The notes beneath the pieces were generated by a model. The model ran no database searches. It had not been told where the DNA came from and was given only the letters and a program-made list of their open reading frames with translations. DNA of 41,910 bases from an uncultured Thermococci archaeon (GTDB lineage Archaea > CAYQAE01 > CAYVLA01). Position 1 is the first letter of the stretch. The number at the start of each line of letters is the position of its first letter. Of this stretch, positions 1 through 41,910 are shown one piece after another. Made by a program: the position numbers and the translations under genes. The DNA lies in NCBI GenBank assembly GCA_964549615.1, contig CAZJVP010000045.1:1-41910 (forward strand), read 5' to 3'.

Positions 1-57
1 ACGGTGGGAAGTGGGGGCCCGCGCTCGTTGTCGGTCTCCAACCGGACCAGGCGACGC

Positions 58-1389
58 CTAGTAGGCCCCGATATCCGCTTTCATGAATTCCCTCATGACG
101 GCGGTGGCATAGCTTCCCTTCGGCAACCAAAAGGACAAGCAGAGCTCGGTCCCGCCGTCCTCGCCTTCGCTGGCACGACCCAAGGTGAGATCGTACACCG
201 GGCAGATCACGCTCCGGTATCCGCCCTTCGGGCTTACGTCCGGCAGCTGCCTGACGTAGAACGAGGAGAACGTGGCGTTCTCCCGTTTCATCACATCAAG
301 GATGTCTCGCGATAGTGGTCCCTCGGCCGGGGAGGCGTAGCCAACGACCGAGTAGACCAGTGTTGCCTTGCCTTCGGCCTTCAGCCGGATCGCATCGTCC
401 ACCGAGATCGAATCGCCAACCGCGAACCTCTCGGTCCCGACCTGCAGCACATCTCCCTGCCTGGGTTCTAGCGGACGGTTCGATCGTAACCTTGCGGAAA
501 GAGCCAGATTGAATATGTAGGATTGGTAGGCTCTGACGAACATTGACAGAAGGCCTCGGGGAATCCTCCTCAGGGCGCCAAGGAAGTCGCGAGGGTTGTC
601 CGCCAGGTGGGCGAGCATCCCTCTCTCGTACGTCAGGTCCTTCGGAAAGAGATTGAGGGCGGCCCGGAAGTCCTTCGTCTCCATGAGACGCAATCTCGCC
701 TCTATGGCCTCGGGCCTCTCCCCTCGGAAGGGCTTGCCTAGGTATTCCCAGACAGCCGACTCGAAATCGCCTCTCAGCAGGTGCTTGCCCACGATGTGCG
801 TGTTCGCCCTGACCGTGCCGAACCTCTGGTGCCCAAAGAAGTTGGGAACCCCGCCTTGAGCCGCTATCTCCGAGGCCGTTGCCTGCGCGGCGATGTCGGC
901 CTCCTCCGGTGAGAGTGGAATTTGGGTCACCCTGATTCTGAAGGAGTTGCCCCAATGCTCGCCGAGCCGGAGCGGGCGAGTCGTCCGAAAAGGCGTGTAG
1001 ACGCGCAGATGCCTCGAATGAGTCCGGACGTTGGTGGGGGAGAACGCCTCGACGCACACCAACTGGCACGTGATCGCGTTTGCGTCCTTCGTGCCGCAGT
1101 ATGTGAACCGCTTCTTGCTGATCCCAAACTCTCTTGAGAGCTCGGCGATAGCCTGGAAGAGGTCTATGCCCCTCTTTTCAAGGGCGAAGCAACAGTAGGT
1201 GCCCTGAACGTCTCTGCGGGCATGGTCGTGAAGACCGGAACCGATACGTACGACCGCCCCGTCCTGAAGCACCTCTTCCACGATGAAGTCCTCTATGCTT
1301 CGCCTCAGCCTGCCCTTCGTCCCCGGGCTCCTAGTGAGGTATCCTTCGATCCCGATCGTCTCTTCGCTCGGAGCAGAGATCTCCCTCAA
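58..1389 (-). CDS. truD: tRNA pseudouridine(13) synthase TruD
   Basis: Motifs EDFIVEE, catalytic GTKD, GNSFRI, PNFFGHQRFG, AYQSYIFN, LPKGSYAT. TTG start. Confidence 0.95.
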   Translation of the reverse strand: MREISAPSEETIGIEGYLTRSPGTKGRLRRSIEDFIVEEVLQDGAVVRIGSGLHDHARRDVQGTYCCFALEKRGIDLFQAIAELSREFGISKKRFTYCGTKDANAITCQLVCVEAFSPTNVRTHSRHLRVYTPFRTTRPLRLGEHWGNSFRIRVTQIPLSPEEADIAAQATASEIAAQGGVPNFFGHQRFGTVRANTHIVGKHLLRGDFESAVWEYLGKPFRGERPEAIEARLRLMETKDFRAALNLFPKDLTYERGMLAHLADNPRDFLGALRRIPRGLLSMFVRAYQSYIFNLALSARLRSNRPLEPRQGDVLQVGTERFAVGDSISVDDAIRLKAEGKATLVYSVVGYASPAEGPLSRDILDVMKRENATFSSFYVRQLPDVSPKGGYRSVICPVYDLTLGRASEGEDGGTELCLSFWLPKGSYATAVMREFMKADIGAY

Positions 1390-1393
1390 GCCA

Positions 1394-1780
1394 TCACTTC
1401 AGGAGCGGGAGGTTGCCCGTCACCTTATCCATCTTTTTGGCTTTCTCGGGGCCAAGCCCCAGAGCGGTGAGCGACCCGGGCGGGATCTCGGTCAACCCGC
1501 GGTCCTCCACCAAGTAGCGAGCGATGCCGAGCTCGGCCGCCCTTTTGCCTATCGCAAGCAGCTGCTCCTTTGAACTGACGCCTACGACGATCTTTCGGCC
1601 CCCCTCGTCCAGCCACGCTCTCCATAGCGGCTCGTTCCTCCTACGAACCTCCTCCGCTGAACCGACCGACGCATGGCAGGCTTGGGCAACGAGCTTCCCC
1701 GTGCTCATCCCCAAGTCCGTCCGGATCACGATGACCTGCTTGTACTGGAAGGCCGCCCCCTCATCGTCGACGTGCGGCAA
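1394..1780 (-). CDS. pth2: Peptidyl-tRNA hydrolase Pth2
   Basis: YKQVIVIRTDLGMSTGKLVAQACHA, DRGLTEIPPGS, GLGP...DKVTGNLPLL. Confidence 0.95.
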   Translation of the reverse strand: MPHVDDEGAAFQYKQVIVIRTDLGMSTGKLVAQACHASVGSAEEVRRRNEPLWRAWLDEGGRKIVVGVSSKEQLLAIGKRAAELGIARYLVEDRGLTEIPPGSLTALGLGPEKAKKMDKVTGNLPLLK

Positions 1781-1795
1781 CGTATCACCCTGACC

Positions 1796-2155
1796 TCACC
1801 GCGTGCGCCTGTAGAAACCGATCGCGGTGAAGACGCCGCTTATGGCGGCCAGGGAGATAACGATCTGGCCGAGGCTGAGCCCCGCGGGCGTGTAGTTCAG
1901 GAGGAGTCCGTCGAAGACCACGAGGCAGATGCTGAGGCCAACGCTCAGAGCGATCCGCTCGATCTCGTCGATCTCGTCGTCGTTGAAGAGCGCATAGACC
2001 ATGGCGAAGCCGGGAATGAAAAGGACGAGCAATATGCCGAGAACTACCCTGGCCGCGGCGGGAACCAACAGGAACCCTAGGATGATGGCCACGGGCACCG
2101 CGGCGAGGATGAAGGTGGGCATGCCACGATCCTGAGCGACGTCCTCAAGCGCCAT
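1796..2155 (-). CDS. DUF1616-like small membrane protein
   Basis: Four hydrophobic segments; LFIPGFAMVYALF and ERIALSVGLSI resemble the DUF1616 N-terminal region. Confidence 0.7.
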   Translation of the reverse strand: MALEDVAQDRGMPTFILAAVPVAIILGFLLVPAAARVVLGILLVLFIPGFAMVYALFNDDEIDEIERIALSVGLSICLVVFDGLLLNYTPAGLSLGQIVISLAAISGVFTAIGFYRRTR

Positions 2156-2177
2156 CCTAGCGGCGGGTCGGTCACAT

Positions 2178-2187
2178 ACTTATATAA
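2178..2187. promoter_or_regulatory. TATA box (TTATATAA), probably serving both divergent genes; likely leaderless transcripts
   Basis: AT-rich palindromic box about 20-25 nt from both the 2155 and 2206 start codons in a GC-rich background. Confidence 0.6.
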
Positions 2188-2205
2188 CGCTTTCGATCGC
2201 GACCC

Positions 2206-3387
2206 ATGGAAGGCGGCGCATGCGACGTCGCCATCGCCGGAGGGGGCCCCGCTGGAACCAGCTTGGCGATGTGTCTTGCGATGAAAGGCTTCGACGTGCG
2301 CCTCTTCGAGGAACACCCATCCTTGGGATCTCCCAGCCACTGCGCGGGACTGGTCGGACCTGGCATGGCCATCCTTCCACAGATAGGACGTCTGATCAAA
2401 GAGTCCACCCTGAACGCTGTGCGTGGCGCAGTCTTCGTCTCGCCCAATGGCACGAAGTTCTCCGTCGAGGGCGCCCCCGGCTCCGCCTTGGTCCTGGACA
2501 GGAGGCTTTTCGATCGTCGCCTGGGCGAAGAAGCGGCAAGGTGCGGAGCGGTCATCAGTCTCAGGTCGAAGGTCTGCGGCATCGCGGACCACGGGATTGC
2601 GGTCGCGGCAGAGGAAGGCAGGAAGGAGCTCCAACCTAGGGTCCTGGTCGGCGCCACGGGCTCCAAGTTCGCCGTGGCTTCCATGCTCGGGGCACGGCAG
2701 GGCAACGTGATACCGGGGATTCAGTTCGAGGTCGCCAAGCTCCGCATCGACCAGGAGATGGTGTATCTCTATTTCGGGAAGGAGATCTCGGACAGCCTTT
2801 TCTGCTGGGTCATTCCCCTGGATTCGAGCACCGCCAGGATCGGAATCTGCGCGAGAAGGGCAGCCAGGCAACGCCTCGAGCGCGTGGTTGAAACCCGGAT
2901 CAGCCAGGAGTTCGGGAAGGGCAAGATAACGGACGTGACCACCGGCGCGATCGTCTACGGCCTGCGTGACCGAACCGTCTGGGGAAACGTGGTTCTGGTT
3001 GGCGACGAGGCCCTTCAGACCAAGCCCTCCACCGGAGGCGGAATACATTTTTCGATCATCTGCTCCGGCATCGCCGCCAGGTGCATTGCGGAACACCTGA
3101 CAGCTGGGAGCGATCTCCGACGCTATGAATCTGCGTGGAGGAAAGTGCTGGAAAAGGAGATACGTTTCGGCCTCATGGCTAGGAGATTCTTCGAGGGCCT
3201 CCAGGATGCGGAGATGAACAAGCTTTTCGCAGCCGTCCTGCCGCGGGACATGCAGCTACTTGCCGGGTCGGATTTTGACCGGCACTCCACCGTCGGAAGG
3301 GCCCTTCCCAGATTCTTGCCTAGGATGGTCAGGCACCTCGGCATGGGCAGGCTGCTTGCCCTGTCTGCCAAAGCGTTGCTCGGGTGA
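2206..3387 (+). CDS. Geranylgeranyl reductase family FAD-dependent oxidoreductase
   Basis: DVAIAGGGPAG Rossmann motif, HCAGL, LDRRLFD, FCWVIP (YxWxFP-like), VGDEA...KPSTGGGI. Confidence 0.85.
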   Translation: MEGGACDVAIAGGGPAGTSLAMCLAMKGFDVRLFEEHPSLGSPSHCAGLVGPGMAILPQIGRLIKESTLNAVRGAVFVSPNGTKFSVEGAPGSALVLDRRLFDRRLGEEAARCGAVISLRSKVCGIADHGIAVAAEEGRKELQPRVLVGATGSKFAVASMLGARQGNVIPGIQFEVAKLRIDQEMVYLYFGKEISDSLFCWVIPLDSSTARIGICARRAARQRLERVVETRISQEFGKGKITDVTTGAIVYGLRDRTVWGNVVLVGDEALQTKPSTGGGIHFSIICSGIAARCIAEHLTAGSDLRRYESAWRKVLEKEIRFGLMARRFFEGLQDAEMNKLFAAVLPRDMQLLAGSDFDRHSTVGRALPRFLPRMVRHLGMGRLLALSAKALLG

Positions 3388-3471
3388 TCGTGTCAAGCTG
3401 CGTCCAAGGCCACCCGACGCCTGCAAACACCTTTAAGACGAATCGCCTCCCAGCCTGCAGCGGGCGAAGGC

Positions 3472-4659
3472 TTGAAGCTAATCAAGGACCCCATCCACGG
3501 CGACGTCGCACTCGGCGAGGATGACCTGAGGCTTCTCGATCTGCCAGCGTTACAGAGGCTCCGGAGGATAAAGCAGATCGGGCTGGGTGATCTAGTCTAC
3601 CCTGGCGCGAACCACACCAGGTTTGAGCATTCCCTCGGAACGATGCATATCGCGGGCGAGCTGGGCCAGAGAATGGGCCTTGGGCTGGAGGATCAAAGGA
3701 AGATGCGGGTTGCAGCGCTCCTTCACGATGTGGGTCACGGTCCTTTCTCCCATACGTCCGAGAAGTTCGCAGTCGCTGCCTCGCAGATCGACCATTCGCA
3801 ACTCACCAGGAAACGCATTCTCTGCGGCGCGATAGCGGAGACGCTGGAATCGATCGGAATCGACCCCAAAGAGACCGCAGACACCGCCACCACCGAGAAG
3901 AGCGAGCTCGGGCGCATCCTGCAGTCGCAAATCGGGGTGGACCGGATGGACTACCTGATGAGGGATGCCCATTACACTGGGGTCGCCTACGGGGTGATCG
4001 ACTACGAACGCATCATGAGCACGCTTGTCTTCCATCGCGGCGAGGTGGTGATAAAGGAGAAAGGGATACAGGCAGCGGAATCCCTGCTCGTGGCCCGGTT
4101 CCTGATGTACCCTGCGGTTTATCTGCACCACGTCTGTAGGATAGCCGATGCAATGATGCTGAGAGCCCTAGAGGAGCTCAGAAAGAGTGGAGTCTCGGTG
4201 GAACGGATCATGGAGATGGACGACCTGTCGCTCATAACCGAGCTCAAGGAGAAGGATGGAATCCCCCACGACTTCGCTGTCAGGATACTTAACAGAGACC
4301 TTTACAAGAGAGCGGTGTACACGTCCTCGGCCGAGGTCGGGGACCTGAACGCGGTACTGGAGATGTCAGGGCATCGGGACGAGGTTAGGAAGCTAGAGGA
4401 CGAGGTTGCCGAGTCGGCGGACCTTGTGCCGGGATCCGTCCTAGTGGACATCCAACCAAAACCGTCCCTCGACGAAGTGAGGATAAAGGTCCTGTGCGAC
4501 GGCGCGGTGGAACTGCTGGAAGAGAGGTCGGCGCTTGTCAGATCATTGACCGATGCGCAGTGGGACTACTGGAGGTTCGGGGTCTACTGCGCGAGGGAGA
4601 ATCTGGAGAAGGTCAAGAGGGTGTGCGAGAGATATGGATGGCGAGGAATCCAGAAATAG
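3472..4659 (+). CDS. HD-domain phosphohydrolase (dNTP triphosphohydrolase-like)
   Basis: IKDPIHG, QRLRRIKQIG, HTRFEHSLG, LLHDVGHGPFSH, DRMDYLMRD, VYLHH. TTG start. Confidence 0.9.
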   Translation: MKLIKDPIHGDVALGEDDLRLLDLPALQRLRRIKQIGLGDLVYPGANHTRFEHSLGTMHIAGELGQRMGLGLEDQRKMRVAALLHDVGHGPFSHTSEKFAVAASQIDHSQLTRKRILCGAIAETLESIGIDPKETADTATTEKSELGRILQSQIGVDRMDYLMRDAHYTGVAYGVIDYERIMSTLVFHRGEVVIKEKGIQAAESLLVARFLMYPAVYLHHVCRIADAMMLRALEELRKSGVSVERIMEMDDLSLITELKEKDGIPHDFAVRILNRDLYKRAVYTSSAEVGDLNAVLEMSGHRDEVRKLEDEVAESADLVPGSVLVDIQPKPSLDEVRIKVLCDGAVELLEERSALVRSLTDAQWDYWRFGVYCARENLEKVKRVCERYGWRGIQK

Positions 4660-5257
4660 GATCGTCGTTGGTATGACGGGCGCGTCCGGGGCGGCCTACG
4701 GGTACGAACTCGTGAAGGCCCTGCACGAGCGCGGAAGGGAGGTGCACTTGATAGTCTCGCCAAGGGGCGAGGAGATCCTCTCCCTAGAGCTGGGCATACC
4801 AAAGGCCAAACTCGCCAAGCTTGCATATAGGCTGTATGCAAACGACGAGATGACCTCCCCCCTTTCTTCAGGATCGTTCGTGTTCGACTCAATGGTCATC
4901 GCGCCTTGCAGCATGCGAACCCTAGCTTCCATCGCGTCGGGCAGCTCGGACGCCCTCATACCACGGGTCGCAGAGGTTTGCCTGAAAGAGCGGAGACGCC
5001 TGATCTTGGTTCCGCGAGAAACTCCGATCAGCCTCATCCACATAAGGAACATGGAAACGCTGGCTTTAAGCGGCGCGACGATCCTGCCGGCCATGCCCGC
5101 CTTCTACCCCCGTCCCGAGACGGTGCAGGACATGGTCCGGTTCGTTGTGGGAAAGATACTCGATCAACTTGGGATCGATCACAGCCTCTTCACCCGGTGG
5201 GCCGGTGACCCCCGCAAACCGGGCAGGCCGGGTTCCTGCGTATCTCGATCTCCCTGA
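4634..5257 (+). CDS. ubiX: Flavin prenyltransferase UbiX
   Basis: IVVGMTGASG, SSGS, APCSMRTLA, LKERRRLILVPRETP, PAFY. Start placed at ATG 4634, overlapping the HD gene end. Confidence 0.93.
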   Translation: MDGEESRNRIVVGMTGASGAAYGYELVKALHERGREVHLIVSPRGEEILSLELGIPKAKLAKLAYRLYANDEMTSPLSSGSFVFDSMVIAPCSMRTLASIASGSSDALIPRVAEVCLKERRRLILVPRETPISLIHIRNMETLALSGATILPAMPAFYPRPETVQDMVRFVVGKILDQLGIDHSLFTRWAGDPRKPGRPGSCVSRSP

Positions 5258-5936
5258 ACGTCAAATCCTCGCCATCGAAGACGAGCATCCTTCCCAGGAG
5301 CAGATTTCCCAGCCCGAGGATGTACTTCGCTGCCTCTAGAGCCTGAACCGAGCCGACCAAGAAAGGCACCGGGCCGGCGACCGGGAAGACGCCTGGTTTC
5401 GGGGCGGACTGGTATATGCACCTTAGGCAGGGCGACTTCCCCGGAAGGACGGTCGTCGCCCGGCCCTCAAGGCCGTAGACGCTTCCGTGGAAGAACGGGA
5501 TTCCCCTCTCCACCGCCTCTCGATTAAGGAGATACCGCGCCTCAAAGTTGTCCAGCCCGTCCACGATTCCGTCCGTCCCACGTAGCAGGTCGTCTACCGT
5601 CTGGTCGTTGATTTCGGCTTGGAGAGCCTCGGTCCGGATGCTGGAGTTCATGGCCAAAAGCTTGGCGTGCGCGGACTGCGATTTCGGGCATCCCACATCC
5701 CTTTCCCAGTGCAGCATCTGTCTGTTCAGATTGGACAGTTCCACCACGTCCCTGTCCACGATCCTCAGCCGGCCGACGCCCATTGATGCCAAGAGGACGG
5801 CAGAACAACTTCCTAGGCCGCCCGCGCCGGCTATGAGCAAAGATGCCCTGGAGAGTCTCCTCTGCCCGCGGCGTCCCCATCCCGGGATCCTCATCTGCCG
5901 GTCGTATCTCTCGTCCTCTGTGCCCACCGTGCCCAC
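5190..5936 (-). CDS. ThiF/MoeB/UbaA-family E1-like adenylyltransferase
   Basis: RYDRQ, GAGGLG, DRDVVELSNLNRQ, DGLDN, CLRC and CPVC zinc motifs. Confidence 0.93.
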   Translation of the reverse strand: MGTVGTEDERYDRQMRIPGWGRRGQRRLSRASLLIAGAGGLGSCSAVLLASMGVGRLRIVDRDVVELSNLNRQMLHWERDVGCPKSQSAHAKLLAMNSSIRTEALQAEINDQTVDDLLRGTDGIVDGLDNFEARYLLNREAVERGIPFFHGSVYGLEGRATTVLPGKSPCLRCIYQSAPKPGVFPVAGPVPFLVGSVQALEAAKYILGLGNLLLGRMLVFDGEDLTFREIEIRRNPACPVCGGHRPTG

Positions 5937-6114
5937 CAGCTGTTCCCTTCAAGGGAAGGAATCCGGAGCTTCGCGAAACCCTAAAGACCATCCTCCCCTT
6001 CGGCATGCCTTCGACCGTGCTACGCCGGAAATACTTAAAAGTGTCAGCGCGGCGAGATAGCCTGACTTCTGATAGTCCGCCTTCCTGGAAAATCACCCGG
6101 GAAGGAGATGCGTT

Positions 6115-6621
6115 ATGAAGACTCCAATCTGCGAGGTCTGTCTGAAAAGCGGCATTCTATGCCCGGGGTGTCAGCAGAAGCTCGACAAGGGCGAGGTCAG
6201 CGAACTTGACGTTAAGATTGCGAGGGCGCTGCATAAGGCCTCCGCGAGGAACAAGGAGGTCAAGGACGTAAGGTTCGATAAGTCCATCGTCATCGGCGAC
6301 CTGGCGATCCTGCTCACAGACAAGAAGGACGTCCCCGTGCTGATGGGCAAGGGGGGAAAGGTCCTGAAAGCGATATCCAATCAGATCAAGATGAACGTGA
6401 GGGTGCTGGGCGACTTGAAGGACCCAAGGTCCGTCGCGGATGATCTCATCCGCCCCGCGCGACTGCTGGGGGTAAACACTGTCTTCGCCGTCGATGGGAC
6501 CAAGAGGTACAAGATAAGGATCGCGAAAGAAGACTCGCAGAAGGTTCCCCTCAGCCTTGCTGATCTTCAGGCACTGATCGCCCGCCTAACAGGGCAAGAG
6601 GTCTCGGTCGTCTTCGAGTAG
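6115..6621 (+). CDS. NusA-like KH-domain protein with N-terminal CxxC-CxxC (archaeal NusA paralogue)
   Basis: PICEVCLKSGILCPGC and KH signature MGKGGKVLKAI. Confidence 0.8.
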   Translation: MKTPICEVCLKSGILCPGCQQKLDKGEVSELDVKIARALHKASARNKEVKDVRFDKSIVIGDLAILLTDKKDVPVLMGKGGKVLKAISNQIKMNVRVLGDLKDPRSVADDLIRPARLLGVNTVFAVDGTKRYKIRIAKEDSQKVPLSLADLQALIARLTGQEVSVVFE

Positions 6622-6622
6622 A

Positions 6623-7936
6623 ATGCCGGAGTTGGTCGGTTTGGAGGCACCCCTCGAGAGAACCTACTCATCGAACCTTCCCGACGCTGTGGGGAAAGAG
6701 GTTCTAATGAGGGGATGGTTGCTTCGAAAGAGGGACCTAGGTGGCATAAGGTTCATCCTGGTGAGAGACAGGGATGGAATCTTTCAGGTCACGGCCGCGA
6801 AGCAAAAGTCCGACCCAGAGCTCTTCCGCGCCATGGATTCCATTCCGCTTGAGTCCGTCGTCGAGATCACGGGGATCGCCAAGGAGATGAAACAGGCCCC
6901 GGGCGGCGTGGAGGTCGTGCCGAACAGGGTCACGATCGTCTCTCGCTCCGAATCCCCCCTGCCCCTGGACGTGACAGAGAAGGTTGGCGCTGACATAGAT
7001 ACGAGGCTTGATAACCGGGTCGTTGACCTCAGGCGGATCAGCACGAGGGCCTTGTTCTTGCTCAGATCCCGGGTTCTGAAATACATTCGGCAGTTCTTCG
7101 ACGACGAGGGCTACGTCGAGATCCACACGCCCAAGATCATAGCCTCGGCGTCCGAGGGCGGCACGGAGTTGTTCCCAATAGCGTACTTCGAGAGGGAGGC
7201 TTTCTTGGCCCAAAGCCCCCAGCTGTACAAGGAGCAGCTGGTCCCCGTCTTCGAGAAGGTCTGGGAGATAGGCCCGATCTTTAGGGCGGAGAGCCACAAC
7301 ACCACGCGCCACCTGAACGAATCCATTTCCATCGACATAGAGCAGGCATTCGCCACGTGCCCCGATGTTATGGACGTCGCCCAACGGCTGCTAGAAAGGG
7401 TGGTCAGCAGGCTACTCCGGGACGACAGGGACCTCCTTGCCACCGCGGGGGCCAGGCTAAGGCCACTTTCCTTGCCCTTCCCCGTCCTCACCTACGAGGA
7501 GGCCATCGAGATTGCTTCAAGGAAAGGGGCCAAGATCAAGTGGGGAGAGGACATAGGCACGGTGGCGGCCAAGAAGATCGGAGCACAGGTCAAGAAACCC
7601 TACTTCGTGGTCGACTGGCCCGATGAGCTTAAGCCCTTCTACATCCAGCCAAAAGGTGACGGGCTGTCCCACGGCTTCGACCTGATGTGGAAGCACATCG
7701 AGCTCGCCTCCGGCGGGCAGCGCGTCCACGACAAGGAGCTCTTGGAGAGGCGCCTGAAGGACAGGGGGCTTGACCCGCGGGACTTTGACTACCACCTTCG
7801 GGCCTTCAGGTATGGGATGCCACCCCACTCCGGCTGGGCCATCGGAGTCGAGCGTCTCATGATGGTCCTGACCGGGAAGAGCAACATAAGGGAGGTCTGT
7901 CTCTTTCCGCGAGACCGCCTCCGACTAGTGCCGTAA
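6623..7936 (+). CDS. aspS: Aspartate--tRNA ligase, archaeal type
   Basis: OB-fold RDLGGIRF, SEGGTELF, LAQSPQLYK, FRAE...RHLNE, GMPPHSGWAIGVER, FPRD. Confidence 0.95.
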   Translation: MPELVGLEAPLERTYSSNLPDAVGKEVLMRGWLLRKRDLGGIRFILVRDRDGIFQVTAAKQKSDPELFRAMDSIPLESVVEITGIAKEMKQAPGGVEVVPNRVTIVSRSESPLPLDVTEKVGADIDTRLDNRVVDLRRISTRALFLLRSRVLKYIRQFFDDEGYVEIHTPKIIASASEGGTELFPIAYFEREAFLAQSPQLYKEQLVPVFEKVWEIGPIFRAESHNTTRHLNESISIDIEQAFATCPDVMDVAQRLLERVVSRLLRDDRDLLATAGARLRPLSLPFPVLTYEEAIEIASRKGAKIKWGEDIGTVAAKKIGAQVKKPYFVVDWPDELKPFYIQPKGDGLSHGFDLMWKHIELASGGQRVHDKELLERRLKDRGLDPRDFDYHLRAFRYGMPPHSGWAIGVERLMMVLTGKSNIREVCLFPRDRLRLVP

Positions 7937-7948
7937 GACTTGATCCAG

Positions 7949-8443
7949 ATGCGCTTCATCACGGACGTGATGCTAGGTCGACTGTCAAGATGGCTCCGGC
8001 TGCTTGGATTCGACACCACGTCGGGCCTCCGCGAGGACCTTGGACTTCTGCAGAGTGCGGCCTCTGAGGGAAGAACTCTGCTGACAAGGGACCGCGCCTT
8101 GATGGAGCAGGCGAAGAGGATGGGCATAGATTGCCTCTACATCTCCAGCGCACAGCTTGAAGACCAGATCGTTGAGGTCTTCGAACGCTTGGGCAGGAGC
8201 GCGATCGACCTGGATCCGGCGAAGTCCCGGTGCCCTATGTGCAACGGCGAACTCAACCCAGCGACTCGCGACGAACTGCCCAACCAAGTGCCGGAGAAGG
8301 TGCTCAGATACCATTCCGATTTCTATGTGTGCAGGGGATGCGGCAAGATCTACTGGATGGGCAGGCACTGGGAGAACATCGAGAAAAAGATTAATGATGC
8401 AAACGCACTGCTGTCCAAGAGTTCTGATACGCATGGAGCTTAG
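7949..8443 (+). CDS. Mut7-C RNase (PIN-like plus Zn ribbon, DUF82) protein
   Basis: RFITDVMLGRLSRWLRLLGFD, LLTRD, RCPMCNG, CRGCGKIYWMGRHW. Start may be TTG 7940. Confidence 0.88.
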   Translation: MRFITDVMLGRLSRWLRLLGFDTTSGLREDLGLLQSAASEGRTLLTRDRALMEQAKRMGIDCLYISSAQLEDQIVEVFERLGRSAIDLDPAKSRCPMCNGELNPATRDELPNQVPEKVLRYHSDFYVCRGCGKIYWMGRHWENIEKKINDANALLSKSSDTHGA

Positions 8444-9035
8444 CATTGATGAAGGCCGGTTCGTCGTGGAGACGGCCAGGCGCGCAGTCGAGGAGTACGT
8501 CCTCCACAGGAATCGGCTTGCCGTACCTGAGGGCACGCCGCCCAAGCTCAGGGAGAAGGCCGGGGTTTTCGTCACGCTCAACACGTACCCCGATGGGCTT
8601 CTGAGGGGCTGCATAGGGCATCCCTACCCAGACTCGCCCCTGATCGAGGCGCTGATCGATTCGGCGATCTCCGCGTGTTCACGAGACCCGAGATTTCCAC
8701 CGGTCCGCAAGTCCGAGCTGGACGCGATAACGGTTGAGGTGACCGTCCTGACGCCGCCGGAGACCATCCGGGTGAAGAAACCGTCCGAATACCTGAACCA
8801 AGTGCAGGTTGGAAGGCACGGCCTCATGGTCAAGAAGGGTTGGTACCAGGGACTGCTGCTGCCGCAGGTGGCGACCGAGGAAGGATGGGACGCGGAGGAA
8901 TTCCTGTCACAAACTTGCAGGAAGGCAGGGCTGCCCCTGACAGCCTGGATGGATGAGGACACGCAGGTCATGAGGTTCGAGGGGCTGATCCATGCCGAGG
9001 AGAAGCCGAGGGGCACGATCCGAAGGAAGGGCTGA
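8433..9035 (+). CDS. AMMECR1-domain protein
   Basis: GVFVTL, LRGCIG, DPRF, GRHGL, GLLLPQVA, CRKAG. Start placed at ATG 8433. Confidence 0.92.
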   Translation: MELSIDEGRFVVETARRAVEEYVLHRNRLAVPEGTPPKLREKAGVFVTLNTYPDGLLRGCIGHPYPDSPLIEALIDSAISACSRDPRFPPVRKSELDAITVEVTVLTPPETIRVKKPSEYLNQVQVGRHGLMVKKGWYQGLLLPQVATEEGWDAEEFLSQTCRKAGLPLTAWMDEDTQVMRFEGLIHAEEKPRGTIRRKG

Positions 9036-9038
9036 GGC

Positions 9039-9719
9039 TTGAGCGGGCTGAAGCCTACCAGGTTTGAGGGAGTGTACTTCCACGTCGAGGATGACGGCGA
9101 ACGCCTAGCAACCCGGAATCTCACTCCCGGCGTGGCCATCCTGGGGGAGAAGCTCGTCAAACATGGGAAGGATGAATTCCGCCTGTGGTCGCCCTACCGA
9201 AGCAAACTCTCGGCCGCGATTCTGAAGGGCTTGGAGCGACTGCCGATCGGCGAGGGTTCGCTTGTGCTGTACTTGGGCGCGGCCTCAGGCACGACGGCCA
9301 GCTATATCTCCGATATAGTGGGAGAACGCGGAGCCGTATTCTGCGTCGAGTTCGCGCCCCGCCCTATGAAGGAGCTGCTAAGGGTGTGTGAGCTCAGGCA
9401 GAACATGGTTCCCCTCCTTGCGGATGCGCGCCGCCCTGAAAGCTACGCCCACCTGGTCACCGAGGTGGACTTCCTTTACCAGGACGTTGCCCAGCCCAAC
9501 CAAGGCGAGATCTTCTGCTCGAATGCCAGGGCATATCTTCGAGAAGGCGGTTCGGGGCTCTTGATGGTGAAGTCAAGAAGCGTGGACGTATCGAGAAAGC
9601 CGGAGGAGGTATTCCGAGAGGAGGTCGACCTTTTGTCACGGCGCGGCCTTCGGGTGGAGCAAACCGTGCTGCTCCAACCCTTCGATAAGGACCACATCGC
9701 GATCGCGGCGGGCCTGTAG
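9039..9719 (+). CDS. flpA: Fibrillarin-like rRNA/tRNA 2'-O-methyltransferase
   Basis: WSPYRSKLSAA, VLYLGAASGTT, VEFAPR, YQDVAQPNQ, PFDKDH. Confidence 0.96.
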   Translation: MSGLKPTRFEGVYFHVEDDGERLATRNLTPGVAILGEKLVKHGKDEFRLWSPYRSKLSAAILKGLERLPIGEGSLVLYLGAASGTTASYISDIVGERGAVFCVEFAPRPMKELLRVCELRQNMVPLLADARRPESYAHLVTEVDFLYQDVAQPNQGEIFCSNARAYLREGGSGLLMVKSRSVDVSRKPEEVFREEVDLLSRRGLRVEQTVLLQPFDKDHIAIAAGL

Positions 9720-9743
9720 CCATGGAATGACGCGTGGGATTCC

Positions 9744-11102
9744 TTGGTTTCGCTTAGGGACCTGAAGATGTCCGTAAGGAAGGGAAAAGCCTATCCGACC
9801 TTTTGCGACACGTCCACCCAGGTCGATCTCCTGAGGGCAAAGCAATACCTCGAAAGCAAACTGGGCAGGAGGGTTGCCGAGTTCGACGAGGATTCCCTGA
9901 GACGATGCTTCTCCGACCCGAAAGTTGCGCAGGCTGGTATCTCCACGCTGTACAGGTTCTACTCCTTCAGGAGCCGAACGCTGAACGAACTCCTCGGGGA
10001 TCAGGAGGCCGAACGCCTGGCGCGGGCCGGCATCACCAGCCCAATGGAACTTCGGTTCAAGTTTTTCGAGTTCCTATCATGCAGGCACTCGGGCTTCATG
10101 AGTTCGGAGTCCCGCGAGATGGTGCTTTGCGAGTTCGCGGAGGAGATCGGCCTTGGTGTGGACAAGCTGCAAGAAGCGCTCTGGCTGGACGAGGAGGACA
10201 GCAGGGTCCTGAGCAAGACGGTCGACGTGCCGACGGAGAGCCTTGGCGGGGTCCTGAACACGGAGATCCTCTCAGCGATGCTTTGCAGCTCCTACCTCAT
10301 GCGCCTAGGTCCGGTGAAGGAGGGTTCGTCGCTCAAGTTCATCTTCAGGAATCTCAAGTTCTATGGCCTGCTCTACAGCGTGGTGCGGACCGATGACGGC
10401 TTTACGTTCCAAGTCGACGGTCCGCTGGACATCGTCGGGAGGCCCCACAGGCTTGGCTACCGGATGGCCATCCTGCTGTACCGTTTGCGCCAACTCTCCC
10501 TCAGGAGGGAGTTTGATTGCGGCGTCTGCATCGAGTTCAGAAAAGGGAAGAGGAAGGTCGCGTTCGAGGGGACGATTTCTCGGATGCCCGATCTGGCTTG
10601 GCCGAACGTGGGAGATCTCAAGCTGGACCTTTTCGACAGCAAGGTCGAGGCCAAGGTGTACAGCACCTTCAGGGCTATGGACCTCGGCGGCTGGAGAATC
10701 GAGAGAGAACCACTGCCCTTCATTGCGGGGAGCACGGTGTTTATACCGGACTTCTCGATTGAACGGGAGGGGAACCGCGTATTCGTCGAGGTTGTGGGCT
10801 TCTGGATGCCTGAGTACAGGAAACGCAAGAAGGCAAAGCTCGAGGATGTCAGGAAGGCCGGGCTGGACAACATGATCCTTCTCGTCGACGAGAAGGTGGA
10901 GCAGGAATTCAGAGCCATCACGGACTTCCCGATCTTCGCCTATGAAAGGAAGGGTTCGTCGTACCGAATACCGTACTCCGCCATCCTTGAGCACCTGGAG
11001 GCAAGATTCCCCAGGAAGGAGCCAAGGCGGCCGGATAGCCCGACGCCGGCTCGGCCCACCTACGTCAGGCGAGGGGACGGGAAGTACAGGATCTTCTGGT
11101 AA
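9744..11102 (+). CDS. DUF790/Bax1-like PD-(D/E)xK endonuclease
   Basis: LKFYGLLY, DGPL...GYRMA, FDSKVE, WRIEREP, IPDF...FVEVVGFWMPEYRKRK. Confidence 0.8.
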   Translation: MVSLRDLKMSVRKGKAYPTFCDTSTQVDLLRAKQYLESKLGRRVAEFDEDSLRRCFSDPKVAQAGISTLYRFYSFRSRTLNELLGDQEAERLARAGITSPMELRFKFFEFLSCRHSGFMSSESREMVLCEFAEEIGLGVDKLQEALWLDEEDSRVLSKTVDVPTESLGGVLNTEILSAMLCSSYLMRLGPVKEGSSLKFIFRNLKFYGLLYSVVRTDDGFTFQVDGPLDIVGRPHRLGYRMAILLYRLRQLSLRREFDCGVCIEFRKGKRKVAFEGTISRMPDLAWPNVGDLKLDLFDSKVEAKVYSTFRAMDLGGWRIEREPLPFIAGSTVFIPDFSIEREGNRVFVEVVGFWMPEYRKRKKAKLEDVRKAGLDNMILLVDEKVEQEFRAITDFPIFAYERKGSSYRIPYSAILEHLEARFPRKEPRRPDSPTPARPTYVRRGDGKYRIFW

Positions 11103-11133
11103 GAAGGGATGCGTGCCGGCAACGGCGAGCTGC

Positions 11134-11820
11134 TTAGATGTAGGAGATGGCGAGAACCCTTATCTGGTCCGCCGTGTCCTCCGCGGAGTCCGCCACCTCC
11201 TCGAGTGCCTCGATGAGCCTATTGATGGACAAAAAGTTGGGCATGCTCGTTTCCAACTTGTTTCCAGCCAGCGTTATCATTTCAATGAGCTTCCTCCTGT
11301 CCCTGTCAACCCTGTCCTCGAACTCCGCGACCTTGTTCCCGTACTCGACCGCAAGATCTAGGTTGTAGGTGAGCTCCCTGATGGCCTTGGAAAGCTCCCT
11401 CACCGTGAGATAGGAGTTCGCGGCCATGCTCTTGAGGATGCCCTTCGCCTCCCCATCCAGACAGCCCACGTCGGCGATGACCGTCTCGAAGGCGCATTCC
11501 TCGGCATATCTGCCGATCTGCTCCAAATAGAAGAGTATCCTTAGGAGGTCCTCCCTGAACTTCGGCCTGAGATCGCCCACGGCGAAGGTCTTCATCATCT
11601 CCCGCGCTATGACGTCGGCCTTCCTCTCGCTCGAGAAGACTTCCTGCGAGGTTTTCTGGATCTCCTCCTTCTTCCCGTCGCAGAGGGCCTCCACGTTTTT
11701 CTTCACGCCTTCGACGCATTGGCATATGTGTTCGATGTGTTGGGAGAATCTCTCGACCGCCTCCTGGCCCTTCTTGACCCTCAGCAACGGGTAGAATCTC
11801 TCCGTTCCCATTCCGTGCAC
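11134..11820 (-). CDS. DUF47/PhoU-like phosphate transport regulator
   Basis: Duplicated helical repeats ERKADVI...REDLL and EDRVDR...LEEVADSAED. Start uncertain (GTG 11820 or ATG 11811). Confidence 0.8.
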   Translation of the reverse strand: MHGMGTERFYPLLRVKKGQEAVERFSQHIEHICQCVEGVKKNVEALCDGKKEEIQKTSQEVFSSERKADVIAREMMKTFAVGDLRPKFREDLLRILFYLEQIGRYAEECAFETVIADVGCLDGEAKGILKSMAANSYLTVRELSKAIRELTYNLDLAVEYGNKVAEFEDRVDRDRRKLIEMITLAGNKLETSMPNFLSINRLIEALEEVADSAEDTADQIRVLAISYI

Positions 11821-11932
11821 CCGATGAAATCCGGTCTATTGGATTTCCATATAAATTTGAGGTGGCGGCGACGCCAACGTCCAGAAGAGCGTCCGCGGGC
11901 AGGAAGCGTGCCAGCGAGCGATCCGTGGAGGC

Positions 11933-12439
11933 CTAAAGTGGCCTCGTCACCCTCCAAGTCGTCGCCTGGCTTCCCAAGAGATTGCCCTGAGCATCGTAGA
12001 CATCCACCGTGATCGGGAAGCTGTACTCGTTCTTGCCCCCGAACTGGTGTTCGTACACCACCGGTGTGTATGAAAACACGTACTCGGCTGTGTCACGCGC
12101 CGACAGATCCGCCGTGAAACTGTATACCCAGATGATCCGTCCAGGCTCCGTCTCCACCGTTTTGTTAAGCGGCTTCCCCATCACGTTGCCGACGAAGTAG
12201 ATGTTCTCGGGAACCTTGATCGAAACTCGCATGCCCTTCACGTCCTCGTTCATCTCGTTGTTGATCTGCACCGTCAACCCCTTTGGTGATGTGACATTAG
12301 GGTTCAGCTCATCGCTGCCTCTGATGTCCACCGTGACCTTGTCTGCGGGGAAAATACAACCTGCGATAATCAGGACTGCGGCAGAAGCGAGGAGAGCCAC
12401 CGCGAGGCGAACATTTCCGGCCACGCCACTAACCTCCAA
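11933..12439 (-). CDS. Hypothetical lipoprotein
   Basis: Hydrophobic signal ending in IAGC (lipobox-like), then a beta-rich region. TTTATAAT box upstream near 12463-12470. Confidence 0.6.
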   Translation of the reverse strand: MEVSGVAGNVRLAVALLASAAVLIIAGCIFPADKVTVDIRGSDELNPNVTSPKGLTVQINNEMNEDVKGMRVSIKVPENIYFVGNVMGKPLNKTVETEPGRIIWVYSFTADLSARDTAEYVFSYTPVVYEHQFGGKNEYSFPITVDVYDAQGNLLGSQATTWRVTRPL

Positions 12440-12505
12440 CGCGCCCGCTAGCCCCGATGCGCATTATAAATGTCTCGTAAAACCGGGACCGGCGGTGCGC
12501 CGTCC

Positions 12506-14455
12506 TCACCTCGCGGAGGGGGCCCGGGGGACCTCGATCGAGAATTCGGGTATGTACTCCTTTATCTTCCGAATCAGGCCCATCTTCTTCTCGCCAGTCA
12601 AGGCGTGAGCCAGAACCTCGTCGATGGTCCGAACAGGAACTATCTCTATCTTCTTCATCTTCGACTTCTCGAGCGTCACGTCACCCATGTTCGCAGCCGG
12701 GATGATCGCCTTCTTGATGCCAGCCTCTATGGCGGCCTCGATCTTCGGCCCGACGCCCCCCACGGGCATGACCTCGCCCCTGACCGACAGGGAGCCCGTC
12801 ATCGCCACCGTCTGATCAACCGGTATGCCTTCGATCGCGGATATGACCGCGGTCGCGACCGATATCGATGCGCTGTCCCCCTCGACGCCGGAGTATGCCT
12901 GAAGGAACTGGATGTGAAGATCGTACTTGCTGAGGTCGACGTTCGCGTACTTCTTGACGATGGCGCTGACGTTCTGGACCGCTTCATTTGCAATCTTGCC
13001 CAGCTTGCCGGTAGCTATGATGCTTCCTCCCTGCTTGCTCAAGGATGGGGTTGCCTCCGCTGCTATGGCGGTTATGATTCCGCTGTTACCGATCACCCCT
13101 AGGCCATTGACCTGACCGACCTTGGCACCCGTCGTCTTGACCACTTCATACTCCTTCTTGCTCTCAATGTACCTGTCGGCTATCTGCTCTTCAAGGGTCC
13201 TTGAGAGCTTCCTGGCCATGACCACGTGCCTTGCGTCAGTCTCCTTGGCACCTGATTTGAGCGCAATGTCGCCCGCAGCTCGAATTAGCCCACCTAGGTC
13301 CCTAAGCATGAGGGTGTAGTGGCCCTTCCTACTGGACCGGCGCTTGGCCTCCAGCAGTATCTCGTTGATGGCCCTGCGGTTGAAGTGCGGGATCCTCTTG
13401 TCGTTCGCAACTTCTTGCGCGATGAACCTTATCAGCTTCCTGGTGTTCTCCCTGGTGATCTTCATCGAATCCTTGACGTAAACCTCGTATCCGTAGCCCC
13501 TGATTCTCGACCTCAGGGCAGGGTGCATATGCCTTATCGTCTCGACGTTCCCCGCCGCGACGAGCACGTAGTCGCAGGGAACGGGCTCCGTCCTCACCAT
13601 GGCCCCGCTGCTCAACTCGCTCTGCCCCGTGATCGGGAACTTCTTCTCCTGCATCGACGTTAGAAGCTCCTGCTGGCTCTTTGGCGACAGGGTTCCAATC
13701 TCGTCCACGAAGAGAACGCCCTTGTGGGCCTTGTGGATCATCCCGCACTCGACCCTTTCGTGTGGCGGCGTTCCCAGCCCACCGCTCTGAAATGGGTCGT
13801 GCCGAACGTCGCCCAACAGGGCTCCTGCATGGGCGCCGGTCGCATCCACGAAGGGCGCGCACTTCCTTCCCTCGTTGTCAACCAATAGCTTGGGAACCAG
13901 CGCCTCCCTGCGTCTGATGCTCTGCGCAAGGATGAGCAGCAGCACCGCAGCAATGATTCCGGGAAGGAAGGATTGCTGGGCAATCGCCACCGCGATCACG
14001 ATCACGATCACGATGAAGACTATCATGTTCTTGAGTTCTTGGTCTTTCTTCGCCTTCTCCTTGTAGCTGTTCACCAGCCTCTTGCCCTCGCCGGCCGGAA
14101 ACACCCTCACGCGCGGGTTGTTCTCGTCGTCAGGGTTGGGAAAGACCACGACGTCCTCCAGTTCCTCGCTCGGCAGGAGCTCGGCCATCGCGCGCCCCAA
14201 CATCGACTTTCCCGTTCCCGGATCACCTATGAGGAGGACGTTCCTCTTCTGTTTTGCAGCGGTCTTGATGACCTCAACCGCCTCGTCCTGGCCGATTACC
14301 TGGTCGATTATCTTTTCAGGGATCTGGATCTCGGCGGTCGACTCGACCTGAAGGTAGTCTCGCTCCTGACTGCACCGCCCCTTGGACTCATCCGCAGACT
14401 TTGCATCCTTCCCCTTGTTTCCTGCAACGTCGCGGACCCTTGGCATGAGTCTCAC
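12506..14455 (-). CDS. lonB: Archaeal membrane-bound ATP-dependent protease LonB
   Basis: DQVIGQ, Walker A GDPGTGKS, two TM helices in the AAA domain, DVRHDPFQSGGLGTP, catalytic GDSAS and PVGGVGPK. Start may be ATG 14446. Confidence 0.96.
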   Translation of the reverse strand: MRLMPRVRDVAGNKGKDAKSADESKGRCSQERDYLQVESTAEIQIPEKIIDQVIGQDEAVEVIKTAAKQKRNVLLIGDPGTGKSMLGRAMAELLPSEELEDVVVFPNPDDENNPRVRVFPAGEGKRLVNSYKEKAKKDQELKNMIVFIVIVIVIAVAIAQQSFLPGIIAAVLLLILAQSIRRREALVPKLLVDNEGRKCAPFVDATGAHAGALLGDVRHDPFQSGGLGTPPHERVECGMIHKAHKGVLFVDEIGTLSPKSQQELLTSMQEKKFPITGQSELSSGAMVRTEPVPCDYVLVAAGNVETIRHMHPALRSRIRGYGYEVYVKDSMKITRENTRKLIRFIAQEVANDKRIPHFNRRAINEILLEAKRRSSRKGHYTLMLRDLGGLIRAAGDIALKSGAKETDARHVVMARKLSRTLEEQIADRYIESKKEYEVVKTTGAKVGQVNGLGVIGNSGIITAIAAEATPSLSKQGGSIIATGKLGKIANEAVQNVSAIVKKYANVDLSKYDLHIQFLQAYSGVEGDSASISVATAVISAIEGIPVDQTVAMTGSLSVRGEVMPVGGVGPKIEAAIEAGIKKAIIPAANMGDVTLEKSKMKKIEIVPVRTIDEVLAHALTGEKKMGLIRKIKEYIPEFSIEVPRAPSAR

Positions 14456-14520
14456 CCGCGATCCTCTTCCAGAAATAGCGCTGCCAAGAAGGCTACGACC
14501 TACAACTTGACCCTGAAAGT

Positions 14521-14530
14521 CTTATATAAA
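14521..14530. promoter_or_regulatory. TATA box (CTTATATAAA) in the divergent lonB/AK6 intergenic region
   Basis: Consensus archaeal TATA about 35 nt upstream of ATG 14564. Confidence 0.6.
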
Positions 14531-14563
14531 TGCTTTTTCGAGCTAGGTTCGATACCCTAGAAC

Positions 14564-15139
14564 ATGAAACCTCAAGAAGGCCGACGGGCCAGGCGGATAA
14601 CCTGCCTCACCGGAACCCCGGGCACTGGAAAATCCACGGTCGGAAAGATCCTCATGGCAAAGGGGATTCCGGTGATCGAGATAGAGGCCTTCGCTAGGAG
14701 TCGCGGAGTCTACTCCTACATCGAGGACGGCGAGACGCTCGTCATCGACGAATCCGAGCTCGACAGGGCATTGGAAGCATACCTGAAGGACAGACCGGAG
14801 GGCGTGCTGGTGGGCCATCTCTCCCACCACTACAGAAATGCGGACAACGTGGTCGTCCTGAGGACCGAACCATCTCGGCTGGAACGAAGGTTGAGACGAA
14901 AGGGCTGGCCCCAACAGAAGGTCTCGGAGAACGTGGAGGCCGAAGCGCTCGACATATGCCTGTGCGAGGCGCTGCAGATCCATGGAAAAAAGGTTAGCGA
15001 GATCGACACGACCGACATCCCACCTGCGAAGGTGGCGCAGATGGTTCTTGACGTTCACAGGAAGGGCGAGCGTTATCCTCCGGTAGCACGAGATTGGCTC
15101 CTTGATCACATTTTAAAAGAACTGAAGGGAAAAAGGTAG
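14564..15139 (+). CDS. Adenylate kinase 6 (Fap7/Hbr1-like) NTPase
   Basis: LTGTPGTGKST, LVGHLSH, VLRTEP...LERRLRRKGW...KVSENVEAE. Confidence 0.9.
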   Translation: MKPQEGRRARRITCLTGTPGTGKSTVGKILMAKGIPVIEIEAFARSRGVYSYIEDGETLVIDESELDRALEAYLKDRPEGVLVGHLSHHYRNADNVVVLRTEPSRLERRLRRKGWPQQKVSENVEAEALDICLCEALQIHGKKVSEIDTTDIPPAKVAQMVLDVHRKGERYPPVARDWLLDHILKELKGKR

Positions 15140-15142
15140 TAA

Positions 15143-16024
15143 GTGATGGGGATGGACATCCGTAGCGCCTTACTCATGGGTTGTATGGTAGGCTTACTGA
15201 TGTTCGTCGGTTACCTCGTCGGAGGGGGCAGCCCGGAGATAGTGCTGCTGTTCTTCCTGATGGCATTGGCGATCAACCTGATCACGTACTGGTACAGCGA
15301 TAAGTTCGTGCTGGCCATGTATCGGGCCAGAGTCCTAGCAGAAGGGGAGAACCTGCCGCTGCAGAACATGGTCTCCCAGCTGGCAGCGCGCGCTGGCATT
15401 CCGAAGCCAAAGGTAGCCGTGATTCCAAGCAATGTGCCTAATGCGTTCGCTACCGGAAGGAGCCCATCGTCGTCCGCCGTCGCAGTGACCACGGGCGCCT
15501 TGGACCTTCTGCCCGAGAAGGAGCTCGAGGGCGTCCTAGCGCACGAGATCTCTCACATAAAGAACCGTGACACCTTGATCATGGTCTTGGCAGCGGCCAT
15601 CGCGGGTGCGATAGGGTACATGGCCTTCTGGGCCAGATGGAACCTCCTCATGGGAGGAAGCCGCCGGAGGGACCAGGGCGGATCGAGCCTTCTGGCGATG
15701 CTGCTCGTCGCGGTGCTCGTACCGTTGGCCGCTTTGATCATCCGTCTTGCGATATCGAGGGGCCGCGAGTACGGCGCGGATCGAGGCGGCGCGAAGATCT
15801 CGGGACGGCCTGGAGAGCTGGCAAATGCTCTGGAGAGGATCGAGGGCTACGTCCGGAACAGGCCGGTGTCCGGCGGAAACCCTGCGACTGCGCACCTCTT
15901 CATAGTGAACCCCTTCAGGGGAGACGTCCTCATCAACCTCTTCTCGACCCATCCCCCTACCAAGGAGAGGGTGAGGAGGCTCAGGGAGCTTGAGGCGAAT
16001 CAGAGCATAGGAAGGATCTACTAG
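15143..16024 (+). CDS. htpX: Zinc metalloprotease HtpX (M48)
   Basis: PNAFATGR, LAHEISH (HExxH), SRGREYGAD, FSTHPP, with TM helices. Confidence 0.95.
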   Translation: MMGMDIRSALLMGCMVGLLMFVGYLVGGGSPEIVLLFFLMALAINLITYWYSDKFVLAMYRARVLAEGENLPLQNMVSQLAARAGIPKPKVAVIPSNVPNAFATGRSPSSSAVAVTTGALDLLPEKELEGVLAHEISHIKNRDTLIMVLAAAIAGAIGYMAFWARWNLLMGGSRRRDQGGSSLLAMLLVAVLVPLAALIIRLAISRGREYGADRGGAKISGRPGELANALERIEGYVRNRPVSGGNPATAHLFIVNPFRGDVLINLFSTHPPTKERVRRLRELEANQSIGRIY

Positions 16025-16047
16025 TCGGCCCGAGCGAGAGGTGTTGG

Positions 16048-16899
16048 ATGAAGCGAGTCTTCGCCGCCTTCAGGGACCTTGGTCAGGAGGATTTCAGGGC
16101 CCTCGCATCCGTGGAAGCGGGCCTAAGGAGAAGGGAATTCGTTCCGAAGGAAGATCTGCTCAAGTATCTTAGGTCCGACCTCCCCGATCTTGACTACCGA
16201 TTGGCGCGGCTCGACAGGCTCTCGATGATCCAATCGCGCGGAACGCCGTACAAAGGCTACAGATTGCTGCCGAGGGCCTACGACTTCCTGGCCCTGAACG
16301 TCCTGGTGCAGAGGGAGAGGATCGAAAGCATAGGTGACAAGATCGCCGTTGGCAAGGAGTCTGAGATCTACGAGGCGCTTGGAACCGGTGGGCAGAGGTT
16401 TGTGATCAAGTTCCACCGCCTCGGGATGACGTCATTCCACAGGGCAGCAAACGTCAGGGGGTACATCGGCGACAGGCGCCACATCTCTTGGATATACGCC
16501 GCCCGCCTGGCAGCCGAGAGGGAATATGAAGCTCTCACTAGGCTGGCGGGCCAGGTGCCCGTTCCAAAGCCAATCGACCATAACCGCAACGCCGTGCTCA
16601 TGGAGAGGTTCGACGGAGCAGAGCTCGCCCAGTCCGAAGTTGCGCGGCCTCACAAACTCCTCGAGGCCATACTTTCCAGCGCGCGGAGGTCCCGCGAGAT
16701 CGGCATCATCCACGGAGACCTGAGCGAGTACAATGTGTTGGTCAACGAGGACGGCTTCGTCGTAATCGACTGGCCGCAGTGGGTCGATGCATCTCATCCC
16801 CAGGCAGAAGCCCTTTTCCAAAGGGACCTATCAAACATCCTCAAGTTCTTCGAAAAGAAGTATGGAATCAGGGCCCGAGCAACAAAGTGGGGAGCATAG
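16048..16899 (+). CDS. rio2: RIO2-family serine/threonine kinase
   Basis: N-terminal winged-helix region, GKESEIY, KFHRLG, HGDLSEYN, IDWPQ. Confidence 0.93.
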   Translation: MKRVFAAFRDLGQEDFRALASVEAGLRRREFVPKEDLLKYLRSDLPDLDYRLARLDRLSMIQSRGTPYKGYRLLPRAYDFLALNVLVQRERIESIGDKIAVGKESEIYEALGTGGQRFVIKFHRLGMTSFHRAANVRGYIGDRRHISWIYAARLAAEREYEALTRLAGQVPVPKPIDHNRNAVLMERFDGAELAQSEVARPHKLLEAILSSARRSREIGIIHGDLSEYNVLVNEDGFVVIDWPQWVDASHPQAEALFQRDLSNILKFFEKKYGIRARATKWGA

Positions 16900-16902
16900 C
16901 TG

Positions 16903-18198
16903 TTGGCGGAGAAGAGACATCTCATCGTGGGGATCGATCCAGGGACCACCACGGGCATCGCTCTGCTGGGCCTTGACGGCAAGGTCCACGGGGTGTACAG
17001 CTCGCGGACCTTCACCCTTAAGGACGTGATCCATCTGATCATCGGGAATGGATATCCCGTGGTGGTGGCAACCGACGTCTTCCCCGTCCCCGAATTCGTG
17101 GAGAAGGTCAGCCGCCTTTTCGAGGCGGTCCTGCACCAACCCACACATTCCCTTACCGTTGAGGAAAAAAGAGAGATAACCAATTCCTTTGCCGAGAAGT
17201 TCTCCACCGACCTCTTCTTCAGGAACTCTCACGAGAAGGACGCCTTCGCCGCTGCCGCGAAGGCCCTCGAAAGCTACGGCGAGAAGTTCAGATGGATCGA
17301 CAGGAAACTCGACGAGATGGGCCTCAGCGAGATCTCCGAGCAGGTCAAGACGATGGTCATCATGGGAAGAAGCCTCAGCGACTCGGTTAGACAGATCCTC
17401 GAGACGAGAAGGAGGCCACCTGCGAAGAAGGCGGAGGCGGCACGACCGAAACCGCCAGGACCCGCCAAGCCCGAGGCAGTCGAATCCAAACTCAGGATGA
17501 GCCACAGGATCGAGAGCTCGATGATCAAGAACATGCAAGCCGAGATCATCGAGCTGAACACCAAGCTCAAGGAAAGAGAACTCAAGATGGAGTCCCTGAG
17601 GAACGAGCTGGAAAGGGCGCGTTCCGCCATGCTTCGCGACATCGTGAGGAGCAACGAGATCAGCTCCCGAAACCAGATGATCCTGGAACTCAAGAGAAGT
17701 CTGTCCAGGGTCGCTGCCGACAGGGACAGGCTGCGAGAGAAGCTGGAGGCGCTTTCGGGATCAAGCCTGTGGAAGCTGGCAGACAAGCTGGAGACCATAC
17801 CGATCGTGGGCGACCTCTCCAAAGACACCGTCGCGCGACTGGCTGGCGATCGTGCAAAGCGTAGCAGGTTCGTACTGGTTCGAGACCCGTCGGGGACCGG
17901 GCAATCCGTGTCGAGGACGCTTTCGGAGATGAAGGTGGAGGCGATCTTCACGGACGGCGCCATGCCCGCGCCGGCACGCGACGGACTGGAATCCATCGGC
18001 ATACCGGTGATCGCGCGCAAGAAACTGGAGATGATAGTTCTCGAGGACACCGCCCTGGCGAGCAGGGAGGCGCTCGACCGGCTTATCTCGGCGGAACGCA
18101 GGAGGCTCGCCAAGGCCGCCGTCAGCAAGGCAATGTCCGGCCTGGAAAGGTTGGTCGACGGATACAGGAAGGAGCTCGAATCGGAGAAGCCGCGCTGA
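16903..18198 (+). CDS. DUF460 protein (RNase H-like N-terminus plus coiled coil)
   Basis: IVGIDPGTTTG, PVVVATDV.P.P..VEK, NSHEKDA, long heptad-rich region. Confidence 0.85.
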   Translation: MAEKRHLIVGIDPGTTTGIALLGLDGKVHGVYSSRTFTLKDVIHLIIGNGYPVVVATDVFPVPEFVEKVSRLFEAVLHQPTHSLTVEEKREITNSFAEKFSTDLFFRNSHEKDAFAAAAKALESYGEKFRWIDRKLDEMGLSEISEQVKTMVIMGRSLSDSVRQILETRRRPPAKKAEAARPKPPGPAKPEAVESKLRMSHRIESSMIKNMQAEIIELNTKLKERELKMESLRNELERARSAMLRDIVRSNEISSRNQMILELKRSLSRVAADRDRLREKLEALSGSSLWKLADKLETIPIVGDLSKDTVARLAGDRAKRSRFVLVRDPSGTGQSVSRTLSEMKVEAIFTDGAMPAPARDGLESIGIPVIARKKLEMIVLEDTALASREALDRLISAERRRLAKAAVSKAMSGLERLVDGYRKELESEKPR

Positions 18199-18214
18199 GC
18201 GCACCTGCCTAGAC

Positions 18215-19723
18215 CTACTTGGCGGCTTTGCGGGCGTTCCATTCTTCGATTGGAACCCCGAGCTTGCTCTCAACCTCGGCCCTGTGGATGGTGTTGTAGC
18301 TGCAGAAGGGTACGATCCTCCCGTCAGGAATCGCGTAGTGGATGGCGCACCTCTTGACCCGTTGCAGGTCGAAATTGAAGGGATCCATGAAGTGCATCGC
18401 GCCGATCATCATCGTCTTGCTGTGGAACTCCCCCAACGAGGAGTAGGTCCCGGAACCGAGTATGCTTAGCAACAGAGACCTGACCTTGAGCTCGGGCGGC
18501 TTCTTCTCCTCGTCGACGAACCTGCCGAACGACCTTGCGATGTTGAGCAGAACACGAGACTTGGTGAGCCTCCCCGGACGGTCGCGGAGCTTGGCTGAGA
18601 CATCGGCCAAGTATCCGAGGAACCCTTCGACATCCACGAAGCGGGTTATCGGAATCTTGGTTCCGCCCGAAACGAAGACGTAGGTGGCGGCCCCGCACGC
18701 CGGATGGCAGGTGAACTCCACCTGGTGTCTCCGGCTCCAAGCAGACACGAACTCAGAGACCGGCGCCACGAAGGGAACCGGATAGAAGTCAGAAGCGCAT
18801 ATCTCCCCCTGCGTCTGCTCCTCAATCCTTTTCAGCACATCGGGGATGGTTATCCTCTGAGCCGCAAGGTCTTTCAAGTCCGTTCGCCCGGTGAAACTTT
18901 CGGGCTGGATGTTCAGAGCCCGGACCACGCCTATGTGTTTCACGCCGAAGTCGATCATGCCGCCCAGCTGATCATCGTTGACGTTCCTGACAAGGGTCGG
19001 CACCAATACGATGCCAAGATGCGCCCTCTCACAGTTCTCGATCGCCTGTATCTTCTGTGGCAGGGCATTGTAGCCTCGGGCGATGAGGTACGGTCTTTCG
19101 GTGACCCCGTCGAACTGGAGGTACACCGTCGAAAGCCCGGCTGCCTTAAGCCTCGCGGCATAGTCCGGATCCTTTGCGAGCAAAACACCGTTCGTGGCGA
19201 CCTGCACCTGGGGAAATCCGACCTCCTTGGCCATCTTCACGATCTCGGGAAAGTCCTCCCGTATAGTCGGCTCCCCGCCGGAGAACTGAACTGCAGGGCA
19301 TGGGAAGGGCCGGTTGCTTCTGAGGTTGAGCAACATCTGCCTGATCTCCTCGATGCTGGGCTCGAGCACGTGGCCGGACTCGGCAGCGTTGGCGAAACAG
19401 ATCGGGCATCTCAGATTACATCTATTCGTGATGTCTATGTTCGCCAACACCGTTGGGGTCTCATGGCTCGGGCAAAGACCGCAATCATACGGACATCCCC
19501 TCTTCGTCTCGGTCCTGGGATTCTCAAGTCGCGGGCCGGACCGCTCGTAGCGCATGAACTTGTTGTACAGCTCGTCGCTCGACCAATAAACATCCTCGAA
19601 CTGACCGTGGTCCCGGCACGACTTCCGGATAAGCAGCCGGCCGTTTTCCGCAACGACCTGGGCATCTATGACTCTCAGGCATGTCGGGCAAAGGCTCTTT
19701 GTCGGGGTCGTCGGATCACCCGT
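18215..19723 (-). CDS. tes: Tetraether lipid synthase Tes (GDGT macrocyclisation radical SAM enzyme); start codon unresolved
   Basis: The frame stays open 56 codons upstream of ATG 19555, encoding TKSLCPTC...KSCRDHG (rubredoxin-like ligands). Then GCPYDCGLCPSH, CNLRCPIC, QFSGGEPT, YLQFDG, HPACG, MHFMD, RCAIHY, PFCSYN. Confidence 0.88.
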   Translation of the reverse strand, partial: TGDPTTPTKSLCPTCLRVIDAQVVAENGRLLIRKSCRDHGQFEDVYWSSDELYNKFMRYERSGPRLENPRTETKRGCPYDCGLCPSHETPTVLANIDITNRCNLRCPICFANAAESGHVLEPSIEEIRQMLLNLRSNRPFPCPAVQFSGGEPTIREDFPEIVKMAKEVGFPQVQVATNGVLLAKDPDYAARLKAAGLSTVYLQFDGVTERPYLIARGYNALPQKIQAIENCERAHLGIVLVPTLVRNVNDDQLGGMIDFGVKHIGVVRALNIQPESFTGRTDLKDLAAQRITIPDVLKRIEEQTQGEICASDFYPVPFVAPVSEFVSAWSRRHQVEFTCHPACGAATYVFVSGGTKIPITRFVDVEGFLGYLADVSAKLRDRPGRLTKSRVLLNIARSFGRFVDEEKKPPELKVRSLLLSILGSGTYSSLGEFHSKTMMIGAMHFMDPFNFDLQRVKRCAIHYAIPDGRIVPFCSYNTIHRAEVESKLGVPIEEWNARKAAK

Positions 19724-20551
19724 TCAAGCATACGATCTTGGATCTAGCCCCCGAATCAGCCTACCATCCTTGAAAACTCTCACGATTCCGCCGCTCTTGG
19801 ACACCGTTATGCCAACCGAGGAGGTTATCTTGGTCATCCCCGCCACCGCGGCGTGTCTCGCCCCCAGCCCCGGCGGTATGTCCACCTCGCTTGCGTCGAC
19901 ATCGAGGTACCTCCCGGCGCATTCGATGACACCCTTGTCCGAGATCACGAAGGCCCCGTCCAGTAAGGAAAAGCTCTTGATGACCTCCTTTATCGAGGGA
20001 TTCAGGACGTTCCGGCTGGCCCTTGGGTGGCCCTTGAACGGATTCAGGATCATCTGGTGCGAGTTCCTCAGAACCCCCTTGGAATCGCCAACGATGAACG
20101 CCGTCCCAATGGGCAATCCCTCCTTGCCCTCCCTGCCAAGCTCAACGGCGATCCTCAGAACCGTCTCAAGCACCTCCATCCCCACCTCCTTGAGGAACGC
20201 AAGTTCCTCCTTCAGGGACTCCTCCACCGGTATGATGTAGATCGTGTCCAGTGCCGAGAATCTCTTGGACACGCAGACGACCGTGTCCCCGACATTGACC
20301 AGCTTCTTGTCGAGGCACTTCATCACGGCGTACTTCGTGGGGCTGGTTGGAGTGATCTCGGGCACGTAGAGCCGCATCGGCTCGTCGACCATTTCTAGGA
20401 GCGAATGCTTGGACGATGCGATGATGCTCCCGTCAATTCCTCTTTCCATGAGCGTCCGTGTGAGCGGCTCGCTATCAACGAAGTAGACCGTCCTCGTGGC
20501 CCTTACCAGGTTTCCAACTTCCCGAGAAACCTGCAGAAGATCGACGTTCAA
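19724..20551 (-). CDS. dacZ: Archaeal diadenylate cyclase (DisA_N/DAC domain, DacZ type)
   Basis: EGKEGLPIGTAFIVGD, LNPFKG, LDGAF, GLGARHAA, VSKSGG. TTG start. Confidence 0.88.
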   Translation of the reverse strand: MNVDLLQVSREVGNLVRATRTVYFVDSEPLTRTLMERGIDGSIIASSKHSLLEMVDEPMRLYVPEITPTSPTKYAVMKCLDKKLVNVGDTVVCVSKRFSALDTIYIIPVEESLKEELAFLKEVGMEVLETVLRIAVELGREGKEGLPIGTAFIVGDSKGVLRNSHQMILNPFKGHPRASRNVLNPSIKEVIKSFSLLDGAFVISDKGVIECAGRYLDVDASEVDIPPGLGARHAAVAGMTKITSSVGITVSKSGGIVRVFKDGRLIRGLDPRSYA

Positions 20552-20769
20552 GGCGTATCCCAGACGGCCGGCCCTCCAAGACTCACTTCAAAGCTTAAAA
20601 ATGTAGCCCGGGATGGGTGGGCGTGGCCTTGGCCCTATTGCAGAAAAATGGGGCATCCCGAGTGCTCTCTGGCCCGATGCGGCGTAGCCCAGCCTTCTTG
20701 GCCTCCCTCGACGGTACATCTTTGAAAACATTTTTCATGAGCCCGGCGTCGGGCCGCTTCGGTCTAGCC

Positions 20770-20931
20770 ATGGTGACATGTTCCTCCTGCAGGAAGGAGA
20801 TACCCCCTAAGGTCAGGTACGTGATGTTCACCTGTCCGAAATGCAGCCAAGTAACCCTCTATCGCTGCCCCAGGTGCAGGAGAACTAGCAACCGGTACAT
20901 CTGCCCCGGGTGCGGGTTCACCGGGCCCTAG
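20770..20931 (+). CDS. Small Zn-ribbon protein (DUF1610/HVO_2753-like)
   Basis: CSSC, FTCPKC, RCPRCR, YICPGCGFTGP; conserved position upstream of aEF-1beta. Confidence 0.9.
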   Translation: MVTCSSCRKEIPPKVRYVMFTCPKCSQVTLYRCPRCRRTSNRYICPGCGFTGP

Positions 20932-20943
20932 TAGGTCCTCACA

Positions 20944-21216
20944 ATGGCCAAGCTGAATGTGTTCGCCCAACTGAAAGTGCTGCCCAAGGACATAGACGTT
21001 GACCTTAACGATTTGATGAAACGGATAACTGAGGCTCTGCCCGACGACGCGCAGGTCGAGTCCTACCGGGAGGAGGACATCGCATATGGCCTGAAGGCCC
21101 TCATCATCAACGTCCTTCTCGAGGACAAGGCGGGCGGGACGACCGGCGTCGAAGAATCCATCCTCGCCCAAGACGGCGTCGAAACGGTCGAAGTTGTGGG
21201 CGTCACACGACTCTAG
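20944..21216 (+). CDS. ef1b: Elongation factor 1-beta
   Basis: LKVLPKDIDVDL, EDIAYGLKAL, GVETVEV. Confidence 0.95.
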   Translation: MAKLNVFAQLKVLPKDIDVDLNDLMKRITEALPDDAQVESYREEDIAYGLKALIINVLLEDKAGGTTGVEESILAQDGVETVEVVGVTRL

Positions 21217-21221
21217 CCGGC

Positions 21222-21356
21222 CTAGCCCGTCCGGATCTGCTCCAACTTCCTCTTCTTCCTAGCCTCCCTGTAGCACTGTCGACAAAGATCCCTGCCCCTG
21301 GAGCGCTTCACCTGGCCCTTGGACCCGCACTCATCGCAAGTTCCTTCTTTCCACAT
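21222..21356 (-). CDS. Unannotated 44-aa CxxC-CxxC zinc-finger microprotein
   Basis: Hand translation: MWKEGTCDECGSKGQVKRSRGRDLCRQCYREARKKRKLEQIRTG*. GAGGTGA Shine-Dalgarno 4 nt upstream; fills the gap behind idsA. Confidence 0.75.
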   Translation of the reverse strand: MWKEGTCDECGSKGQVKRSRGRDLCRQCYREARKKRKLEQIRTG

Positions 21357-21378
21357 ATGCTCACCTCGAAAGCCGAGG

Positions 21379-22380
21379 CTAGAAATCTCTTCTCACGAGG
21401 AAATCGGTCAGCTCCTCTAGGCGATCCCGGTGTGCGGACTTTGGAAGACAAAGCAGCTTGCTTCTAGCTTCCGAGAGCATCTCCTCAGCCACCCTTCGAG
21501 CGTAATCTATCGACCCGTGCTCCTTCATGAGATCCACCACGTACCGGCAATCCCGGCGCGTCGTAAGCCGCCGGGGCTTGGCCAGGATCGACTTCACCCT
21601 CGCTCTCTCTCCCCTGGACAGCTGCCCAAGCAAGTGAATCACCATCAGGGTCTTCTTCCCCTCGCGGATGTCCCCCCAGATCTCCTTCTTGTACTTGCCG
21701 TACTCGCCAACGAGGTTCAAGACATCGTCGGTGATCTGGAAAGCTGGCCCTATCAGCTTGCCATATTCCGCCATGCGTTGTACGGTGGACTCGTCTGCCC
21801 CTGCAAGGTACGCGCCGCCGGCCGCCGCGGTTGACACCAGTATTCCCGTCTTACGCCATACCATCTCCATATATTCCGCTTCGGTCACGTCCCAGCGATC
21901 GCGGAACTCCATCTCCATGGCCTGGCCCTCGGAGAGCAGAATCATAGCCCGGCATAGCAGTCGAAGGGATCGAAGAGTCATCGCTGCCGAGAATCCCTTC
22001 TCCTCTAGGTTCGCAACGCACTCGTACGCCTTGTTGAGAAGGTTATCTCCGATATTTATCGCACTTGGGACGCCGTAGAGGACCCAGAGGGTTGGCTTTC
22101 CACGCCTAGACCTGTCCCCGTCCTCGATGTCATCGTGTATGAGGCTGAAGTTGTGTACGAGCTCCATCCCAGCCGCGAAGGGCAACACCCTTTCGGCACT
22201 TCCCCCCAGAGCCTCATGCACGAGAATGCAGAGAACTGGGCGCCAACGTTTCCCTCCCTCCTCAATGAAACGCCATTGCGCATCGTAGAGGTTCCGGATG
22301 GGGGAGTCTTTCGGAATCACGCGAGCGATCTCTGCGTCTATCATCGCTCTATGGCTTTCCAGGAAATCCGAAAACATCAT
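21379..22380 (-). CDS. idsA: Polyprenyl (geranylgeranyl) diphosphate synthase
   Basis: GGKRWRP, FSLIHDDIED...RRG (FARM), GQAME, KTG, FQITDDVL (SARM), DIREGKKT. Confidence 0.92.
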   Translation of the reverse strand: MMFSDFLESHRAMIDAEIARVIPKDSPIRNLYDAQWRFIEEGGKRWRPVLCILVHEALGGSAERVLPFAAGMELVHNFSLIHDDIEDGDRSRRGKPTLWVLYGVPSAINIGDNLLNKAYECVANLEEKGFSAAMTLRSLRLLCRAMILLSEGQAMEMEFRDRWDVTEAEYMEMVWRKTGILVSTAAAGGAYLAGADESTVQRMAEYGKLIGPAFQITDDVLNLVGEYGKYKKEIWGDIREGKKTLMVIHLLGQLSRGERARVKSILAKPRRLTTRRDCRYVVDLMKEHGSIDYARRVAEEMLSEARSKLLCLPKSAHRDRLEELTDFLVRRDF

Positions 22381-22390
22381 GGGCCGACAC

Positions 22391-22903
22391 CTAGTACCAG
22401 ACGCTCTTCATCCCAAGTAGATATGCCGCAACATTGGTCCCCAGATGGATTGCGGGAGTCAACAGCAGGAGGATTGCCACCGTGACGGCCTGGATCGGCA
22501 CCAACGCGGCAGCGAACAAGAGCGCGACGACGAGGAATCCGAGCTGGTCCAACAGGATGGCGGGCTGACCGCGCGGGATGCCCAGCCTCCGTTTGGTGAA
22601 GCTTCCGACGGAATCGCCCACCATCGCTCCGGCGCCCAACGCCAGTCCGAGGAGAAGACCTGCCTTCGCTTCTGCCCTCATTGCTCCCTGGATCAGGCCG
22701 ACGGTGGCCCCAACGGCGATGCCTCCAGCTGTGCCTCTGACCGTGACGCCGTCTCCGAGAATCCTGCGCCCGTCTACGAAATTCCTTCCCCCGTCGACCG
22801 CACGACCCCCGCCCACCACCAAGGCGCCAGCGTTCGCCATGTAAGCCGGCAGGATGAACCAGAGCGCGGAAAATACCTGTGAGAGCGCCGATTCGCCAGA
22901 CAT
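22391..22903 (-). CDS. carS: CDP-archaeol synthase
   Basis: LPAYMAN, DGRRILGDG.T.RG, GDSVGSFTKRRLG..RG, LDQL, HLGTN..AY.LGMK.VW. Confidence 0.92.
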   Translation of the reverse strand: MSGESALSQVFSALWFILPAYMANAGALVVGGGRAVDGGRNFVDGRRILGDGVTVRGTAGGIAVGATVGLIQGAMRAEAKAGLLLGLALGAGAMVGDSVGSFTKRRLGIPRGQPAILLDQLGFLVVALLFAAALVPIQAVTVAILLLLTPAIHLGTNVAAYLLGMKSVWY

Positions 22904-22934
22904 GACAGATTCGGCCTCTAAAAGGCCAAGTGCG

Positions 22935-22982
22935 TTTAGAAAATATATTTAAATTGCTTAAAGGACGCCCATAAAAATTTCT
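22935..22982. promoter_or_regulatory. AT-rich divergent promoter region between carS and rpoK
   Basis: TTTAGAAAATATATTTAAATTGCTTAAA and ATAAAAATTT tracts between divergent start codons. Confidence 0.6.
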
Positions 22983-23004
22983 CTTCCCTCAGTGAGGGTG
23001 CTCT

Positions 23005-23208
23005 TTGACTTACACCAAGTACGAGAAAGCAAGGATCATAGGTGCGAGGGCCCTCCAGATAGCGATGGGGGCGCCGGTCCTCATCGATGTCCCGGAAAAC
23101 ATCTCGGACCCAATCGACGTGGCGCTTCTCGAACTCGAGAGGAAGGCCATGCCGCTGACCGTCATCCGGGAGAAGAGACAAAGGGTTCCGTTTCCAAGGG
23201 GGGTCTAG
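23005..23208 (+). CDS. rpoK: RNA polymerase subunit Rpo6 (K)
   Basis: TKYEKARIIGARALQIAMGAP signature. Confidence 0.96.
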   Translation: MTYTKYEKARIIGARALQIAMGAPVLIDVPENISDPIDVALLELERKAMPLTVIREKRQRVPFPRGV

Positions 23209-23409
23209 TTGGGCCGAGTCAAGCCCACCTACATCAAGAGGACGGGCGACTACATTCTCCAGGCGTACCCCAACCTTGTCTCAACAAACTTCGAGCAGAA
23301 CAAGAGGCTCCTCACCGAGGTGTTCAAGATATCCAAGAACTACAGAAACAGGCTCGCAGGTTACATAACTAGGGGAAGGCGCAGACAGGTGGGCGGCCCG
23401 CAGACCTGA
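23209..23409 (+). CDS. rps17e: 30S ribosomal protein S17e
   Basis: MGRVKPTYIKR, FEQNK, SKNYRNRLAGYIT. TTG start directly after the rpoK stop. Confidence 0.96.
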   Translation: MGRVKPTYIKRTGDYILQAYPNLVSTNFEQNKRLLTEVFKISKNYRNRLAGYITRGRRRQVGGPQT

Positions 23410-23414
23410 TCCGT

Positions 23415-24443
23415 ATGGGAGTACAACTTGCCGACCTTTTTCCCGGCAGGCCGACGAGCTTCGCGGAGCTGTCGGGAAGGAGGATCGCCGTGGATGCGCA
23501 TAACGCGCTGCACCAGTTCCTCGCGATAATCAGACAGCCGGATGGGCAGCCGCTTCGTGACTCAAAGGGCAGGGTCACCTCCGTGTACTCGGGCCTCTTC
23601 TACAGGACGGCCCGGATGATTGCGGAAGGCATCCAACCCGTATACGTCTTCGACGGCCCGCCTCCGCGGTTCAAGAAGCTGATCATACAGCAGAGGGCCG
23701 AGGTTAGGGTACAGGCAAGGATGAGGTGGGAGGAGGCGCTCGCGCAAGGCGACGTCAAGAAGGCGAGGAAGTACGCCCAGTCCGCGCTCACCCTCACCCC
23801 GGAGATGGTCACAAACTGCAAGAAGCTTTTGACCCTCATGGGGCTTCCGCATGTGTCGGCCCCCAGCGAAGGAGAAGCCCAGGCCGCAGGCATGGCGGCC
23901 CGCGGGAGCGTCTGGGCCGCCTCAAGCCAGGACTTCGATTCACTGCTCTTCGGATCCCCGCGCCTTGTAAGGAACCTGACGATAAGCGGGCGGCGCAAGG
24001 TGCCGAACAAGGACGTCTACATAGAGATCTCGCCGCTCCTAGTCGAGCTGCCCGAGATCCTCGGCTCACTGGGCATAAACCAGCGGGAGCTAGTCCTGCT
24101 CGGTATACTCGTCGGCACGGACTACAATCAAGGTGGAATCCCAGGGATAGGCCCCAAGCGGGCGATTGCGCTGGTGAGGGGCAAGACGAGGCCCGAGGAG
24201 GTCATGGAATCCCTCACCTGGGATTTCGACGTCGACTACAACGAGATCTTCGACTTCTTCCTCCACCCCCCGTTCTCCGAGGACTACGATCTGGCGTTCG
24301 GCCCCCCTGACCCGGAGGGAATCAGGGACTTGCTGTGCGGCGAGTTCGAGTTCTCAGAGGACAGGGTGAACAAGGCGCTGGCCCAGATGAAAGGAAGCCC
24401 GAAGGGTAGACAAACCGACCTCACGGCATGGACCCGATCCTAG
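23415..24443 (+). CDS. fen: Flap endonuclease 1
   Basis: MGV, AVDA.N.L.QFL, VFDG, APSEGEAQ, SQDFDSLLFG, GTDYN, C-terminal PIP-like QTDLTAW. Confidence 0.96.
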   Translation: MGVQLADLFPGRPTSFAELSGRRIAVDAHNALHQFLAIIRQPDGQPLRDSKGRVTSVYSGLFYRTARMIAEGIQPVYVFDGPPPRFKKLIIQQRAEVRVQARMRWEEALAQGDVKKARKYAQSALTLTPEMVTNCKKLLTLMGLPHVSAPSEGEAQAAGMAARGSVWAASSQDFDSLLFGSPRLVRNLTISGRRKVPNKDVYIEISPLLVELPEILGSLGINQRELVLLGILVGTDYNQGGIPGIGPKRAIALVRGKTRPEEVMESLTWDFDVDYNEIFDFFLHPPFSEDYDLAFGPPDPEGIRDLLCGEFEFSEDRVNKALAQMKGSPKGRQTDLTAWTRS

Positions 24444-25147
24444 GTTTTGCTATCCAGTTGCGCCACAACGTCCAGGACTTGGCGTATGTCCGTAATGGTG
24501 TATGCGGGTTGAATGCCCGTCACCCGCGGAGAGTCCTCAGGATCCCTAGGTGTCCTTAACCACACCGATGTGAGACCCGCCTTATTCGCCCCCAAGATGT
24601 CGGTTGCAAGCTTATCCCCGACCATGACGGCCTCGCCCGGCAAGGCCTTGATCCGTTCAAGGGCAACCCCGAAGATCCTGGGATCGGACTTGCTGAATCC
24701 AACCCCCTCGTCGGCGGATATGACGACCGTGTCGAAGAAGTCGTCCAATCCCAGACGAATCAGCTTCTCCCACTGCTTGACAGGCAGCCCGTCGGTGATG
24801 ATCCCCAGCTTGTATCCCCGCGTCCGAAGCTCGAGGATCGTCTCAACCGTGTGGGGGTAGGGCCGCATATTGACGAACTTCGTGTGGTGGTAGGCTATCA
24901 CGGCGGCGGCAATCATCCTGTAGTCGGGAGGGCGTTTCAGCTCGTCGATGAAGAACCTGTCGAAATGATTGCCGTAGTTGCTGCCGTACCGCCTCACTAC
25001 GCGCAGCAGGGCCTCGTACGCCTCATCCGCGCTCATTTCCAGCCCCTTGGAGATCATGTGCTCCACGGCCGTCCTGCGGGCCTTGCTGGAGAGGTCGGTG
25101 CTGCTGTACAGGGTATCGTCGATGTCGAAGAAAACGGCCCTAATCAT
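24440..25147 (-). CDS. HAD-superfamily hydrolase (TIGR02253-like)
   Basis: FFDIDDTLY, ITDG...QWEKL, K.DP.IF, MVGDK...DI.GA. ATG 25147 overlaps the polB stop. Confidence 0.9.
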   Translation of the reverse strand: MIRAVFFDIDDTLYSSTDLSSKARRTAVEHMISKGLEMSADEAYEALLRVVRRYGSNYGNHFDRFFIDELKRPPDYRMIAAAVIAYHHTKFVNMRPYPHTVETILELRTRGYKLGIITDGLPVKQWEKLIRLGLDDFFDTVVISADEGVGFSKSDPRIFGVALERIKALPGEAVMVGDKLATDILGANKAGLTSVWLRTPRDPEDSPRVTGIQPAYTITDIRQVLDVVAQLDSKT

Positions 25148-27599
25148 GAGCGTTCCCACCGGCTGTGAAACCATCCAGGGTCCTCTGCCTGGTCTTGTAG
25201 AACCTAAGATCCTCCTCCTTGAATCCAAAGGCCTCCATTATCCTCATCGATGGCGGGAGTATCTGGTTCCGCACGTAGTACTCCACATCGTAGTCCTCAA
25301 TCCTGGCTTGCTCGATGGGCTGCGCCCGATCCCCGACCTTGCCTGAACCCCTGCGAACCACGTAGTCTATGGTCGCCCCCTGGTCGATGTCCCCGCCGCC
25401 CTTGACCATGCGCCTAGCGACCGCGACATGGGGGGCCTCCGCCTCATAGCTGCTGAGGGTCTTCGCCATCCGGGTCGAAATCACAAGATCGCGCAGCTCC
25501 ACCGATCTCTCCGAGACGGCCCTGATCGATCGCCTGATCTCCTCAGCTGCCTTATAGGGGTCACCGTCCCTCAGGATTGCCTCAAGGACCCTCCGCTGAG
25601 TCTCCTTGGCCAGGGGTGACCAGTCCCTTCTCACAACCTCGAGCCCCCTTGTCAGAATCCTGCCGCTCTCGTCGATGAGCGCATACCTCTTCTTGCTGAC
25701 GAAAAAACCCCTTGGATAGTAGCTTTGGTACTCGAGCTGTATGATTCCCGGCAACGTCGAGTTCATTTTCTCTAGGAAGGCCTTGGCCTCCTGCACCAGG
25801 GAGTCCCGGTCGGTCGGCTGCCTGGTTATGAAGACGGAATCCGTGTCCGAGTAAAGAACCTGGAATCCCTCCTTCTCGGCCGCGTCGATCGTGGTCCTGA
25901 TGTAGTAGCGGCCCCACGCCGCGATGCTTTCGGCGCATTCCCTGGAGTACCAGCGCGCCGGGGCATAGCCGCTGTAGCCGTAGAACGAGTTGGCAAGGAT
26001 CTTTAGGGCATTCTGCATTACGTCGAGCCTCTTGTAGGCGGGGGAGCCAGGATCGATCCGCGCGAGCTGGCGCTTGATCTCAAGCCTCCTCTCAACCAGG
26101 CTCGCCACGATGGAGGGTATGAAGCCCTGTCTGTTGAGGCAGAAGTGATGCCCGGTTGGCGAGGAGTTCCGGCCTGCGCAGCAGTCACAATCCAGGGTCG
26201 ATATGTCCACGTTGTGGGTGACGATGATCGTCGGATACAGGCTGCGAAAGTCTAACGCCACGATGTCCCTCTGGAGGCCCTTCCTGGGTTCCAAGACATA
26301 GCCGCCAACGTATGTTTCCCTGCGCCTTCTCGCGAGCTCCTGGGAGCTCGGCTTGTTGGGCACAAGATCCCCCCTCCTGTAGGCCTCCCTGATGAGCAGC
26401 CATTCCACCATCTGCGACTGTCCCATCCTTGAGACGTCGGCCAGAAGCTGCTTCGTGTTCTTCGACAGCTCAAGAAGCGTGGGGAGGACTTCTGAGGCTA
26501 TGGCGGCCGTGGCCTCCGCGTCCGAGGCACAGTAGCGCGCTATTCTGGCTGCCCCCTCATCGGTTCCACCCTCCCAGAGGCGGAGGATCTCGCTTGCCGT
26601 CAGCTCTTCCTTCTTCTTATTCAATAGACGCAGGCACACCTGGGCGAGGGTGTAGGATGGCAGATTGAACATACGCCGCACAGGCGGATATAGGTCTATG
26701 TTGATCCTGCCTTTGACGATCGATCGGGCCGTCACAGCACCGGGCTGGCAGGTGACCTCCGATGAGTCGCGCCCCAGCCGAAGCCTCAAGCCGACCTGCC
26801 TGGCCCGGGCCCTCAGGTAAGGAAGGTCAAAGGAATCGGAGTTGTACCCGACGAGTACGTCGTAATCCTTCTCGCGGACGATCGAGACGAACCGCGAGAT
26901 CGCGTCCTTCTCATCCTCGCAGGTCTCCATGCCCTCGCCTTGCCTGCCGTAGGTGAGGACGCGCGTCCCCTCGGAGTCGGTTAGGCCGATCATGATTACG
27001 GGGTCCACAGCGGCGTCGGGCACGCCCCTCGTCGCCACCTCGATGTCGAATGCAAGGACCCTTAAGTCCGAGAGATCGAGGTACTCGTCCAGCGCACCCT
27101 CCACCCTCGCATTTTGCAGAAGCATCTGAGCGGGGGCCTTCGTCGGTGCGGGCTCGCCCCGTAGCCTTGCGATCCCCAAGGGGTTGATCCCCGCGTCGAT
27201 TATGAACCTGCGCTTGAAGAGGATGTCCTTCTCGTAGGTCTCCTTGACGGCAGGTATCTGTTCAAGGAACGCCCTCGCCGTCCTGACGTTTCTTGGGCTG
27301 TCTATCGTGGCCTTCACCAGGGTGATCTCCTGCCCAAGCCACTTCTTGTTCTCCAGGCGGGCCCCTGCGATATGGGCCGGGATCGATACCTCCGCCGAGA
27401 GCATCCTCACCATCAGGGCGCGAGGGTCCGATCCAGGGGAGGGCATGCAGTAAAAATAGGGCTTGAAATCCGGGCAGAGCGCGAGGACGCTTTGCCCCTG
27501 TCGGCTACGTCCGAATATCCTTATGAGCGGCGAATCGTTCTCCAGGACATAATCTACTTCCTGGACGAAGATCTCCTTGGGCTCCGAGGGCGATGCCAT
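25140..27599 (-). CDS. polB: Family B DNA polymerase
   Basis: Exonuclease motifs FDIE, GYNSDSFD, YCASD; polymerase motifs DFRSLYP, KILANSFYGY, YSDTDS, KKRYA; PIP-like QRTLDGF. No intein. Confidence 0.96.
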   Translation of the reverse strand: MASPSEPKEIFVQEVDYVLENDSPLIRIFGRSRQGQSVLALCPDFKPYFYCMPSPGSDPRALMVRMLSAEVSIPAHIAGARLENKKWLGQEITLVKATIDSPRNVRTARAFLEQIPAVKETYEKDILFKRRFIIDAGINPLGIARLRGEPAPTKAPAQMLLQNARVEGALDEYLDLSDLRVLAFDIEVATRGVPDAAVDPVIMIGLTDSEGTRVLTYGRQGEGMETCEDEKDAISRFVSIVREKDYDVLVGYNSDSFDLPYLRARARQVGLRLRLGRDSSEVTCQPGAVTARSIVKGRINIDLYPPVRRMFNLPSYTLAQVCLRLLNKKKEELTASEILRLWEGGTDEGAARIARYCASDAEATAAIASEVLPTLLELSKNTKQLLADVSRMGQSQMVEWLLIREAYRRGDLVPNKPSSQELARRRRETYVGGYVLEPRKGLQRDIVALDFRSLYPTIIVTHNVDISTLDCDCCAGRNSSPTGHHFCLNRQGFIPSIVASLVERRLEIKRQLARIDPGSPAYKRLDVMQNALKILANSFYGYSGYAPARWYSRECAESIAAWGRYYIRTTIDAAEKEGFQVLYSDTDSVFITRQPTDRDSLVQEAKAFLEKMNSTLPGIIQLEYQSYYPRGFFVSKKRYALIDESGRILTRGLEVVRRDWSPLAKETQRRVLEAILRDGDPYKAAEEIRRSIRAVSERSVELRDLVISTRMAKTLSSYEAEAPHVAVARRMVKGGGDIDQGATIDYVVRRGSGKVGDRAQPIEQARIEDYDVEYYVRNQILPPSMRIMEAFGFKEEDLRFYKTRQRTLDGFTAGGNAHD

Positions 27600-27730
27600 C
27601 CTTGCAGCTCGACTTCCTGAAGCGGATAAAGAAGAAAAATGCTCTGAATGGCTGCCTGAATCCGTCCTGTCCCCGGCAAACCGTCAGGGCCGCAGGGGAA
27701 GGGGTGAGCCATCGGTCGGGAAGCCGAGAA

Positions 27731-27743
27731 GGAAACTTATAAG
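27731..27743 (+). promoter_or_regulatory. BRE/TATA (GGAAACTTATAAG) upstream of the ABC transporter operon
   Basis: Purine-rich BRE-like segment followed by TTATAA about 85 nt before ATG 27825. Confidence 0.55.
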
Positions 27744-27824
27744 AAGGGTACGGAGAACGGCCGAAGCACCCGTATGCACGAGAGCTGGGCGAGAACCCAT
27801 GCCTCTCGTAAGGGGAGAAGAAAG

Positions 27825-29561
27825 ATGAGGAACGAAAATCTGCGCTGGATCGGCGTCTTGATCGTTCTCCTGACTATCGGGGGGATGGTCGGCCTTTCTG
27901 GCTGCATTTCGGAAAAGAAAGAAAAGGACTCAGATGGGGATGGAATCCCCGACAGCGAAGACAAATACCCCGGCGAAGACGACCACCTGTACCTGGACGA
28001 CGACGGAGACGGCGTTCTCAACAAGAACGACAAGTACCCCGGACGAAACGACACGATGTTCGGAGGGACCTTCATCAGATGGTCCGCCGAGCCATCTACA
28101 TTGGACCCCGTGATGAGCACGGACGCGGCATCACACGAGATCATCACCAAGCTATTCGATGCCCTGGTTCAGTACAAGCCCGGGACCACCGAGATCGAGC
28201 CCGGACTGGCCAAGTCCTGGGACGTCACGCCGGATGCTCTCGAGTACACCTTCTACCTGAGGAGCGGTGTGAAGTTCCACAACGGCAGGGAGATGACCGC
28301 AGACGACGTGAAGTACAGCTTCGACAGGCTGATGGACCCCGCGACCGGTTCGCCGAGGATCGGCTTCGCAGAGGACATAGAGAGCGTGACGGTCGTGAAC
28401 AAGACGGTCGTCAAGATCAGGACCAAGTATGCCTTCATACCGTTCCTGTCGAAGATCGCCTACACCTGCTTCATGATAGTTCCCAAGGAGGAAGTCGAGA
28501 AGTGGGGCGACAAGTTTGCACAGCACCCGGTGGGGACAGGGCCGTTCAAGTTCGTGAAGTGGGATGCCGGATCGATGGTCGTGATAGAGGCAAACGACGA
28601 CTACTGGGGCGGAAGACCCTACATTGACAGGTACGAGTACCGCGTGTACGAGGACGATGAGGTCATCTGGCAGGCGTTCAAAGCAGGAGAGATCTCCTTT
28701 GCCGGTGTGCCGTCGGCGCATTGGGAGGAGTTCCAGGCGGACGCGAACCTAGTCAAGTACTCCAAGACCTACGCCGAGCTATCGACCTTCTGGTTGGTCT
28801 TCAACTGCGAGAAGTGGCCCTTCAAGGAGAAGGCAATCAGGAACGCGGTCTGCTGCGCCCTGCAGAAGAAGGAGCTGCTGGACACGGTGTTCAAGGGAAG
28901 GTACATGGAGGCTCGCGGGCCTCTGCCGCCAACCATTTGGGGCTTCGACCAGACTCTGTACGACAGCTACAAGTACAACTACGACCCCGCGAAGGCTAAG
29001 CAGATCCTTGACGCTGCCGGGATCGTAGACACCGACGGCGACGGAATCAGGGAGTACGAGGGCAAGCCGCTCAAGATAGAGTACAGCAGCTACATCAGCG
29101 CATCCTGGCAGACGGCCTCCCAGACCCATCTGGCGAACCTGCGGGAAATCGGCATCGAGGCGACCTATGTACAGTACGAGTTCCCAACCCTGATCGGAAT
29201 GCAGGACGAGGGCAACTTCACCCTGCTAACCCTCGGTTGGGGAACCGACTATCCCGACCCGGAGAACTACATGATCCTGTGGGAGAGCAAGAACATACCG
29301 GATCCCAACGGCTGCCGGTGGAGGAACGCTGAATTCGATGACCTAGCGATGAGAGCGAAGAAGGAGATCGACGTTAGCAAGCGGCTGGACCTCTACAAGC
29401 AGATGAGCGCCATACTCATGGAGGAGAACCCGCACTGGTGGTACTTCTACAGGAGACAGACGCGAGTCTGGCAACCGTGGGTTCACGGCATCGTTATGGG
29501 GGCCCAGGGCTTCGAGAATGAGAAGTGCCTTGGGGTCTGGATCGAGCCCGGACACAGATAG
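27825..29561 (+). CDS. dppA: Dpp/Opp-family ABC transporter substrate-binding lipoprotein (SBP family 5)
   Basis: Signal peptide with LSGC lipobox, TLDP, PGLAKSW, LRSGVKFHNG...TADDVKYSF, PVGTGPF, GWGTDYPDP. Confidence 0.92.
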   Translation: MRNENLRWIGVLIVLLTIGGMVGLSGCISEKKEKDSDGDGIPDSEDKYPGEDDHLYLDDDGDGVLNKNDKYPGRNDTMFGGTFIRWSAEPSTLDPVMSTDAASHEIITKLFDALVQYKPGTTEIEPGLAKSWDVTPDALEYTFYLRSGVKFHNGREMTADDVKYSFDRLMDPATGSPRIGFAEDIESVTVVNKTVVKIRTKYAFIPFLSKIAYTCFMIVPKEEVEKWGDKFAQHPVGTGPFKFVKWDAGSMVVIEANDDYWGGRPYIDRYEYRVYEDDEVIWQAFKAGEISFAGVPSAHWEEFQADANLVKYSKTYAELSTFWLVFNCEKWPFKEKAIRNAVCCALQKKELLDTVFKGRYMEARGPLPPTIWGFDQTLYDSYKYNYDPAKAKQILDAAGIVDTDGDGIREYEGKPLKIEYSSYISASWQTASQTHLANLREIGIEATYVQYEFPTLIGMQDEGNFTLLTLGWGTDYPDPENYMILWESKNIPDPNGCRWRNAEFDDLAMRAKKEIDVSKRLDLYKQMSAILMEENPHWWYFYRRQTRVWQPWVHGIVMGAQGFENEKCLGVWIEPGHR

Positions 29562-29580
29562 CGAAAACAGTTAAAACGCT

Positions 29581-29598
29581 CTTTTTTCGTTTTTTTCT
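29581..29598 (+). terminator. Oligo-T tracts after the SBP gene (probable partial terminator)
   Basis: CTTTTTTCGTTTTTTTCT 20 nt after the stop codon; typical archaeal U-rich terminator. Confidence 0.6.
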
Positions 29599-29620
29599 GA
29601 TCCTGGCCTAGTGGTAGGAC

Positions 29621-30568
29621 TTGAGGGAGTACATACTCAAGAAGATCGGCCTGATGTTCGTCGTCCTGATGGGAGTGTACACCATAGTCTTTGCCCTCTG
29701 CGTCGCGGCGCCGGGAGATCCGGCCCGCATCGCCCTCGGCAGGGCGGACAACCCCTTGGCCAGGCAGATCCTCAGAGAGAAGTGGGGCCTGGACAAGCCG
29801 GTCATCCAGCAGTACTTCCAGACGCTGAAGAGCATGATCACGCTGGATTTCCCTCAGTCCTTCCGATACAGAGAAAACGTGGGGGACCTCATACTGTCAA
29901 GGCTGCCAAGGACCTTCTTCCTCGGCGTCATTGCGATCGGCGTATCCATCCTCATTGCCATACCGGCCGGGATAGTCTCCGCTTACAAGCACAATTCCAT
30001 CATAGACAACATCACGATGGTCGCTTCCCAGATCGGGGTGGCGGTGCCGAACTTCTGGCTCGGCCTGATGTTGATCGTCGTGTTCTACACGAAGCTGCAC
30101 TGGTTCCAGATAGGTGCGCCGGAGCATCTTCTGAGCCTGGAAGGCCTGTCCAAGGTTGCGCTGCCGGCAATCACCCTGGGGACCGGCATGGCGGCGGTCA
30201 CCGCTCGATTGACGCGCTCCTCGATGCTCGAGGTCATAAGGGAAGAGTACATCATGACGGCAAGGGCAAAGGGGCTCAGCGAGAGGGTCGTCATCCTCAA
30301 GCATGCATTCCGCAATGCGCTCCTCCCGGTCGTCACGGTGATTGGGCTCCAGTTCCCGTTGGTCGTAGGCGGGGCCGTGATAACCGAGCAGGTCTTCGGG
30401 TGGTACGGCCTGGGGCAACTATACATCAGGTCCATAGCCGCAAGGGATTATCCGGTCATAGTCACGACCACGCTGCTTTTCACGATAGGCGTCGTCGTGA
30501 CGAACCTGGTCGTTGACATACTCTACACCTACATCGACCCGCGGGTCAAATACGAGAAGGTGAAGTAG
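29621..30568 (+). CDS. dppB: Peptide ABC transporter permease
   Basis: PGDPA, GLDKP, PNFWLG, TARAKGL...KHAFRNA, RDYP, YIDPR. Confidence 0.93.
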   Translation: MREYILKKIGLMFVVLMGVYTIVFALCVAAPGDPARIALGRADNPLARQILREKWGLDKPVIQQYFQTLKSMITLDFPQSFRYRENVGDLILSRLPRTFFLGVIAIGVSILIAIPAGIVSAYKHNSIIDNITMVASQIGVAVPNFWLGLMLIVVFYTKLHWFQIGAPEHLLSLEGLSKVALPAITLGTGMAAVTARLTRSSMLEVIREEYIMTARAKGLSERVVILKHAFRNALLPVVTVIGLQFPLVVGGAVITEQVFGWYGLGQLYIRSIAARDYPVIVTTTLLFTIGVVVTNLVVDILYTYIDPRVKYEKVK

Positions 30569-30573
30569 GACCC

Positions 30574-31806
30574 ATGGAACGACCGGTTGCGCGAAGGGTG
30601 AGGTCCGAGAGGGACCTTGAGGAACTGATAGCCCGGCGCAAGGAGAACTTTAGGAAGAAGGTCAAGTTCGCACTGGCCTTCTCGGCCATCATCGTTGTCT
30701 TCGGCCAAGTGTACAGCATGCTGGGGAGGGAGGGGACCCTCGGCCCGCTAGACATGTCCGTGTGGACGCACAGGATATTCGTGGTGTGTTTGTACGTCTT
30801 GGCCTTCTACATCTTCCTGAAAATAGCCTACAGGTATTTCGATAGGATCTTCTTCAAGTACAGGACCAACACCTGGGAGCTTACCTGGAGACGGTTCAGA
30901 AGGAACAACGCAGCCAACCTCGGCCTGCTGATCATCATCACCCTCGTCATCGTGGCCGTATTCGCACATCTCCTCGCGCCGTATCCGGATCCATCCAAGA
31001 CGGTGAACTACGATCCCAACTATGCCCTAAAGCACCTGGAGGAGCCCCCCTCGAAGACGCACATACTGGGAACCGATCGCAACGGCAGGGACATGCTGTC
31101 CGTCCTGATCTACGGCAGCAGGATCTCCCTTGCCCTGGGACTATCGGTTGAATTGACGGCCTCCCTGATCGGGATCATCTTCGGATCGGTCGCGGCTTAC
31201 TACGGGGGTTGGACGGATAAGCTGCTAAACGTCATAAACGACATCGTGATGGCCTTCCCATTCCTGCTCTTCGTCATCGTGCTCGTCTCGGTGTTCAGGC
31301 AGGTGTACTTCTCGATTAAGTTGCCGTTCACCGATATCATCATATTCGACTCCGCCAAGATCTTCGCGCTCTGGAACGGGCTCTTTTTGATCTTCGTCGC
31401 GCTTGCGCTGCTGAACTGGAGCGGAGTATACAGGGTCGTTAGAAGCCGGATCCTGTCCGTAAAGGAGATGGAGTTCGTGGAAGCGGCGAGGGCGGTCGGC
31501 GCGAACGATCGCCGCATCATATTTCGCCACATCCTCCCCAACGTCCTTTCCCCCATAATCGTGTTGGTCACGCTCGGCATAGCCAGCGTCATCCTCACCG
31601 AGGCTGCCCTCTCCTATCTGGGCTTTGGCGCCGCCGAGGGAGCCGTTTCGTGGGGCCGGGCAATATTCGAGGGGCGCGAGTACGCAACGACGTCGAAGGC
31701 CTTCCTGGTATTCTTCCCGGGAATCGCCATAGTCGTTTCGATCCTGGGATTCAACTCTCTGGGGGATGGCTTGAGGGACGCCTTCGATCCGAGGATGAAG
31801 AGGTAG
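30574..31806 (+). CDS. dppC: Peptide ABC transporter permease with extended N-terminus
   Basis: HILGTD..GRD, GSRISL, EFVEAARAVGA...HILPN, GDGLRDAFDPR. Confidence 0.92.
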   Translation: MERPVARRVRSERDLEELIARRKENFRKKVKFALAFSAIIVVFGQVYSMLGREGTLGPLDMSVWTHRIFVVCLYVLAFYIFLKIAYRYFDRIFFKYRTNTWELTWRRFRRNNAANLGLLIIITLVIVAVFAHLLAPYPDPSKTVNYDPNYALKHLEEPPSKTHILGTDRNGRDMLSVLIYGSRISLALGLSVELTASLIGIIFGSVAAYYGGWTDKLLNVINDIVMAFPFLLFVIVLVSVFRQVYFSIKLPFTDIIIFDSAKIFALWNGLFLIFVALALLNWSGVYRVVRSRILSVKEMEFVEAARAVGANDRRIIFRHILPNVLSPIIVLVTLGIASVILTEAALSYLGFGAAEGAVSWGRAIFEGREYATTSKAFLVFFPGIAIVVSILGFNSLGDGLRDAFDPRMKR

Positions 31807-31809
31807 GGT

Positions 31810-32772
31810 TTGGGAATGCCGCTGCTCGACGTCCAGGACCTCAAGACGCACTTCTTCACCGAGGACGGCGTGGTTCAAGCCGTGGATGGCGTGTCCTTTC
31901 AGCTTGAGCCGGGCCAAAAGATGGGGCTGGTCGGAGAATCGGGCTGTGGCAAGAGCGTGACGGCTCTGTCGATCATGCGGCTGGTCCCGGATCCTCCTGG
32001 CAGGATAGTCTCGGGTCGAATACTCTTCGACGGCGTCGACCTCGTGCAGATCCCGAAGGAGGAGATGAGAACCGTCAGGGGACGGCGCATATCGATGATC
32101 TTCCAGGATCCCATGACCTCCCTCAACCCGGTCTTCACGGTGGGATACCAGATAGACGAAGCGATTCAGCTTCATCAGGGACTTGAAAGAGAGGAGGCTA
32201 GACGCAAGACCCTTGAGATGTTGGAGACGGTGAACATTGCAAACCCCGACAGGGTCGCGAACTCCTATCCCCATGAACTCAGCGGAGGCATGCGGCAGCG
32301 ATGCATGATAGCGATGGCGCTTTCCTGCAGGCCGAAGCTTCTGATTGCTGACGAACCCACCACCTCGCTCGACGTGACCATCGAGGCGCAGATCCTAGAC
32401 CTGATAGACGATCTAAACCGAAAGCTGAACACGGCGCTCCTGCTCATCACGCACGACATGGGCATCATCGCCGAGATGTGCCAGAAGGTCGCAGTGATGT
32501 ACGGCGGCACGATCGTCGAGATGGCTGACACGAGGACCCTCTTCAAGGCACCGCGGCATCCCTACACGGTGGGGCTGCTCAGGTCGATCCCATCTCTCTC
32601 GGTTGAGAAGACGGATCTCAAGATCATCCCGGGCTCGGTCCCGGATCTGATTAACCCGCCACCGGGCTGCCGCTTCCACCCCAGGTGCGAACACTGCAAG
32701 GAGGCCTGCAAGCGCGAACGTCCCAAGCTAGTGGACGTGGGGGGCGGACACCTCGTCGCGTGCCATCTGTAG
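31810..32772 (+). CDS. dppD: Peptide ABC transporter ATPase
   Basis: [33 protein letters not shown]-terminal GCRFHPRC...VACH. Start may be ATG 31816. Confidence 0.95.
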
Positions 32773-32782
32773 GTGAGTTGAC

Positions 32783-33778
32783 TTGGACGACGACGTTCTG
32801 CTCCAAACTGTGAACCTCACGAAGTACTTCAACATCTCCACGGGCATTTTCCGAAGGAAGATCAGCCACGTGCATGCCGTCGACGGGGTGTCCTTCAGGA
32901 TAAGGCGAGGCACCAACTTTGGCTTGGTGGGCGAATCGGGATGCGGAAAGACGACGGTCGGACGTACCATCATCAGGCTCCTGGACCCAACTGGCGGCCA
33001 GATACTCTTTAACGACGACGGCCAGCAGATTGACATCGCTGCCCTGGGTAAGGCCGAACTCCGGAAGATGCGAAGCAAGATGCAGATCGTCTTCCAGGAC
33101 CCGCAGTCCTCGCTCAATCCCAGGAGAACCATCAGAGACACGATCGCCGAGCCGCTGGAGATCCTGAAAGGCATGAGAGGCGAGGAGCTGGAGCTCGCAG
33201 TACTCGAACTGTTGGACGATGTCGGTCTCAACCCCGAACACGCACAGCGCTACCCGCACGAGTTCAGCGGAGGGCAAAGGCAGAGGATCGGGATCGCAAG
33301 GGCCATTGCGGTCAACCCCGAACTGGTCATCCTCGATGAGCCGACCTCGTCGCTTGATGTGTCGGTCCAGGCCCAGGTTCTGAACCTGCTCTTGGAGCTG
33401 CAGAAGGAGCACCAAATGAGCTACATGTTCATCTCCCACGATCTAAGCGTCATCCGCCACATGTGCGACGAGGTGGCAGTCATGTACCTCGGGGAGATAG
33501 TTGAATCGGGAGGCATCAGGGACGTCTTCCTTGAATCCAAGCACCCCTACACCCGGGCGCTTTTCTCTGCCATACCCGTGCCTGACCCGACCCGGAAGCG
33601 CAGCCGAATAGTCCTTCAGGGATCCGTGCCGAGCGCGCTCAACCCACCGTCGGGCTGTCGGTTTCACACGAGGTGCCCGTATGCCAAGCCAATATGCTCG
33701 GAGCAGGCACCCAAGGAGTACGAGGCGGGCAGGGGGCACTGGGTCAAGTGCCACTTCCAAGACCTGAAGTTCGAATAG
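32783..33778 (+). CDS. dppF: Peptide ABC transporter ATPase
   Basis: [34 protein letters not shown]...VKCH. Confidence 0.95.
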
Positions 33779-33789
33779 GGGTGTGCTGA

Positions 33790-34203
33790 TTGAGAAACCT
33801 TGCGATCGCGTACATCCTGACGGTCGCTGCCGTGATCGCCATCTGGGTGGCCATCATACCGACGCAGGAAAAGCTCATGGAAAGATTGGCGGAAGGAAAG
33901 ATGGAGACGGTGGTCCGGTCGCTGCAGTCAGAGATACTGAGCCGTTTCACCACCGTTGACATCGAAGGCAATCTCACCCACATGAAATACACCTATCACA
34001 ATGCGACCATCACTGGCTGGGACCTCCAACCCAACCTCACGACGCTTGTGATCTATTTCCAGGTGAATAGCCACGTCCGCATAAAGAGGTTCGGGCTGGT
34101 CGTAGACGAGTACGACGGCGACACCTACCAGAAGCTCATGGTTGCCAGACTCGAGGGGGAGACGTGGAGGCTGGATCCCTACTCGGCGAGGGATGTCGAA
34201 TAG
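33790..34203 (+). CDS. Hypothetical N-terminally membrane-anchored protein
   Basis: One N-terminal hydrophobic helix, GGGGTG SD-like sequence, 11 nt after dppF; fills the gap to the convergent gene. Confidence 0.6.
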   Translation: MRNLAIAYILTVAAVIAIWVAIIPTQEKLMERLAEGKMETVVRSLQSEILSRFTTVDIEGNLTHMKYTYHNATITGWDLQPNLTTLVIYFQVNSHVRIKRFGLVVDEYDGDTYQKLMVARLEGETWRLDPYSARDVE

Positions 34204-34206
34204 CCA

Positions 34207-37002
34207 TTAGGACGTTCGCCAGGGCAGGAGACCCGATAGGAAGGACACGAAGGATCCGAGCCATCTCCGGATGGCGTCAAGATGAAGTCCCTGTCGGCCA
34301 AGGTCCTCAGAAATCTTGCTCAGCGCCATCGCGCTCCATGCTAGTTCCTCCTGTTTCACCGGAATGCCCGCATAGGTCGACTCGACAAATCTCTCGGTTA
34401 TGGCCCTTGCCTCGCCATGTCCTGGGGCCGATCTCTGTTCAAGCCACGACGCGTATTCGTAGGGAGTCATGCTCTCCGCCCTCGGGAATCCGGCCCGGGC
34501 GAAGATCCGCAGCATCCGCCGATACGCCTCGGCGATCGATGCGGGGAGACGCCGAACGGCCCTGAGCCTGAAGAGAACGAAAGCCACGGGAACCGTGATG
34601 ATGACCGCGGCGAGGCTAACTAGCTGTACGGCATTCCCTCGGCCTTCTCGCCCTTCGGGTGAAGGGAAGTCGACCTTGACCACCGAGGAGGCAGCACCTA
34701 TGAGTTCGTTCCCAGCGTATCTCGCTGCAATGATGTGGGTGCCGGGACCGGCCTCAAGGCGCAGGCTGAACATGCCTGAGGCATTCGTAAGGTAGTTGCC
34801 GATCTCATGTTCGTCCAGAAAGACCATGATCGCTTGATCCGGCACGGGCCCTTCCGGTCCAAGCAGAGTGACGACCAGAACGATCTCAGGGGTCTTCAGG
34901 ACCTCCACCGCGACAACGGCCCTTTCGCGCAGCGGGATGGTAACGGTGGCATCGGAGGGTTCGTTCAGATCATCCCCAAGACAAGCCACCCTGATGGATA
35001 CTTTGTCCGCAACCCTTGCGACGCCGTATGGGAGCGCACACAATGCCGAGAAGGTCCCGTCCGACCCCGTCCAGGTGGGAGCGACTAGGATCGGCAAAGC
35101 GTCCCTCGGCATCACCATTACGGGGAATATGTCCATGCCACTTACGTTCAAGGTCACGTTGATGGGGACCCTCGGCACCCCCTTCATCTCCGCGTGGGTC
35201 TGGACGACGGCCCCCTCTATGCGGAAGGTTTCCTCGCCCGACACGTAGTCCGGGACGCGAGTCAGGTAAACCCGGGTCGGACGGCTTTCGACCGTGCCGT
35301 AGTAAGGCAAGGACCCGTCCATGATCGCGTTGGACTCGGCCGCATCGAAGACCTCCGGCCCCCCGACTCCCCCGTTGGTGGGATCGAACGAAACCCATCC
35401 GAATCCCTCGAACTGGACCTCAACCCAAGCATGGAAGTTCAGCTGGAGAACTCTGTATGCCTGCTCGGATGCGTCGAACGTTCCGGAGCCAAAGCCCGTC
35501 ACCACCCTTGCCGGGATGCCGAGCTCCCTGCACATCATGACCATTGCGGCTGCGAAGTGCTGGCAGTAGCCGACCTGGGAGTCGAAAAGGAAGTAGTCGA
35601 CCACGTCCCTTCCGACCGGGGCTGCAGCGGCTCCTATATCATACCGAAGCGTCCTGAGATACCGCGCAATCGCAATGGCCTTGTCGAAGGCATTATCCAG
35701 CCCCTGTGTGAGCGTCCTAGCAAGCTCCCCAACCCGCGCGGGCAGCTCATCCGGGCGCTGAAGATACCTAGGATCGGGCTCGGCAAGGATACTTGCTTCC
35801 CGCAGCACATCGGGCTCCGGCCTCACCAAATCGGAGACCACGCGGTAGCTAGTGCCCTCTGGGTTGGGGCGCATGGTAAGGAGGACCCCTGAGTCCGTGA
35901 CTTCGAATGAGTCCGGACCATAAACCGCCCGAGGCTCGTAAGCAGCGAAGAGCACGCCCGGAAAGGTGGCAAGGTATGCGAAGTCCTGCTCCACGGCTGT
36001 GGACAGATTCTCGACTCCGAGGTAGGACGAAGGCAACACGTCCCCCGGAAGGTGGGGATACGCGGTCGACTTCTCGAGCTCAAACTCCCTGCCCGTGTAC
36101 GTGTCGAAGACGTATCCCCTCCAATACAGCGGGATCGGGGAGCGCACGAGGAAGGCAGGTGAAGGGTCGGGCCTGAGATCGCCCCCGAACCTGAAAACCG
36201 TCGAGAACTTCAGCGTGGCTCGGGCTGCCTGGCTCGAGCCCTCGCCCGCGGGCTTCCACACCTCATCGAAGCCGGTCAGGTCCCTCACATCGGGGACGAT
36301 GCAAGCAACCAGCACGACGATCGCGCCCGCCAGGAGTACCTCCCGTCTCTTCCCCGCAAGGAGCGACGCCGGCAGGCCTCTCAGCTCCACCCTCCTCGCT
36401 GACGAAAGAAGGCCGTCCAAGCCCAGGCAAACGGCCACCAGGAAGGTGAACACGTAGCCCATCGCCCCGACGGGCTGCCCCTCCTTCCAAAGAAAGCCCA
36501 GTACGACCAGGCCGGTGGATGGGGCAAGGACCCAGTACGATAGGCCGGTCATCGCAGCAAGGAAGACGCCATGGAAGGCAATCGCCCAAGCAAACGCGGG
36601 CAGGAGGTTCTGCTCGGGCGAGACGCCTATGGCCATCCTGAAGACTTCGTCCGCCACCTGGCCAAGCGAGAGTCCTGATGGCGCCCAGATCTGCATGTTG
36701 AAGGTAGCCAGCCTCCCGACGACGTGTGATCCGACTGCAAAGCCCACACCGATGTGGAGACCAACGAAGGCTATCAGGATCTTCTTGGCCTCCCGGCGCA
36801 TCCGGAATCGCCCGATCTCAGGCGTGACGGATGCGTTTGCCAGTGCCGAGAGCCCTATCAGCGCCAGGGCCTCTCCCCATCCCGAGACCTCGGGAAGAGC
36901 AGCAAGCATCACGACGGCCGCCGCAACGACCAGCGAGAGCGCAAGCACCAGGCTGAGGTAGCCCGAGGCGTATGATCTGGGCTCTTCCTCTACGCTGCCC
37001 AA
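34207..37002 (-). CDS. Membrane transglutaminase-like protein (TgpA-like, C-terminal DUF4129-like domain)
   Basis: Multi-TM N-terminus, YWRG.VFD.Y.G, GYCQHFA (Cys), FHAWVEV (His), FDPT (Asp), C-terminal TM then TPYEY...F....Y. Confidence 0.88.
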   Translation of the reverse strand: MGSVEEEPRSYASGYLSLVLALSLVVAAAVVMLAALPEVSGWGEALALIGLSALANASVTPEIGRFRMRREAKKILIAFVGLHIGVGFAVGSHVVGRLATFNMQIWAPSGLSLGQVADEVFRMAIGVSPEQNLLPAFAWAIAFHGVFLAAMTGLSYWVLAPSTGLVVLGFLWKEGQPVGAMGYVFTFLVAVCLGLDGLLSSARRVELRGLPASLLAGKRREVLLAGAIVVLVACIVPDVRDLTGFDEVWKPAGEGSSQAARATLKFSTVFRFGGDLRPDPSPAFLVRSPIPLYWRGYVFDTYTGREFELEKSTAYPHLPGDVLPSSYLGVENLSTAVEQDFAYLATFPGVLFAAYEPRAVYGPDSFEVTDSGVLLTMRPNPEGTSYRVVSDLVRPEPDVLREASILAEPDPRYLQRPDELPARVGELARTLTQGLDNAFDKAIAIARYLRTLRYDIGAAAAPVGRDVVDYFLFDSQVGYCQHFAAAMVMMCRELGIPARVVTGFGSGTFDASEQAYRVLQLNFHAWVEVQFEGFGWVSFDPTNGGVGGPEVFDAAESNAIMDGSLPYYGTVESRPTRVYLTRVPDYVSGEETFRIEGAVVQTHAEMKGVPRVPINVTLNVSGMDIFPVMVMPRDALPILVAPTWTGSDGTFSALCALPYGVARVADKVSIRVACLGDDLNEPSDATVTIPLRERAVVAVEVLKTPEIVLVVTLLGPEGPVPDQAIMVFLDEHEIGNYLTNASGMFSLRLEAGPGTHIIAARYAGNELIGAASSVVKVDFPSPEGREGRGNAVQLVSLAAVIITVPVAFVLFRLRAVRRLPASIAEAYRRMLRIFARAGFPRAESMTPYEYASWLEQRSAPGHGEARAITERFVESTYAGIPVKQEELAWSAMALSKISEDLGRQGLHLDAIRRWLGSFVSFLSGLLPWRTS

Positions 37003-38171
37003 GACACCACCACCCTTCCATGCCCCGCCATCCGTGCAAAGCCCACCCTTGCGCCAAGGGCCGTCATCCTCTTGGCAACCTCCGAGCTGGCTGGCCCTTC
37101 AGGTGTTCTCGTCAGGATCAGCGAGGATGAAACTCCGCGTTCCTTGAGGCGGGCGACGACGCCCACATCGTCCTCATGCAGGGCCTGGGAAACGATGCAC
37201 AGGGTCCCGCCCCTGCCCTGCTCCTTCGCGATCCCCTCAAGCACCAACCTCAGGGGGATCGACCCGACGGGCTTAACGGATGCAAGCTCAGACATGATCC
37301 TGTGGTAATGAACTTCGCCCCTGCCCTTGCCCACGATGCGCGGCTCCCTACCCCAGAGCACCATCTTCACTTCCATGTCTCGGCCCAAGGCCGAGACTGC
37401 AACCGAGGCTGCGATCTTCACCCCGAGTTCGAAGAGATCCTCCCGCCCGCGATTGGTGCTCTCCTGGCAATCCAAGACGATGGTCGTCGAGCGGGTCTCC
37501 TCCCTTTCCAGCTCGCGAGCCATCAGCCTTCCAAGCTTCGCGGAGGATTTCCAGTGTATCGTCTTCACTTCATCGCCCGGCTGGTATGCGCGGATCCTCA
37601 GAAAATCGGCGGAGGCGCCTTTCTCACCGGTCGTCGAGGCGCCGAGCATCTCCGAGCTCTCCGTGCCCCGGCTTGCCTCAATAGGGAAGTGAGAGGGGTA
37701 CACCACAAGGGGGGTTTCCTTCCCCAGCCTGAAGCTTCTGGCCATCAGCCCGAAGATGTCGGACGATGATGCGTACAATGGAGTTACCGTGTAGACGCCC
37801 CGCCTGAGAGTCTTCAGGCACGAGCTTGCCACCAAGGACCCGCGGATCGGGCCGGACACCCTGAGTGGCTCCGCGGGTTGTAGCCCATCTGGCAGGACCT
37901 CGCGAACCGACGTGATCAGCCCACCGACCCTGCTCCTGGATGACGCCGACACCTCCATCCTAACCAGGCTGCCCTCAACGCAGGGATTCGGCGCAAGCAC
38001 GGTGGAACACCTCACGGAAACCGGAGTGCTCTTGACCTCGACGTACGAGATCGCGAACACGCCGATGAACGCCGCGAAGAGCAGGTAAAGCACCCTTAGG
38101 CCCGTCACATCCGCCAAGAAGTAGGCAAGGCCCATCAAGCCAAGGGCTGCCATCCCCCTGCTCGTCAGCAT
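36990..38171 (-). CDS. DUF58 (vWA-like) membrane protein
   Basis: RRGVY, DIFGL, VVYP, IRAYQPGDEVKTIHWKSSAK..LMARE, IVLD. Confidence 0.9.
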   Translation of the reverse strand: MLTSRGMAALGLMGLAYFLADVTGLRVLYLLFAAFIGVFAISYVEVKSTPVSVRCSTVLAPNPCVEGSLVRMEVSASSRSRVGGLITSVREVLPDGLQPAEPLRVSGPIRGSLVASSCLKTLRRGVYTVTPLYASSSDIFGLMARSFRLGKETPLVVYPSHFPIEASRGTESSEMLGASTTGEKGASADFLRIRAYQPGDEVKTIHWKSSAKLGRLMARELEREETRSTTIVLDCQESTNRGREDLFELGVKIAASVAVSALGRDMEVKMVLWGREPRIVGKGRGEVHYHRIMSELASVKPVGSIPLRLVLEGIAKEQGRGGTLCIVSQALHEDDVGVVARLKERGVSSSLILTRTPEGPASSEVAKRMTALGARVGFARMAGHGRVVVSWAA

Positions 38172-38186
38172 GGAAAGGCACCTGCC

Positions 38187-39128
38187 TTAGGGAATTGGAA
38201 CGGGAACTTTCTCCAGGAGATCCTCGACCACCGCCTCTGCGGTCAAGCCATTCATCTGCGCAACCGGATCCACCAACAGCCTGTGGGCCAAGACCGGCAC
38301 CGCAAGTTGCTTGACGTCGTCCGGAAGCACGTAGTCCCTGCCGGAAAGCGCAGCCCAAGCCCGGGAGAGCTTGAAGAGGCCCAGGGTAGCCCTCGGGCTG
38401 GCTCCGAGTGCGAGGTCCTTGCTATGCCTCGTCGCATTCACGAGGTCGACGAGATACCGCTTGACTGTGTCATCCATCGCAATTGAGGCAAGCTCGCCCC
38501 GCAGCCTCACGATGTTCTCGGGACTCTCAACGGCCCCTATCCGCCGGATCGGGTGGCCGCTGATGTGCATGTCCATCATCCCCCTCTCCTCCGATGGGCT
38601 GGGGTACCCCATCCTCAATCGTATCATGAATCTGTCCCTCTGCGACTCGGGAAGGGGATAAGTTCCCTCCCGCTCGACGGGGTTCTCGGTTGCCACCACG
38701 AAGAAGATGTCGGGCAGCTTGTGCACGACCCCGTCGACCGTCACCTGACCCTCCTCCATGCATTCCAGGAGACTGGACTGCACCTTGGGGGAGGCCCTGT
38801 TGATCTCGTCGGCGAGGACTATGCTGGCGAAGATGGGCCCGGGCTTGAACTCGAACTCCGAGGTCCTTTGGTTGAAGATGTTAACGCCCAGAATGTCCGA
38901 CGGCAGAAGATCCGGGGTGAACTGGATCCTCCTGAAACTACACCTGATGGAGGCGGCGAAGGCCCGGGCCATCATCGTCTTGCCCGTCCCGGGGACATCG
39001 TCCAACAGCACGTGCCCCCCTGCCAGAAGAGTCGCGAACATCAGCTTCGCCGTCTCCCGCTTTCCCAGGATCACCTTTTCCACGTTGTCCAGAACCTTCG
39101 CGGCGACCGAGGAAAACGGATGAGCCAC
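38187..39128 (-). CDS. moxR: MoxR-family AAA+ ATPase
   Basis: GHVLLDDVPGTGKT, RIQFTPDLLPSD, LADEINRA, EGTYPLPE, GASPRA. Confidence 0.95.
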   Translation of the reverse strand: MAHPFSSVAAKVLDNVEKVILGKRETAKLMFATLLAGGHVLLDDVPGTGKTMMARAFAASIRCSFRRIQFTPDLLPSDILGVNIFNQRTSEFEFKPGPIFASIVLADEINRASPKVQSSLLECMEEGQVTVDGVVHKLPDIFFVVATENPVEREGTYPLPESQRDRFMIRLRMGYPSPSEERGMMDMHISGHPIRRIGAVESPENIVRLRGELASIAMDDTVKRYLVDLVNATRHSKDLALGASPRATLGLFKLSRAWAALSGRDYVLPDDVKQLAVPVLAHRLLVDPVAQMNGLTAEAVVEDLLEKVPVPIP

Positions 39129-39257
39129 CGAAGTTCACCTGTCCGGCCCAGTTCTTTGCCGCATTAAGAATCTATCCGTCAGCGCTGCCACCGCCGTGTC
39201 ACCGCTGCCAACCCCGCGGGGTCGGATGCCGAGCTACAGCCATTTATATTCAAAGCG

Positions 39258-39746
39258 ATGCTCGCGCAAGCCACGCCGGACGAAAGGCCCTCGATGGACG
39301 AGTATTTCATGGAGATAGCGGGCGTGGTCGCCAAGAGGTCCACCTGCCTCAGGAACAAGGTAGGCGCCCTCGTCGTCAGGGACAAGAGGATACTCTCCAC
39401 GGGCTACAACGGCGCGCCGCGGGGACTGGAGCACTGCCTGGAGGTCGGGTGCCTCAGAAATGAGAGGAACATCGAGTCGGGGACGCGCCACGAGATCTGT
39501 CGGGCCGTTCATGCCGAGCAGAACGCCATCATCCAGTGCGCCCTCCACGGGGTAAGCACAGAGGAAGCCACCCTGTACTGCACCCATCAGCCCTGCATCC
39601 TCTGCACCAAGATGATGATCAACGCAGGCATAAGGAGGGTCGTGTTCCGGGAGGACTACCCGGACGAGGAATCGCTCAACTACCTGCGCATGGCCAAGAT
39701 CGAGGTTGTCCGGTTCAAGCGCGAGACTGCCGGCCAAGCACCTTGA
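39258..39746 (+). CDS. dCMP deaminase (ComEB-like)
   Basis: RSTC, GYNG, HAEQNA, PCILC zinc motifs; TTTATATT box at about 39243. Confidence 0.92.
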
Positions 39747-40425
39747 TGAGCCCGATGAGGGTGTGACACTCCCTGCCGGAGATGAAAGCCCTGTTCACCA
39801 ACCTCCTGAACACGAGCTTCGAGAGCCTCTTGCGGTGTTCAGGGAGCTGCGAGGAATCCACCATTTGATCGACGCAGCTGAGCAGGGCCCTTTTCTCGCT
39901 GGCATTGGCCTTCCTCATCCGCGTCCTCGTGGGCCGGCTCAGGGCCTTGAAGACCTCATAGAAGATTATCGCAGCCGCATGGCTCACGTTGAGGGCTGGG
40001 TACCCCGGCGAGGTCGGGATGGTTACCACGAGGTCGCATCTCTCCAGCTCACTGAGGCTGAGCCCGTTCCCTTCGCGGCCGAGCACGATGCACAGCGTTC
40101 CTTCCACGCCGGCCAGGGACCTGCCCAGCTCCCAGGATTTGATGGCGACGCGGGCGAGGCTGCCGTCATGCCCCTGCCTGCTTGTGGTGCCGACGTAGAA
40201 GTCGAAGGCCATTCCCATGAGGCCATCCCATGTGGTGGTGATCGCCCCGTCGATGACGTCCTTGGCATGCATGGCAAGCATGCGCCCTTCATCCCCTGGA
40301 GGAACGCCCCCGACCAGTATGAGCTTCCCCAGGCCGAAGTTCTTGATGCAGCGAGCCAGGAAACCGATGTTGCCGGGCGACTCCGGCTCCACGAAGGCCA
40401 CCGATATGTCCTCAAGCTTCACCAA
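39715..40425 (-). CDS. trmJ: SPOUT tRNA methyltransferase, TrmJ/TrmH family
   Basis: [23 protein letters not shown]...[14 protein letters not shown] start 4 nt after GAGGTGA. Confidence 0.88.
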
Positions 40426-40429
40426 GCGA

Positions 40430-41593
40430 TCACCTCGCGTGAATCTCAACCACGTCGCCGTCGGCGAGCACGTGCGTGAGCCCGACCATCTCGCCCCCGA
40501 AGTTGACCGAGGCACCCCACACCCTTGCAAACCGGAAGTTCGTGATGAACCGCTTGTGGAGGCTCTTCGCCACATCTTTGACGACGGATCCCTTTGGCAG
40601 CACGAGCGGCCGGGTCTCCGGCCTCTGCCCCGGTACCTTGGTATAGATCCTGACGACACCCAGCAACTCGAATATGCTCTTTCCGAGGGCCTCAAGGCCG
40701 TGGCCTTTATCCGCCGAGACGGGGACGACCGTGAAATCCGATCCGTACATTTCGACCAAATCCCTAAACCGGCGCTCCGTTCCCGGGAGATCGCCCTTGT
40801 TGGCAACGACGAGAACGTTCTTCTGCACGGAGGATGGATCCAAAACGTCCGAGAGGTCTTCCCTCTTCACGCTGCCGGAGAGGACGACCGTTGCGCTCTG
40901 ATAGCCCCGGGAACGCAGCAGATCCGTGACGTAAGCCCTGTCCTCATCGCTGATATCTCCCTGGATCTGGAGACCGCCCTCGCCTGTCTTCCTGACCTCT
41001 ATCGAAGGGCTCCTCTTCTTCAGCCTGATCCTCGCGGCCTTGAGCTCCCTTAGGATCATGTCCATCTGGGCGGCCGGATCGTCCGCTAGGTCCAGGAGGA
41101 TGACCAACGCGTCGGCATTCCTGAGCATGGAGAACATGCGCGGGCCCAGCCATCTGCCCTCCGAGACTTCCTCGATGAGCGCCGGCATCTCGACGAGCTG
41201 TATCTGGACGTCCTCATAGTTCAGCATCCCGGGGCTGGGCGTGACGGTCGTAAACGGATAGGGCGCGACCTTTGCGTTGGACGATGTGAGCTTGTTCAGA
41301 AGCAGGGACTTCCCCGAATTAGGGGGCCCGATGATTGCCACCTGGCCGATGCCCTCCTTGGGGATGTCGAACCCGTAGTGCTGTTGGGATGCCTTCTTCT
41401 GTTCCCGGGCCTGCAGCTCCCGCCTCTTGTTTGCCAGGTTCTTCTTGAGCTCGTAGCGAAGCCGCTCGGTGCCCTTGTGCTTGGGGACGGTGGAGAGCAT
41501 GAGCTTGAGGGCCTCGATCTTCTCCTCCAGGGTCCGGGCCTGTGTATACTTCTGTTGGGCCTCAAGGTATTCTCGGGTAACGTTGGTCGGCAT
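40430..41593 (-). CDS. DRG/OBG-family GTPase with TGS domain
   Basis: PKHKGTE, GPPNSGKS, YPFTT, NKGD, TGS domain ARVWG.S...HVLADGDVVEI. Confidence 0.92.
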   Translation of the reverse strand: MPTNVTREYLEAQQKYTQARTLEEKIEALKLMLSTVPKHKGTERLRYELKKNLANKRRELQAREQKKASQQHYGFDIPKEGIGQVAIIGPPNSGKSLLLNKLTSSNAKVAPYPFTTVTPSPGMLNYEDVQIQLVEMPALIEEVSEGRWLGPRMFSMLRNADALVILLDLADDPAAQMDMILRELKAARIRLKKRSPSIEVRKTGEGGLQIQGDISDEDRAYVTDLLRSRGYQSATVVLSGSVKREDLSDVLDPSSVQKNVLVVANKGDLPGTERRFRDLVEMYGSDFTVVPVSADKGHGLEALGKSIFELLGVVRIYTKVPGQRPETRPLVLPKGSVVKDVAKSLHKRFITNFRFARVWGASVNFGGEMVGLTHVLADGDVVEIHAR

Positions 41594-41710
41594 GCCCCAG
41601 CCAGAGATGCGGCTCTGAAATTGTAAATGTTAGCTCCGTCGACGGAACGAGTGGCTAGGAAACTTCTGCCGCAACGCTCTGACGTAGCCTAGCGCTTCTC
41701 GTGATCGACG

Positions 41711-41770
41711 AAAAAGGGTCGAGTGAAGGTCGAGAAAAAAGTCAAAAAAAGTCGAAAAAGAAGGAAAAAG
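41711..41770 (-). terminator. Multiple oligo-T tracts downstream of the edge ORF
   Basis: Five T5-T7 runs on the minus strand, starting a few nt after the TAG at 41774. Confidence 0.65.
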
Positions 41771-41773
41771 AGC

Positions 41774-41910
41774 CTACCGCCTCCTCATTAGGGCGAGGCC
41801 GAGCATCGCTGCAATGGCTGGCAGCAGGATCTCAGGCATCGGGAACCACAGAGAGTTGGAGTAGGCCCCCTTAAGGGTTAGCCAGCTCTGGGCATTCTGG
41901 TACGAGGCCG
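41774..41910 (-). CDS. 3' end of a surface protein with a C-terminal sorting-signal-like tail (truncated by the window edge)
   Basis: Hand translation ...ASYQNAQSWLTLKGAYSNSLWFPMPEILLPAIAAMLGLALMRRR*: PE motif, hydrophobic helix, Arg cluster. Confidence 0.7.
   Translation of the reverse strand, partial: ASYQNAQSWLTLKGAYSNSLWFPMPEILLPAIAAMLGLALMRRR

What the first reader, a model, noticed from the sequence alone, without database searches (positions are those of the whole stretch)
19555..19730. tes has no canonical start: in frame with dacZ behind one TGA, with an overlapping TTG-AAC-GGG-TGA shifty-stop mini-ORF
Seen: the minus strand reads GCT TGA(dacZ stop) ACG GGT GAT CCG ACG ACC CCG ACA AAG AGC CTT TGC CCG ACA TGC, in the Tes frame. 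None of the 56 codons before ATG 19555 is ATG/GTG/TTG, yet they encode CPTC...CRDH. Known: these match the N-terminal rubredoxin-like metal site of Tes/GDGT-MAS, so the segment should be translated. Inference, four options. (a) Initiation at TTG 19727, overlapping the dacZ stop, followed by a +1 slip at GGG-UGA gives MNGDPTTPTKSLCPTC, reminiscent of stop-dependent +1 frameshifts in prfB and antizyme. (b) UGA readthrough gives a DacZ-Tes fusion. (c) Initiation occurs at ACG. (d) A 1-nt indel error lies in the GGG (19719-19721) or CCCC (19704-19707, after an out-of-frame GTG) run. Options a-c would be recoding control of tetraether synthesis.
Basis: partly seen in the sequence, partly recalled or inferred. 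Interest (0 to 1): 0.75.

Follow-up and report, generated by a model that had tools for sequence, protein, structure and literature searches.

The report
Tetraether synthase gene starting at ACG
The membrane-lipid enzyme gene tes of this hot-spring archaeon really has no normal start codon; it most likely begins at a conserved ACG codon behind a strong ribosome-binding site, as several other genes of this genome seem to begin at unusual codons.

Summary
On the minus strand, tes is open from the dacZ stop (TGA 19726-19724) to ATG 19555 without any ATG, GTG or TTG. These 56 codons encode the rubredoxin-like zinc ribbon of Tes/GDGT-MAS.

It is not an assembly error. A second assembly of the source run is identical. 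A contig from another study carries 10 substitutions and no indel. A congeneric genome (G001) also lacks a canonical start.

The recoding readings are not supported. In G001 dacZ lies in another frame, so the in-frame TGA is a coincidence. GGGTGA is part of GGGTGATCC, which complements the 16S rRNA 3' end.

Best explanation (confidence 0.55): translation starts at ACG 19711-19709.
- It lies seven codons before the first Cys.
- It sits at the spacing from the Shine-Dalgarno site where canonical starts sit in this genome.
- GTGAT, three bases, then ACG is invariant in all four family genomes.
- Three relatives carry Met or ATG at exactly that position.

Nine genes of this genome pair a strong Shine-Dalgarno site with ACG, CTG, ATA or ATT and no canonical start. 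One is aIF2-gamma, whose ATA/ATC is kept in four genomes. No expression or protein data exist.

The parts
19724..20551 (-). dacZ (diadenylate cyclase, 275 aa, TTG start), stop TGA 19726-19724
   Evidence: ORF list. Pfam DAC PF02457, E 6.5e-18. Lies directly upstream of tes in all 4 genomes of the family. Among the other 105 Tes loci only L043 matches, about 1.7 kb upstream of its tes.
19716..19727 (-).
   Evidence: Present as described. In G001 the TTG is CTG and this frame is dacZ's own reading frame.
19713..19721 (-). Shine-Dalgarno site GGGTGATCC. Eight bases (19720-19713) are perfectly complementary to the 16S rRNA 3' end; the G at 19721 can add a G-U pair (my inference).
   Evidence: 16S 3' end ...GGATCACCTCCT on contig C46. 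The 8-base match was found by the genome scan. The same 9 bases occur in G001; GTGATC in G003 and GTGAT in G002 sit in the same register.
19709..19711 (-). ACG, proposed initiation codon of tes (7 codons before the first Cys)
   Evidence: Aligned index 13 from the SD template, within the 13-15 peak of canonical starts in this genome (index 13: 37; 14: 41; 15: 34). ACG is invariant in G000-G003. Met is at this position in P0004 and P0006, and ATG in G004.
19607..19690 (-). Rubredoxin-like metal site C-X2-C-X20-C-X2-H (Cys 19690-19688 to His 19609-19607)
   Evidence: Translation. Pfam PF23545. Alignment to 7tol. The motif C9X2C12X20C33X2H36 is given in PMC9433317 (passages).
18215..19711 (-). 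tes / GDGT-MAS coding sequence as proposed (498 aa from ACG, stop included)
   Evidence: phmmer against 7tol_A: E 3.8e-176, residues 4-492 against chain residues 25-512. Radical_SAM PF04055, E 8.7e-25.
19553..19555 (-). First canonical in-frame codon (ATG). A start here would remove the whole rubredoxin-like domain.
   Evidence: The stored gene call for this window (P0003, 410 aa) starts even further in, at an internal TTG.

Best explanation
tes is co-transcribed with dacZ. It is translated from the near-cognate codon ACG 19711-19709, read as Met by initiator tRNA.

The ribosome is placed there by the strong Shine-Dalgarno site GGGTGATCC (19721-19713). It may be helped by ribosomes that terminate at the dacZ stop 12 bases upstream.

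The product is a 498-aa Tes. Its first Cys is residue 8, one residue shorter at the N-terminus than the crystallised M. jannaschii enzyme.

The 'GGG-TGA' and the out-of-frame GTG are simply letters of the Shine-Dalgarno site. The phase with dacZ is a coincidence.

Shown: the absence of a canonical start, its persistence in relatives, purifying selection on the leader, and the SD geometry.
Inferred: that ACG is the codon used, and that enough protein results.
For: 1. The start-less state is real and old.
- The source run's own Logan contig is identical.
- A contig from another study has 0 gaps. Of its 10 substitutions, 8 are listed and 7 of those lie in the leader; 5 of the 7 are synonymous in the Tes frame.
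- G001, a congener, has no canonical start either.

2. GTGAT, three variable bases (CCG, CCC, CAC, TAC), then ACG is invariant in G000-G003. The flanks vary.

3. The ACG sits at aligned index 13 of the template AGGAGGTGATCC.
- Canonical starts of this genome peak at index 13-15.
- Canonical Tes starts behind an SD in other archaea peak at index 13 (12 of 33).

4. Relatives P0004 (MRTTKSVC...) and P0006 (MKITKSVC...) begin with Met exactly there. G004 has ATG there. M. jannaschii Tes has its Met 8 codons before the first Cys.

5. Precedents in the same genome.
- Of 102 gene-start sites with an SD of 7 or more bases, 18 have no canonical start. Nine of the 18 carry CTG, ACG, ATT, ATA or ATC at index 13-15, against 12% at control positions (binomial 9e-5).
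- TrkA-like: ACG where four relatives have ATG, GTG, TTG, ATG.
- MtrH-like: CTG where five homologues have TTG or ATG.
- OppF-like: CTG, kept in G001 and G003.
- aIF2-gamma: ATA, with ATC, ATA, ATA in G001-G003.
- DeoC-like: ATT where G002 has ATG.

6. All 5 of 107 Tes loci that lack a canonical start have exactly one SD plus near-cognate candidate: ACG in four, CTG in one, at index 13 or 15.
Against: - No RNA, ribosome or peptide data exist.
- ACG makes up 40% of Thr codons here. Given a conserved Thr, its identity in four relatives is only about a 6% event.
- In G003 (GTG, 11 codons before the Cys), G002 (TTG, 19 codons before) and P0001 (starts MTGDPTTPTK) a canonical in-frame start lies upstream. 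There the ACG may be a plain Thr codon, and residues upstream of it can be translated.
- In E. coli, ACG falls in the class of codons that initiate at about 0.1-1% of AUG (bioRxiv 10.1101/063800, passages).
- A review of archaeal recoding says non-canonical events in archaea have been shown only at elongation and termination (PMC8211752, passages).
- All 5 start-less Tes loci also have a canonical start in the +2 frame whose short ORF stops just upstream. A +1 shift would use exactly that layout.
- My gene models are crude (codon-usage score, no trained gene finder).
- Only one control genome was scanned, and it differs in G+C.
Confidence: 0.55

Rival explanations
1. Programmed +1 frameshift at GGG-UGA. 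Ribosomes start at TTG 19727, which overlaps the dacZ stop, and read TTG AAC GGG. They stall on UGA, slip GGG to GGU and continue as MNG-DPTT....
For: - The layout exists.
- GGG to GGU keeps two base pairs, and tRNA-Gly(CCC) and tRNA-Gly(UCC) were both detected.
- GGGTGAT is shared by G000 and G001.
- All 5 start-less Tes loci have a short +2-frame ORF that ends in a stop just before the conserved part.
Against: - In G001 the TTG is CTG and the zero frame is dacZ itself. The same slip would give a DacZ-Tes fusion there and a 3-codon leader here.
- At the other loci the last codon before the stop is CAT, AAA or GTC. CAT and GTC cannot re-pair in +1.
- The SD-like sequence overlaps the supposed shift site. 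In prfB (recalled) it lies 3 bases upstream.
- TTG 19727 has no SD of its own.
- No unusual RNA structure (z -0.14) and no Rfam match.
- No +1 frameshift in an archaeal cellular gene has been demonstrated (PMC8211752, passages).
- The other near-cognate genes of this genome need no frameshift.
Confidence: 0.08
2. Initiation at the first ACG (19723-19721), directly after the dacZ stop, by termination-reinitiation.
For: - There is zero distance between the stop and this codon, and reinitiation in archaea works best at very short distances (PMC10666635, passages).
- In the TrkA-like gene of this genome the proposed ACG also follows a TGA directly.
- P0001 begins one codon earlier, as MTGD....
Against: - The codon is GCG in G001, GTG in G003 and GGA in G002, so it is not conserved as a near-cognate.
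- It lies upstream of the SD (aligned index 1), and no other SD was seen in the bases before it.
Confidence: 0.07
3. UGA readthrough or recoding gives a DacZ-Tes fusion.
For: dacZ and tes are in phase, separated by a single TGA. The two genes are adjacent in all four family genomes.
Against: - In G001 dacZ is in another frame. Readthrough of the same TGA there would give a different, short upstream peptide.
- TGA is the commonest stop of the genome (524 of 1103 long genes).
- No tRNA-Sec is among the 26 tRNAs that aragorn found, though that set is incomplete.
- No DAC domain occurs in any of the 54 longer Tes relatives or the 120 listed near-length ones.
Confidence: 0.03
4. Sequence error or private mutation. 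One base too many between TTG and GAT, or one C too few in the CCCC run.
For: P0001 (87% identical) starts MTGDPTTPTK. This would be obtained if one base were missing after the TTG. The inference is mine; the DNA of P0001 was not seen.
Against: - Logan's separate assembly of the source run is identical at depth 36.
- A contig from another study and year has 0 gaps over 19502-19745.
- G001 has the same register from CTG to GAT.
- Two of the 10 substitutions in the foreign contig are not listed because they lie near its ends. Indels would have been counted as gaps.
Confidence: 0.02
5. No single defined start. Tes is made only in traces from several weak codons, or the gene is decaying in this genus.
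For: ACG is a weak start where it has been measured. The Tes start is lost repeatedly in unrelated archaea, in 5 of 107 loci and about 4 lineages.
Against: - The leader is under purifying selection: pN/pS 0.32 between species, and 5 synonymous of the 7 listed within-species changes that fall in the leader.
- The start-less state has survived the split of G000 and G001 (77% identity).
- The SD is 8-9 bases long and kept in both.
Confidence: 0.1

Closest known systems
Bacterial genes with near-cognate start codons (infC with AUU; rare CUG and AUA starts). Recalled, apart from the E. coli measurements in bioRxiv 10.1101/063800.
   Same: A conserved non-AUG/GUG/UUG codon at the orthologous start position, behind a Shine-Dalgarno site. 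Low intrinsic efficiency.
   Different: The codon is ACG. As I recall, ACG is not among the start codons NCBI lists for table 11. The organism is an archaeon, where such initiation has not been shown experimentally (PMC8211752, passages). No regulatory loop is known.
prfB (RF2) +1 programmed frameshift at CUU-UGA (recalled)
   Same: A stop codon in the A site after a codon that can re-pair in +1, with an SD-like sequence nearby.
   Different: The SD overlaps the site instead of lying 3 bases upstream. The zero-frame ORF is not conserved (TTG here, CTG within dacZ in G001). Archaea have no RF2 feedback logic.
Termination-reinitiation coupling of overlapping or closely spaced archaeal gene pairs (PMC10666635, abstract and passages)
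   Same: tes follows dacZ within 4-16 bases in the four family genomes (counted). This is within the range where coupling still works in Haloferax (13-14 nt retain about 40-60%).
   Different: The known cases restart at canonical codons, mostly with -4 or -1 overlaps.
GDGT-MAS / Tes of Methanocaldococcus jannaschii (PDB 7tol, 7tom; PMC9433317)
   Same: Same enzyme family: E 3.8e-176 over nearly the full length. Same C-X2-C-X20-C-X2-H site, the CX3CX2C radical SAM motif and the CPYDCGLC cluster motif.
   Different: The start codon. The neighbour (dacZ) is specific to this family of genomes.

Membership tests
Tes / GDGT-MAS radical SAM tetraether synthase | Full-length similarity to the characterised enzyme | tested here: met
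   phmmer against 7tol_A: E 3.8e-176, query 4-492 against chain 25-512.
Tes / GDGT-MAS radical SAM tetraether synthase | N-terminal rubredoxin-like site C-X2-C-X20-C-X2-H | tested here: met
   CPTC, then 20 residues, then CRDH in the translation. PF23545, E 9.1e-18. Motif as given in PMC9433317.
Tes / GDGT-MAS radical SAM tetraether synthase | Radical SAM CX3CX2C motif and the N-terminal auxiliary cluster cysteines | tested here: met
   CNLRCPIC and CPYDCGLC are present. PF04055, E 8.7e-25.
Tes / GDGT-MAS radical SAM tetraether synthase | Tetraether-forming activity | not testable with these tools
   No lipid or enzyme data.
Near-cognate (non-AUG/GUG/UUG) initiation | No canonical in-frame start upstream of an indispensable conserved domain | tested here: met
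   Also true in G001.
Near-cognate (non-AUG/GUG/UUG) initiation | Near-cognate codon at the position where relatives have a canonical start | tested here: met
   P0004 and P0006 have Met, and G004 has ATG, 7 codons before the first Cys.
Near-cognate (non-AUG/GUG/UUG) initiation | Ribosome-binding site at the spacing used by canonical starts | tested here: met
   GGTGATCC, with ACG at aligned index 13. The genome's canonical starts peak at 13-15.
Near-cognate (non-AUG/GUG/UUG) initiation | Protein N-terminus or ribosome initiation mapped to that codon | not testable with these tools
   No RNA or proteome data were available.
prfB-type +1 programmed frameshift | Shift codon able to re-pair in +1, followed by a stop | tested here: met
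   GGG then TGA; GGG to GGU is possible.
prfB-type +1 programmed frameshift | Conserved zero-frame ORF with its own start in relatives | tested here: not met
   G001 has CTG, and that frame is dacZ. G002 and G003 do not need a shift.
prfB-type +1 programmed frameshift | Stimulatory SD-like element a few bases upstream of the shift codon | tested here: not met
   The only SD-like sequence overlaps the site itself.
UGA recoding (selenocysteine or readthrough) | Recoding machinery, or the same extended product in relatives | tested here: not met
   No tRNA-Sec among the 26 tRNAs found, an incomplete set. dacZ is out of phase in G001. TGA is the commonest stop.

The most novel reading that the evidence does not exclude
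This little-sampled archaeal family (5 genomes in its class) runs translation initiation with relaxed or tunable start-codon stringency. It keeps a small conserved set of genes on near-cognate starts behind very strong Shine-Dalgarno sites:
- Tes, on ACG in four genomes;
- an OppF-like ATPase, on CUG;
- the initiation factor aIF2-gamma itself, on AUA/AUC in four genomes.

The aIF2-gamma case would form an autoregulatory loop like bacterial infC-AUU. That loop would tie tetraether-lipid synthesis to the state of the initiation machinery and to dacZ translation.
Probability: 0.2. Interest if true: 0.8.

Novelty: new variant of a known kind. Interest (0 to 1): 0.55.

Why it matters
Practical consequence: gene callers truncate this Tes to 446 or 410 residues, and 12 of its 16 close relatives in the protein collection, the window's own call among them, also begin downstream of the first Cys. 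These calls lose the metal-binding domain. Surveys of tetraether-lipid capacity that rely on full-length models, or on N-terminal motifs, will mis-score such genomes.

Biological consequence: initiation at ACG, CUG or AUA has not been demonstrated in archaea. Here a conserved, selectable case sits in a well-understood enzyme. Parallel cases in the same genome include aIF2-gamma. Together they give concrete constructs for testing start-codon stringency in archaeal translation.

Tried and rejected
- **Metagenome scan for close relatives.** 80 were kept, and none was above about 60% identity.
- **Sequencing runs.** No RNA holder is listed. Runs X2 and X4 laid nothing on the stretch.
- **Rfam over 19300-20100:** no match up to E 1.
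- **RNA fold of 19740-19640:** z -0.14, so no special structure.
- **Longer fused forms of Tes.** 54 proteins, all intein-bearing or fused to other domains. None has a DAC domain. A DacZ-Tes fusion of about 777 aa would fall in the 'near' length class, of which only 120 of 4068 hits were listed.
- **Raw motif-to-ATG spacing over the whole genome** showed only codon periodicity. The SD signal appeared only after restricting to gene starts.
- **The ABC-2 permease with a putative ATT start** found no counterpart in G001-G004, so it is unverified. The signal-peptide protein on C48 (CTG) and the nucleotidyltransferase on C40 were not checked in relatives.
- **aIF1/SUI1 loss** as a cause of relaxed stringency is rejected: the gene is present in all 5 genomes of the class.
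- **Control scan of another archaeon** (1.2 of 1.47 Mb of G006, G+C 42%). It gave 1 near-cognate against 57 canonical at SD of 7 or more. G000 gave 9 against 56 (Fisher p 0.019). This is one control with a different base composition, so it is suggestive only. The first 0.4 Mb alone was underpowered.
Full report
**What is there**

- The window is contig C45 of a 3.21-Mb metagenome-assembled archaeal genome (104 contigs, completeness 99.46). Its class holds only five genomes in the searched collection.
- On the minus strand, dacZ (19724..20551, DAC domain E 6.5e-18) ends at TGA 19726-19724.
- The same frame runs on without any ATG, GTG or TTG for 56 codons, down to ATG 19555.
- These codons encode CPTC, 20 residues, then CRDH. 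They match Pfam Zn_ribbon_HMPTM (E 9.1e-18) and the N-terminus of the solved tetraether synthase 7tol (E 3.8e-176 overall).
- The rubredoxin-like motif of that enzyme is C9X2C12X20C33X2H36 (PMC9433317, passages).

**Is it an error?**

No, on three counts.
- Logan's separate assembly of the probable source run gives a 25-kb contig at depth 36. It is identical over 19400-20000, with no gaps. It comes from the same reads, so it only excludes an assembler artefact.
- A run from a different study and year holds a 246-base contig over 19502-19745 with 10 substitutions and 0 gaps.
  - Eight of the 10 substitutions are listed, and seven of those fall in the start-less leader.
  - Of those seven, five are synonymous third-position changes in the Tes frame, one of them only two codons after the proposed start.
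  - The other two are R to P and K to R.
  - The two unlisted substitutions lie near the contig ends and were not seen.
- The congeneric genome G001 (77% protein identity) also has no canonical start between an in-frame TGA and the first Cys.

Between G000 and G001 the leader has pN/pS 0.32, against 0.155 for the gene body. The start-less state is therefore inherited and the leader is translated.

**Why the recoding readings fail**

- In G001 the stretch before GGGTGAT is two bases shorter. There dacZ reads ...CTG AGC GGG TGA, so GGG-TGA is dacZ's own end and the TTG is CTG.
- A +1 slip would make a three-codon leader in one species and a DacZ-Tes fusion in the other.
- Readthrough of the in-frame TGA would likewise give unrelated products.
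- No DAC-Tes fusion appears among 54 longer Tes relatives or the 120 listed near-length ones.
- TGA is the commonest stop, used by 524 of 1103 long genes.
- No Rfam family and no unusual fold (z -0.14) lie at the junction.
- G003 and G002 need no recoding. They have an in-frame GTG and TTG further upstream.

**What the conserved letters are**

- The 16S rRNA of this genome ends ...GGATCACCTCCT.
- GGTGATCC (19720-19713) is its perfect 8-base complement.
- All four family genomes keep GTGAT, then three variable bases (CCG, CCC, CAC, TAC), then ACG. The sequence on either side varies.
- I placed sequences on the template AGGAGGTGATCC. On this scale the canonical starts of this genome behind such sites peak at index 13-15 (index 13: 37; 14: 41; 15: 34).
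- The Tes ACG 19711-19709 is at index 13.
- It lies seven codons before the first Cys. That is exactly where relatives P0004 and P0006 begin with Met and where G004 has ATG. M. jannaschii Tes begins eight codons before.

**Precedents in the same genome**

I built crude gene models from codon usage. I then scanned every match of 6 or more bases to the template that lies just before a coding ORF with a nearby in-frame stop. That gave 370 of 14,539 matches, or 357 after merging.

- With an SD of 7 or more bases there are 102 sites.
- 56 have a canonical start at index 10-18.
- 18 have none from the upstream stop to index 45.
- 9 of those 18 carry CTG, ACG, ATT, ATA or ATC at index 13-15, against 12% at control positions (binomial 9e-5).

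Seven of the nine have Pfam domains. Besides Tes itself, six were compared with relatives:

| Gene | Codon in G000 | Same position in relatives |
|---|---|---|
| TrkA-like | ACG | ATG, GTG, TTG, ATG in G001, G003, G002, G004 |
| MtrH-like | CTG | TTG or ATG in five homologues |
| OppF-like | CTG | CTG kept in G001 and G003 |
| aIF2-gamma | ATA | ATC, ATA, ATA in G001-G003 |
| DeoC-like | ATT | ATG in G002 |
| AglB | ACG | ACG kept, but G001 and G002 have an in-frame GTG three codons upstream; G000 has lost it through a 1-base length difference |

For aIF2-gamma, residue 10 aligns with residue 9 of the P. abyssi structure.

The ABC-2 case found no relatives. The C48 case was not checked.

A control scan of 1.2 Mb of an unrelated archaeon gave 1 near-cognate against 57 canonical. 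G000 gave 9 against 56 (Fisher p 0.019). This is one control with a different G+C content.

**Other archaea**

- I examined 109 Tes loci: L002 from the window, 29 from genomes and 79 from metagenomes. Two were dropped because the N-terminus was not covered, leaving 107.
- Five lack a canonical start before the first Cys: G000, G001, L006, L032 and L057.
- Each has exactly one SD plus near-cognate candidate: ACG in four, CTG in one, at index 13 or 15.
- Each also has a short +2-frame ORF ending in a stop just upstream. This keeps a +1 mechanism formally alive.
- However, the codons before those stops (GGG, GGG, CAT, AAA, GTC) share no slippery property.

**Weighing**

The best reading is SD-directed initiation at ACG 19711-19709, possibly aided by ribosomes terminating on dacZ 12 bases upstream. 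In Haloferax, 13-14 bases still allow roughly half of the coupling (PMC10666635, passages).

Against it:
- ACG is 40% of Thr codons here.
- It is a poor start in E. coli (bioRxiv 10.1101/063800, passages).
- Near-cognate initiation is unproven in archaea (PMC8211752, passages).
- Some relatives have upstream canonical starts.
- There are no expression data.

I put it at 0.55. The +1 shift gets 0.08, the first ACG 0.07, readthrough 0.03, error 0.02, and diffuse or failing expression 0.10.

**Novelty and limits**

- Near-cognate starts are known in bacteria and eukaryotes, so this is a new variant of a known kind.
- Two searches of the paper library for ACG or other non-canonical start codons in archaea returned no paper describing an ACG start in an archaeon.
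- A third search returned no paper whose listing concerns the start codon of tes; its two hits were seen only as title and abstract.
- Supplements were not consulted.

Noticed in passing
G000:C88:84822-86063 (minus; locus L117), with L124 (G001), L125 (G003), L126 (G002), L127 (G004): The gene for initiation factor aIF2-gamma has no canonical start before its G domain. A strong SD (AGGAGGT) is followed at index 13 by ATA. The same position is ATC in G001 and ATA in G003 and G002, while G004 has ATG. Residue 10 of the ATA-started protein aligns with residue 9 of P. abyssi aIF2-gamma. This echoes the AUU start of bacterial infC (recalled).
   Followed up: partly
G000:C30:43511-44197 (minus; L111), with L120-L123: The TrkA-like gene begins at ACG (SD GAGGTGAT, index 14), directly after an in-frame ATG-TGA pair. 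Its four orthologues have ATG, GTG, TTG and ATG at that exact codon.
   Followed up: yes
G000:C97:195-1175 (minus; L112) and G000:C100:13017-13934 (plus; L113): An OppF-like ABC ATPase and an MtrH-like methyltransferase both have CTG at the SD-aligned start and no canonical start before their conserved N-termini. In OppF the Walker A motif lies inside a 102-codon start-less leader. CTG is kept in the G001 and G003 OppF genes.
   Followed up: yes
L006 (G029:C15), L032 and L057 (metagenome contigs): Tes genes of three unrelated archaea also lack a canonical start before the first Cys. They have ACG, ACG and CTG at index 15 behind AGGAGG, AGGTGA and GGTGAT.
   Followed up: partly
window 18215-19555 and proteins P0002-P0003, P0007-P0016: Stored gene calls truncate this Tes to 410 aa (P0003). 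The calls for 11 of the 15 other close relatives also begin downstream of the first Cys, so the rubredoxin-like domain is lost from the predicted proteins.
   Followed up: partly
L002-L005, against L006-L110: dacZ lies directly upstream of tes only in the four genomes of this family. Among the other 105 Tes loci only L043 matches DacZ, about 1.7 kb upstream of its tes.
   Followed up: partly
G000:C43:1256-3226 (minus; L116), with L138 and L139: The AglB/STT3 oligosaccharyltransferase gene has ACG at SD index 13 and no canonical start. G001 and G002 keep the ACG but also have an in-frame GTG three codons upstream. G000 is one base shorter there.
   Followed up: partly
proteins P0121-P0166: Many Tes homologues of about 900-1700 aa carry intein and homing-endonuclease domains (PF14528, PF14890). 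Two cluster entries (P0157, P0160) are named intein-containing Tes by NCBI, so this is already known.
   Followed up: no
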